This document shows positions 1-4,951 of a stretch of DNA of 4,951 nucleotides, in pieces. The position numbers and the translations under genes were made by a program. Under the pieces are notes generated by a model. The model was not told where the DNA came from. It worked only from the letters and a program-made list of their open reading frames with translations, and searched no databases. The DNA comes from a virus. Lineage: Duplodnaviria; Heunggongvirae; Uroviricota; Caudoviricetes. Location of the stretch: the IMG/VR virus record IMGVR_UViG_2695420650_000004; one strand, given 5' to 3'. How positions within the stretch are numbered: the stretch's first letter is position 1; the number at the start of each line of letters is the position of its first letter.

Positions 1-119
1 ATTAGCTCCTTCTGATGCCATTCTATTTCAGGAAGGAGTGTCCGTTAAACTCAGGCTACCTCAGGTTATTCGCTTCTGGGCATGGGCGGATCAACAAATG
101 ATAGACGGTAATGCAGATT

Positions 120-138
120 GTAACGCTCGCGGCGTTAC
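120..138. promoter_or_regulatory. 19-bp dyad-symmetric site GTAACGC-N5-GCGTTAC (site A), candidate iteron or operator
   Basis: Read directly: GTAACGCTCGCGGCGTTAC, with 7-bp arms that are exact reverse complements. The same arms recur at 329-347. Confidence 0.4.
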
Positions 139-328
139 AAAAAGTGCAATAGATCGCATCACTTTTATGTCTGGTTTTGCTGATGCGTTAATTCAGGTTG
201 GATGGCTGGTCGAAAATGACGGAGGGCTTTCTCTACCTAACTTTGAACGTCATAACGGAAAAAGCTCTAAAAAAAACGGGCGGTTACAAACGAGCGAGTA
301 ACAAAAATACGCGAACTGAAACGAAAAG

Positions 329-347
329 GTAACGCTGCCAGCGTTAC
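329..347. promoter_or_regulatory. 19-bp perfect palindrome GTAACGCTG-C-CAGCGTTAC (site B), candidate iteron or operator
   Basis: Read directly: 9-bp arms that are exact reverse complements. It shares the GTAACGC/GCGTTAC arms with site A, with a further half-site GCGTTAC at 364-370 and a near half-site GCGGTTAC at 280-287. Confidence 0.4.
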
Positions 348-373
348 ACAAACGGATCAAAAAGCGTTACCAG

Positions 374-393
374 AGGAAGAGGAAGAGGAAGAT
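374..393. repeat. Tandem hexamer microsatellite (GAGGAA)x3.3
   Basis: GAGGAAGAGGAAGAGGAAGA read directly; it encodes the EEEEEE(D) acidic linker in frame 1. Confidence 0.7.
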
Positions 394-746
394 CTAAATA
401 CTGATCTCCCCCTCGCCAAAAACGAGCGTCTAAAAAATTCGAGCCGGAGGCTATTGAGCTGCCCGATTGGTTGCCGGAAACACTCTGGCATGAGTGGGTC
501 CGGTTCAGACAGGCATTGCGAAAACCGATTCGAACGGAGCAGGGCGCTAACGGGGCGATACGGGAACTGGAAAAATTCCGTCAGCAGGGTTTTACACCTG
601 AGCAGGTGATTCGACACAGCATCGCCAATGAATACCAGGGCCTGTTCGCGCCGAAAGGTGTTCGGCCTGAGACGTTGCTCCGACAGGTTAACACCGTCTC
701 GTTGCCGGACAGTGCGATCCCGCCAGGCTTCAGGGGGTAACGGACC

Positions 747-1493
747 ATGAAAAATATTGCGACAGGCGGCGTTCTGGAACGCATCCGCCGACTGACCCCG
801 CCACATGTAACCGCCCCATTCAGAACGGTAGCGGAGTGGCGCGAGTGGCAACTTGCTGAAGGCCAGAAACGTAGCGAGGAGATCAACCGCCTGAATCGCC
901 AGTTGCGGGTGGAAAAAATTCTGAATCGCTCAGGCATCCAGCCGTTGCACCGTAAATGCTCGTTTGCGAATTACCAGGTGCAGAACGACGGCCAGCGATA
1001 CGCGTTAAGCCAGGCGAAATCCATCGCCGATGAACTGATGACCGGGTGTACAAATTTTGCGTTCAGCGGAAAACCTGGTACCGGGAAGAATCACTTAGCG
1101 GCAGCTATCGGGAATCGCCTGCTGAAAGACGGTCAGACAGTGATTGTGGTTACCGTGGCTGATGTTATGAGCGCCCTGCACGCCAGCTATGACGACGGGC
1201 AGTCAGGCGAAAAATTTTTGCGGGAGCTGTGCGAAGTGGATCTGCTGGTTCTTGATGAAATTGGCATTCAGCGCGAGACGAAAAACGAGCAGGTGGTGCT
1301 GCACCAGATTGTTGATCGCCGGACAGCGTCGATGCGCAGCGTGGGGATGCTGACAAACCTGAACTATGAGGTGATGAAAACATTGCTCGGCGAGCGGGTG
1401 ATGGATCGCATGGTCATGAACGGCGGGCGCTGGGTGAATTTTAACTGGGAGAGCTGGCGTCCGAATGTTAGCCATTCGAGGGTTGTTAAGTAG
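747..1493 (+). CDS. dnaC: DnaC-like replicative helicase loader (AAA+ ATPase), phage-encoded
   Basis: 248-aa ORF with Walker A GKPGTGKNHLAAAI and DnaC-like motifs along its length (NRSGI, CSF.NY, VDLLV(L/I)DEIG, GMLTN, LGERVMDRM, NW(E/D)S(W/Y)R). ATG 747 lies 6 nt after the upstream stop, with a G-rich ribosome-binding site at 733-737. Confidence 0.9.
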   Translation: MKNIATGGVLERIRRLTPPHVTAPFRTVAEWREWQLAEGQKRSEEINRLNRQLRVEKILNRSGIQPLHRKCSFANYQVQNDGQRYALSQAKSIADELMTGCTNFAFSGKPGTGKNHLAAAIGNRLLKDGQTVIVVTVADVMSALHASYDDGQSGEKFLRELCEVDLLVLDEIGIQRETKNEQVVLHQIVDRRTASMRSVGMLTNLNYEVMKTLLGERVMDRMVMNGGRWVNFNWESWRPNVSHSRVVK

Positions 1494-1507
1494 TTTCAGG
1501 AGGATTT

Positions 1508-1930
1508 ATGGCGAAACCTTTTACTCCCGAACAGCGGGAAGAACTGAAGACGCGAATTGTGGAACTCGTGCATCAGGACGGTCGGGTCACGATTCGGCAG
1601 TTGTCAGATGAAACAGGTATCAGTCGTGCGTCTGTCGGTCGCTTATGCATAGAACTGGTCGCAAGTGGTGATGTATATAATTCTGGCTACGGCTTATTCC
1701 CGTCTGAACAGGCTCGCAAGGACTGGCAAAGCGCCCGCAAAAAACTCTCGAGAGTAAAGGTGAGGAAACCGGTTGTTGTTGATCCGGACCTTATCTGGTC
1801 ATTACCTGACGGAGAAATACGCCGCTACGACAGGCGCCTGAATATAATCTGTCGCGAGTGCCGGAAGAGCGAAGCTATGCAGCGTGTACTGGCTTTCTAT
1901 CAGGGTAATTTTCAGGAGGCGATACTGTGA
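1508..1930 (+). CDS. Hypothetical protein with a predicted N-terminal helix-turn-helix (winged-helix-like), putative DNA-binding
   Basis: 140-aa ORF with ribosome-binding site AGGAGG 1498-1503 before ATG 1508. The N-terminal segment RVTIRQLSDETGISRASVGRLCIELVASGDV looks like a helix-turn-helix, and the C-terminus is basic. Function is not recognised. Confidence 0.75.
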   Translation: MAKPFTPEQREELKTRIVELVHQDGRVTIRQLSDETGISRASVGRLCIELVASGDVYNSGYGLFPSEQARKDWQSARKKLSRVKVRKPVVVDPDLIWSLPDGEIRRYDRRLNIICRECRKSEAMQRVLAFYQGNFQEAIL

Positions 1931-2344
1931 ATGAAATTAGCTATCAGGCTTCAATTACCGCTGGCATTCGCATCAAAGGAGAGGAGCATGGAAATAAAAC
2001 CAGAAGATGAGTTAAGCAATATTGTTTTATTTCCGGTAAAAGAGGATAACCCTCGTAATCAGGTTAATTTTCTTTATGAGCCATCGGAAAGACCATATTG
2101 CCATCACGCCTCTGTACGGGTTGACGAAAAAGAGCGTCAGGTCCGCTGTAAAATCTGCGGTGCGGTTGTGGAGCCGTTTGACTGGATGCTCTCTGTGGCA
2201 AAAAGAGAAACCAGACTGGCAGATGATGTAAGGCTATTGCGCCAGGAGGAACAGGAAAGGCGGAGAAATATAGAAAAGCTGATACAGATTGAGCGTAACG
2301 CGAAAGCGCGGATACGCAGGGCGACAAAATCCAGAACTGAATAA
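1931..2344 (+). CDS. Hypothetical protein with a putative zinc-ribbon-like Cys/His cluster and a charged C-terminal helix
   Basis: ATG 1931 directly follows the upstream TGA (TGAATG), with AGGAGG at 1914-1919. An alternative in-frame start at ATG 1988 has a better-spaced AAGGAG at 1976-1981 and would give 118 aa. The motif is CHH-x16-C-x2-C, followed by an Arg/Glu-rich coiled-coil-like tail. Confidence 0.7.
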   Translation: MKLAIRLQLPLAFASKERSMEIKPEDELSNIVLFPVKEDNPRNQVNFLYEPSERPYCHHASVRVDEKERQVRCKICGAVVEPFDWMLSVAKRETRLADDVRLLRQEEQERRRNIEKLIQIERNAKARIRRATKSRTE

Positions 2345-2379
2345 TTAAATTTAGCACTGTTAAAAATTTAATCCTTAAC

Positions 2380-2430
2380 CGGAGGGATTTCTGCACCCTC
2401 AAATCATCAGGAGACCACCCGAAAGGGCGG
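2380..2430 (+). repeat. Copy 1 of a 51-bp direct repeat forming two hairpins (second stem carries one mismatch)
   Basis: CGGAGGGATTTCTGCACCCTCAAATCATCAGGAGACCACCCGAAAGGGCGG. Hairpin 1 is GAGGG/CCCTC with a 9-nt loop; hairpin 2 is CCACCC-GAAA-GGGCGG with an A/C mismatch. It matches 2536-2586 at 50 of 51 positions. Confidence 0.85.
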
Positions 2431-2513
2431 GGAGCAGTCACACATCTGTTTCCGATAGCCCCGTTCTAATGCTACACTCTTTGATATTTTTATGACCCCA
2501 ATAAACATATTTA

Positions 2514-2535
2514 NNNNNNNNNNNNNNNNNNNNNN
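2514..2535. other. Assembly gap or masked bases (22 N)
   Basis: A run of 22 N characters read directly; it abuts the 5' edge of repeat copy 2. Confidence 1.
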
Positions 2536-2586
2536 CGGAGGGATTTCTGCACCCTCAAATCATCAGGAGACCGCCCGAAAGGGCGG
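2536..2586 (+). repeat. Copy 2 of the 51-bp direct repeat; hairpin 2 is perfect with a GNRA (GAAA) tetraloop
   Basis: CGGAGGGATTTCTGCACCCTCAAATCATCAGGAGACCGCCCGAAAGGGCGG. Stem 2 is A-CCGCCC-GAAA-GGGCGG-T (7 bp). The repeat ends 6 nt before ATG 2593. The upstream extent is hidden by the N run. Confidence 0.85.
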
Positions 2587-2592
2587 TAATGA

Positions 2593-2811
2593 ATGGTTAC
2601 ATTATTTAGAAAAAAATATCCGCGAAAGAGTAGAACAACAGAATTCCTGTTTCTCATTCTGTTTATCGTGTTGATGACACCGATATCCCCGCTAATTTTT
2701 GTCTGGATAATCGGAAAAATAATTGAGCCAGTTATTGAATTGTATAACGACGTGGTATGGGCGTCATTCAACACACTGCACAATAAAATTAATCCGTATA
2801 AGGAAAGCTGA
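2593..2811 (+). CDS. Putative small membrane protein (72 aa, one predicted transmembrane segment) in an AT-rich segment
   Basis: The ORF has a hydrophobic stretch FLFLILFIVLMTPISPLIFVWIIG. Its TGA at 2809-2811 lies 1 nt before the HNH ATG at 2813. Codon usage is AT-rich with rare AGA and ATA codons, and the ribosome-binding site is weak, so this is a low-confidence call. Confidence 0.35.
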   Translation: MVTLFRKKYPRKSRTTEFLFLILFIVLMTPISPLIFVWIIGKIIEPVIELYNDVVWASFNTLHNKINPYKES

Positions 2812-2812
2812 T

Positions 2813-3178
2813 ATGGCACTGACGAAAAAACAACGTGCAGAACTGCGCATGAAGTTCGGTGGTCGCTGCGCTTATTGCGGCTGCGAACTTGGCGAAAAGT
2901 GGCATGCAGACCATGTAAAACCGGTCATTCGTTTTGATGGAAATATGCTTCACCAGGAACGTGACGATATATCCAACATGGTACCAGCATGCCACCCATG
3001 CAATCTGCACAAGCATTGCAGTAGCCTGGAAGATTATCGACGAATTATCAGTGATGGTCGTCGTGAATTCCTTGCGTCCGGGAAAGGCAAAGCGCTGGTT
3101 CGTATGGGATTGGTTGAAATGAAATCTGACCCGGTTGTGTTCTGGTTTGAAAAATATCAAGAAGGGGCTACGGCATGA
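2813..3178 (+). CDS. HNH endonuclease (small, about 121 aa)
   Basis: Zinc-knuckle and catalytic motifs: CAYCGC ... HADH ... N ... CHPCNLHK. Ribosome-binding site AAGGA at 2800-2804 sits 8 nt before ATG 2813. The longer ORF from 2723 lacks a ribosome-binding site and adds a non-domain N-terminus. Confidence 0.85.
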   Translation: MALTKKQRAELRMKFGGRCAYCGCELGEKWHADHVKPVIRFDGNMLHQERDDISNMVPACHPCNLHKHCSSLEDYRRIISDGRREFLASGKGKALVRMGLVEMKSDPVVFWFEKYQEGATA

Positions 3179-3840
3179 CCACTATTACCAAAGAGCGACT
3201 GCAATGGCTGGCTAACATTTCTGGCCGCGATGATATTGACGATATAGACGGCGGTGAAATTCGTGAACTGGCGCTTATCGCTCTGGCATCACTGGAAGCA
3301 GAGCCTGTAGCGGAATGCATTGTTGAAGATGGGGGCATGTGTATTGACGGGTTCGGTGAGTATGTGGGTCACTCGCTGCCTGATGGAATGCATGAGCTTT
3401 ATGCTGCCCCGCGAATGCGACAACCTGATGGATGGAAAGCCGTAGCTGTAGCGTGGAAGGTGACGTTTACTCAAGTTGACCAGGAATCTAATACGTTCAC
3501 TGCTATATATTTTGACAAAGCGGAAGTTGAGTGTTGGGTACGACTGCATAAAGCATGTGATTTTCGGGCAGATATAACACCGCTTTACGCAGCGCCGGCA
3601 GTGCCGGTTGCAGTAAACGACGACATGGCTTACGCATTCCATCACGCACTGTCAGATTCATCGCTTGGCTCTGATGAAATCGAAGAAATTAAAACCGGTT
3701 TGCGTGCTGCCTTTGCCAACGTCACTATCCAACCAGAGCCGATAGTGCCGGATGAAATCGGGCCAAACGATAGTAATACGTTTGATTATGTTGATGGCTG
3801 GAACGCCTGCCGCGCTGCCATGCTTAAGGGAGATAAATAA
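3175..3840 (+). CDS. Hypothetical prophage protein (221 aa, acidic) with an internal repeated LYAAP motif
   Basis: ATG 3175 overlaps the HNH stop (ATGA), with GAAGGGG at 3161-3167. The LYAAP motif occurs twice (HELYAAPRMRQPDGW and ITPLYAAPAVPVAV). Function is not recognised. Confidence 0.8.
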   Translation: MTTITKERLQWLANISGRDDIDDIDGGEIRELALIALASLEAEPVAECIVEDGGMCIDGFGEYVGHSLPDGMHELYAAPRMRQPDGWKAVAVAWKVTFTQVDQESNTFTAIYFDKAEVECWVRLHKACDFRADITPLYAAPAVPVAVNDDMAYAFHHALSDSSLGSDEIEEIKTGLRAAFANVTIQPEPIVPDEIGPNDSNTFDYVDGWNACRAAMLKGDK

Positions 3841-4205
3841 TGATTAATCGAACCAAACTGGAGCACATTCTCGAATATGCCAGGCAGCAGAAATGTATTG
3901 GGCAACTTTGTAAAATTCCACCAGGAGATATGGTTGAAATCGTGGAAATGGCCATGCGTAAGGCTGGCAACTCTCCGGTAGCTCCGGCTGGCTGGATAAG
4001 CTGTAGTGATGCAGTTCCTGCTGAATATTGCGATGTGATTCTTCTCGATGATCTCGGGAATGTATTCCCCGGTTCCTGGGATAAGGTTTTTTGCCCCACT
4101 CGTGGCGGGAATAAGATGGCTTTTGTGGACAAAGACGGCGTTGAAGTAGAGAGCTCAACTCACTGGATGCCGCTACCGGAACCACCGCAGGAGGTGAATC
4201 AATGA
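3840..4205 (+). CDS. DUF551-like phage protein
   Basis: Start overlaps the upstream stop (TAATG), with ribosome-binding site AAGGGA at 3826-3831. The C-terminus THWMPLPEPP is the hallmark I associate with the DUF551 family common in lambdoid nin regions. Confidence 0.8.
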   Translation: MINRTKLEHILEYARQQKCIGQLCKIPPGDMVEIVEMAMRKAGNSPVAPAGWISCSDAVPAEYCDVILLDDLGNVFPGSWDKVFCPTRGGNKMAFVDKDGVEVESSTHWMPLPEPPQEVNQ

Positions 4206-4285
4206 CCTGGCCTGAGGCATTCACCACGGTAGGAATTGCGATGGCGGTGGCGCTGGTGGTGTATTCGATTTGCCGTTGGGGTTAA
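4202..4285 (+). CDS. Small hydrophobic peptide (27 aa, MTWPEAFTTVGIAMAVALVVYSICRWG), putative single-pass membrane peptide
   Basis: Not in the ORF track because it is too short. A consensus ribosome-binding site AGGAGG at 4189-4194 sits 7 nt before ATG 4202, which overlaps the DUF551 stop (ATGA). It is followed 10 nt later by a strong intrinsic terminator. Confidence 0.5.
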   Translation: MTWPEAFTTVGIAMAVALVVYSICRWG

Positions 4286-4294
4286 CAAACAAAA

Positions 4295-4321
4295 ACCCCG
4301 GATTGATGGTCCGGGGTTTTT
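4295..4321 (+). terminator. Rho-independent terminator closing the HNH/DUF551 operon
   Basis: An 8-bp GC-rich stem ACCCCGGA/TCCGGGGT (4295-4302 and 4310-4317) with a 7-nt loop, followed by TTTT at 4318-4321. An A-run upstream means it could work in both directions. Confidence 0.8.
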
Positions 4322-4455
4322 GAAGGAAACAAAACAGAAACAGCAATTGCCGTTACCTGTTGTTACCATGGCAAGTAAACGTATCTCAGGCGAGCGCATT
4401 GCGCCGTTCTGACGCAGATAAACTAGCCTGGATAGATGGTGCTGGCAATAAAAAA

Positions 4456-4491
4456 TAGCGTTTTCTTATCGGTGTCGGTAAGATTGCTGCG
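4456..4491 (+). promoter_or_regulatory. Putative weak promoter of the hok/mok mRNA
   Basis: -10-like TAAGAT at 4479-4484 with a poor -35. The predicted start near 4491 would give a 5' end GGGUGCUUGAGG, resembling the plasmid R1 hok mRNA 5' end (GGCGCUUGAGG) as I recall it. Confidence 0.4.
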
Positions 4492-4540
4492 GGTGCTTGA
4501 GGCTGTCTGCCTCGGGTATGTCACTGTAAGGCAGACAGAG

Positions 4541-4611
4541 AAAAGCCCCAGTTAACATTACGCGTCCTGCAAGACGCTTAACATTAATCTGAGGCCCAAT
4601 CTATGTCTCAC
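4541..4611 (-). ncRNA. sok: Sok-like antisense RNA (type I antitoxin), predicted
   Basis: A minus-strand promoter is readable as -35 TTGCCT (complement of 4641-4646), a 17-bp spacer, and -10 TAACCT (complement of 4618-4623), which parallels my recollection of the R1 sok promoter. The transcript would be antisense to the mok ribosome-binding site and start codon. A predicted terminator is a 7-bp stem (complement of 4589-4595 paired with 4545-4551, one G-U pair) followed by UUUU. Confidence 0.5.
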
Positions 4612-4815
4612 AAATGTAGGTTAGCCTCTTACGTGCCGAAAGGCAAGGAGAAGCAGGCTATGAAGCAGCAAAAGGCGATGTTAATCGCCCTGATCGTCAT
4701 CTGTTTAACCGTCATTGTGACGGCACTGGTAACGAGGAAAGACCTCTGCGAGGTACGAATCCGAATCGGCCAGACGGAGGTCGCTGTTTTCGTAGACTAC
4801 GAATCTAGAGAGTAA
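4603..4815 (+). CDS. mok: Mok-like reading frame (in-frame N-terminal extension of hok that couples hok translation)
   Basis: ATG 4603 with GAGG at 4591-4594. The 70-aa ORF MSHKCRLASYVPKGKEKQA-MKQQ... has the same architecture as chromosomal MokC/HokC as I recall it. Confidence 0.6.
   Translation: MSHKCRLASYVPKGKEKQAMKQQKAMLIALIVICLTVIVTALVTRKDLCEVRIRIGQTEVAVFVDYESRE
4660..4815 (+). CDS. hok: Hok/Gef family type I toxin (51 aa)
   Basis: MKQQKAMLIALIVICLTVIVTALVTRKDLCEVRIRIGQTEVAVFVDYESRE is near-identical in pattern to HokD/RelF and HokC/Gef. Ribosome-binding site AAGGAG at 4645-4650 precedes ATG 4660. Confidence 0.85.
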   Translation: MKQQKAMLIALIVICLTVIVTALVTRKDLCEVRIRIGQTEVAVFVDYESRE

Positions 4816-4876
4816 GAGTGACCAGGCGGGAGAGTAATCTCCCGCCACCTTTGATGTGTCAGGCATCCTCAACGCA

Positions 4877-4914
4877 CCCGCACTTAACCCGTTTCGGCGG
4901 TTTTTTTGGTAATG
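4877..4914 (+). terminator. Probable 3' end and terminator of the hok mRNA (weak hairpin plus U7)
   Basis: CCGC...GCGG and CCG-TTT-CGG pairings followed by TTTTTTT at 4901-4907. It lies just downstream of the 3' fold-back element GCACCCGC at 4874-4881. Confidence 0.45.
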
Positions 4915-4951
4915 ACTCCAACTTATTGATAGTGTTTTATGTTCAGATAAT

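Follow-up and report, generated by a model that had tools for sequence, protein, structure and literature searches.

The window, that is, the whole 4,951-nucleotide stretch analysed here, contains the early region of a Rac-like lambdoid prophage, as judged from its ORFs and their domains. It holds the following features:

1..62, minus strand: left end of an IS3-family insertion sequence (IS); relatives align to the window from position 63 on only
63..740, plus strand: remnant (pseudogene) of a ydaU-type replication initiator gene, delimited by alignment to an intact gene (L001:3898-4686)
269..276, plus strand: run of eight A residues in ydaU, two more than the A6 of intact genes, from alignment to the intact gene
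406..407, plus strand: position where 10 bp (TCCCCCTAAA) flanked by direct repeats have been lost from ydaU, from alignment to the intact gene
747..1493, plus strand: ydaV, an intact gene for a DnaC/IstB-like ATPase (Pfam IstB_IS21, E=1e-19; also Bac_DnaA)
4491-4665 and 4603-4815, plus strand: hok/sok-type toxin-antitoxin locus (Rfam RF01794, sok antitoxin, 118 bits; 70-aa Hok/Mok-like ORF)

The ydaV product is presumed to be the helicase loader partner of the initiator, and further genes belong to the DUF977, zinc-ribbon, HNH and DUF551 types. Elsewhere in the window, a 51-nt direct repeat (98% identical, with a GC-rich stem, CCGCCC-GAAA-GGGCGG) lies at 2380-2430 and 2536-2586, on either side of a run of N at 2514-2535, which suggests an assembly gap inside a duplicated or repeated element.

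The IS end replaces the first 103 bp of ydaU together with the non-coding dyad cluster upstream of it, and cuts the gene at codon 35. Window positions 1-62 recur at 6249 places in E. coli genomes, beside transposase starts, and in loci identical to the window (L164, L166 and L167, with the IS end at 2255-2316) the gene for a 385-aa HTH_Tnp_1+rve transposase adjoins it, on the minus strand and immediately beyond the left edge of the window. Three complete genomes (CP146292.2, CP022457.1 and CP049181.1) share this IS junction, and the lineage is probably Shigella sonnei. Within the remaining gene, the A8 run shifts the frame and leads to a stop at 299-301, while the 10-bp deletion after position 406, which is shared with six related complete or draft genomes, constitutes a second frame-disrupting lesion. 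The A8 state is also found in three complete genomes identical to the window and, because this identity extends over positions 1-1496, the lesions are real rather than sequencing errors. The ydaU gene of the window is thus dead through IS truncation and two frame-disrupting lesions. A reading of the DNA made from the sequence alone (the sequence-only reading) had placed a repeat array inside the replication initiator gene; the array does lie within a ydaU-type initiator gene, but in the window that gene is an IS-truncated, frameshifted pseudogene.

The array consists of the 7-bp half-site GTAACGC and its reverse complement GCGTTAC, with exact copies at 120-126 (plus), 132-138 (minus), 329-335 (plus), 341-347 (minus) and 364-370 (minus). 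These matches confirm the two 19-bp dyads with identical 7-bp arms and the additional half-site described from sequence alone; both dyads are perfect, and their arms reach 9 nt at 118-126/132-140 and 329-337/339-347. The elements of the array, with the tract that follows it, are given below; the degenerate half-site at 108-114 and the all-purine tract had escaped the sequence-only reading:

108-114, plus strand: degenerate half-site GTAATGC (one mismatch), with which cluster B opens; the half-site at 120 follows at a distance of exactly 12 bp
120..138, no strand: dyad B, GTAACGC-tcgcg-GCGTTAC, coding for C-N-A-R-G-V-T in a low-confidence loop of the N-domain
329..347, no strand: dyad C, GTAACGC-tgcca-GCGTTAC, linker-coding (G-N-A-A-S-V-T in the intact gene)
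364..370, minus strand: terminal half-site GCGTTAC, 23 bp after the preceding half-site, read in another frame as K-A-L-P
372-392, plus (sense) strand: all-purine tract of 21 nt, AGAGGAAGAGGAAGAGGAAGA, beginning 1 nt past the last half-site

The claim that the motif recurs far above chance is borne out: five copies lie within 120-370, as against 0.44 expected over the whole window in shuffled sequence, and the maximum in any shuffle was three, so that 0/200 shuffles reached the six copies that a window scan detects when a solitary GTAACGC-type copy at 2295 is included. A count over the wider genome, which the sequence-only reading had proposed, shows that GTAACGC does not belong to a dispersed repeat family. 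Along 50 kb of an E. coli chromosome, seven copies fall in the 0.88 kb of ydaU and eight in the other 49 kb, where about six random copies are expected; among related loci, motif density is 9.8 per kb in the gene versus 0.13 per kb in the flanks, a difference of about 78-fold. Another proposed member of the array, a near half-site at 280-287 (GCGGTTAC), was ruled out because it is not kept as a DNA motif among relatives, where it encodes an invariant R-A-V/L-T; its resemblance to the half-site is probably fortuitous. Both dyads had also been said to encode N-A-x-x-V-T in the local frame, which holds for the intact 262-aa gene (codons 54-60 and 123-129, with the terminal half-site at codons 135-137) but only partly for the window, where the +2 frameshift and the stop at 299-301 leave the second dyad untranslated.

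The intact 262-aa protein of a relative starts with a winged-helix-like N-domain, which a disordered linker joins to a C-domain that ends in a DnaT-like tail; the structural matches are weak. Along its whole length (residues 1-262) the protein matches PHROG 2509, 'replication initiation protein', at E=1.2e-89, and over residues 77-236 only it matches PHROG 678, 'O-like'. A Pfam search of the window ORFs and the intact protein returned no family for ydaU, BLASTP detected no similarity to lambda O (E=1.5), and among NCBIfam models the DnaT tail was the sole match to YdaU. The last 19 residues of YdaU (RQVNTVSLPDSAIPPGFRG) are close to the C-terminus of E. coli DnaT, with a profile E-value of 0.06.

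We compared the array across about 115 distinct relatives; a protein-based scan limited to one genome per species gave 27 loci. In nearly all of these 27 loci, exact GTAACGC half-sites occupy the same places relative to the start codon, in three clusters about 190-210 bp apart:

-56 to -20: cluster A, non-coding, within the 77-bp gap before the start codon
+148 to +196: cluster B, coding for a loop of the N-domain
+334 to +447: cluster C, linker-coding

Their hosts include Erwinia, Yersinia, Serratia, Pantoea, Pectobacterium, Planctomycetota, and a Saccharibacteria and an Ignavibacteriae MAG, although the MAG taxon labels may be wrong. About 100 viral contigs and 27 genomes retain dyad B, either at +160/+172 or at +148/+160. 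Dyad C is kept between +337 and +412 in relatives, the terminal half-site is conserved as well, and the degenerate GTAATGC of the window (108-114) occupies the position of an exact GTAACGC at +148 in most relatives. In intact relatives the cluster A dyad sits 2 nt from the ydaU Shine-Dalgarno sequence. This upstream copy occurs in only 35/111 unique loci, in contrast to the purine tract and both clusters within the gene, which nearly all loci have. The window has 5-6 half-sites and relatives have as many as 11; copies are gained or lost in 12-bp steps, each equivalent to four residues. Window positions 296-302 (GAGTAAC) correspond to +334, where about ten relatives carry an exact GCGTTAC (R-V-T); this position seems optional, since synonymous codons have wiped out the site in E. 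coli. In a Pantoea locus (L017), the upstream cluster (2945-2991) and cluster B (3149-3186) are identical over about 38 nt (GTAACGCaaataGTAACGCtgcgaGCGTTACaaaaagcg), suggesting recent duplication or gene conversion between them.

Successive half-sites are spaced by 11, 12, 22-24 or 33-34 bp, most often as inverted pairs ('>' '<' at 12 bp, n=191) but also as direct repeats ('>' '>' at 12 bp, n=57; '<' '<' at 11 or 23 bp, n=66), and 42% of all half-sites lie outside dyads, as direct repeats or in isolation. The uneven spacing that had seemed unlike regular iterons reflects three separate clusters, and inside each of them an 11-12-bp phasing is strict. Beyond the scan loci, 103/120 viral contigs with GTAACGC-N5-GCGTTAC encode a YdaU-type N-domain at the dyad (28-99% identity), a count biased towards the motif because these loci were found via the DNA pattern itself. 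The motif and N-domain also occur together in Xanthomonas, Pseudomonas, Ralstonia, Vibrio and Planctomycetota phages with different neighbouring genes. The initiator-embedded layout of the array is conserved in hundreds of phages across several bacterial phyla.

Codon usage at the repeats shows that this conservation is maintained at the level of DNA. Among homologues retrieved by protein sequence rather than by motif, the Asn of N-A-x-x-V-T is encoded by AAC in 37/38 cases (54% background in the same genes) and the Val by GTT in 37/38 (34% background). The residue before Asn may be C, G, S or R, yet its codon is NGT in 37/38, and Ser before Val is AGC in 27/28 against a background of 20% (Fisher p=1e-16, a value that overstates independence because the sequences are phylogenetically related). 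In other words, flanking amino acids vary solely among NGT or NGC codons while arm-internal codons are frozen, and a chance N-A-x-x-V-T elsewhere in one gene uses different codons. The coded stretches appear permissive: in an AF2 model the cluster B loop has pLDDT <50 at residues 53-57, and alignments indicate that it tolerates a 22-aa insertion, while the cluster C stretch is modelled as disordered linker. Since the codons are frozen, the terminal half-site is read in another frame and cluster A is untranslated, it is the DNA that is constrained, with the protein adapting to it.

The tract that follows the array is a second shared feature. Between +300 and +560, the longest purine run is at least 15 nt in 93/115 unique family loci (median 21 nt), while for control windows the median is 7 nt and the 99th percentile 14 nt; the GA-only tracts of relatives measure 15-44 nt and in many loci begin 1-2 nt past the final half-site. 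Enterobacterales have AGAGGA as the repeating unit, which encodes EEEEEE, while elsewhere it is AGAGA, read as EKRREEK or REEKRRE according to frame. Because the five-base unit gives acidic or basic peptides by lineage, the tract is a DNA feature rather than a protein linker, and an acidic EEEEEE linker as the main, protein-level constraint was rejected on the grounds that the same DNA tract encodes basic EKRR/REEK peptides elsewhere. The sequence-only reading had pointed out that in lambdoid origins an AT-rich region comes after the repeats; none is present here: A+T content is 52% at 372-392 and 55% at 371-410, versus 78% in lambda. That the GA tract serves as an unwinding or helicase-loading site is a guess, since in base composition it is unlike its lambda counterpart. 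Many E. coli and Salmonella YdaU variants (for example P0013, 376 aa) carry an insert of about 114 aa right after the purine/EEEEEE tract and hence adjoining the proposed origin; a Pfam search of the 376-aa variant found no match, and a D...ELD...K pattern may point to a nuclease-like domain of small size.

Comparison with the Rac prophage of E. coli K-12 links the half-sites to the N-domain of the initiator. Between K-12 Rac and the window lineage, YdaT is 94%, YdaV 93% and the C-terminal 119 aa of YdaU 85% identical, whereas the N-terminal 165 aa of K-12 YdaU (annotated DUF1376) are unrelated and a different repeat, (G)ATGTTCAA, is embedded in the gene at the equivalent place. The repeats of the window lineage are unrelated to those of K-12 ydaU, and just the C-terminal 119 aa align. 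In K-12 MG1655 (L151, 2761-3082), ydaU carries 5-7 copies of (G)ATGTTCAA(ACA), direct and inverted, in the linker-coding part and the N-domain, and no pure polypurine tract was found there; we consider these copies candidate repeats of the known origin oriJ.

A second exchange is seen in epsilon15 and phiPSA1, whose N-domain is about 32% identical and whose half-site is GTCCGCA/TGCGGAC, arranged as '> > < <' at 11 bp, then C, then (AGAGA)n. Among viral contigs, GTCCGCA pairs with the epsilon15-type N-domain subfamily in 53/54, and the purine tract accompanies it in 45/48. Smaller departures are also present: one locus (L028) has CTAACGC in all copies, direct repeats included, and another (L029) a TGTCACA-like site, both with the purine tract kept. 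In the K-12 Rac and epsilon15 subfamily comparisons, repeats and N-domain have been swapped together while the C-terminal domain and loader are shared. This covariation ties the initiator N-domain to the half-site, and from it we infer that the N-domain binds the repeats. In epsilon15-like (L155, 342-1511) and Vibrio phages, a C5-cytosine DNA methyltransferase gene directly precedes the initiator gene and overlaps with it.

These comparisons establish which sequence features make up the array, that they are conserved as DNA and that they covary with the N-domain, and we consider that the dyads are probably (at roughly 0.7) initiator-binding repeats, or iterons, which together with an unwinding tract form a lambda-like phage origin inside its own initiator gene. 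In intact relatives, the winged-helix-like YdaU-type N-domain would bind the 7-bp GTAACGC half-sites, which, being 11-12 bp or about one helical turn apart, direct as well as inverted, would present themselves on one face of the helix. Binding would take place at two or three clusters, one preceding the start codon and the others where the gene encodes the N-domain loop and the linker, and the bound array may distort the DNA such that the adjacent GA-only polypurine tract opens, perhaps assisted by transcription through the tract. The C-terminal domain, with its DnaT-like tail, and the DnaC-like YdaV would then recruit DnaB, so that the helicase is loaded. Binding, unwinding, helicase loading and origin activity are all inferred here from sequence patterns. 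A lambdoid-type origin of initiator-bound dyads, as the sequence-only reading had envisaged, is favoured by the DNA-level constraint, the non-coding copy, the covariation with the N-domain and the purine tract after the array, while its AT-rich region has no counterpart. A limited literature search found neither experiments on any member of this initiator family nor a published description of a GTAACGC array, and no DnaA boxes were found near the array.

In the window itself, the array is a relic, lacking both cluster A and a working initiator. No activity would be expected from the window alone because its initiator is dead, and the leftover repeats could fire only with a matching initiator supplied in trans.

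Alternatively, the repeats may be autoregulatory operators, with the initiator curbing its own expression, rather than opening an origin, by binding within its gene and ahead of the ribosome-binding site. Plasmid Rep dimers limit their own expression at inverted repeats, and the proximity of one cluster to the ydaU Shine-Dalgarno sequence, as well as the mixture of inverted and direct arrangements familiar from iteron plasmids, fits such a role; the upstream cluster could indeed mediate autoregulation. As the sole function of the array, however, autoregulation seems unlikely: the upstream copy is confined to the 35 loci noted above while the intragenic clusters and tract are near-universal, a sigma-70-like promoter was looked for near the upstream cluster and none was found, and the conserved polypurine tract would be left unexplained. 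It is a rival only in that exclusive form, because autoregulation is compatible with an origin role. The array also belongs to the early operon, which follows the immunity region, as might suit operators for a different regulator, whether the prophage repressor, a Cro-like protein, YdaT or a host factor. The sequence-only reading had allowed for such operators, but the comparisons do not support them. The 50 kb around an intact prophage contain no dyad beyond those of the array, the repressor/cro intergenic region included, which disfavours a repressor-type regulator in particular; YdaT and YdaV are 93-94% identical between two lineages with completely different repeats, and the motif travels with the N-domain into phages whose neighbouring genes differ. 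We regard a different regulator as very improbable.

Two further readings place the function of the repeats in RNA or in protein. Each dyad could form a stem-loop in ydaU mRNA (7-bp stem, 5-nt loop) that controls translation, stability or termination; the symmetric change in L028 (CTAACGC/GCGTTAG) keeps pairing, and dyad C with a weak T-run gives a terminator-like score on the minus strand. Against hairpins, 42% of half-sites are direct or isolated and unable to pair, the direct-repeat copies of L028 are altered as well, window positions 1-900 have no Rfam match up to E=1, and the 11-12-bp phasing suits protein binding on one face of the duplex. The T-run, moreover, is not conserved in other loci, and the single terminator-like match is within chance expectation. 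This makes an RNA-level function improbable, if marginally less so than a different regulator. The DNA repeat might instead be a by-product of a repeated peptide, N-A-x-x-V-T, required by the protein, and the peptide is indeed conserved in alignments. This reading is already contradicted by the codon and non-coding evidence: synonymous positions are frozen, flanks change only within NGT or NGC codons, copies occur in non-coding DNA and in another frame (K-A-L-P), and the motif lies in a low-confidence loop and linker that tolerate 4-aa and 22-aa insertions. We give it next to no weight.

If the repeats do form an initiator-binding origin, they would provide a sequence rule for locating origins, namely a half-site array with 11-12-bp phasing followed by a GA polypurine tract, applicable to the hundreds of temperate phages and prophages in which the initiator bears no annotation beyond 'hypothetical' or 'primosomal protein I'. 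GTAACGC, CTAACGC, GTCCGCA and the TGTCACA-like site would represent natural specificity variants for studying how a winged-helix initiator reads its site, and the tract raises the question of how an origin opens at GA-rich rather than AT-rich DNA. The window would further illustrate that an inactivated prophage can retain a possibly competent origin, which could be used by, or titrate the initiator of, a related superinfecting or co-resident phage of the same initiator specificity. More tentatively, a single, previously undescribed origin design may be common to a very broad family of phage initiators, ranging over Enterobacterales, Xanthomonas, Pseudomonas, Ralstonia, Vibrio, Planctomycetota and Saccharibacteria. 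In such a design the opening site would be the GA-only (AGAGA)n or (AGAGGA)n tract of the sense strand instead of an AT-rich element. Since the tract is always on the sense strand, its transcript would be purine-rich, and a stable R-loop is therefore possible on transcription; this could expose the purine strand for the DnaT-like C-domain and helicase loading. We hold this broader proposal to be possible but doubtful; if true, the R-loop at the GA tract would offer a concrete mechanism for the 'transcriptional activation' of phage origins.

The arrangement recalls several known replication systems, each in part. In the plasmids pSC101, F, P1 and RK2, direct repeats initiate replication and inverted repeats with the same half-site lie near the start of the Rep gene. 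Intact relatives have an upstream dyad beside the ribosome-binding site, where no sigma-70-like promoter was found; it may be a counterpart of these inverted repeats. The Rep initiators of iteron plasmids are winged-helix proteins, comparable with the winged-helix-like N-domain here. They interact with an adjacent unwinding element (PMC4081077), a feature that the proposed system would share. Through its C-terminal domain, E. coli DnaT forms filaments along single-stranded DNA, by which the site of helicase loading is marked (PMC13377028). The last 19 residues of YdaU are close to the DnaT C-terminus, but only this tail scores in sequence searches, and DnaT lacks a sequence-specific duplex-binding domain and acts at stalled forks rather than at an origin.

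The K-12 Rac oriJ/ydaU region, for which an active origin is reported (PMC3945230; Potrykus 2000 as cited in PMC11014345), occupies the equivalent position in the same type of prophage. Its YdaT and YdaV are 93-94% and its YdaU C-terminus 85% identical to those of the window lineage, but its N-domain and repeats are unrelated and it has no pure polypurine tract.

The lambda origin within gene O resembles the array in several respects. In both, the repeats fall within the gene of the initiator itself, at a place where the protein is permissive, and a helicase-loader gene, here the presumed loader gene ydaV, comes next; the repeats are internally dyad-symmetric, over 18 bp in the annotation of the lambda record and over 19 bp here, and in lambda four iterons are followed by a sense-strand purine-rich tract with an 18-nt purine run. 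The differences concern both the proteins and the repeats. The YdaU-type initiator has no detectable similarity to O, and its partner is DnaC-like whereas that of lambda is P. The apparent unit here is a 7-bp half-site with 11-12-bp phasing and mixed orientation, distributed over two or three clusters about 200 bp apart, one of them non-coding, in place of one compact block, and the tract is GA-only with about 50-60% A+T versus 78%. Finally, Stx phages 933W and P27 have six-iteron origins in which the added repeats lengthen the initiator (PMC7466680), and in those phages as in the family described here, the number of repeats changes the length of the protein.

Follow-up and report, generated by a model that had tools for sequence, protein, structure and literature searches.

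INTRODUCTION

Among described systems, the closest to the locus analysed here is the ydaU gene of Rac-type prophages. Intact ydaU measures 789 bp and codes for 262 aa (three intact genes were used as our alignment reference), and the related loci share the gene order ydaT, ydaU, ydaV, DUF977. In the matching E. coli genomes it is a single 789-bp gene annotated upstream of ydaV, mostly as a 'hypothetical protein', in one case as a 'phage replication initiator YdaU family protein', and in a Rac phage record as ydaU. The host itself carries a dnaT-dnaC pair, in which dnaT lies directly upstream of dnaC.

The second described setting is the decay of Shigella genomes. IS600 is one of the five IS elements that are expanded in all Shigella species (PMC7373316), and in S. 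sonnei 50% of the pseudogenes have been attributed to IS, while a further 12% carry an IS together with other inactivating mutations (Hawkey et al. 2020, PMC7373316).

In this work, we have analysed a window of 4,951 nucleotides from the IMG/VR virus record IMGVR_UViG_2695420650_000004, in which an initial annotation, made from the sequence alone, had described an initiator gene broken by frame changes. Our results show, with a probability that we put at about 95%, that positions 64-740 of this window are a real, multiply inactivated ydaU pseudogene with three independent lesions.

RESULTS

A ydaU gene in three reading frames

The features of the ydaU region are the following.

1..63, minus strand: terminal 63 nt of IS600 (IS3 family); the transposase genes lie beyond the window start, and the reverse complement begins TGAGGTAGCC
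64..66, plus strand: GGT target-site duplication of 3 bp, ydaU nt 105-107
64..740, plus strand: ydaU pseudogene remnant, equivalent to ydaU nt 105-789, in three frames and without a start codon
up to the TAA at 299-301, plus strand: open frame 2 segment of ydaU (ORF list and translation)
269..276, plus strand: A8 tract, which is A6 in 3/3 intact ydaU genes aligned (+2 bp); frame 2 passes to frame 1
271 to the stop at 607-609, plus strand: open frame 1 of ydaU (ORF list and translation)
277..406, plus strand: middle segment of ydaU in frame 1, with a basic region and the acidic linker (translation and alignment)
373..390, plus strand: in-frame hexanucleotide repeat (GAGGAA)x3, encoding the Glu6 acidic linker
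405 to the TAA at 738-740, plus strand: open frame 3 of ydaU (ORF list and translation)
407..413, plus strand: TCCCCCT, the lone surviving copy of a 7-bp direct repeat, at the junction of a 10-bp deletion (TCCCCCTAAA); frame 1 passes to frame 3
459..737, plus strand: C-terminal, DnaT-like domain, equivalent to residues 170-262 of intact YdaU, in frame 3; the last residues are VNTVSLPDSAIPPGFRG, with the stop at 738-740
747..1493, plus strand: ydaV, an intact DnaC-like helicase-loader gene of 248 aa, starting 6 nt after the ydaU stop
1508-1930: DUF977 gene, after ydaV

Alignment to intact ydaU showed that the segments in frames 2, 1 and 3 are three pieces of one gene, and the ORF list and the translations confirmed both the succession of frames (2 to 1 to 3) and the homopolymers given in the initial annotation. 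When 5,426 complete E. coli genomes were searched with megablast, the region was found in 681 of them at a coverage of >=80%; the best match is 98.2% identical, and the difference amounts essentially to 12 indel positions. After repair of the frame, the translation of the window equals residues 36-262 of WP_038340159.1, with 227/227 residues identical. Over its full length (residues 1-262) the intact homolog corresponds to phrog_2509, 'replication initiation protein' (E 1.2e-89), and this match, together with the RefSeq name, bears out the earlier view of the gene as a prophage replication initiator.

Other matches concern parts of the protein. The C-terminal part of YdaU matches phrog_6451, 'primosomal protein' (E 1.7e-39), and residues 77-236 match phrog_678, 'replication initiation O-like' (E 7e-26). 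In phmmer searches of PDB sequences, residues 170-262 aligned to DnaT 92-179 (2ru8_A, 'Primosomal protein 1', E 9.5e-5) and also matched 9zbt_D, 'Replication restart protein DnaT' (E 3.2e-4), and the YdaU tail VNTVS-PDS-IPPGFRG is nearly identical to the DnaT tail. The architecture proposed at first, an N-terminal domain, an acidic linker and a DnaT-like C-terminus, was thus well founded, the C-terminus by the match to 2ru8_A; the linker is a (Glu)6 stretch. A Pfam scan of intact YdaU and of the three window fragments gave no match at E <=0.01, and on YdaU the NCBIfam DnaT equivalog NF002770 reached 16-17 bits, over the last 19 residues only, against a cut-off of 201; for this reason the family assignment rests on PHROGs, RefSeq naming and similarity to PDB sequences. 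Judged from sequence, YdaU and DnaT share a domain, and YdaU is not a member of the DnaT family.

The remnant resembles the YdaU family in sequence (its repaired translation equals residues 36-262 of the homolog that matches phrog_2509 over the whole length) and in its position, with the DnaC-like ydaV as the next gene of a Rac-like early-right operon, but it lacks an intact ORF, with the start codon missing and two frameshifts. We infer that window 64-740 is the phage replication-initiator gene ydaU of a Rac-like lambdoid prophage of the S. sonnei lineage; the lineage is judged by near-identity to other loci, and the initiator role is taken from family annotation and gene order. The gene that follows, ydaV, matches NCBIfam PRK12377 over its full length with 510 bits (cut-off 389), the DnaC equivalog with 1.7e-91, and also Pfam IstB_IS21 and phrog_50, 'DnaC-like helicase loader'.

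The layout of the 3΄ end raises the question of whether the fragments could be separate functional genes, for example whether a stand-alone DnaT-like C-terminal protein (405/471-740) could act with YdaV. The C-terminal ORF is placed 6 nt upstream of ydaV, ydaV has been kept intact, and a few public annotations (8 contigs) list an 89-aa C-terminal ORF as a gene. The called lengths of this ORF vary widely between annotations, however, and its only listed start is a TTG at 471, within the domain whose alignment to DnaT begins with L170 at 459. Furthermore, the C-terminal fragment does not differ from its counterpart in the intact genes, so it bears no sign of independent evolution. An organisation in separate genes had been named beforehand as what might overturn the idea of a broken gene, but the intact homologs carry one single-frame ydaU gene. 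Independent function of the fragments is therefore very unlikely, and we treat them below as parts of one pseudogene.

The two small indels

Two 1-bp indels had been proposed. Alignment to the three intact ydaU genes did locate the indels, but their sizes and the site of the second one differ from that proposal. The first is an expansion of A6 to A8 (+2 bp). The second is a deletion of 10 bp: where the intact genes read GATC-TCCCCCTAAA-TCCCCCT-CGCC, the window reads GATC-TCCCCCT-CGCC, and the undeleted 17-mer counterpart of window 407-413 is TCCCCCTAAATCCCCCT. This second lesion lies between TCCCCCT direct repeats and not, as had been claimed for both, at a homopolymer; the other homopolymers present are C5 at 408-412, A5 at 418-422 and A6 at 432-437.

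The idea that the two changes are of opposite sign and compensate each other also had to be given up. Both +2 and -10 equal -1 modulo 3, so the frame passes from 2 to 1 to 3 and does not return to 2, and the net change in length is -8 bp. After the A8 shift, frame 2 stops at the TAA at 299-301, and because both small indels shift the frame in the same way a full-length product is impossible. When the repairs were translated explicitly, removal of two A together with reinsertion of TCCCCCTAAA gave 227 residues and a stop in one ORF, and a +1/+1 repair restored a single ORF as well, whereas the repair suggested originally, one A added and one base removed at C5, A5 or A6, left stops in all three versions.

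The GAGGAA repeat of the linker is a hexanucleotide VNTR, with 3 units in the window and 4-7 in other related assemblies (regex counts of n = 2-6 correspond to 3 to 7 units). In the draft L019 it appears as an artefactual runaway array, with dozens of units beside N runs.

A gene split in this manner might still be expressed by recoding, that is, by a first shift on the A8 tract (A AAA AAC), through programmed -1 ribosomal frameshifting or transcriptional slippage, and by another one near TCCCCCT. The heptamer A AAA AAC belongs to the classical slippery sequences for -1 shifts, RNA polymerase can slip on runs of 8-9 A, and the length of the tract across assemblies is A8 or A9. Yet the intact homologs are single-frame with A6, and the split is unseen in any complete E. 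coli genome that fully covers the segment, which argues that the split is derived and not a conserved recoding signal; the homologs do not share a split together with a slippery site. The second shift site has no slippery tract, originates from a deletion and has lost residues too, and in the window the ATG and the first 35 codons are gone. Recoding is thus exceedingly improbable as an explanation of what we see as a derived, inactivating split.

IS600 insertion

The initial annotation had missed the IS600 end at window 1-63. Homology to ydaU ends at window 63/64, and window 1-66 is present at 100% identity in 3,052 of the 5,426 complete E. coli genomes, with up to 43 copies per genome. Beyond the IS600 end the sequence runs on into part of a transposase gene, and on E. 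coli plasmids this longer segment bears the annotation 'IS3-like element IS600 family transposase'; Shigella plasmids match it too. The full element is present in the loci L005, L006 and L017, and in L005 and L017 a two-ORF transposase stands beside the junction.

The junctions were compared in L005, in which the left one reads GGGAAGGT/TGAGGTG and the right one CCTCA/GGTTATTCGC, while the intact gene reads GGGAAGGTTATTCGC. There is a GGT on both sides of IS600 in L005 as against a single GGT in the intact gene, and the window holds the right-hand copy only. In the loci with a whole IS600, the 5΄ part of ydaU (nt 1-107) is found on the far side of the element, and this arrangement, together with the duplicated GGT, indicates normal transposition into codon 35/36. 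Terminal identity, contiguous transposase genes and a short target-site duplication all identify the element as IS600. It cuts off ydaU nt 1-104 including the start codon, so it is the insertion at nt 104/105 that leaves the ydaU of the window without one. Given the lost start codon and the two frameshifts, the earlier statement that the prophage, if the changes are real, has no functional initiator is supported.

A different left flank was observed in the S. sonnei Illumina drafts L009 and L011-L014. To the left of IS600 (~3760-3810), the element abuts the 3΄ end of another ydaV-like gene, and the junction reads CCGAATGT-N-TGAGGTG in place of the 5΄ part of ydaU. Either two Rac-like prophages were rearranged through IS600, or the junction is an artefact of scaffolding (N bases are present).

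The lesions in independent assemblies

Faced with the choice between a pseudogene and an error, the initial annotation leaned towards sequencing or assembly error, that is, an intact gene in which two homopolymers were miscalled in a draft. The window does come from a draft with gaps (a run of N at 2514-2535 lies between two copies of a 51-nt sequence); the related draft L019 shows plain artefacts in the neighbouring GAGGAA repeat; and, indels aside, there is no amino-acid change with respect to the intact homolog. The nature of the lesions already speaks against this explanation: the first is a change of +2 bp and not of 1 bp, the second is a 10-bp deletion between direct repeats and not a homopolymer miscall, and a bona fide IS600 insertion with target duplication also cuts the gene.

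The reality of the lesions was judged by agreement between assemblies of a clonal species. The A8 tract, the 10-bp deletion and the same IS600 junction were found together in 13/13 independently assembled IS600-bearing loci, several of them on multi-megabase contigs, and window 1-2513 is 99.92% identical, without gaps, to several IS600-bearing loci. As a diagnostic product we used the 87-aa ORF at 38-301, which starts in the IS600 end and stops through the A8 shift. This ORF is indexed in 481 blocks of a public assembly collection, of which 14 hold contigs >1 Mb, and the exact 87-aa product occurs on 492 contigs under S. sonnei protein names that include FORC11_0721. Its carriers include CP010829, the complete genome of S. 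sonnei FORC_011, and accessions of this type with the prefix CX are ascribed to the S. sonnei collection of Holt et al. 2012. Every IS600-bearing locus that was fetched, multi-megabase contigs and the complete genome included, was in the same state. Exact-sequence protein look-ups retrieve the A8 state only, so rarer tract lengths are undersampled in these counts; an A9 tract was seen in one assembly (L015, with the deletion) and in the 136-aa partial protein P0002, on 2 contigs, and the 222-aa A9 product of L015 was absent from the collection by exact look-up.

Among complete E. coli genomes, window 240-445 was covered at >=80% in 666, two records of >=99% being left aside as presumably short partial matches. 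The two lesions together were absent among the genomes that cover this segment in full, and since identity at full coverage does not exceed 94.5%, no complete E. coli genome appears to carry both; in E. coli the intact gene is the rule. The carriers of A8 and the deletion are S. sonnei-named assemblies outside the complete E. coli genome collection.

Because the lesions recur in hundreds of independent assemblies, they are not a product of sequencing error, and for practical purposes the agreement of many assemblies, multi-megabase contigs among them, rules out assembly error. Independent assemblies of the same lineage reproduced the lesions. Of the choice first offered, the pseudogene therefore stands, and an error of the draft, which the 13 loci, the 492 contigs and the FORC_011 genome contradict, deserves hardly any credence.

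Two other sequences deserve mention here. L016:4475-5270 (UARW01000010, a 5.3-Mb contig) carries the same ydaU allele with A6 and without the 10-bp deletion, and is split by a different 1-bp frameshift near KKFEP, which may have arisen independently or may be an indel error of that assembly. The protein P0034 (113 aa, S. flexneri, 330 contigs) was considered as an A8-frameshifted YdaU N-terminus and rejected, its sequence being that of a truncated YdaV.

Palindromes and ydaU alleles

The 19-bp palindrome GTAACGC-N5-GCGTTAC is present in two perfect copies inside ydaU, at 120-138 and 329-347. Its chance expectation is 0.02, and two copies were reached in 0/200 shuffles; positions 363-370 hold a further half-site, AGCGTTAC. 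The Rac record that is 93% identical conserves the arms of the palindrome but has a different spacer. By analogy with lambda O, these palindromes could be candidate initiator binding sites of an origin embedded in the initiator gene.

At least two types of YdaU N-terminus exist, the DUF1376 type (L009:2176-3033, 285 aa) and that of the window. When L009 is compared with window 483-1468, the DnaT-like C-terminal part and ydaV are ~94% identical at the nt level from ~483 onward. This pattern suggests a modular exchange of the presumed origin-specific domain of YdaU.

In E. coli FDAARGOS_944, a second prophage was considered as a carrier of the same lesions and rejected: its allele is of the DUF1376 type, 88.7% identical from window 432 onward, and forms one long ORF. 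At this place (L031:3044-4243, NZ_CP065613.1 5012043-5013242) RefSeq lists two partial 'YdaU family' pseudogenes. The sequence is one uninterrupted ORF of ~400 aa, composed of a DUF1376 N-terminus, an insert of ~130 aa and a DnaT-like C-terminus, and the insert has a faint restriction-endonuclease-like match (PF18741, E 0.06). Instead of a pseudogene, this ORF may represent an unbroken initiator gene that has acquired an additional domain.

The remainder of the window

Further features were located beyond DUF977.

2593-4205: small phage gene cassette, including an ORF of 72 aa (DUF4014 in E. coli annotation)
2813-3178: HNH endonuclease
3175-3840: 221-aa protein without a Pfam match
3840-4205: DUF551 gene
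4491-4815: hok/sok type I toxin-antitoxin module (Rfam sok RF01794, 118 bits at 4491-4665)
4660-4815: Hok-family ORF, within a longer ORF at 4603-4815 (NCBIfam E 5.7e-14, under the curated cut-off)

The 22-N scaffold gap at 2514-2535 is flanked by a 51-nt direct repeat (2380-2430 and 2536-2586, 98% identical). The part to the left of the gap (1-2513) is matched by the S. sonnei loci at 99.9%, and there a QueH gene follows. The part to the right (2536-4907) is 99.7% identical to a different FDAARGOS_944 prophage, in which the gene order is unchanged except for an inserted ISEc52. The two parts may form a genuine mosaic, or scaffolding may have joined them at the repeat.

DISCUSSION

Assemblies that carry part of the lesions allow their order to be considered. 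The A8-frameshifted product of 113 aa with an intact N-terminus and without IS600 was found on 159 contigs, S. sonnei 53G included; A8 with the deletion and without IS600 was found in eight loci (L020 and L023-L029); and A8 without the deletion was found in L022 only, a single contig that is listed for 2 samples. The likely order of decay is the change from A6 to A8, then the 10-bp deletion and then IS600, although the A8-only intermediate, given by that single contig, could also be an independent slip (homoplasy) or a sequencing error. Since there is no amino-acid change apart from the indels, the decay of ydaU is recent.

We propose that the first step would have been replication slippage in the poly(A) tract, which would extend A6 to A8 (+2 bp), and that the second would have been slipped mispairing between the two TCCCCCT repeats, 3 bp apart, with the 10-bp deletion as its outcome; both proposals follow established knowledge of such sequences. 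In what is probably the third step, IS600 transposed into codon 35/36 with duplication of GGT, so that the 104 nt nearest the promoter, ATG included, were cut off. If lambda O/P and the host dnaT-dnaC pair are taken as models, intact YdaU would bind the phage origin and, by means of the DnaT-like domain at its C-terminus, recruit loader and helicase. Many isolates have the lesions in fixed form. The prophage copy is without an initiator of its own, though ydaV is intact, and on the same analogy this copy would be unable to start its own replication. Many further IS elements lie in the surrounding S. sonnei loci, in keeping with a cryptic prophage remnant, and the decay of ydaU agrees with the fast accumulation of IS and pseudogenes reported for S. 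sonnei (PMC7373316).

Could the decay be other than neutral? It is conceivable that ydaV, and perhaps the DnaT-like fragment, are kept and expressed for the benefit of the host, with A8/A9 and (GAGGAA)n as hypermutable switches and with a retained origin for which the GTAACGC-N5-GCGTTAC palindromes would be the candidate sites; if this were true, expression might come by read-out from IS600. We consider the chance that this is so to be slight, and continue to regard the locus as a decayed gene.

What does this locus mean for other genomes? The public S. sonnei proteins of 87 aa and 89 aa that are named 'hypothetical' or 'bacteriophage' all derive from one dead ydaU, for which a single pseudogene entry would be the proper annotation. 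The locus illustrates a stepwise decay of a Shigella prophage, from a homopolymer slip through a direct-repeat deletion to IS600, and shows that a three-frame pattern in an otherwise unchanged sequence need not mean sequencing error. Candidate lineage markers might be found in the IS600 insertion and in the number of GAGGAA units. The lesion state of ydaU is otherwise an ordinary one, already sequenced in Shigella prophage remnants, and is of little import beyond annotation.

Compared with the YdaU of Rac-type prophages, the copy in the window is, indels aside, ~98% identical at the nt level and 100% identical in protein after repair, and it occupies the same place upstream of ydaV; unlike the intact genes, the window copy is dead through IS600, +2 bp and -10 bp. 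The Rac-like YdaU of L009 (285 aa) differs in its DUF1376-type N-terminal domain, the window allele having no Pfam match. E. coli DnaT is alike in its C-terminal domain (PDB 2ru8, 9zbt), which resembles YdaU 170-262, and the placement of ydaU directly upstream of the DnaC-like loader gene ydaV recalls the dnaT-dnaC pair. However, only the C-terminal third of YdaU is alike, its N-terminal domain is unrelated, and DnaT is a restart-primosome protein while YdaU is a phage initiator. The λ O/P system is built on a like plan, in which the gene of an initiator with two domains and a flexible linker precedes that of the helicase loader, but the loader encoded in the window is DnaC/IstB-like and not λ P-like. 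Finally, with respect to the IS and frameshift pseudogenes of Shigella (PMC7373316), the ydaU locus is of the kind in which an IS is combined with other mutations, here in a prophage remnant.

Follow-up and report, generated by a model that had tools for sequence, protein, structure and literature searches.

The closest described counterparts of the element analyzed here are the split translation initiation regions of bacteriophage T4 (Nivinskas et al. 1999; Malys & Nivinskas 2009), as they are outlined in a review (PMC3014915). In T4 gene 38 the Shine-Dalgarno (SD) sequence lies 22 nt from the AUG and an intervening hairpin reduces this distance to 5 nt, while in gene 25 the corresponding values are 27 and 11 nt, and mutagenesis, reporter fusions and DMS probing of these genes showed that the intervening hairpin enhances initiation (PMC3014915). 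A second point of reference is provided by the conserved boundary, or linker, sequences at which lambdoid phages have been proposed to exchange modules (Susskind & Botstein 1978; Clark et al. 2001, on HK620; both cited in PMC3029335).

The present element appears to combine features of both systems. Like in T4 genes 38 and 25, its SD is situated 22-27 nt from the start codon, a stable stem-loop would cut the effective spacing to approximately 5-11 nt, and the arrangement is found at intercistronic junctions of phage operons and is conserved among close relatives. The long linear distance and the bridging stem-loop are thus both present, and save for a single class of spacers (TGGAGATAATA, six loci, the only class with a GGAG of its own) no alternative SD is available. 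In contrast to the T4 regions, the sequence is unrelated, it resides in temperate lambdoid and Rac-like phages instead of T-even phages, one hairpin serves many unrelated genes, and the hairpin belongs to a larger cassette that includes stop codons, a masked SD and an anti-SD; also, while the role of the T4 hairpins was established by experiment, the initiation function of the element is a putative one, proposed from comparison. With the lambdoid boundary sequences the element shares its small size, conservation and location at gene boundaries between reassorting non-homologous modules, whereas it differs in having a definable internal anatomy of translation signals and a sequence that found no match in a full-text literature search. 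Overall, the element is probably a hairpin-bridged ribosome-binding site which doubles as a homology patch for module exchange, and its apparent duplication at this locus a product of scaffolding.

The element was encountered as a direct repeat in the window, by which the whole 4,951-nt stretch of phage DNA is meant. The two 51-nt copies reported by the initial annotation are present on the plus strand at positions 2380-2430 and 2536-2586 and differ only at A2417 versus G2573, and no comparable repeat match arose in dinucleotide-preserving shuffles. A run of 22 N (2514-2535) lies between them and marks a scaffold join between contigs of two different prophages, hereafter A and B. Since copy 2 begins exactly at the first base after the N-run (2536), the length of 51 nt results from a contig end and does not reflect a biological boundary. 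An alignment of instances with unrelated flanks, among them those of the phages 640R1, ArgO145, Rac, PhiR42_1, 666R9 and mEp460, instead delimits a conserved unit of about 95 nt with sharp 5′ and 3′ edges, so that the proposed 51-bp unit has to be extended on its left side. Copy 1, from the QueH-type prophage A, is a complete element (2337-2430, plus strand), while copy 2, from the DUF4014-type prophage B, comprises only the 3′ 51 nt; the contig end truncates it on the 5′ side, 37 nt upstream of the sole A/B difference, and in sister assemblies the full 5′ part of the element precedes the copy 2 type.

Upstream of the element lies a zinc-ribbon-like gene of 118 aa (1988-2344, plus strand). Copy 1 is followed by a segment which alignment to FDAARGOS_943/944 identifies as the 82-nt leader of a QueH module together with the A that opens the QueH start codon (2431-2513, plus strand), at which the left contig ends. 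Copy 2 is followed by the A/T-rich 6-nt spacer TAATGA and a DUF4014 ORF (2587-2811, plus strand; ATG at 2593, 72 aa), the gene that the bridged SD would serve here, and the 6-nt distance to a small ORF noted previously is therefore correct. Further downstream, a sok/hok region (4481-4891, plus strand) is 90.7% identical to that of the QueH-type locus, the homology between A and B resuming at approximately position 4481. A covariance-model scan of the window detected sok at 4491-4665 (118 bits), the only match to reach its gathering score, and at E ≤ 1 no Rfam family overlapped 2337-2600, in agreement with the earlier view that the repeat is not a named element.

Comparison among genomes indicates that the sequence of the repeat itself is genuine: it is an intercistronic cassette, widespread and yet unannotated. 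Approximately 250 instances were collected in three viral-contig scans, which used different parts of the element as anchors, and one genome scan; as the collections were sampled with sequence anchors, the conservation estimates are biased for the anchored parts. All of the instances are intergenic, and in about 90% of them an ORF on the same strand begins just 3′ of the second hairpin. The element is found on the coding strand of early operons in lambdoid and Rac-like prophages of E. coli and Shigella, located either past the replication genes in the early-right operon or far into the early-left operon.

At its 5′ end the element opens with an A/T mini-hairpin, read from the sequence as CTGAATAATTAAATTTAG (2337-2354, plus strand), which is rich in stop codons: TGA at 2338, TAA at 2342 and TAA at 2346 cover the three frames, with an additional TAG at 2352. 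One pair in its stem alternates between G-U and G-C. After an unconstrained A/T linker follows a conserved core, AATCCTTAACCGGAGGG (2370-2386, plus strand), in which the segment AATCCTTAACC precedes the terminal GGAGG, termed SD1 (2381-2385, plus strand). The 5′ arm of hairpin 1 (2382-2400, plus strand; 2538-2556 in copy 2) is the GAGGG of SD1, which pairs with CCCTC across a 9-nt loop; among the instances 98% of the cells are paired, with three G-U variants. A variable linker then leads to a second SD, SD2 (2409-2414, plus strand; 2565-2570 in copy 2), which reads AGGAGA here and AGGAGG in most copies, and whose GGAG is kept in all 126 instances. Directly 3′ of SD2 is the 16-nt hairpin 2, with a 6-bp stem capped by GAAA and an optional seventh pair between the last base of SD2 and a U after the stem. 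The stem is perfect or wobble-paired over 6 bp in 113 of the 126 instances, and 118 have a GAAA loop; the variant loops GGCA, UAAA and AAAA are not of the GNRA type. An A/T-rich spacer of 6-11 nt separates the hairpin from the start codon of the next gene.

Both hairpins that had been proposed for the repeat, hairpin 1 (GAGGG/CCCUC) and hairpin 2 (CCGCCC-GAAA-GGGCGG), are found in the predicted minimum free energy (MFE) fold of the full element (-33.5 kcal/mol, z = -3.76). The single mismatch between the copies indeed falls in the second stem: hairpin 2 of copy 1 (2415-2430, plus strand) reads CCACCC-GAAA-GGGCGG with an A2417-C mismatch and a predicted stability of -7.0 kcal/mol, compared to -12.4 kcal/mol for the consensus, whereas that of copy 2 (2571-2586, plus strand) is perfect. 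In sister contigs, the A allele goes together with the QueH arrangement. The possibility that a small ORF spans the element was dismissed on inspection of the sequence, given that such an ORF has no canonical start and that 2-nt indels among the variants break the frame.

A split form of the element provides an indication of the nature of SD1. In 18 of the 125 instances of the 3′-anchored scan the element contains an internal 70-aa ORF, where SD1 is followed by TATATCA-ATG, which corresponds to a canonical 7-nt spacing, and the ORF ends with TAATGTCA directly 5′ of SD2 and hairpin 2. The 5′ arm of hairpin 1 is thus a real ribosome-binding site in the split form, while in the compact form SD1 lacks a start codon and pairs with the CCCUC of hairpin 1.

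The pattern of variation within the element was compared over 40 distinct compact elements sharing the upstream gene, in which nucleotide diversity (π) at third codon positions is 0.078. The stop-rich hairpin (0.011), the core (0.014), the loop (0.022) and 3′ arm (0.020) of hairpin 1 and the 3′ arm of hairpin 2 (0.025) are all more constrained, π across the stop hairpin, core, hairpin 1 and hairpin 2 3′ arm ranging from 0.00 to 0.025, while the two linkers have values of 0.10-0.14. The C-rich 5′ arm of hairpin 2 reaches 0.135, and its C-to-U changes retain G-U pairs. Such an asymmetry between the two arms fits selection on the plus-strand RNA and is suggestive of it. The initial annotation had also looked to homologous prophages and to covariation of the stems for support. 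Homologous prophages do carry the element, while covariation is weak: each hairpin has one compensatory change, an A-U pair in hairpin 2 (L037) and GAGUG/CACUC in hairpin 1 (L255), and neither the two-hairpin structure nor an alternative helix between the anti-SD and SD2 covaries above shuffled controls in 62 distinct sequences, where 97.4% of the cells are paired and 97-118 of 500 shuffles reach the observed scores.

RNAalifold favors pairing of the CUC with the GAG of SD2 over hairpin 1, and this helix, which would mask SD2, is about equally compatible with the data. A toggle between SD1, anti-SD and SD2 is accordingly possible as a structural model. A more elaborate version would view the whole cassette as a plug-in adapter composed of an all-frame stop, a decoy SD1 (or an on/off pairing switch), the bridged SD2 and a hairpin 2 foot acting as a structure-directed hotspot for gene capture. 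Here the decoy SD1 would keep the anti-SD CCCUC off SD2, and captured genes such as QueH, convergent cassettes and accessory ORFs would be immediately translatable; taken with all its parts, this scheme is doubtful.

The evidence for a bridged ribosome-binding site comes mainly from the placement of start codons. In 114 of the 126 instances of the first scan the ATG of an ORF of at least 25 codons follows shortly after hairpin 2, nearly always at 6-11 nt. At least five unrelated families are represented among these ORFs, with DUF4014 and DUF7167 beside several unknown ones, and seven or more unrelated ORF starts occupy the 6-11 nt position, nearly all of them with no further SD within the spacer. 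The linear distance from SD2 to the ATG in the same 114 instances is 22-27 nt, and it becomes 6-11 nt when the 16-nt hairpin is looped out. The spacers themselves, TAATGAAAA, TAAGAA, TAGTGAA, TAATAAATA or AACAGATA, are devoid of an SD. For the consensus hairpin 2, the mean predicted pair probability is 0.84. By analogy with T4 genes 38 and 25, hairpin 2 would loop out these 16 nt and present SD2 at an effective 6-11 nt from the AUG, and translation of whichever gene follows would start from the bridged SD2. The most likely role of hairpin 2 is then to bring a distant SD within range of the next start codon, and the earlier suggestion that the hairpin might bring GGAGA close to the ATG is the reading that the comparative data support best.

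A natural control for the hairpin start is the insertion found in OkiPb01716. A gene inserted there directly after the element takes over the hairpin start, its ATG being 9 nt past the stem, and the displaced DUF4014 gene has a plain AAGGAG 7 nt before its GTG. The architecture of SD, hairpin and start was found 155 times in 1.9 Mb and not once in shuffled sequences. All 155 occurrences represent one hairpin family, and the same architecture with non-homologous stems was not found in these phages, which means that the conserved spacing is partly inherited and did not evolve independently at each locus. The predicted accessibility of SD2 is only about 0.42.

A stem of such stability (-12.4 kcal/mol) might also be expected of a negative or protective RNA element, such as a repressor, a thermosensor or a barrier to RNases. 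Consistent with this, the MFE fold in the DUF4014 context pairs the start region with sequence 5′ of SD2, and the hairpin is retained even in two classes that have no start codon after it, those of QueH and the convergent cassette. However, the only SD for the downstream genes lies 5′ of the hairpin, and without bridging they would have no usable one; moreover, the distance between hairpin and start codon stays within 6-11 nt for unrelated ORFs, and in the T4 precedent such hairpins enhance initiation (PMC3014915). A mainly negative or protective function in place of the SD bridge is therefore considered unlikely.

The genes around the element are exchanged extensively. The 121 instances compared comprise 9 upstream and 15 downstream sequence classes, which are joined in 33 combinations, and more than one partner was seen for six of the upstream and seven of the downstream classes. 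A short conserved sequence with sharp homology edges thus lies between non-homologous modules whose flanks reassort. Prophages A and B themselves differ by a whole module extending from the foot of hairpin 2 to the sok/hok region, QueH with its own leader abuts the edge of hairpin 2, as does a convergent cassette on the reverse strand, and also the internal polymorphic blocks of the element are found in differing combinations. The cassette stays constant while the flanking genes are swapped and would thereby serve as a homology patch, or boundary, for module exchange, in line with the boundary-sequence model of lambdoid mosaicism (Susskind & Botstein 1978; Clark et al. 2001); the sok/hok region would anchor the exchangeable module on its right-hand side. 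Besides recombination, a translation function can explain why the boundary is conserved.

The at least six unrelated downstream sequences that begin within 0-2 nt of the GGGCGG of hairpin 2 could instead point to a DNA-level site at the 3′ foot of the hairpin, where the insertion of cassettes (QueH, a convergent module of two genes, various ORFs) or recombination is directed by structure and carried out by a dedicated enzyme, for which the HNH endonuclease encoded in the B-type module would be a candidate. Most of the junctions are, however, better placed at the start codon, after a homologous spacer of the TAATGAA type, HNH genes are missing from most modules, neither a target duplication nor a recombinase signature was seen, and the strand-asymmetric variation described above points to selection on RNA. 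Such a dedicated insertion site is quite improbable.

The presence of two copies in the window has a different origin. In type A loci the element is followed by the 82-nt leader, QueH and hokD, and in type B loci by DUF4014, HNH, a hypothetical gene, DUF551 and hok; both arrangements contain the element once. The left contig of the window (63-2513) is 99.3% identical to prophage A and the right contig (2536-4907) 99.7% identical to prophage B of the finished genome FDAARGOS_944, where the two loci are approximately 718 kb apart. The finished genomes of Shigella flexneri SFBU1023 and E. coli ECMA0423 likewise contain both types as separate single-copy loci, and most matches of the left side of the window to finished E. 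coli genomes end exactly at position 2430. The window's allele of the 118-aa protein occurs only in fragmented Shigella-like drafts, and exact matches to this allele were used to find sister assemblies: in seven gap-free sister contigs the A2417 allele runs through the leader into an intact QueH, and one gap-free sister contig has the type B arrangement.

The breakpoints provide further insight into how the two loci came to be joined. Prophages A and B are identical over 300 nt corresponding to window positions 2117-2416, a segment that covers the 3′ part of the 118-aa gene and most of the element and is flanked by differences at 2116 and 2417 (A/G). In two other scaffolds, pieces of A and B are likewise joined across N-runs, but at different points: in one (L241) the contig after the gap begins at the equivalent of 2117, and in the other (L242) the contig before the gap finishes at the equivalent of 2416, while in the window the post-gap contig begins 37 nt before the SNP at 2417. 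The breakpoints of three independent scaffolds are hence located at the edges of the A/B-identical segment, which is expected from the collapse of a repeat by a k-mer assembler and subsequent scaffolding. The assembler would have broken at the shared repeat, and the scaffolder would then have joined pieces of prophages A and B across 22 N.

An alternative would be that both copies are real and adjacent, having arisen either by local duplication or in a recombinant from which QueH was deleted and where a second, partial element was joined about 106 nt further on. The scaffold as given does set the copies 156 bp apart, and the short run of 22 N could represent a small real gap. Yet the two copies were not seen on one uninterrupted molecule, the seven gap-free contigs with the same allele enter an intact QueH and, together with at least three finished genomes, have one copy per locus, no gap-free assembly has such an arrangement, and two copies at this spacing were found at none of the approximately 250 loci examined. 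A real tandem would require QueH upstream of an element, an order that was never found. Given also that the two types occupy separate loci in finished genomes, that the three scaffolds break at the shared-repeat edges and that copy 2 starts exactly at a contig end, adjacent copies are very unlikely. The two-copy, 156-bp arrangement is almost certainly a scaffolding artifact that joins two paralogous Rac-like prophages, and, as we infer from the related assemblies, each of these carries a single copy of the element. The second copy, which the initial annotation had treated as part of one locus, is then in effect a duplication created by the assembly, an outcome it had itself envisaged.

The boxB hairpin of the phage lambda nut site has a GCCC/GGGC-like stem with a purine-rich loop of the GNRA type and is part of an early phage transcript. 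Hairpin 2 resembles it in both the short G+C stem, GCCC-GAAA-GGGC, and the purine-rich GNRA-type loop, the two-hairpin layout loosely recalls put, and early-left as well as early-right operons contain the element. As had been suggested among other readings, the element might accordingly act in cis as a signal for antitermination or processing; it could be a nut/boxB-like or put-like RNA which modifies the polymerase or to which an N-like protein binds. Nevertheless, hairpin 2 has a tetraloop in place of the boxB pentaloop and is flanked by an SD and a start codon, and no plus-strand boxA-like match above chance level was found in 2337-2415. The location after replication genes or deep in the leftward operon, and not just past the early promoters, is wrong for a nut site. 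The element had no Rfam match, HK022 was absent among the 21 phage records found by blastn at the 'distant' sensitivity, and SD1 is a demonstrable ribosome-binding site in the split form, all of which makes an antitermination signal highly improbable. The G+C hairpin is also excluded as an intrinsic terminator, as the initial annotation had recognized: hairpin 2 is followed by TAATGA or GGAGCA with no U-tract, and there are no terminator-like sites in 1900-2900. A small regulatory RNA gene, which the short, conserved, structured, intergenic and prophage-borne sequence had also brought to mind, is extremely unlikely given its co-oriented position within operons with start codons directly after it, the lack of a promoter or terminator consensus at the element on either strand and of any Rfam match at E ≤ 1.

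The locus presents a cautionary case for genome scanning, where a striking, almost perfect repeat beside an N-run proved to be the join of two paralogous prophages, and such joins can be recognized from breakpoints at the edges of the shared segment. If SD2 is indeed bridged, the mechanism of T4 genes 38 and 25 would extend to temperate lambdoid phages, the element would be a sequence-defined boundary whose conservation is explained by a translation function, and it would help to explain how newly acquired accessory genes in prophage operons are expressed immediately. Knowledge of the element could also improve the prediction of start codons and ribosome-binding sites for small prophage genes.

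The element is absent from the Rac, Qin and DLP12 prophages of E. coli K-12, and transcriptome data from K-12 are consequently not applicable to it. In a scan of one genome per species, 98 of the 105 matches were chance matches to the 17-mer, and the true ones were in E. coli, Shigella, one Citrobacter and one probable contaminant, so that no distant homologues were gained that could have strengthened the covariation analysis. Outside Escherichia and Shigella the Citrobacter copy is the single one found, whereas among finished E. coli genomes the element occurs in 1,699 of 5,426 (31%), E. coli ATCC 25922 among them, at 2,062 places, with a median of one and a maximum of five per genome, and is therefore present in about a third of them yet unannotated.

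The gene for the epoxyqueuosine reductase QueH constitutes a single-gene module in Shigella and E. coli prophages, where it is flanked by the intercistronic element on one side and by hokD on the other. The module spans positions 5232-5979 in the element-carrying locus L004, its start corresponds to positions 2431-2513 of the window, and its 82-nt leader is without an obvious SD sequence. A convergent cassette on the reverse strand is located just 3′ of hairpin 2, the GAAA-capped stem at the 3′ end of the element, in the loci L069, L260 and L199 (Citrobacter braakii). In these, the cassette ends approximately 13 nt past the hairpin and encodes a 184-aa ORF starting with MNKINVLGVIIKHYK together with an ORF of either 97 or 310 aa, and it may represent an accessory or defence module.

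The element itself also occurs in altered forms. The locus L278 carries a truncated variant where, beyond AATCCTTAA, another hairpin (GCCACGG-GTTC-CGTGGC) takes the place of the element and is succeeded by GGGAGATT-ATG, an arrangement with the hairpin 5′ and not 3′ of the SD. In some other copies (L009, L107, L113 and L127), the hairpin 1 loop ATTTCTGCA is substituted by a poly-G tract (GGAGGGGGGGGCUGCA), and this homopolymer could vary in length. E. coli-type copies of the element with 88-100% identity are found in PP818812.1, labelled as an "Actinobacillus phage", and in the "Collinsella" MAG contig L204, both of which are probably mislabelled or contaminant sequences.

Further downstream in the window, a complete HokD-type sok/hok type I toxin-antitoxin locus is present at positions 4491-4815, with an Rfam match to sok at 4491-4665 (118 bits) and the hok ORF starting at approximately position 4660, while a terminator with a perfect 13-bp stem lies upstream of the locus at 4290-4322. 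Just 3′ of hok the scaffold terminates in a 44-nt IS1 end (4908-4951), and at its start a 63-nt IS600-type end (1-63) cuts a ydaU-like replication gene; such IS ends at both termini are typical for contig ends of IS-rich Shigella drafts. Alignment of the window to the finished relative FDAARGOS_944 contains two gap openings across 63-2513, which suggests frameshifts. A short GAGGAA tandem run (gaggaagaggaagaggaaga) is located at positions 373-391, within the disrupted ydaU-like region.

What the first reader, a model, noticed from the sequence alone, without database searches (positions are those of the whole stretch)
2593..4321. Five-cistron translationally coupled operon: small membrane ORF, HNH endonuclease, 221-aa protein, DUF551-like protein and 27-aa peptide, ended by a strong terminator
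Consecutive genes are joined by overlapping or abutting stop and start codons: TGA-t-ATG at 2809-2815, ATGA at 3175-3178, TAATG at 3838-3842 and ATGA at 4202-4205. A single intrinsic terminator follows. This implies co-expression and possibly a stoichiometric complex. A small nuclease bracketed by two membrane peptides and two proteins of unknown function in a prophage accessory region is the kind of cassette that often turns out to be a defence, anti-defence or superinfection-exclusion module, though nothing here matches a system I can name. The 5' end (2590-2810) is visibly AT-rich with rare codons, suggesting separate acquisition.
Basis: partly seen in the sequence, partly recalled or inferred. 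Interest (0 to 1): 0.6.

Follow-up and report, generated by a model that had tools for sequence, protein, structure and literature searches.

The report
Mosaic accessory gene run in prophage
The five tightly packed genes are real, but they are an ordinary mix-and-match stretch of accessory genes in the early operon of an E. coli/Shigella lambda-like prophage, not a dedicated five-part machine; the only mildly new point is that the 27-codon last gene is a genuine, widely conserved and usually unannotated small membrane protein.

Summary
Observation confirmed.

Interpretation only partly supported. The block lies in the early-right accessory region of a Rac-like lambdoid prophage of E. coli/Shigella, between the replication genes and hok/sok. 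No promoter of its own was detected.

The five genes assort independently. In 5426 complete E. coli genomes:
- DUF4014 is in 1012 genomes.
- HNH is in 703.
- The 27-aa ORF is in 1293.
- The whole cassette is in 2.

HNH is followed, always by an ATGA overlap, by more than 25 different genes. DUF4014 occurs without HNH in phage 933W. The 221-aa protein is a string of five short shuffled modules, each found elsewhere fused to DUF551, Ead/Ea22 or DUF550 domains. The same slot holds queH in a sibling prophage, and in 933W no cargo separates the 118-aa-like gene from p27.

New detail: the 27-aa ORF is a real gene under purifying selection (dN/dS about 0.27), with homology blocks that start and stop at its codons. 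The window itself joins two contigs at the N-run.

Overall this is ordinary and of low interest.

The parts
2514..2535 (.). Run of 22 N marking the join of two contigs from two sibling prophages. It is not part of the biology, but it sets the true left limit of the block in this window.
   Evidence: Window 63-2513 is 99.3% identical to the queH-carrying prophage (L006). Window 2536-4910 is 99.7% identical to the cassette prophage (L001), in which the 51-nt element occurs only once.
2536..2586 (+). Conserved 51-nt element with two hairpins (GAGGG...CCCTC and CCGCCC-GAAA-GGGCGG). It follows the upstream 118-aa gene and forms the left border of the variable slot. A second copy lies at 2380-2430.
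   Evidence: Direct repeat D1, 98% identical. The fold is -27.2 kcal/mol, z = -4.1. The same element precedes queH in L006 and matches in about 1700 E. coli genomes. No T-run follows, so it is not an intrinsic terminator.
2593..2811 (+). DUF4014 gene: a 72-aa hydrophobic, AT-rich small protein, probably membrane-inserted.
   Evidence: PF13198, E = 1.3e-25, model positions 1-71 of 72. phrog_1832, E = 1.5e-44. Annotated by PGAP in L001. Present in 1012 of 5426 E. coli genomes at 1720 places. Found in 933W without HNH.
2813..3178 (+). 121-aa free-standing HNH (beta-beta-alpha-metal) nuclease with an intact zinc and catalytic motif: C19, C22, H31, D33, H34, N55, C60, C63, N64, K67.
   Evidence: PF01844, 28.2 bits. 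phrog_2118, E = 8.8e-57. The motif residues are invariant in homologues from lambdoid HK225, T1-like IMM-001 and T4-like JSE. Closest solved chain by sequence is 4h9d, E = 0.058.
3175..3840 (+). 221-aa modular protein. An N-terminal helical leader (1-46, ending ALASLEAEP) is followed by four short modules joined by LYAAP / PxVPD linkers.
   Evidence: No Pfam hit; patchy PHROG hits to separate segments. 3289 partial homologues carry single modules fused to DUF551, Ead_Ea22 or DUF550. AlphaFold2 mean pLDDT is 53.5, and only residues 91-138 are confident. The full-length gene is in only 2 E. coli genomes.
3840..4205 (+). 121-aa DUF551 protein: a helical N-terminal part plus a small all-beta DUF551 domain (residues 51-117).
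4202..4285 (+). 27-aa ORF (MTWPEAFTTVGIAMAVALVVYSICRWG): a real, conserved single-span membrane peptide gene with a strong SD (AGGAGGTG). RefSeq does not annotate it.
   Evidence: There are 24 distinct 84-nt alleles. Distinct substitutions are 31 synonymous and 24 nonsynonymous, against 60 and 174 possible. The other two frames give 13/41 and 10/45. Homology blocks start exactly at 4202 (43 cases) and end at 4285-4288 (46 cases). A GGAGG is kept in nearly all of the different upstream contexts. The ORF is in 1293 of 5426 E. coli genomes and 90 phage records including 933W. It is annotated in a few GenBank records.
4290..4322 (+). Intrinsic terminator hairpin of bidirectional shape, 4 nt after the p27 stop codon.
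   Evidence: -23 kcal/mol, z = -5.0 on the + strand; -20.7 kcal/mol on the - strand. Listed by the scanner. Downstream of p27 in other loci there is this hairpin, a different hairpin, or none.

Best explanation
The block is a segment of the early-right (pR-type) transcription unit of a Rac-like lambdoid prophage of E. coli/Shigella. It occupies a variable accessory slot between the replication genes plus a 118-aa zinc-ribbon gene on the left and the hok/sok locus on the right.

It is a mosaic of at least four independently exchangeable units:
- DUF4014
- HNH
- one or more Ea-type modular proteins (here the 221-aa protein and the DUF551 protein)
- the 27-aa peptide gene with a terminator

Shown: the five genes are intact. 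They are packed by stop/start overlaps with internal Shine-Dalgarno sequences and are followed by a strong hairpin terminator.

Inferred: they are transcribed only when the early promoter fires on induction or infection, by read-through from the replication genes. Each cistron is translated by re-initiation or coupling from the one before. The terminator then limits read-through into hok/sok unless RNA polymerase is antiterminated.

The products most likely act separately (inferred):
- an active small HNH nuclease of a family that occurs free-standing in many unrelated phages (selfish/homing-like or DNA-processing)
- two Ea22/YfdS-like modular host-modulating proteins
- two small inner-membrane proteins

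The overlaps reflect genome compaction and recombination at gene boundaries, not a fixed-stoichiometry complex.
For: Context. Annotated complete genomes show the order YdaS/YdaT/YdaU/ATPase/DUF977, then the 118-aa gene, then this block, then hok, then DUF1367/DUF1364/DUF1133, then tRNAs, then lysis genes, all on one strand.

No own promoter. No + strand sigma70-like site was found in the window or in intact L001.

Independent assortment:
- Whole cassette at 80% coverage or more: 2 of 5426 E. coli genomes.
- DUF4014: 1012 genomes.
- HNH: 703 genomes, 385 of them full length.
- p27: 1293 genomes.
- Full p221: 2 genomes. Full DUF551 gene: 2 genomes.

In 79 IMG/VR loci with a nearly identical HNH, the next gene overlaps by ATGA but has more than 25 lengths and types. 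The 114-aa type occurs about 28 times and the 221-aa type about 16 times. DUF4014 is upstream in about 58.

Other contexts:
- 933W carries DUF4014 in the pL exo-xis region next to an unrelated gene.
- ArgO145 carries DUF4014-HNH-114aa-p27 in the pL region.
- HK225 has the order HNH then DUF4014.
- 73 of 80 HK225-type HNH loci have no DUF4014.

Slot variability. A sibling prophage holds queH in the same slot. In 933W the 118-aa-like gene is followed directly by p27 and hok/sok.

Module shuffling within p221 and the DUF551 gene. This agrees with the published description of mosaic Ea22/exo-xis genes and of DUF551 as a portable domain (PMC10834534; PMC8614690).

The HNH motif is intact and invariant. 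p27 is under purifying selection. The terminator is strong.
Against: No expression or phenotype data were available.

Promoter scans by consensus are weak, so a non-canonical or activator-dependent promoter cannot be excluded.

Within the window's own HNH clade, DUF4014 and HNH are adjacent in about three quarters of loci. They are also adjacent, in the opposite order, in HK225. This could reflect some functional link rather than shared descent only.

The gene after HNH is nearly always of one superfamily (MT..T.E.L leader ending ALASLEAEP or ALAAMDSE) in two HNH clades. I did not test this against a base rate.

The functions of all five products remain unproven.
Confidence: 0.8

Rival explanations
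1. The five products form one co-expressed functional module (defence, anti-defence or superinfection exclusion). The HNH nuclease would be the effector and the neighbours its partners, with translational coupling setting the stoichiometry.
For: Tight coupling geometry and a single terminator. A nuclease flanked by two small membrane proteins. DUF4014 and HNH are adjacent in about 58 of 79 close loci and, in reversed order, in HK225.
Against: The parts occur separately hundreds to more than a thousand times, while the set occurs twice. Partners downstream of HNH are highly variable. 73 of 80 HK225-type HNH loci lack DUF4014. PADLOC gives only generic HNH-core hits, and no partner such as PtuA is present. 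No lysogen-type promoter was found, whereas prophage defence genes normally need one.
Confidence: 0.06
2. The HNH gene is a selfish, homing-type mobile nuclease gene. Its cutting of HNH-less sibling phages and the repair that follows drive cassette exchange at this site. This would explain near-identical HNH copies beside very different flanks.
For: The HNH is 96-100% identical across 80 loci whose neighbours differ. Full-length homologues are free-standing in unrelated phages (T4-like JSE next to DNA ligase, T1-like IMM-001, Caulobacter RLK annotated as a homing endonuclease). Homology breakpoints lie at the gene's edges. The catalytic motif is intact.
Against: At 121 aa it has no recognisable sequence-specific DNA-binding domain. 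Other modules here (p27, the 118-aa gene) are equally well conserved across mosaics, so high identity is not special to HNH. No target site was identified, and gene-boundary breakpoints are general in lambdoid phages.
Confidence: 0.15
3. The 27-codon ORF is mainly a regulatory leader. A ribosome finishing at its stop codon, 4 nt before the hairpin, would hinder terminator formation, so read-through into hok and the late-regulator region would depend on translation of the upstream genes.
For: The stop codon at 4283-4285 lies 4 nt from the base of the hairpin at 4290. A terminator-like hairpin follows p27 in two different sequence versions. A strong SD is kept in nearly all upstream contexts.
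Against: The amino-acid sequence itself is under purifying selection. Several DNA alleles encode the identical peptide, and divergent alleles keep the WPEAF motif and the hydrophobic span. Some loci have no terminator after p27. A terminator right after the last stop codon is commonplace.
Confidence: 0.05
4. The block is decaying, functionless cargo of a cryptic prophage. The ORFs are remnants, and the 27-aa ORF is a chance ORF.
For: The neighbouring replication gene in the left-hand contig is frameshifted. The reference locus has an IS insertion and a split YdaU gene. No function is known for four of the five products.
Against: All five ORFs are intact. The same proteins recur at 97-100% identity in hundreds of genomes and in plaque-forming or inducible phages (ArgO145, HK225, 933W). 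The p27 substitution pattern is frame-specific. HNH catalytic residues are invariant.
Confidence: 0.05

Closest known systems
Lambda nin region and lambda/Stx-phage exo-xis region (early accessory gene arrays of lambdoid phages)
   Same: Runs of small same-strand genes inside the pR or pL early operons. Overlapping or abutting stop and start codons. Dispensable genes of mostly unknown function. Heavy mosaicism with breakpoints at gene or domain borders. Terminators that are read through by antitermination. The same genes (DUF4014, HNH, p27, Ea-type proteins) are found in the exo-xis/pL region of ArgO145 and 933W. The mosaic nature is described in PMC10834534 and PMC8614690.
   Different: The gene content differs from lambda's own nin and exo-xis genes. 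Here the replication module is Rac-type (YdaS/T/U/V/W-like), and the slot lies between a 118-aa zinc-ribbon gene and hok/sok. Antitermination in this prophage type was not examined.
Ea22 / Ead-Ea22-like and DUF551 proteins (lambda Ea22, Stx-phage Ea22 variants, E. coli CPS-53 YfdS)
   Same: An N-terminal helical part followed by portable C-terminal domains. DUF551 is one such domain (PMC10834534; PMC4776307). Modules of p221 occur fused to Ead_Ea22 (PF13935), DUF551 and DUF550 in homologues.
   Different: p221 itself has no Pfam domain and no Ead_Ea22 coiled coil. The window's DUF551 protein has a different N-terminus from Ea22_V2 and YfdS. None of the reported activities (pro-lysogenic effect, oxidative-stress tolerance, DnaA-related suppression) was tested.
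Small free-standing phage HNH endonucleases (PF01844; e.g. Geobacter Gmet_0936, PDB 4h9d; phage homing-type HNH genes)
   Same: A CxxC...DH...N...CxxCN..K zinc/HNH motif in a protein of about 110-130 aa. Free-standing genes in many phage types.
   Different: It is not next to terminase, unlike HK97 gp74-type HNH proteins. It falls below the Pfam cutoff for NinG/Rap (18.2 against 25.4 bits). It lacks the ATPase partner of Septu or retron PtuB nucleases. Its substrate is unknown.

Membership tests
Lambdoid-prophage early accessory region (nin / exo-xis type) | Lies inside the early operon, on the same strand as the replication genes and upstream of late-regulator and lysis genes | tested here: met
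   Annotated contexts in L001, L002 and L003. The block also lies in the pL region in ArgO145 and 933W.
Lambdoid-prophage early accessory region (nin / exo-xis type) | Compact array of small genes with overlapping or abutting stop and start codons and no promoter of its own | tested here: met
   Junctions read. The -4/-1 overlaps are conserved with many partners. No + strand promoter-like site was found; the consensus scan is weak evidence.
Lambdoid-prophage early accessory region (nin / exo-xis type) | Mosaic: genes and gene segments assort independently among related phages | tested here: met
HNH endonuclease (PF01844) | Score above the Pfam gathering cutoff, with the catalytic His, structural Asn and four zinc Cys present | tested here: met
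   28.2 bits against 21.4. C19, C22, D33, H34, N55, C60, C63 and N64 are invariant in the alignment. Nuclease activity was not tested.
Terminase-associated HNH (HK97 gp74 type) | Gene adjacent to the terminase/portal genes at the cos end | tested here: not met
   The gene lies between the replication genes and hok, several kb upstream of the lysis genes.
NinG/Rap (PF05766) | Score above the Pfam gathering cutoff over the family's length | tested here: not met
   18.2 bits against 25.4; only profile positions 93-147 of 193 are matched.
Septu / retron-type PtuB HNH defence nuclease | PtuB-length HNH protein encoded next to a PtuA ATPase (or a retron RT and ncRNA) | tested here: not met
   Best PADLOC hit is PtuB at E = 3.2e-8, covering only profile positions 20-88 of 227. 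No ATPase or RT is in the block, and the other four proteins have no PADLOC hit.
DUF4014 (PF13198) | Full-length match above the cutoff | tested here: met
   90 bits against 23.2; positions 1-71 of 72.
DUF551 (PF04448) | Domain match above the cutoff | tested here: met
   69.9 bits against 22; residues 51-117 match positions 1-68 of 68.
Rho-independent terminator | GC-rich hairpin followed by a U-run, more stable than shuffled sequence | tested here: met
   -23 kcal/mol, z = -5.0, with UUUUU after the stem. Termination in vivo was not tested.
Multi-protein complex encoded by a translationally coupled operon | Conserved co-occurrence of the subunit genes across genomes | tested here: not met
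   The set is in 2 of 5426 genomes, against 703-1293 for single parts.
Multi-protein complex encoded by a translationally coupled operon | Physical interaction of the products | not testable with these tools
   No multimer prediction or experiment was available.

The most novel reading that the evidence does not exclude
Two readings remain open.

(a) In two HNH clades that are 61% identical, the nuclease gene is nearly always followed, by an ATGA overlap, by a member of one hypervariable family. That family has a helical leader ending ALASLEAEP or ALAAMDSE, followed by swappable modules. HNH and this family could form a two-part system in which the variable protein directs or regulates the nuclease. 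Alternatively, the HNH could be a homing nuclease that drives diversification of this slot.

(b) The unannotated 27-aa membrane peptide is present in about a quarter of E. coli genomes and in Stx phages. It typically sits at the end of Ea-type gene arrays and often directly before hok/sok, and could have a conserved function of its own, such as exclusion or membrane targeting.
Probability: 0.1. Interest if true: 0.5.

Novelty: already known. Interest (0 to 1): 0.15.

Why it matters
It matters little as a discovery. The region is a textbook example of the mosaic, tightly packed accessory arrays of lambdoid prophages, and four of the five genes are already annotated in RefSeq. Two points are useful.

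First, tight stop/start overlaps in phage early regions should not be read as evidence for a protein complex. Neighbourhood statistics here show independent assortment.

Second, the 27-codon ORF is a genuine conserved gene that standard annotation misses in more than a thousand E. coli genomes and in Stx phages. It would be cheap to test, as would the small HNH that accompanies it.

Tried and rejected
- Defence-system models (PADLOC) gave only generic HNH-core hits to PtuB, PDC-M01B and similar, and nothing for the other four proteins.
- NCBIfam gave nothing above cutoff.
- Sequence search of solved structures: HNH best hit 4h9d at E = 0.058; nothing for DUF551; nothing meaningful for p221.
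- AlphaFold2 of p221 with a 36-sequence alignment gave mean pLDDT 53.5, confident only for residues 91-138. I did not run a fold search on it because the model is too poor.
- Literature: no paper mentions DUF4014. The database labels for DUF4014, 'released from the phage upon host infection' and 'O-polysaccharide acetyltransferase inhibitor', could not be traced to any experiment, so I treat them as unverified.
- I tested the idea that DUF4014 and HNH are functionally linked, prompted by their reversed-order adjacency in HK225. It weakened when 73 of 80 HK225-type HNH loci proved to lack DUF4014.
- The terminase-associated HNH and NinG/Rap readings were rejected on context and score.
- Rfam found only sok, outside the block. 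The sub-threshold minus-strand hits at 4285-4445 are driven by the terminator hairpin.
I repeated it without them.
Full report

Yes. The window sequence and the ORF list show five consecutive + strand ORFs:

| ORF | Coordinates | Length |
|---|---|---|
| DUF4014 | 2593-2811 | 72 aa |
| HNH | 2813-3178 | 121 aa |
| p221 | 3175-3840 | 221 aa |
| DUF551 | 3840-4205 | 121 aa |
| p27 | 4202-4285 | 27 aa |

Each of the four downstream starts has a purine-rich Shine-Dalgarno-like run 7-9 nt upstream, inside the preceding gene. The strongest is AGGAGGTG before the 27-codon ORF.

Pfam confirms DUF4014 (90 bits), HNH (28.2 bits against a cutoff of 21.4) and DUF551 (69.9 bits). The 221-aa protein has no Pfam match.

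The hairpin at 4290-4322 folds at -23 kcal/mol (z = -5.0, none of 200 shuffles as stable). It is also stable on the other strand, with A and T runs on both sides.

GC falls to 0.35 in 2501-2800, against about 0.44-0.55 in the rest of the block. The DUF4014 gene uses AGA, ATA, CGA and CTA codons.

**2. Where is it?**

The block is 99.8% identical to two complete E. coli chromosomes. The exact proteins are common in Shigella sonnei and S. flexneri.

In the annotated reference the gene order on one strand is:
- repressor and Cro-like genes
- YdaT, YdaU, an IstB/DnaC-like ATPase, DUF977
- a 118-aa zinc-ribbon protein
- DUF4014, HNH, a hypothetical protein, DUF551
- hok
- DUF1367, DUF1364, DUF1133
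- four tRNAs
- holin, lysozyme and the lysis protein

This is the early-right arm of a Rac-like lambdoid prophage. The block occupies the accessory region between the replication genes and the late-gene region.

No + strand sigma70-like promoter is detected ahead of it, either in the window or in the intact reference context. It is therefore best seen as part of the long early transcript rather than an operon of its own. The scan is a simple consensus match, so this is weak evidence.

**3. The window is a join of two contigs.**

- Positions 63-2513 are 99.3% identical to a sibling prophage elsewhere in the same reference genome.
- Positions 2536-4910 are 99.7% identical to the cassette prophage.
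- A 51-nt element is present on both sides of the N-run at 2514-2535 but only once in each reference locus.

The left neighbour seen in the window is therefore not the physical neighbour. The true neighbour is an equivalent gene set.

The comparison is informative. In the sibling prophage the same slot, after the 118-aa gene and the 51-nt two-hairpin element and before hok/sok, holds a queH gene instead of the cassette. In phage 933W a related zinc-ribbon gene is followed directly by a homologue of the 27-codon ORF and then by sokW/mokW/hokW.

**4. Do the five genes travel together?**

No.

Counts in 5426 complete E. coli genomes:

| Element | Genomes |
|---|---|
| DUF4014 gene | 1012 (1720 places) |
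| HNH gene | 703 (385 full length) |
| 27-codon ORF | 1293 |
| Full 221-aa gene | 2 |
| Full DUF551 gene | 2 |
| Whole block | 2 |

Neighbours of HNH. In 79 IMG/VR loci whose HNH is 96-100% identical to this one, the gene after HNH almost always overlaps it by ATGA. Yet it comes in more than 25 lengths and types. The most common is a 114-aa protein followed by p27 (about 28 loci). The window's 221 + 121 + 27 arrangement occurs about 16 times. DUF4014 is directly upstream in about 58 loci.

DUF4014 in other places:
- In 933W it sits in the pL exo-xis region next to an unrelated 95-aa gene.
- In ArgO145 the set DUF4014-HNH-114aa-p27 sits in the pL region.
- In HK225 diverged copies (HNH 61% identical, DUF4014 47% identical) are adjacent in the opposite order.
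- However, 73 of 80 loci of that HNH clade have no DUF4014 within 3 kb.

The 221-aa protein. It is itself a mosaic. Alignment of homologues shows an N-terminal helical leader (1-46, ending ALASLEAEP) and four short modules separated by LYAAP / PxVPD linkers. Each module is present or absent independently. Elsewhere the modules are fused to DUF551, Ead/Ea22 or DUF550 domains. The same holds for the DUF551 gene, whose domain half recurs with other N-termini.

**5. What can be said about the parts?**

*HNH.* The zinc cysteines and catalytic residues are all present: C19, C22, H31, D33, H34, N55, C60, C63, N64. They are invariant in full-length homologues from lambdoid HK225, T1-like IMM-001 and T4-like JSE. 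It is thus a complete, probably active, free-standing small nuclease.
- It is not next to terminase.
- It is below the cutoff for NinG/Rap.
- It matches defence models only through the generic HNH core, with no partner gene.

*p221.* AlphaFold2 gave a poor model (mean pLDDT 53.5) with one confident small beta-beta-alpha-beta unit at residues 91-138. This fits a beads-on-a-string protein.

*DUF4014.* It is a hydrophobic 72-aa protein. The database labels attached to it could not be traced to any experiment.

**6. The 27-codon ORF is a real gene.**

- Across the fetched loci there are 24 distinct 84-nt alleles. Distinct substitutions are 31 synonymous and 24 nonsynonymous, against 60 and 174 possible. 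That is a ratio of about 0.27. In the other two frames the counts are 13/41 and 10/45.
- Several different DNA sequences encode the identical peptide. Diverged alleles keep the WPEAF motif, the hydrophobic span and the length, including one in-frame deletion.
- Homology blocks between mosaics begin exactly at its ATG (43 cases) and end at or just after its stop (46 cases).
- Nearly every different upstream gene supplies a GGAGG at the right distance.
- Downstream there is this terminator, a different hairpin, or none.
- RefSeq does not annotate the ORF. A few GenBank records do.
- It usually closes an array of Ea-type genes and often lies just before hok/sok.

**7. Most likely mechanism.**

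Shown: intact genes, coupled-looking junctions, a strong terminator, and independent assortment.

Inferred: on induction or infection the early promoter drives transcription through the replication genes into this slot. Ribosomes pass from cistron to cistron through the overlaps. The terminator then reduces read-through into hok/sok unless the polymerase is antiterminated.

The products most likely act separately: a small nuclease (selfish/homing-like or DNA-processing), two Ea22/YfdS-like host-modulating proteins, and two small membrane proteins. I put about 0.8 on this 'mosaic array of independent early accessory genes' reading.

Rivals:
- A dedicated multi-protein module, about 0.06.
- An HNH homing element that drives exchange in the slot, about 0.15. 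This is compatible with the main reading.
- p27 as a translational attenuator of the terminator, about 0.05.
- Dead cargo, about 0.05.

**8. Novelty and interest.**

The kind of region, the families and even the exact sequences are already in annotated genomes, so this is already known and of low interest (0.15).

Two readings are not excluded:
- HNH may work with the hypervariable leader-plus-modules family that follows it in two HNH clades.
- The p27 peptide may have a conserved function of its own.

I give these together about 0.1 probability and moderate interest if true.

Noticed in passing
window 2380-2430, 2514-2535, 2536-2586: The 22-N run joins two contigs from two sibling prophages. 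The left part is 99.3% identical to a queH-carrying prophage and the right part 99.7% identical to the cassette prophage. A 51-nt two-hairpin element is therefore present twice in the window but only once in each reference locus.
   Followed up: yes
L006 4174-4839 (E. coli FDAARGOS_944, 4.29 Mb prophage): The sibling prophage carries an epoxyqueuosine reductase gene (queH) in the same slot, between the 118-aa gene and hok. The first 83 nt of that insert are at window 2431-2513.
   Followed up: partly
window 1-740 (A-run at 269-276; deletion after 410): The YdaU/O-like replication gene is broken relative to the intact 262-aa copy in L006. It has A8 instead of A6 and a 10-bp deletion, for a net -8 nt. 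This is either a pseudogene or an assembly error in a homopolymer.
   Followed up: partly
window 4491-4815: A complete hok/sok/mok-type type I toxin-antitoxin locus lies here. Rfam sok scores 118 bits at 4491-4665. The Hok/Gef ORF has an upstream extension at 4603-4815.
   Followed up: partly
L245 2034-2950 (phage 933W, 58.4-59.4 kb): In 933W a zinc-ribbon protein related to the window's 118-aa protein is followed, by an ATGA overlap, by an unannotated p27 homologue and then by sokW/mokW/hokW. The frame 118-aa gene ... p27 ... hok thus exists there with no cargo between.
   Followed up: partly
L162 3001-3593 (phage HK225): Diverged HNH (61% identical) and DUF4014 (47% identical) genes are adjacent in the opposite order, again with an ATGA overlap. 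Only 7 of 80 loci of that HNH clade have a DUF4014.
   Followed up: yes
window 3175-3312 and the genes after HNH in L007-L086 and L165-L244: The gene after HNH nearly always begins MT(T/K/S)..T.E.L. It has a helical leader ending ALASLEAEP or ALAAMDSE, followed by variable modules. I did not test whether this adjacency exceeds the regional base rate.
   Followed up: partly
window 2565-2600: The DUF4014 start has no SD at normal spacing. The nearest AGGAG is 23 nt upstream, across the CCGCCC-GAAA-GGGCGG hairpin, and the predicted fold pairs the start-codon region. A 6-codon mini-ORF starts at 2589 in another frame.
   Followed up: no
L001 4320-5489: In the reference strain an ISEc52 (IS3 family, frameshifted) sits between DUF977 and the 118-aa gene, and the YdaU gene is split. 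That copy of the prophage is degraded too.
   Followed up: no
window 4323-4486: A 160-nt stretch between the terminator and the hok/sok module has no convincing ORF and no Rfam family. It travels with p27 and the terminator in L002 and L003 but is absent where p27 abuts hok directly.
   Followed up: no
window 1931-2344: The 118-aa zinc-ribbon gene (phrog_1621) is annotated from the ATG at 1988. An in-frame ATG at 1931 abuts the DUF977 stop codon (TGA-ATG), giving a possible 137-aa form.
   Followed up: no

Follow-up and report, generated by a model that had tools for sequence, protein, structure and literature searches.

A DUF4014-family gene for a small membrane protein in a Rac-like prophage segment, preceded by a putative split ribosome-binding site

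Phages encode small single-pass inner-membrane proteins, such as HK97 gp15 and T4 Imm, which act in superinfection exclusion or block DNA entry. In lambdoid phages, the mosaicism literature has established the concept of 'linker' sequences that lie at mosaic boundaries. The DUF4014 family of 72-aa proteins (phrog_1832) has 127 phage records, including 933W L0067, epsilon15 gp46, ES18 gp39, and HK225_057, and its carriers comprise Stx phages (933W), epsilon15, P22-like phages, HK225, and D6. Recent work has described other short phage proteins of 40–90 aa with effects on the cell surface and on phage sensitivity; they include Gnarl1-3 and the iap inhibitors of O-antigen polymerase, which are non-enzymatic and are thought to act on envelope biosynthesis (PMC12373910). 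The role of an inhibitor proposed for epsilon15 was 'not investigated to date' (PMC9558356). At the level of translation, genes 38 and 25 of phage T4 possess split ribosome-binding sites, in which a hairpin stands between the Shine-Dalgarno sequence and the AUG; in gene 38, this hairpin shortens the spacing from 22 to 5 nt (PMC3014915).

The features of the window, that is, the whole stretch of 4,951 nt that was analysed, are collected in Table 1. A sequence-only reading had described positions 2593–2811 as an AT-rich island encoding a possible 72-aa membrane protein just upstream of an HNH gene. The island was readily observed: its G+C content was 0.356 (35.6%), compared with 0.490 (49%) across the window, and just 0.36% of the N-free 219-nt windows were equally low (minimum 0.347, start at 2587). 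The open reading frame of 72 codons ran from an ATG at 2593 to a TGA at 2809–2811. An open frame of this length had a probability of ~0.004 per frame at this composition, and, when 2536–2830 was shuffled 5000 times, 246 of the shuffles produced one on the + strand. The ORF by itself was thus no more than suggestive, and homology was the deciding evidence. The G+C deficit was confined to codon positions 1 (0.34) and 2 (0.30). The GC3 of the ORF (0.425) equalled that of the neighbouring genes (0.43–0.46), which indicated that the AT-richness was due to amino-acid composition. It is a by-product of a greasy protein rich in F, I, L, K, and N, and there is no compositional anomaly.

Table 1. Features of the window and of the DUF4014 locus, with the evidence for each.
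Feature	Position	Strand	Evidence or remark
Repeat of the 51-nt element, with a single mismatch (in stem)	2380..2430	+	Part of the QueH-type segment, on the left side of the N-run
Run of 22 N	2514..2535	.	Join between two different prophage segments
51-nt conserved leader/linker element, copy serving DUF4014	2536..2586	+	Direct repeat D1; fold z-score -3.78
Shine-Dalgarno AGGAG, 23 nt 5' of the DUF4014 ATG	2565..2569	+	Sequence reading
7-bp GAAA-tetraloop hairpin (ACCGCCC GAAA GGGCGGT)	2570..2587	+	Between Shine-Dalgarno and ATG
72-aa DUF4014 / phrog_1832 gene	2593..2811, stop included	+	Pfam, phrog, RefSeq, dN/dS
Codons of the hydrophobic membrane segment, residues 18-44 (FLFLILFIVLMTPISPLIFVWIIGKII)	2644..2724	+	Hydropathy, AlphaFold model, Pro30/Pro33
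Codons of the conserved C-terminal tail, residues 45-72	2725..2808	+	Invariant residues; probably periplasmic
TATAAC hexamer, judged non-promoter	2743..2748	+	Without terminal T; no -35 element 16-18 nt upstream
Shine-Dalgarno-like AAGGAAAG for the HNH gene, within the last DUF4014 codons	2800..2807	+	Sequence reading
HNH endonuclease gene, facultative neighbour, co-transcribed with DUF4014	2813..3178	+	Pfam HNH E 2.2e-6; phrog_2118 E 8.8e-57; RefSeq WP_001229296.1
First strong intrinsic terminator downstream, probable operon end	4290..4322	.	13-bp stem

The product was 100% identical to RefSeq WP_000256997.1, a 'DUF4014 family protein' found in VL40 and FDAARGOS_944. It matched the Pfam model DUF4014 (PF13198) with 90 bits (cut-off 23.2; E 1.3e-25), residues 1–71 being aligned on model positions 1–71 of 72, and the profile search assigned it to phrog_1832 over the same positions (1–71 of 72; E 1.5e-44). 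The homologous loci, whose comparison had been proposed as a check, contained an intact 219-nt frame in 89 of 92 cases, and frame-disrupting variation, which had been named as grounds for refutation, was seen solely as rare singletons. The median dN/dS was 0.18 (range given, 0.18–0.28), and the ratio was below 1 in all 1061 pairs. The sense frame remained open in homologs at only 46–51% identity, and the family was under purifying selection with its length fixed at 72 aa. The family match, the intact frames, and the dN/dS all supported the main claim of a membrane protein gene just 5' of the HNH gene, and we consider it very probable that 2593–2811 is a genuine coding gene of a lambdoid (Rac-like) prophage belonging to DUF4014/phrog_1832.

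The DUF4014 gene was present in 1012 of 5426 complete E. coli genomes (about one in five) and in most of the Stx2 phages sampled. Its distribution was narrow, covering the temperate phages of E. coli, Shigella, and Salmonella. A HMMER search of 1.84 billion representatives returned just 19 clusters, mostly fragments or fusions of the DUF4014 family, and no remote relatives were found among them. The scan of GTDB species representatives gave only two loci, in E. coli and Shigella flexneri, and thus added no diversity for covariation analysis. The 72-aa protein had no match in NCBIfam or PADLOC, its best hit in a PDB profile search was noise (E ~0.8), and Foldseek found nothing in BFVD at E <=0.001. 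The fold search was uninformative here because the structure is a single kinked helix.

The sequence-only reading had also considered that the segment was non-coding and served as a promoter or leader of the HNH operon. The AT-richness of the region is in line with this, the hexamer TATAAC does exist at the position given, and the block 2717–2760 was identical in the window and phage ArgO145. For a sigma-70 promoter, the -10 hexamer was expected to have A and T as its second and sixth bases, with a -35 hexamer 16–18 nt upstream. However, TATAAC ends in C, thus lacking the conserved -7 T, and no -35 element was found at that distance. The hexamer falls in codons 51–52 (Tyr51-Asn52), of which Tyr51 is invariant, and the scans detected neither a promoter-like site on the + strand nor a terminator-like site within 2200–3000, which covered the gene and its leader. 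Moreover, the 72-aa frame was conserved down to 46% identity under codon-level purifying selection. The HNH gene was located downstream of DUF4014 at 38 of the 92 loci, upstream at three, and elsewhere in the fetched flank at two, and it was absent from the remaining 49. The promoter or leader claim was therefore not upheld, and we regard it as very improbable.

A second competing possibility was that the real gene lay on the opposite strand, where an ORF of 102 aa (2511–2819) was open across the whole segment in the E. coli-type copies. A promoter-like site with a 9-of-12 match was found on the same strand (2767–2739), but it lay within the ORF, with just the distal portion of the frame downstream of it, and the count of such sites did not exceed that in shuffled sequence. 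The antisense frame was a classic shadow ORF, because its wobble positions were shared with the sense frame. It was interrupted by 2–3 stops in the Salmonella-type homologs (46–51% identity), in which the sense frame was intact, and it extended into the N-run. The neighbouring genes and the database annotations were all on the + strand. It is extremely improbable that the antisense ORF is the real gene.

The encoded protein contained one strongly hydrophobic segment, as had been claimed, with a Kyte-Doolittle mean over 19 residues of up to 2.68. Two prolines within it, P30 (invariant) and P33 (nearly invariant among homologs), pointed to a conserved kink. The AlphaFold model comprised two helices, 14–28 and 32–66, with a mean pLDDT of 81 and values >90 across the hydrophobic segment. 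On the N-terminal side, Y9, P10, R11, and R14 (motif YPRxSR) were invariant in an alignment reaching 47% identity. The C-terminal tail ended in the motif LHNKxNPY(K/R)E, and E45, Y51, F59, H63, N64, K65, N67, P68, and Y69 were invariant in homologs down to ~46–47% identity. No clear 100-degree signal was detected in the periodicity of conservation along the C-terminal helix, and thus no 'conserved face' is claimed for it. The N-terminus carried six K/R and one D/E, and the tail two K/R and four D/E. By the positive-inside rule, the topology would be N-in/C-out. The DUF4014 protein would then be a single-pass inner-membrane protein with a proline-kinked helix, its basic N-terminus (FRKxYPRxSR) being cytoplasmic and its 28-residue LHNKxNPY tail periplasmic. 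Alternatively, the 27-residue hydrophobic stretch with its two prolines could form a re-entrant hairpin.

The flanking genes of DUF4014 in the window were those of a Rac-like prophage: a YdaV-like ATPase, DUF977, HNH, DUF551, and hok/sok. The distance of 1 nt between the DUF4014 stop codon and the HNH start (ATG at 2813) was as previously described, and the same start was used in RefSeq. The Shine-Dalgarno-like AAGGAAAG ahead of it was invariant across the window, VL40, and ArgO145. A functional coupling between DUF4014 and HNH was rejected since the two genes are merely facultative neighbours. In all annotated phages examined, DUF4014 sat inside early operons, namely the 'ea/nin' accessory operons, in which the genes were tightly packed (1–3 nt gaps or 4-nt overlaps) and the neighbours changed. 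The scan listed the downstream terminator on the − strand, and a T-run was present on the + strand as well. A moron structure, with a promoter and a terminator of its own, was not found within 2200–3000, and the next gene was 1 nt away. A role as a holin was also rejected on position, because the gene belongs to an early operon and not to the lysis cassette.

Upstream of the gene, the window was found to join two prophage segments at the N-run. The left part (63–2513) was 99.3% identical to the QueH prophage of FDAARGOS_944, and its last base was the first of the QueH start codon; the right part (2536–4907) was 99.75% identical to the DUF4014-HNH prophage of the same genome. The duplication of the 51-nt element and the fragment of QueH leader at this join may be genuine or may have arisen in scaffolding. 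The 51-nt element at the edge of the right part contained two hairpins, GAGGG...CCCTC and the GAAA hairpin, and Rfam gave no match in 2345–2811. Together with the preceding 36 nt, the element was conserved among prophages with differing flanking cassettes, which carried DUF4014, QueH, two MTELTK ORFs, or a Q-family gene. The similarity between those prophages broke at the hairpin.

The GAAA hairpin had a predicted free energy of -14.1 kcal/mol and a pairing probability of ~1.0, and the AGGAG before it was predicted to be unpaired (P(paired) <=0.09 for GGAG). When folded, the hairpin leaves 5 nt (AATGA) ahead of the ATG. Translation of DUF4014 would thus start from a 'split' site, in which the hairpin cuts the 23-nt Shine-Dalgarno spacing to 5 nt. 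The Shine-Dalgarno sequence, the hairpin, and the ATG were jointly conserved at 58 loci, behind two unrelated upstream sequences, with AGGAG(G) or GGGAGG at all 58. In one of these upstream contexts, the entire 32-nt intergenic spacer consisted of tgtc, the Shine-Dalgarno sequence, the hairpin, and TAATGA. Five stem variants and one loop variant were observed; three were G-U-compatible transitions, one kept a GNRA loop, and two singletons broke a pair, and there were no double compensatory changes. On the other side, the predicted fold in the context of the window also paired the AUG with an upstream CAU, which counts against a split site. The family can do without the hairpin, since about a third of the loci (31 of 92) had a canonical AAAGGAGAGTGAT-GTG site instead. 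One prophage had a gene with its own second Shine-Dalgarno sequence after the hairpin, and in another the hairpin was 83 nt from the next gene; hence, it could be a linker or an mRNA-stability element. By analogy with T4 gene 38, we give even chances to a split ribosome-binding site serving the DUF4014 start.

As for function, the literature search found no paper that mentioned DUF4014 or L0067 and no experimental function for any member. Old annotations name the epsilon15 member, which was 51% identical over 72/72 residues, as an inhibitor of the host O-antigen O-acetyltransferase and thus as a lysogenic-conversion factor. The g341c record cites NP_848254.1 as 'acetyltransferase inhibitor protein epsilon15p46', and the same label is attached to HK225, Salmonella phage P6, ArgO145, and several E. 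coli entries. A small membrane protein would be plausible against an integral-membrane AT3 acyltransferase. However, this proposal 'has not been investigated to date' (PMC9558356), and the name has been dropped by RefSeq. The gene lies in early lytic ea/nin operons rather than in conversion cassettes beside int or the tailspike gene. Because the operon is early lytic and the gene has no promoter of its own, expression in the lysogen is not expected. In addition, family members occurred frequently in P22-like phages and, across many E. coli serotypes, in Stx and Rac-like prophages. The group E1 acetyltransferase is not common to those hosts, which would suggest a more general target. We thus consider the O-acetyltransferase inhibitor distinctly unlikely.

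Superinfection exclusion or a block of DNA entry would fit the size of the protein, its single hydrophobic helix, and its probably periplasmic conserved tail, as well as its restriction to temperate phages and prophages. The recently described short accessory proteins lend some support to this function, although they are non-homologous (PMC12373910). However, no sequence or fold similarity to exclusion proteins was found in the PHROG, PADLOC, PDB, and BFVD searches, the promoter and terminator typical of a moron were lacking, and the operon would presumably be silenced by the prophage repressor in the lysogen. This function is likewise unlikely.

The protein is too small for an enzyme and would most likely bind a host envelope or inner-membrane protein via its invariant tail. 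It would act while the early operon is being transcribed, either in lytic growth or following induction. We put forward such a binder-type mechanism, as a class defined by an envelope or inner-membrane partner and early operon timing, as a tentative possibility. The broader proposal is that DUF4014 proteins are widespread single-pass membrane 'binders' whose periplasmic LHNKxNPY tail inhibits a host envelope enzyme or transporter (e.g., an O-antigen acyltransferase or a phage DNA-entry factor), and that they are expressed from a portable split-site cassette, which doubles as a recombination linker for cassette swaps among Rac-like and Stx prophages. Taken as a whole, this proposal is speculative and rather doubtful.

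These results settled the coding-versus-promoter question and explained the AT-rich 'island' by protein composition. The gene itself is already catalogued, with a Pfam/PHROG family name and routine annotation, and the finding therefore carries little weight as a discovery. The label 'O-polysaccharide acetyltransferase inhibitor' rests on no accessible experiment, and the same is true of the phrog_1832 label 'released from the phage upon host infection', for which none could be traced in the literature search. DUF4014 would be worth including when small phage membrane proteins are screened for function, because it occurs in about one-fifth of complete E. coli genomes and in most sampled Stx2 phages.

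Compared with the known DUF4014 members (933W L0067, epsilon15 gp46, ES18 gp39, and HK225_057), the protein analysed here shared the 72-aa size, the full-length match to the family model, and the YPRxSR and LHNKxNPY motifs, and its gene had the same setting in early accessory 'ea/nin' operons of temperate enterobacterial phages. No material difference was found except for the neighbours, which vary by phage: the HNH gene is 3' of DUF4014 here, whereas it is 5' or absent in P22-like phages. DUF4014 proteins are similarly short to Gnarl1-3 and the iap inhibitors, but no sequence relationship was found, and the possible analogy serves as a lead only. Like the linkers at the mosaic boundaries of lambdoid phages, the 51-nt element is conserved where the cassettes on either side differ between prophages, and it may be such a linker. 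In T4 genes 38 and 25, as in the DUF4014 leader, the Shine-Dalgarno sequence is too distant from the start codon (23 nt in DUF4014), and a stable hairpin would restore a spacing of 5 nt, inside the expected 5–11 nt. The DUF4014 leader is not homologous to those of T4. The hairpin of the DUF4014 type also differs from them in that it marks mosaic junctions and precedes unrelated genes. This arrangement of Shine-Dalgarno sequence, hairpin, and AUG at a mosaic junction constitutes a tidy and testable candidate for a split site outside the T-even phages.

The AT-rich segment at 2593-2811 (+) was read as a membrane-protein gene, and the match of its product to the DUF4014 family together with a conserved reading frame supported that coding interpretation. 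The 72-aa ORF starts with ATG at 2593 and ends with TGA at 2809-2811, its stop 1 nt short of the HNH start (ATG 2813) as the sequence-only reading had described, and it encodes MVTLFRKKYPRKSRTTEFLFLILFIVLMTPISPLIFVWIIGKIIEPVIELYNDVVWASFNTLHNKINPYKES. The low G+C content was likewise confirmed (35.6% vs. 49.0% window-wide): of all N-free 219-nt segments in the stretch, only 0.36% were this low, and the minimum (34.7%) started at 2587. The GC3 of the ORF (0.425) equaled that of the HNH, DUF551, and neighboring genes (0.43-0.46), and its GC1 (0.34) and GC2 (0.30) were both low. Thus, the "AT-rich island" is a by-product of a protein rich in F, I, L, K, and N and is not a foreign or regulatory insert. 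A 72-codon open frame at this composition has a probability of ~0.004 per frame, and shuffling the surrounding 295 nt produced a comparable frame in 4.9% of trials; the length is therefore only mildly unlikely by chance, and the ORF by itself is no proof of a gene.

The comparison of homologous loci, comprising annotated records and 80 IMG/VR contigs, showed an intact frame (219 nt, start, and single terminal stop) in 89 of 92. The exceptions were a read-through fusion in phage D6 and two copies altered at the 5' end; disrupting variants were rare singletons, including a few database proteins with frameshifted N-termini. In D6, orf103 consists of DUF4014 without its stop, fused to a 79-aa C-terminal extension (151 aa in total). 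The dN/dS values against the window copy were 0.20-0.28, and the median over 1061 pairs was 0.18 with none reaching 1 or more (Nei-Gojobori). The sense frame was still open in homologs of only 46-51% identity. An antisense ORF was open in E. coli-type copies and carried 2-3 stops in these Salmonella-type homologs; it was rejected as a gene and regarded as a shadow ORF.

The Pfam DUF4014 (PF13198) match was full-length (E 1.3e-25, 90 bits; cut-off 23.2), and phrog_1832 matched at E 1.5e-44. The gene DNA was 100% identical to that of WP_000256997.1, the RefSeq "DUF4014 family protein" of E. coli VL40 and FDAARGOS_944. Among 5426 complete E. coli genomes, the ORF taken alone occurred in 1012, with at most six copies each, and all of the matches listed from these genomes were annotated "DUF4014 family protein." By tblastn, 127 phage records carried it, among them most Stx-converting phages (e.g., 933W L0067 and VT2-Sakai), Salmonella phages epsilon15 (gp46), epsilon34, g341c, and ES18 (gp39), coliphage HK225, and the P1-like phage D6. 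The family distribution is narrow: when 1.84 billion cluster representatives were searched exhaustively with HMMER, 19 clusters matched, and only two GTDB species-representative genomes contained it. The gene thus belongs to an already catalogued domain-of-unknown-function (DUF) family, and it is not new. The remaining interest lies in a very common prophage membrane peptide of putative function and in a candidate hairpin-bridged ribosome-binding cassette apparently sited at a mosaic junction.

Residues 18-44 are strongly hydrophobic (Kyte-Doolittle 19-residue mean up to 2.68), which bore out the membrane segment proposed earlier. The first 17 residues include 6 K/R and 1 D/E, and the last 28 include 2 K/R and 4 D/E; by the positive-inside rule the protein would be a signal anchor with a cytoplasmic N-terminus and a periplasmic conserved tail. 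Invariant in both subfamilies were K7, Y9, P10, R11, R14, E17, P30, E45, Y51, F59, H63, N64, K65, N67, P68, and Y69. An AlphaFold2 model built with a 22-sequence alignment showed helices at 14-28 and 32-66 separated by a break at prolines (mean pLDDT 81; >90 at residues 21-50). No match for the protein was found in PADLOC, NCBIfam, PDB sequences, or BFVD folds. A single-helix protein of 72 residues cannot be an enzyme, and the most economical mechanism would be that it binds and modulates a host inner-membrane or periplasmic protein. The label "O-polysaccharide / sugar acetyltransferase inhibitor," a proposed role, stems from how epsilon15 gp46 was first annotated, and the literature search traced no data supporting the PHROG/RefSeq label "Released from the phage upon host infection." In every annotated phage, DUF4014 sits in an early operon (ea or nin), lacks its own promoter, and either overlaps its neighbors by 4 nt or is separated from them by 1-3 nt. 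This placement fits expression in lytic growth more than in the lysogen; combined with the occurrence across many serotypes, it weakens the specific conversion-factor reading.

The alternative was that the segment is a non-coding promoter or leader of the HNH operon. The proposed -10 element, TATAAC, is present at 2743-2748, but its promoter role did not hold: it lacks the final T, the closest TTGAGC is only 14 nt upstream, and a consensus scan of the whole window, 2200-3000 included, gave no promoter-like site on the + strand. A 9-of-12 match on the - strand (2767-2739) occurred at chance frequency. The alternative was rejected on the + strand evidence and chiefly because HNH, which has its own Shine-Dalgarno, is only a facultative neighbor: it was directly downstream of DUF4014 in 38 of the 92 loci (the window and 37 others), directly upstream in three (g341c, HK225, and BIS08P22), elsewhere within the fetched flank in two, and absent from that flank in 49. 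The upstream HNH genes of P22-like phages and HK225 share the VFWFExYQxGA C-terminus of the window HNH. The MTTITK... gene following the DUF4014-HNH pair directly follows DUF4014 in epsilon15 and g341c, which fits HNH being a free-standing mobile gene that can sit on one or the other flank of the coding DUF4014 gene.

Features of the window and of comparison loci (L-numbers, own coordinates)
Feature	Sequence	Position	Strand	Remark
YdaU-like gene	window	38-740		ORFs 38-301 and 471-740
51-nt leader repeats	window	2380-2430 and 2536-2586		
Antisense ORF	window	2511-2819	-	102 codons; spans whole DUF4014 gene; wobble positions in common with sense frame
Shine-Dalgarno AGGAG	window	2565-2569	+	read from sequence
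7-bp hairpin, GAAA tetraloop	window	2570-2587	+	between AGGAG and ATG 2593
HNH Shine-Dalgarno AAGGAAAG	window	2800-2807	+	inside end of DUF4014 ORF
HNH endonuclease gene	window	2813-3178		ATG one base past DUF4014 stop
27-aa ORF MTWPEAFTTVGIAMAVALVVYSICRWG	window	4202-4285	+	ATG overlaps DUF551 stop (ATGA)
Strong terminator	window	4290-4322		directly after 27-aa ORF
hok/sok locus	window	4491-4815		complete type I toxin-antitoxin
sok	window	4491-4665		Rfam 118 bits, E 2e-27
Hok/Gef ORF	window	end at 4815		Pfam HOK_GEF E 1.7e-21
D6 orf103	L009	2495-2950		
Upstream HNH genes	L007, L008, L011	~2085-2504		
AGGAG + GAAA-hairpin leader	L095, L096, L097	1501-1600		before unrelated genes
AGGAG + GAAA-hairpin leader	L004	3536-3669		before unrelated genes

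Compared with VL40 and phage ArgO145, the window had 156 extra bases (~2380-2535), a stretch that holds both a further copy of the 51-nt leader element and the 22-N run (2514-2535). Positions 63-2513, whose last base is the first of the QueH start codon, shared 99.3% identity with a Rac-like prophage of FDAARGOS_944 that carries QueH. Positions 2536-4907 shared 99.75% identity with another FDAARGOS_944 prophage, which has DUF4014, HNH, a hypothetical gene, DUF551, and hok. Such a change of partner could reflect a real recombinant; it points most likely to a scaffold join over the repeat common to two co-resident prophages. A join at the N run leaves the DUF4014 finding unchanged: the upstream 118-aa gene and DUF4014 are separated by the same 36 + 51 nt spacer in complete genomes.

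Other features were also observed in the window. The YdaU-like replication-initiator gene appears split, with an A-run and a GAGGAA repeat (~373-392) between its ORFs, and in VL40 and FDAARGOS_944 the corresponding gene is an incomplete pseudogene according to RefSeq. A complete hok/sok locus was present. The unannotated 27-aa hydrophobic ORF had a weak PHROG match (E 0.019), and a similar peptide was found in locus L044.

The hairpin leader was also found 83 nt from QueH, 9 nt before two different MTELTK... ORFs in other E. coli prophages, and before a Q-family gene with its own GGAG (a second Shine-Dalgarno) after the hairpin. Since the hairpin precedes other genes and similarity between those prophages ends at it, the leader also looks like a mosaic-junction or linker element.

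Two start-site arrangements were found: the canonical AAAGGAGAGTGAT-GTG/ATG in 31 loci and, in 58 including the window, AGGAG(G), the hairpin [A/G]CCGCCC-GAAA-GGGCGGT, TAATGA or TAAGAA, and ATG. The latter unit of Shine-Dalgarno, hairpin, and ATG stood behind two unrelated upstream sequences, and in L044 the whole 32-nt intergenic spacer was TAA-tgtc-AGGAGG-hairpin-TAATGA-ATG. The hairpin alone was predicted at -14.1 kcal/mol with an ensemble pairing probability of ~1, GGAG was predicted unpaired (P paired <=0.09), and the 75-nt leader fold had a z-score of -3.78; in the window context, the AUG was also predicted to pair with an upstream CAU. Hairpin variants were few (three transitions giving G-U pairs, one GGAA loop that is still GNRA, and two singletons breaking a pair), with no double compensatory changes among the homologous loci. 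The hairpin may serve another role, such as mRNA stability, and we hold the chances to be evenly balanced that the DUF4014 start uses a predicted split ribosome-binding site. The distance from AGGAG to ATG is 23 nt and becomes 5 nt with the hairpin formed, a geometry that matches the "split" sites of T4, in which 22 nt is reduced to 5 in gene 38 and 27 to 11 in gene 25 (PMC3014915).

Follow-up and report, generated by a model that had tools for sequence, protein, structure and literature searches.

A 27-codon reading frame widespread in enterobacterial prophages very probably encodes a single-helix membrane microprotein

Small membrane proteins are regularly missed by genome annotation, and more and more of those encoded by phages turn out to regulate host physiology. 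The stretch of Caudoviricetes DNA analysed here (the window, 4,951 nt) raises such a case: is an open reading frame of 27 codons on the plus strand, at 4202-4285, a gene, and if so, what might its product do? The frame opens with ATG 4202-4204, closes with TAA 4283-4285 and encodes MTWPEAFTTVGIAMAVALVVYSICRWG. A first-pass annotation had pointed to an AGGAGG at ideal spacing, a start codon overlapping the upstream stop, and an end 10 nt before a terminator stem, and all three are borne out. The Shine-Dalgarno sequence AGGAGG (4189-4194, plus strand) is separated from the ATG by a spacer of 7 nt (TGAATCA), and the start codon is embedded in an ATGA overlap (4202-4205, plus strand), since the preceding frame stops at TGA 4203-4205. 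Such a start/stop overlap is an arrangement typical of translational coupling. The preceding gene (3840-4205, plus strand) encodes a protein of 121 aa with a DUF551 domain (Pfam PF04448, E=3.4e-19; RefSeq "DUF551 domain-containing protein"), and its final codons contain the AGGAGG, so that its 3' end supplies the ribosome-binding site of the small frame. Downstream, a two-way intrinsic-terminator hairpin (4290-4322; A-run, stem, T-run) ends the operon in the window; its G+C stem, CCCCGGA/TCCGGGG, begins after a gap of 10 nt (4286-4295) from the stop codon.

A frame this short, and one absent from RefSeq annotation, could simply be open by chance. Copies were retrieved with degenerate DNA patterns, viral contigs being scanned twice and genome contigs once. 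About 177 copies were found in viral contigs, and further matches in 94 phage records and 226 plasmids. The frame is exactly 27 codons long in 170 of the 177 copies. Homology among copies extends from the ribosome-binding site, about 15 nt 5' of the ATG, to the stop codon, where TAA and TGA interchange, and the flanks vary from copy to copy, with at least six upstream and at least 15 downstream sequence classes. The genome-contig scan returned seven loci, and only those in E. coli and Shigella were real; the matches in Xanthomonas, Streptomyces, Mucilaginibacter, Flavihumibacter and Cytophagia had unrelated translations and were set aside as chance.

The first-pass annotation had proposed comparing synonymous with nonsynonymous change in related prophages, and the frame passes this comparison. 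By a simple count without a phylogenetic tree, made on pattern-retrieved sequences of which many are closely related and restricted to codons left free by the search pattern, the ratio of nonsynonymous to synonymous changes per site is 0.31 in the microprotein frame (minimum-spanning trees of distinct sequences). Codons 16-27 give 0.25, and codons 2-19, taken from an independent pattern set, give 0.41. The synonymous excess is significant (p=5e-12 and p=8e-8). The other two frames on the same strand have ratios of 1.06-1.72 and carry stop codons in 73 of 73 and 69 of 73 distinct sequences. Nonsense changes are about ninefold rarer than the substitutions seen would predict (one observed versus approximately 9.1 expected; Poisson p=0.0012). 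In the second pattern set, a nonsense or frameshift change disrupts about 3 of 153 copies, and loss of the gene is thus tolerated in some prophages. The antisense frame that shares wobble positions with the sense frame likewise has a low ratio (0.30) and is open in 67 of the 73 distinct sequences, but it has no conserved start, stop or flanks. A 66-aa antisense frame at 4199-4399 (minus strand) was also considered and rejected: the ratio in that frame is 0.92, and the downstream part of the ORF falls in non-conserved sequence.

The family also extends well beyond the close copies. Protein database matches were sought with the window sequence extended in frame to 41 aa. A profile search of 1.84 billion proteins recovered divergent members in which the motif is retained, among them MNITNWPEAFTYIGCAFAIAIIFYSMFRWG and MEISWPEAIMWIGIAFAAALAIYSIMRWGD; the contigs that encode these two have a GC content of 29% and 36% and are unrelated in nucleotide sequence. 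Divergent members of 30 residues from low-GC metagenomic contigs share the motif xWPEAF..G.A.A....YS..RWG, and the family as a whole, at around 27 residues (range 24-35), occurs in temperate phages. On related contigs the gene lies between repressor and integrase, a position that fits early expression. Of two contigs with divergent members, one (L188) matches Proteus phages over only 9% of its length, and the other (L189) has no phage match and carries a kinase-like neighbour that is a widespread environmental protein. Frame conservation, the selection ratio, the nonsense deficit and the divergent relatives all contradict a chance origin, which we regard as extremely improbable. Purifying selection acts on the amino-acid sequence, and the gene boundaries are conserved. 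Thus, the first-pass proposal that the ORF is a true small gene, with a hydrophobic peptide of one helix as its product, is supported, and the ORF is very probably a real gene, whose translation is predicted from these comparisons, for a tiny single-helix membrane protein.

What kind of product does this gene encode? The peptide is helical and hydrophobic, and its location in a membrane is predicted. Its GRAVY is 1.09, AlphaFold2 models it as a single helix over residues 3-27 (pLDDT 88), and the hydrophobic core noted at first pass is evident in the best 17-residue window, F7-I23, with a mean Kyte-Doolittle hydropathy of 2.11. The product is probably one transmembrane helix of roughly 17-19 hydrophobic residues, with tryptophans W3 and W26 at the two interfaces. 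Natural stop-loss variants gain basic tails, such as EGIKKRPAHRR, which would suit a cytoplasmic C-terminus; the N-terminus is likely to be outside and the C-terminus inside. Among 47 distinct peptides, each of the residues W3, P4, E5, A6, G11, A15, Y21, S22, C24, W26 and G27 is kept in 42 or more, and positions 8-10, 12 and 16 are free to vary among hydrophobic or small residues. This pattern of conservation would favour a specific interaction over bulk hydrophobicity.

The first-pass annotation had called the gene untracked, which holds for the RefSeq/PGAP records inspected: neither in strain FDAARGOS_944 (99.7% identical) nor in the others is a CDS annotated between the DUF551 gene and hok. 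It does not hold for GenBank and nr, where the peptide is present as an unnamed hypothetical protein; NCBI nr lists the exact 27-aa sequence under the names 'bacteriophage protein', 'hypothetical protein' or 'prophage protein'. Some database entries are named 'DUF551 domain-containing protein, partial', a carry-over from the neighbouring gene and not a family assignment, and neither the DUF551 nor the Ead/Ea22 domain (PF04448, PF13935) matches MTWPEAFTTVGIAMAVALVVYSICRWG. No significant family match was found in Pfam, NCBIfam, PHROG or PADLOC; the best PHROG matches, phrog_4612 (E=0.019) and phrog_29902 (E=0.033), are not significant, and weak matches to DUF883_C, the POT family, KdpF and B12D were dismissed as ordinary transmembrane-helix similarity.

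The microprotein is widespread in prophages of E. coli, Shigella and Salmonella. Of the 20,395 records that derive from complete E. coli assemblies, we estimate that about 1,700 contain it, and a single genome can have as many as ten matching places. It is present in Shiga-toxin phages, including 933W and VT2-Sakai, as well as in P1-like phage-plasmids. The K-12 prophage regions Qin, DLP12 and Rac contain no copy, and K-12 ribosome-profiling resources are for that reason probably uninformative. Among the rows examined of the Sakai Ribo-seq catalogue, no ORF is shorter than 93 bp. The peptide is absent from the supplements searched of the Sakai small-gene paper and of 'The Cryptic Bacterial Microproteome', and a full-text search of a literature library for its WPEAF motif returned nothing relevant. 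The microprotein would represent an uncharacterised family carried by temperate phages.

The signals at the start of the gene are kept as consistently as its length. The ATGA-type overlap with the upstream stop is retained in 172 of 177 copies, and an SD-like core lies within 20 nt 5' of the start in 166 of 172. Two main junction types occur, CAGGAGGTGAATCA and GTGGAGGATGTTTTACG, each directly followed by the ATG, and the start codon and SD-like core persist across at least six upstream contexts; in one of these GTG replaces ATG and is preceded by its own GAGGAGG. Translation could proceed from the microprotein's own AGGAGG, or by termination-reinitiation at the ATGA after the DUF551 or Ead/Ea22-like gene. 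The small frame is -1 relative to the DUF551 gene, and this frame stays open upstream of the ATG over 19 codons; a programmed frameshift from DUF551 into the microprotein was discarded, as no slippery heptamer was noticed when the junction sequences were read.

The genes upstream raise the possibility that the microprotein is a detachable membrane anchor or partner of the preceding protein, made in fixed ratio with it through translational coupling and acting jointly with it at the membrane. Consistent with this idea are the overlap itself, present in those 172 of 177 copies, and the identity of the neighbours: the microprotein gene is usually preceded by an Ead/Ea22-like or DUF551 gene, and the upstream genes that can be classified are mainly mosaics of these two kinds. 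In the window, the 221-aa gene that precedes DUF551 in the same gene string (3175-3840, plus strand) begins with the N-terminal motif MTTITKER...ALASLEAEPVA, which recurs in Ead/Ea22-like and DUF551 mosaic proteins upstream of other copies; its assignment to a family is inferential, because only this motif is shared and the protein has no Pfam match of its own. Moreover, the neighbours (PF13935, PF04448) are sometimes fused to the microprotein in frame. In one such fusion (P0116; 143 aa; PF13935, 35 bits), found on six contigs from several samples, the microprotein forms the C-terminal 27 residues of an Ead_Ea22-domain protein, and further examples are the 206-aa fusion P0120 and the deletion fusion P0115. 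Against an anchor, the fusions retain an internal ATG with GGAGAG 9 nt upstream, so that separate initiation is still possible. In addition, the C-terminal ends of the upstream partners are of at least four unrelated kinds, quite different genes follow the same DUF551 3' end elsewhere, as in plain mosaic gene slots, and the genes before the divergent members on L188 and L189 have no recorded Ead/Ea22 or DUF551 match. We consider an anchor role quite unlikely.

The same low standing applies to a bolder version, which casts the WPEAF...RWG microprotein as the membrane component of an early-phage module of two parts. Produced in fixed ratio with the Ead/Ea22-like or DUF551 protein before it, and sometimes fused to it, the microprotein would tether or activate that protein at the inner membrane and thereby influence the lysis-lysogeny decision or the exclusion of other phages. 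Ea22 is reported to favour lysogeny (PMC7093339), and the ea22 paper mentions no small ORF downstream. Were such a module real, it would provide the first cellular address for the large and puzzling Ead/Ea22/DUF551 gene set, and would explain why the end motifs are kept in phages of very different hosts.

Downstream of the gene, the surroundings are variable. The hairpin at 4290-4322 lies outside the conserved unit, because the downstream sequence falls into its many classes, and a perfect hairpin with a T-rich tail is found within 70 nt downstream in only 33 of 172 copies. In 933W-type prophages the microprotein stop codon abuts the hok promoter, with no terminator between them, and in P1-like phage-plasmids and metagenomic relatives further genes follow on the same strand. 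Thus, the first-pass description of an operon end is correct for the window and many copies, but is not a defining feature of the gene. These contexts bear on a reading in which the peptide is functionless and the locus acts in cis: its translation, by carrying ribosomes to within 10 nt of the terminator, could for example shield the end of the mRNA, avert Rho polarity or modulate termination, or its DNA or RNA would serve as a recombination linker or structured element. The ATGA coupling and the short distance to the hairpin in the window would suit such a role, as would the observation that plus-strand RNA from 4180 to 4330 folds somewhat better than shuffled controls (z=-3.1), though mostly from the terminator. 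However, a cis role would leave the amino acids unconstrained, yet the selection ratio is 0.25-0.41, unique among the same-strand frames, and the motif survives complete nucleotide turnover in the low-GC relatives. Since the downstream context is also unconserved, with some copies in mid-operon, we judge a cis function to be very unlikely.

A feature often found downstream is a hok/sok type I toxin-antitoxin locus. In the window it spans 4491-4815 on the plus strand (Rfam RF01794, 118 bits; Pfam HOK_GEF, E=6.7e-22), with the hok mRNA 5' region and sok complement at 4491-4665, mok at 4603-4815, and hok at 4660-4815, 375 nt downstream of the microprotein gene. A hok mRNA 5' box occurs within 400 nt downstream in 112 of 172 copies (65%). 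The link between the two is one of position. HOK_GEF (PF01848) does not match MTWPEAFTTVGIAMAVALVVYSICRWG, and the real hok/mok/sok is a separate unit. Like the microprotein as predicted, Hok/Gef, TisB, DinQ, ShoB and Ldr are small hydrophobic inner-membrane peptides; Hok, however, is twice its length and has a periplasmic domain, which the microprotein lacks. Hok/Gef systems are recognised by the HOK_GEF domain, which spans about 50 residues, by an overlapping frame, mok, and by the antisense RNA Sok. Type I toxins in general are recognised by a promoter of their own and by an antisense RNA, encoded in cis or in trans, that controls translation; the scans found neither for the microprotein gene.

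Could the microprotein nevertheless be a toxin? In this scenario, a 'kil'-type toxin would remain silent in the lysogen, where the early operon is repressed, and after induction would oligomerise and depolarise or permeabilise the inner membrane, or block division. The peptide is small and very hydrophobic with a single predicted helix, its small-residue face could support self-association, its gene has an early-operon location, and it adjoins another membrane toxin, hok, in about two thirds of copies. Early operons of lambdoid prophages encode accessory proteins that act on the host envelope or on division: lambda Kil, Rac KilR, and Qin DicB and YdfD are proteins of 47-73 residues encoded in mosaic regions and dispensable for plaque formation, and Kil, KilR and DicB are soluble. 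The microprotein is likewise a short early-operon accessory product of a mosaic region, but it has no sequence similarity to these proteins, and its family is absent from the three K-12 prophages examined. Other observations weigh against a toxin. Unlike type I toxins, the gene has no antisense RNA, promoter of its own or long structured leader that we could find: in simple scans, no promoter-like site was seen in 3800-4951 and no Rfam family overlaps the ORF, a search in which an antisense RNA of an unknown kind could be missed. Its translation appears to be coupled to an ordinary upstream gene, the peptide has no charged or amphipathic tail, PADLOC gives no match, and the retention of specific end motifs across distant hosts fits recognition better than generic membrane damage. 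On balance, toxicity seems unlikely.

A holin-like role had also been suggested at first pass. Holins and antiholins are usually proteins of 60-150 residues with at least one transmembrane domain, expressed late from genes beside the endolysin in the lysis cassette. In the matching prophage, the microprotein gene follows the replication genes and precedes the Q-like and lysis genes; the Q-like gene and tRNA genes intervene before holin and lysozyme are reached, 4.2 kb downstream. This early-region position, well upstream of the lysis cassette, and a product of only 27 residues speak against a holin role.

Another parallel is offered by AcrZ, MgtS, MgrB, KdpF and CydX/AppX, bacterial single-pass inner-membrane proteins of fewer than 50 residues whose one hydrophobic helix packs against a larger membrane protein. 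Regulators of the AcrZ/MgtS type are often missed by annotation, and often sit at an operon edge with overlapping or tightly spaced start and stop codons. The microprotein shares their small size and single predicted helix, but has no sequence relationship to them; they are chromosomal, whereas it is phage-borne and, at 27 residues, at the very short end of the class. The best score against a known small regulator was to KdpF (TIGR02115), at 14.7 bits versus a cut-off of 26.85, and KdpF is defined by its location in the kdp operon, whereas the microprotein gene is in a prophage.

Taken together, we consider it reasonably probable that the locus is a real, uncharacterised phage microprotein gene whose product, a predicted membrane helix, acts as a modulator by packing against a partner. 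The gene would be transcribed after the replication genes, within the early gene string of the phage, and the microprotein would act inside the inner membrane through helix-helix packing, much as other small membrane proteins of bacteria do. Contact would be made by the conserved small-residue face formed by G11, A13, A15 and A17, together with the conserved end motifs WPEAF and YS(I/M)xRWG. The microprotein could pack against other copies of itself or against a membrane protein of either the host or the phage. Partner binding is our best guess, drawn from analogy and motif conservation, and a self-assembling, membrane-perturbing peptide would fit the same data. For its size, the microprotein is unusually well defined: its length is fixed, the motifs at its two ends are conserved, and purifying selection on it is clear. 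Its role may lie in induction, lysogenisation or exclusion, or in an interplay with the adjacent hok/sok and Ea22-like genes.

The small ORF (window 4202-4285, + strand), a predicted membrane-microprotein gene, encodes MTWPEAFTTVGIAMAVALVVYSICRWG. It directly follows a gene for a 121-residue DUF551 protein (3840-4205, + strand; PF04448, E=3.4e-19), whose TGA stop overlaps the small-ORF start as ATGA, and an AGGAGG (4189-4194, + strand) lies 7 nt upstream of its ATG. A G+C stem is found 10 nt past its stop, in a hairpin (4290-4322) with an A-run and a T-run at its sides, so termination would be possible in either direction. Beyond this is an intact hok/mok/sok locus (4491-4815), a type I toxin-antitoxin system with the hok mRNA 5' region and sok complement starting at 4491 (Rfam sok, 118 bits), mok at 4603-4815 and hok at 4660-4815 (HOK_GEF, E=6.7e-22). 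The features described in the first-pass annotation, namely the ORF, the AGGAGG, the ATGA overlap and the spacing to the terminator, were all found where it had placed them.

The segment 3840-4620 is 99.7% identical to a prophage of E. coli FDAARGOS_944, where the gene order begins with YdaU-like and DnaC-like replication genes, DUF977, an IS3-family element, DUF4014 and an HNH gene. It continues through the gene for a 221-residue protein and the DUF551 gene into an unannotated gap containing the small ORF, followed by hok, DUF1367, DUF1364, DUF1133, tRNA genes and then holin and lysozyme genes. This order puts the small ORF last in an early gene string located downstream of the replication genes. 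No RefSeq feature covers it in FDAARGOS_944 or in the other records inspected. Separately, the window has a run of 22 N at 2515-2536; the corresponding place in FDAARGOS_944 is occupied by a frameshifted IS3-like ISEc52 transposase, and an insertion appears to have been masked or removed in the window.

Two degenerate-pattern scans of IMG/VR viral contigs, anchored in the N-terminal and C-terminal halves of the peptide, yielded about 177 copies, which collapse to 73 different nucleotide sequences and 47 different peptides. Copies are similar from the ribosome-binding site, about 15 nt upstream of the ATG, as far as the stop codon. The flanks fall into at least 6 upstream and at least 15 downstream sequence classes, and downstream neighbors include the hok promoter, several unrelated terminator hairpins, an ea22-like gene and an opposite-strand toxin-antitoxin pair. 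In comparisons of mosaic lambdoid genomes, such sharp boundaries between varied flanks are the usual mark of a self-contained gene module. Exactly 27 codons are present in 170 of the 177 copies, the stop interchanges between TAA and TGA, and in one context a GTG start with its own GAGGAGG replaces the ATG. Substitutions were counted on minimum-spanning trees of the distinct sequences, leaving out codons fixed by the search pattern. In the ORF frame, the nonsynonymous-to-synonymous ratio per site was 0.31 over all unconstrained codons of pattern 1 (excess of synonymous changes, p=5e-12), 0.25 over its codons 16-27, and 0.41 over codons 2-19 of pattern 2 (p=8e-8). The two remaining same-strand frames gave 1.06-1.72 and are broken by stops in 73/73 and 69/73 of the distinct sequences. 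One antisense frame also scored low (0.30); it shares third positions with the sense frame and is without conserved start, stop or flanks. A 66-residue antisense ORF (4199-4399) was rejected, having a ratio of 0.92 and relying on flanking sequence that is not conserved. Given the number of substitutions, roughly 9.1 nonsense changes were expected; 1 was observed (p=0.0012). Frame conservation and the in-frame ratios of 0.25-0.41 bear out the proposal of the first-pass annotation, and on this comparative evidence its claim of a real, overlooked gene for a small membrane peptide, with a predicted membrane helix, is upheld. As far as comparative analysis reaches, we are highly confident that the small ORF is protein-coding; a purely cis role for the segment is very improbable, and a chance ORF even more so.

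Of the 177 copies, 172 have a start that overlaps the upstream stop as ATGA. The gene in front usually encodes a mosaic Ead/Ea22-like or DUF551 protein ending in ...HWMPLPEPPQEVNQ or ...KLPDKAMDYLKRNGLISVEDVLR, with an L0139-like coiled-coil protein and EaA as further upstream types. In other prophages, the same DUF551 3' end and Shine-Dalgarno sequence precede other genes, encoding an HTH protein or DUF4752, which makes the junction an ordinary mosaic gene slot rather than one specific to the peptide. The recurring part is the AGGAGG-containing final ~40 nt of DUF551-type genes (...HWMPLPEPPQEV..; loci L183-L185 compared with window 4160-4205), and the HTH, DUF4752 and small-ORF genes that follow it are mutually unrelated; this segment behaves as a shared junction for recombination and putative translational coupling. 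The peptide shares its frame with an Ead_Ea22-domain protein in a group of enterobacterial-type prophage contigs (L190-L194), where it is encoded between repressor and integrase. The resulting products have 143 residues (P0116, 6 contigs) and 206 residues (P0120), and their genes keep the internal ATG and a GGAGAG. The peptide is also annotated as the C-terminus of an Ead_Ea22-domain or other upstream protein in P0115, P0106 and P0045. These in-frame cases may be natural fusions or read-through calls, and they hint at a functional link to the upstream gene. A role for the peptide in anchoring the Ead/Ea22-like or DUF551 protein encoded upstream, or in partnering it at the membrane, is in our estimate distinctly unlikely.

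The peptide has a GRAVY of 1.09, and its most hydrophobic 17-residue window is F7-I23. AlphaFold2 with the family alignment predicts a single unbroken helix over residues 3-27 (mean pLDDT 88), in which the spacing of W3 and W26 would suit the two membrane interfaces and G11, A13, A15 and A17 make up a face of small residues. W3, P4, E5, A6, G11, A15, Y21, S22, C24, W26 and G27 are each kept in at least 42 of the 47 distinct peptides, while positions 8-10, 12 and 16 vary among hydrophobic or small residues. Natural stop-loss variants gain basic tails, such as EGIKKRPAHRR, which under the positive-inside rule points to a cytoplasmic C-terminus. Codons 13-19 (window ~4238-4258) form an imperfect hexanucleotide repeat (GCGATG/GCGGTG/GCGCTG), and dozens of contigs carry in-frame expansions to AMAMAMAM or AVAVAV variants of 29-35 residues (P0071, P0083, P0084, P0085, P0090), so the length of the predicted transmembrane helix is polymorphic.

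More distant relatives were sought with a profile built from 16 members, which gave 48 matches at E<0.001 among 1.84 billion representative proteins. Divergent 30-residue members, including MNITNWPEAFTYIGCAFAIAIIFYSMFRWG and MEISWPEAIMWIGIAFAAALAIYSIMRWGD, come from metagenomic contigs of 29% and 36% GC, in tight arrays of small same-strand genes, and their nucleotide sequences have no resemblance to the E. coli copies. The motif common to the family is x-W-P-E/D-A-F/I-x-x-V/I-G-x-A-M/F-A-x-A-L/F-x-V/I-Y-S-I/M-x-R-W-G. On one low-GC metagenomic contig with a divergent member (L189, 811-3311), a weak PP2C-like phosphatase match is adjacent to a 549-residue kinase-like protein with hundreds of environmental homologues, for example in metagenome-assembled Desulfobacterales genomes.

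Alignment and modelling together reveal a conserved, selected, hydrophobic and predicted-helical 27-residue product, placed for possible translational coupling to the preceding gene. The small ORF would be expressed early after infection or induction, and the peptide would enter the inner membrane in an N-out, C-in orientation and work through helix-helix packing with a partner. We hold this composite explanation with moderate confidence. A self-assembling toxin is a less probable account, which we consider unlikely: conservation limited to two very short ends and one helix face, at positions retained in phages whose hosts differ greatly in composition, favors a specific partner over bulk membrane damage.

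The small ORF had also been placed at an operon end. It is the last gene of this string, but in P1-like phage-plasmids and metagenomic relatives more same-strand genes follow closely, so the position is not a defining property. Of 172 copies, 112 (~65%) are followed by an intact hok/mok/sok locus, with the hok mRNA 5' box no more than 400 nt downstream. In 78 copies this box is within 50 nt of the stop with no terminator in between, and read-through from the early operon would enter hok directly; in 933W, the stop is a few nt upstream of the putative hokW promoter, as read from the sequence. The linkage may be functional or a mere reflection of one successful lineage. In the window, a 205-nt insert (4286-4490) that 933W-type prophages do not have separates the small ORF from the hok promoter. 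Its minus strand (4286-4450) is predicted to fold into three hairpins ending in the two-way terminator (-63.2 kcal/mol, z=-6.2 vs shuffles). The insert occurs in 39 of 5,426 E. coli genomes, annotated in none, and Rfam gave sub-threshold matches only; the insert may represent a small RNA gene in antisense orientation, or what is left of one.

By tblastn, the peptide was matched in 94 phage records, including 933W, VT2-Sakai, Min27, BP-4795 and ArgO145. It is carried by 226 plasmids, 217 of them typed non-mobilizable; most of the plasmids listed are ~90-110 kb in size, and two that were inspected appear to be P1-like phage-plasmids. With a query covering the ORF and 42 nt of the DUF551 gene, blastn hit 2,355 records in 2,272 of 5,426 complete E. 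coli genomes, at up to 10 places per genome. Because 15 of 60 evenly sampled rows matched the DUF551 part only, we estimate the small ORF itself at about three quarters of these, roughly 1,700 E. coli records. No copy was found in the Qin, DLP12 or Rac regions of K-12 MG1655.

No model in Pfam, NCBIfam, PHROG or PADLOC matches the peptide, and public databases name it 'hypothetical protein', 'bacteriophage protein' or 'prophage protein'. Several NCBI entries (P0014, P0046, P0048, P0050, P0056-P0058, P0060, P0069, P0074) are misnamed 'DUF551 domain-containing protein, partial', being the peptide alone or with a few out-of-frame upstream codons, and clustering at 90% identity groups the 27-mer under representatives that are true DUF551 proteins. 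This naming and clustering is an artefact that hides the family. Full-text search found no paper mentioning the peptide sequence, which is also not among the entries examined in the supplements of two small-ORF catalogues. By membership criteria, it fits neither Hok/Gef nor any recognisable type I toxin, holin or KdpF homologue. With its predicted membrane helix, it is alike in kind to bacterial small single-pass membrane regulators and to small proteins of prophage early operons, and we file it as an uncharacterised addition to the known class of small membrane proteins. The gene finding is solid and its kind unsurprising; what gives it value is that the peptide family is so common and so sharply defined, and that it has a fixed position by Ead/Ea22/DUF551 genes and hok/sok in Shiga-toxin phages.

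What the first reader, a model, noticed from the sequence alone, without database searches (positions are those of the whole stretch)
4456..4914. Complete hok/mok/sok-type type I toxin-antitoxin locus with conserved RNA elements, carried on the prophage
The Hok-family toxin ORF is clear. The flanking RNA signals match the family architecture: a 5' hairpin GAGGC-TGTCT-GCCTC at 4499-4513; an alternative long-range pairing of 4503-4512 with 4529-4538; a 5' segment GCGGGTGC (4489-4496) exactly complementary to a 3' segment GCACCCGC (4874-4881), consistent with fold-back inhibition; a 9-bp stem-loop with a GUAA loop just after the hok stop (4825-4846); and a minus-strand promoter placed to make an antisense RNA over the mok start. 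Mok is an in-frame extension, as in chromosomal mokC/hokC. This is a known system type, notable here as a likely prophage stabilisation or abortive-infection module beside the accessory operon.
Basis: partly seen in the sequence, partly recalled or inferred. Interest (0 to 1): 0.5.

Follow-up and report, generated by a model that had tools for sequence, protein, structure and literature searches.

The report
Ordinary prophage hok/mok/sok toxin-antitoxin locus
This is a standard, apparently intact hok/mok/sok "RNA-controlled killer peptide" cassette of the hokD/hokW type in a lambdoid prophage (probably Shigella sonnei), already present and annotated in public databases, so it is real but ordinary.

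Summary

- **Toxin and leader:** the 51-aa ORF (4660-4815) is a Hok/Gef toxin (Pfam, 77 bits). The leader (4491-4665) scores 118 bits on Rfam RF01794 (threshold 59).
- **RNA switch:** across 91 non-redundant hok loci the 5'/3' (tac/fbi) pairing, the 5' metastable hairpin, the long tac stem and the post-stop hairpin are 92-99% paired. All four show compensatory changes. MFE folds of full-length, 3'-truncated and nascent RNA reproduce the published hok switch.
- **Antisense gene:** it maps to 4611->4541 on the minus strand. Its promoter (-35 TTGCCT, 17 nt, -10 TAACCT) is identical to that of sokW of phage 933W/Sp5, which has been tested experimentally.

Corrections and additions:
- The first two "tac" bases (4489-4490) probably lie upstream of +1.
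- The Rfam "sok" model is oriented as the hok leader, not as Sok.
- The locus ends at 4907. Bases 4908-4951 are an IS1 end abutting a weakened terminator.
- Tyr47 sits in an invariant TadA-type CUACGAA loop.

The exact Hok and Mok proteins occur on about 1000 public contigs each. Biological role is not settled by sequence. Already known; low interest.

The parts
4479..4484 (+). Putative hok promoter -10 (TAAGAT). No convincing -35. +1 is inferred at G4491.
   Evidence: In the 91-locus alignment this column holds TAGAAT, TAAGAT, TATAAT or TATGAT, six bases before the conserved GG(G/C)... start. The generic scan finds no promoter. Inferred only.
4491..4907 (+). Full-length hok mRNA (about 417 nt).
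   Evidence: The Rfam RF01794 match starts at 4491. Homology to phage and prophage loci runs from 4483 to 4907. MFE z = -6.4.
4491..4502 (+). tac (translational activator element): the 5' segment with three mutually exclusive partners.
   Evidence: It pairs with fbi in the full-length MFE, with ucb in the truncated MFE, and in a local hairpin in the nascent RNA. Covariation.
4493..4519 (+). 5' metastable hairpin; the core is 4499-4503/4509-4513.
   Evidence: Exact in the window. It is the MFE of the first 38 nt. 99% paired in 91 loci, with 4 of 5 pairs showing double changes.
4503..4538 (+). Long tac-stem pairing, 4503-4512 with 4529-4538.
   Evidence: Exact complement. Part of the Rfam consensus structure. 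95.5% paired; pair 4505-4536 is AT 46, TA 18, GC 15.
4543..4549 (+). ucb (anti-SD of mok), AAGCCCC.
   Evidence: It pairs with the mok SD at 4591-4595 in the full-length MFE and with tac in the truncated MFE. 97% paired but invariant, so there is no covariation.
4541..4611 (-). Sok-type antisense RNA gene (about 71 nt): a 14-nt single-stranded 5' tail, a long hairpin and a U tail.
   Evidence: Maps onto the annotated sokW of 933W and sokC of K-12. Fold of -29.2 kcal/mol, z = -5.3. 64 of 71 bases identical to sokW.
4618..4646 (-). Sok promoter: -35 TTGCCT (4646-4641), 17-nt spacer, -10 TAACCT (4623-4618), +1 at G4611.
   Evidence: Identical to the 933W sokW promoter, whose mutation releases HokW toxicity (PMC8621323). 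Conserved across the family. Not found by the generic scan.
4591..4594 (+). mok Shine-Dalgarno sequence, GAGG.
   Evidence: Lies 8 nt before ATG 4603. Conserved as GAGG in all aligned loci. Sequestered by ucb in the full-length fold.
4603..4815 (+). mok ORF (70 aa), an in-frame N-terminal extension of hok.
   Evidence: Same arrangement as mokC/hokC of K-12 and mokW/hokW. The exact protein is on about 1000 public contigs.
4605..4610 (+). dcb-like segment that pairs with the mok SD region after 3' truncation.
   Evidence: In the truncated MFE, 4590-4595 pairs with 4605-4610. This matches the published 'mok SD/dcb stem' (PMC9841398). Prediction only.
4660..4815 (+). hok toxin ORF (51 aa), with SD AAGGAG at 4645-4650.
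   Evidence: Pfam PF01848, 77.3 bits, E = 6.7e-22. 48 of 51 residues identical to HokW and 46 of 51 to K-12 HokD.
4793..4807 (+). TadA-type A-to-I editing hairpin: stem 4793-4796/4804-4807, loop CUACGAA 4797-4803. A4799 is the middle base of the Tyr47 codon TAC (edited product would read Cys).
   Evidence: TACGAA is essentially invariant (4802 is A in 89 of 91) and codon 47 is TAC in all 91 loci. Stem pairs covary: 4793-4807 is CG 38, TA 29, TG 24; 4794-4806 is AT 46, GC 33. Editing at this position is reported for hokC, hokD and hokE (PMC12214031).
4825..4846 (+). Post-stop 9-bp hairpin with a GUAA (GNRA) loop; probable 3' protective hairpin of the truncated mRNA.
   Evidence: Exact in the window. 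97% paired, with 7 of 9 pairs showing double changes. The role of the last stem-loop of truncated hok mRNA is described in PMC9841398.
4867..4881 (+). fbi (fold-back inhibition element), with C4873 bulged.
   Evidence: Pairs with 4491-4502 in the MFE. The core pairs at 4491-4496 are paired in nearly all sequences; pair 4494-4876 is TA 65 against CG 22.
4889..4907 (+). Weak intrinsic terminator: 4-bp stem, UUCG loop, seven T.
   Evidence: -3.8 kcal/mol here against -11.4 for the common relative sequence CCCGCTTCGGCGGG. Not detected by the terminator scan.

Best explanation
Window 4479-4907 is a hok/mok/sok type I toxin-antitoxin cassette of the hokD/hokW subgroup. It sits in the early (nin-like) region of a lambdoid prophage.

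Proposed mechanism (inferred from sequence, folding and homology; nothing was measured here):
1. A weak promoter makes a stable mRNA of about 417 nt starting near G4491.
2. While the RNA is being made, its 5' end is held in a local metastable hairpin.
3. In the finished RNA the 5' end (tac, 4491-4502) pairs with the 3' end (fbi, 4867-4879). The ucb box (4545-4549) then covers the mok ribosome-binding site (4591-4595). The RNA is neither translated nor bound by Sok.
4. Slow 3' trimming back to the post-stop hairpin (4825-4846) removes fbi. tac then switches to ucb, and the mok SD and start codon are exposed.
5. A short-lived antisense RNA of about 71 nt is made from a strong minus-strand promoter (+1 at G4611). 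It pairs over the mok start, and the duplex is destroyed by RNase III.
6. If Sok supply stops, Mok/Hok is translated and the 51-aa Hok peptide collapses the inner membrane.
7. TadA editing of Tyr47 to Cys is a likely extra layer of control.

Most likely biological role, by analogy with hokW-sokW: helping lysis and phage release on induction, and possibly prophage retention. This is not settled by sequence.
For: - Toxin: Pfam HOK_GEF, 77 bits. 48 of 51 residues identical to HokW, which has been shown experimentally to be toxic and to be neutralised by sokW (PMC8621323).
- Leader: Rfam RF01794, 118 bits against a gathering score of 59, full length.
- Structures: exact complementarities and MFE z = -6.4.
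- Conservation: 91-locus alignment with compensatory changes in tac/fbi, the metastable hairpin, the tac stem and the post-stop hairpin. Slid-partner controls give 24-66% paired, against 92-99% observed.
- Switch: predicted refolding between full-length, truncated and nascent RNAs matches the published model (PMC9841398).
- Sok: homology to annotated sokW and sokC, promoter identical to sokW, fold z = -5.3.
- Context: DnaC-like ATPase, DUF977, DUF4014, HNH and DUF551 upstream. In a 99.4% identical relative, DUF1367, an antiterminator-like gene, holin and lysozyme lie downstream.
- Editing motif; PMC12214031.
Against: - No expression data. Neither promoter passes a generic sigma-70 scan, and the hok promoter has no recognisable -35.
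- The terminator hairpin is weak in this lineage and an IS1 abuts it, so the real 3' end is uncertain.
- The tac/ucb pairs are invariant, so they are conserved but not supported by covariation.
- Hok carries Ile36 where close relatives have Thr; the effect is unknown.
- Chromosomal hok loci tested earlier did not mediate post-segregational killing (as summarised in bioRxiv 10.1101/2025.08.07.668861).
Confidence: 0.88

Rival explanations
1. The cassette is a structurally intact but physiologically inert or decaying copy, like most K-12 chromosomal hok loci. It would be transcribed poorly or end aberrantly because of the weak promoter, the weak terminator and the flanking IS1, in an IS-ridden Shigella-type genome.
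For: - IS1 lies directly after the T-run.
- The terminator is -3.8 kcal/mol against -11.4 in relatives.
- No promoter is detected by the scan.
- Sister copies are hit by ISSfl7 in the mok start region (L023, L027) and adjoin IS600 at the post-stop hairpin (L007).
- The literature states that K-12 hokA, hokC and hokE are inactivated by IS elements and hokD by rearrangement (PMC12214031).
Against: - No element inside 4491-4907 is disrupted.
- The ORFs are intact, and the exact proteins are on about 1000 contigs each.
- The Sok promoter is identical to a functional one.
- Only 3 substitutions separate 4400-4907 from the IS-free relative.
- 42 of 45 diverse Hok peptides tested were toxic (bioRxiv 10.1101/2025.08.07.668861).
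Confidence: 0.2
2. The cassette is active, but its role is prophage retention (post-segregational killing after excision or loss) or abortive infection against other phages, rather than help with lysis.
For: Plasmid hok/sok mediates post-segregational killing, and hok genes are enriched four-fold in prophages (bioRxiv 10.1101/2025.08.07.668861).
Against: The only experiment on a close prophage relative found faster lysis and about two-fold more phage released, with no phenotype in uninduced lysogens (PMC8621323). The same preprint found hok is not enriched near defence systems. Nothing in the sequence discriminates between these roles.
Confidence: 0.3

Closest known systems
hokW/mokW/sokW of Stx2 phage 933W / Sakai prophage Sp5
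   Same: 92.7% DNA identity over window 4483-4889. Hok is 48/51 identical, with an in-frame 70-aa Mok. The Sok promoter is identical and Sok is 71 nt, 64/71 identical. Both sit in lambdoid prophages.
   Different: The Sok 5' tail and mok N-terminus differ (GUGAGACAUAGAUU here, GUUCAGCAUGGAUU in sokW), which suggests a distinct antisense specificity. Homology to 933W ends just after fbi, so the 3' end differs. Genome position differs: the nin-like region here, the right end of 933W there.
hokD (relF) of the E. coli K-12 Qin prophage
   Same: Hok is 46/51 identical. The slot is the same: early region, upstream of rem, the DUF1367-type gene and Q. RefSeq names many 92-96% DNA relatives hokD.
   Different: K-12 hokD sits directly behind relBE, and no mok or sok is annotated there. 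The window has the full leader, mok, sok and fbi.
hokC (gef)/mokC/sokC of E. coli K-12
   Same: In-frame mok. sokC is annotated antisense across the mok start. RF01794 scores 118 bits on the hok strand. An IS element lies close downstream (IS186 about 20 bp after hokC).
   Different: Hok is 39/51 identical. The hokC-type leader lacks the extra 18-nt hairpin insert in the Sok stem that the window subgroup carries. The IS here is IS1.
hok/mok/sok of plasmid R1 (parB)
   Same: Same set of RNA elements: tac, fbi, ucb, dcb, metastable hairpin, post-stop hairpin and antisense over the mok start (PMC9841398).
   Different: Hok is only 43% identical. In R1-type loci mok is out of frame: 58 nt from the mok ATG to the hok ATG, against 57 nt here. 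R1 is plasmid-borne with a proven post-segregational killing role.

Membership tests
hok/sok (Hok/Gef) type I toxin-antitoxin family | Small membrane toxin with the Hok/Gef domain | tested here: met
   PF01848, 77.3 bits against a cut-off of 22, over the full 42-position profile. NCBIfam Hok subfamily at 51.7 bits, below its strict cut-off of 73.
hok/sok (Hok/Gef) type I toxin-antitoxin family | Conserved structured hok mRNA leader | tested here: met
   Rfam RF01794, 118.1 bits against a gathering score of 59, model positions 1-157, on the plus strand at 4491-4665. Known loci hit in the same orientation.
hok/sok (Hok/Gef) type I toxin-antitoxin family | Overlapping mok reading frame with its own SD upstream of hok | tested here: met
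   ATG at 4603 with GAGG at 4591-4594. The ORF runs to the hok stop, in frame.
hok/sok (Hok/Gef) type I toxin-antitoxin family | Long-range 5'-3' tac/fbi pairing supported by covariation | tested here: met
   12 to 14 bp in the window. 92% and 85% paired in 91 loci; pair 4494-4876 is TA 65 against CG 22; slid controls 27-61%.
hok/sok (Hok/Gef) type I toxin-antitoxin family | Alternative tac/ucb pairing and ucb/mok-SD pairing (the switch) | tested here: inconclusive
   Both are predicted by MFE in the expected RNA forms and are 97% paired, but the columns are invariant, so there is no covariation.
hok/sok (Hok/Gef) type I toxin-antitoxin family | 5' metastable hairpin in the nascent transcript | tested here: met
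   It is the MFE of the first 38 nt. 99% paired, with 4 of 5 pairs showing double changes.
hok/sok (Hok/Gef) type I toxin-antitoxin family | Cis-encoded antisense Sok gene over the mok start, with promoter and terminator | tested here: met
   Met at sequence level only. The promoter is identical to functional sokW, +1 is G4611, and a hairpin plus U tail follows. Generic scans do not detect it.
hok/sok (Hok/Gef) type I toxin-antitoxin family | Sok RNA is expressed and unstable; hok mRNA is stable and 3'-processed | not testable with these tools
   Needs Northern blot, RNA-seq or RACE.
hok/sok (Hok/Gef) type I toxin-antitoxin family | Hok expression kills or arrests cells, and Sok rescues them | not testable with these tools
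   Shown for HokW, which is 94% identical (PMC8621323). Not shown for this allele (Ile36).
TadA A-to-I mRNA editing substrates (hok family) | UACG inside a tRNA-Arg-like 7-nt loop closed by a stem, at a Tyr codon | tested here: met
   Loop CUACGAA at 4797-4803 and stem 4793-4796/4804-4807. UACG is invariant in 91 loci and the stem covaries. Editing itself is not testable here.

The most novel reading that the evidence does not exclude
IS1 sits directly after a weakened terminator. This may change the hok mRNA 3' end, for example by read-through into IS1, and so alter the timing of fbi removal in this copy. More broadly, three different IS types (IS1, ISSfl7, IS600) sit in or beside near-identical hok cassettes, and IS186 lies next to K-12 hokC. 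Together these could mean that hok loci are preferred or selected IS targets, offering a route to taming resident toxins in Shigella-type genomes.
Probability: 0.12. Interest if true: 0.3.

Novelty: already known. Interest (0 to 1): 0.1.

Why it matters
It matters little for discovery. The system type, this subgroup and even these exact proteins are already in public databases, and a 93%-identical locus has been characterised experimentally.

Practical value:
1. RefSeq relatives annotate only the Hok CDS. mok, Sok, the RNA switch elements and the editing hairpin can be transferred from this analysis.
2. Rfam RF01794 ("sok") matches the hok-mRNA strand. Pipelines that label its hits as the antitoxin will place Sok on the wrong strand and make it about twice too long.
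3. The locus is a clean natural example of an intact hokD-type cassette, which K-12 lacks.

Tried and rejected
- **Generic scans:** the sigma-70 scan found no promoter in 4200-4951. The terminator scan reported only an upstream hairpin and a chance site inside hok. The Sok and hok signals had to be placed by homology instead.
- **Whole-segment RNA duplex search** between 5' and 3' regions was too noisy to use; shuffled controls were often as stable. It was replaced by column-wise pair counts on a MAFFT alignment.
- **More distant Hok proteins:** fetching beyond the 120 listed failed. Diversity was obtained from a species-level genome scan instead.
- **Ile36 and toxicity:** I looked in the R1 mutational-scan paper for the equivalent position (R1 D37) and found no mention.
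- **U-turn motif:** I looked by eye, not formally, for a YUNR motif in the predicted Sok-target loop (4596-4604) and saw none. No conclusion is drawn.
- **Other Rfam matches:** weak sub-threshold hits at 4284-4445 on the minus strand (STnc30, PsrR1, His leader and others, 24-28 bits against thresholds of 42-120) are driven by one terminator-like hairpin. They were rejected as family matches.

Full report
**Observation.**
- The hairpin GAGGC-TGTCT-GCCTC is at 4499-4513.
- 4503-4512 is the exact reverse complement of 4529-4538.
- GCGGGTGC (4489-4496) is the exact reverse complement of 4874-4881.
- The 9-bp hairpin with a GUAA loop is at 4825-4846.
- The hok ORF is 4660-4815 (51 aa), and an in-frame ATG at 4603 gives a 70-aa Mok.

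The 8-mer occurs only at those two sites in the window, against 0.16 expected by chance. The 5'/3' complementarity continues past a single bulged C4873 to 14 bp in all. The 419-nt RNA folds with z = -6.4, and none of 100 shuffles is as stable. Its MFE closes the 5' end onto the 3' end.

**Identity.**
- The ORF matches Pfam HOK_GEF at 77 bits.
- The leader 4491-4665 matches Rfam RF01794 over the whole model, at 118 bits against a gathering score of 59.
- The DNA from 4400 to 4907 is 99.4% identical to E. coli chromosomes where the CDS is annotated "Hok/Gef family protein". It is 92-96% identical to loci annotated hokD.
- It is 92.7% identical to the hokW/mokW/sokW locus of phage 933W over 4483-4889.
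- One IMG/VR contig (L006) is 100% identical over window 3160-4951, IS1 end included.
- The exact 51-aa and 70-aa proteins are each on about 1000 public contigs. They are named Hok/Gef family protein, mostly from Shigella sonnei.

**Context.**
- Upstream genes are a DnaC/IstB-like ATPase, DUF977, DUF4014, an HNH endonuclease and DUF551.
- In the 99.4% relative the cassette is followed by DUF1367, DUF1364, a DUF1133 gene, tRNAs, holin, lysozyme and a lysis protein, and preceded by YdaT and YdaU.
- The cassette therefore sits in the nin-like region of a lambdoid prophage. K-12 Qin hokD and the hok of phage Rac occupy the same slot.

**RNA architecture tested on relatives.**
I collected 80 viral loci, 79 loci from one genome per species (Escherichia, Kluyvera, Photorhabdus, Pantoea, Mixta, Sodalis, Erwinia and R1-type plasmid copies) and several annotated loci. 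These were reduced to 91 non-redundant hok transcription units and aligned.

| Helix | Paired | Pairs with double change | Slid-partner controls |
|---|---|---|---|
| tac/fbi, 4489-4496 / 4874-4881 | 92% | 2 of 8 | 27-57% |
| tac/fbi, 4497-4502 / 4867-4872 | 85% | 4 of 6 | 34-61% |
| 5' metastable hairpin | 99% | 4 of 5 | 24-56% |
| 4503-4512 / 4529-4538 | 95.5% | 5 of 10 | 38-55% |
| Post-stop hairpin | 97% | 7 of 9 | 55-66% |
| tac/ucb | 97% | 0 of 7 (invariant) | 24-73% |

- In tac/fbi, the six core pairs at 4491-4496 are paired in nearly all sequences. Pair 4494-4876 switches between T-A (65 sequences) and C-G (22).
- Pair 4505-4536 in the long stem is AT 46, TA 18, GC 15.
- The pairs at 4489-4881 and 4490-4880 are much less conserved. 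This fits a transcription start at G4491, the position given by the Rfam model start and by the spacing from the -10 box (TAAGAT, 4479-4484), as in R1-type loci.

**Predicted switch.**
- Full-length RNA (4491-4907): tac (4491-4502) pairs with fbi (4867-4879), and ucb (4545-4549) pairs with the mok SD (4591-4595).
- After removal of the 3' end (4491-4852 or 4491-4860): tac pairs with ucb (4543-4549), and the SD region pairs with 4605-4610.
- First 38 nt: tac is held in the local hairpin 4493-4519.

This is the published hok model of a tac/fbi closed form, a tac/ucb plus SD/dcb open form, and a metastable nascent structure (PMC9841398). That paper also shows that the last stem-loop of the truncated mRNA protects it from 3' exonucleases. 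The hairpin at 4825-4846 fits that role.

**Antisense gene.**
- The sokW annotation of 933W maps to window 4541-4611 on the minus strand. The 5' end of K-12 sokC maps to the same position, 8 nt inside mok.
- On the minus strand, -35 TTGCCT (4646-4641), a 17-nt spacer and -10 TAACCT (4623-4618) put +1 at G4611.
- This promoter is base-for-base identical to the sokW promoter and is conserved through the family.
- The generic scan misses it because the -10 matches only 3 of 6 consensus positions.
- The 71-nt RNA folds into a 14-nt single-stranded 5' tail, a long hairpin and a U tail (-29.2 kcal/mol, z = -5.3).
- For hokW-sokW, published experiments show HokW toxicity, rescue by sokW from its own promoter, loss of rescue when that promoter is mutated, and partial dependence on RNase III and Hfq (PMC8621323).
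- The window's Sok 5' tail differs from sokW in 7 of 71 positions, concentrated in the tail. This suggests a separate antisense specificity.

RF01794, although named "sok", matches the hok-mRNA strand. In K-12 it hits the hokC strand while sokC is annotated opposite, and the same holds for 933W. The hit validates the leader, not an antisense transcript.

1. *IS1.* The cassette ends at 4907, and 4908-4951 is an IS1 end. In L005 a complete 768-bp IS1 sits at the same site. The sequence beyond it resumes about 140 bp further downstream than in the IS-free relative.
2. *Terminator.* This lineage has CCCGTTTCGGCGGT where the common relative sequence is CCCGCTTCGGCGGG, giving -3.8 against -11.4 kcal/mol.
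3. *Editing hairpin.* Tyr47 (TAC, 4798-4800) lies in the loop CUACGAA (4797-4803), closed by 4793-4796/4804-4807. UACG is invariant (TACGAA nearly so: A4802 in 89 of 91), codon 47 is TAC in all 91 loci, and the stem covaries. This is the TadA substrate motif. Editing at this position, which creates a Cys, is reported for hokC, hokD and hokE (PMC12214031). Cys30 is encoded directly in the DNA here.

**Function.** The mechanism above is inferred from sequence, folding and homology. None of it was measured for this locus. For the biological role, the only direct data on a close prophage relative show that Sok disappears on induction, Hok appears about 1 h before endolysin, lysis is advanced by about 40 min, and phage yield is about two-fold higher (PMC8621323). 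Post-segregational stabilisation and abortive infection remain possible. A recent survey finds hok enriched four-fold in prophages but not near defence systems (bioRxiv 10.1101/2025.08.07.668861). An inert copy cannot be excluded (weak promoter and terminator, flanking IS1), but nothing inside the transcription unit is broken.

**Verdict.** It is an already known system in an already sequenced and annotated form. Interest is low.

Noticed in passing
window 4908-4951: This is the end of an IS1 element, inserted directly after the hok terminator T-run (7 T here, 8 T in the IS-free relative L001). The window and the 100% identical contig L006 both stop inside it. In L005 the full 768-bp IS1 is present, and the flank beyond it resumes about 140 bp further downstream than in L001, which suggests an adjacent deletion.
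   Followed up: yes
window 2380-2586: A run of 22 N (2514-2535) and 83 unaligned bases are flanked by a 51-bp direct repeat that matches at 50 of 51 positions (2380-2430 and 2536-2586). This could be a scaffold gap or masking artefact, or a small module inserted at a repeated boundary sequence. The relative L001 has one copy of the repeat.
   Followed up: partly
window 4290-4322 (wider region 4284-4445, minus strand): A strong 13-bp GC-rich hairpin with T-runs on both sides looks like a bidirectional terminator between the DUF551 gene and hok. Several sub-threshold Rfam sRNA and leader hits on the minus strand (24-28 bits) all rest on it. The roughly 285 bp between DUF551 and the hok promoter is unannotated in relatives.
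   Followed up: partly
L023/L027 (equivalent to window ~4596-4610); L007 (equivalent to window 4830/4831): Sister copies of this cassette are interrupted by other IS elements. An IS5-family ISSfl7 (931 bp) sits in the mok start / Sok 5' region. IS600 sequence adjoins a break inside the post-stop hairpin, but one N lies at that junction, so it may be a scaffold join. K-12 hokC also has IS186 about 20 bp downstream.
   Followed up: partly
window 4491-4665; L085 502-654; L003 1509-1683: Rfam RF01794, named 'sok antitoxin', is oriented as the hok mRNA leader (157 positions ending at the hok AUG). The annotated sokC and sokW lie on the opposite strand and are only 59-71 nt long. Automatic annotation from this model would put the antitoxin on the wrong strand.
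   Followed up: yes
L043 (column of window 4603-4605): One 96% identical relative has ACG in place of the mok ATG start codon, while the rest of the cassette is intact.
   Followed up: no
L091, L107, L109, L156-L158: Near-identical E. coli-type or R1-type hok loci appear on contigs (275 bp to 23 kb) of assemblies labelled Veillonella parvula MAG, Acinetobacter idrijaensis, Xanthomonas pisi, Ferruginibacter MAG, Streptomyces morookaense and Oscillibacter. These are most likely contamination or mis-binned enterobacterial or plasmid DNA.
   Followed up: no
window 4551-4590: The hokD/hokW subgroup carries an extra 18-nt hairpin insert (ACGCGTCCTGCAAGACGC) inside the Sok stem / hok target region. 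It is absent from hokC-type and plasmid-type leaders. Some Kluyvera and related loci keep it with compensatory changes.
   Followed up: no
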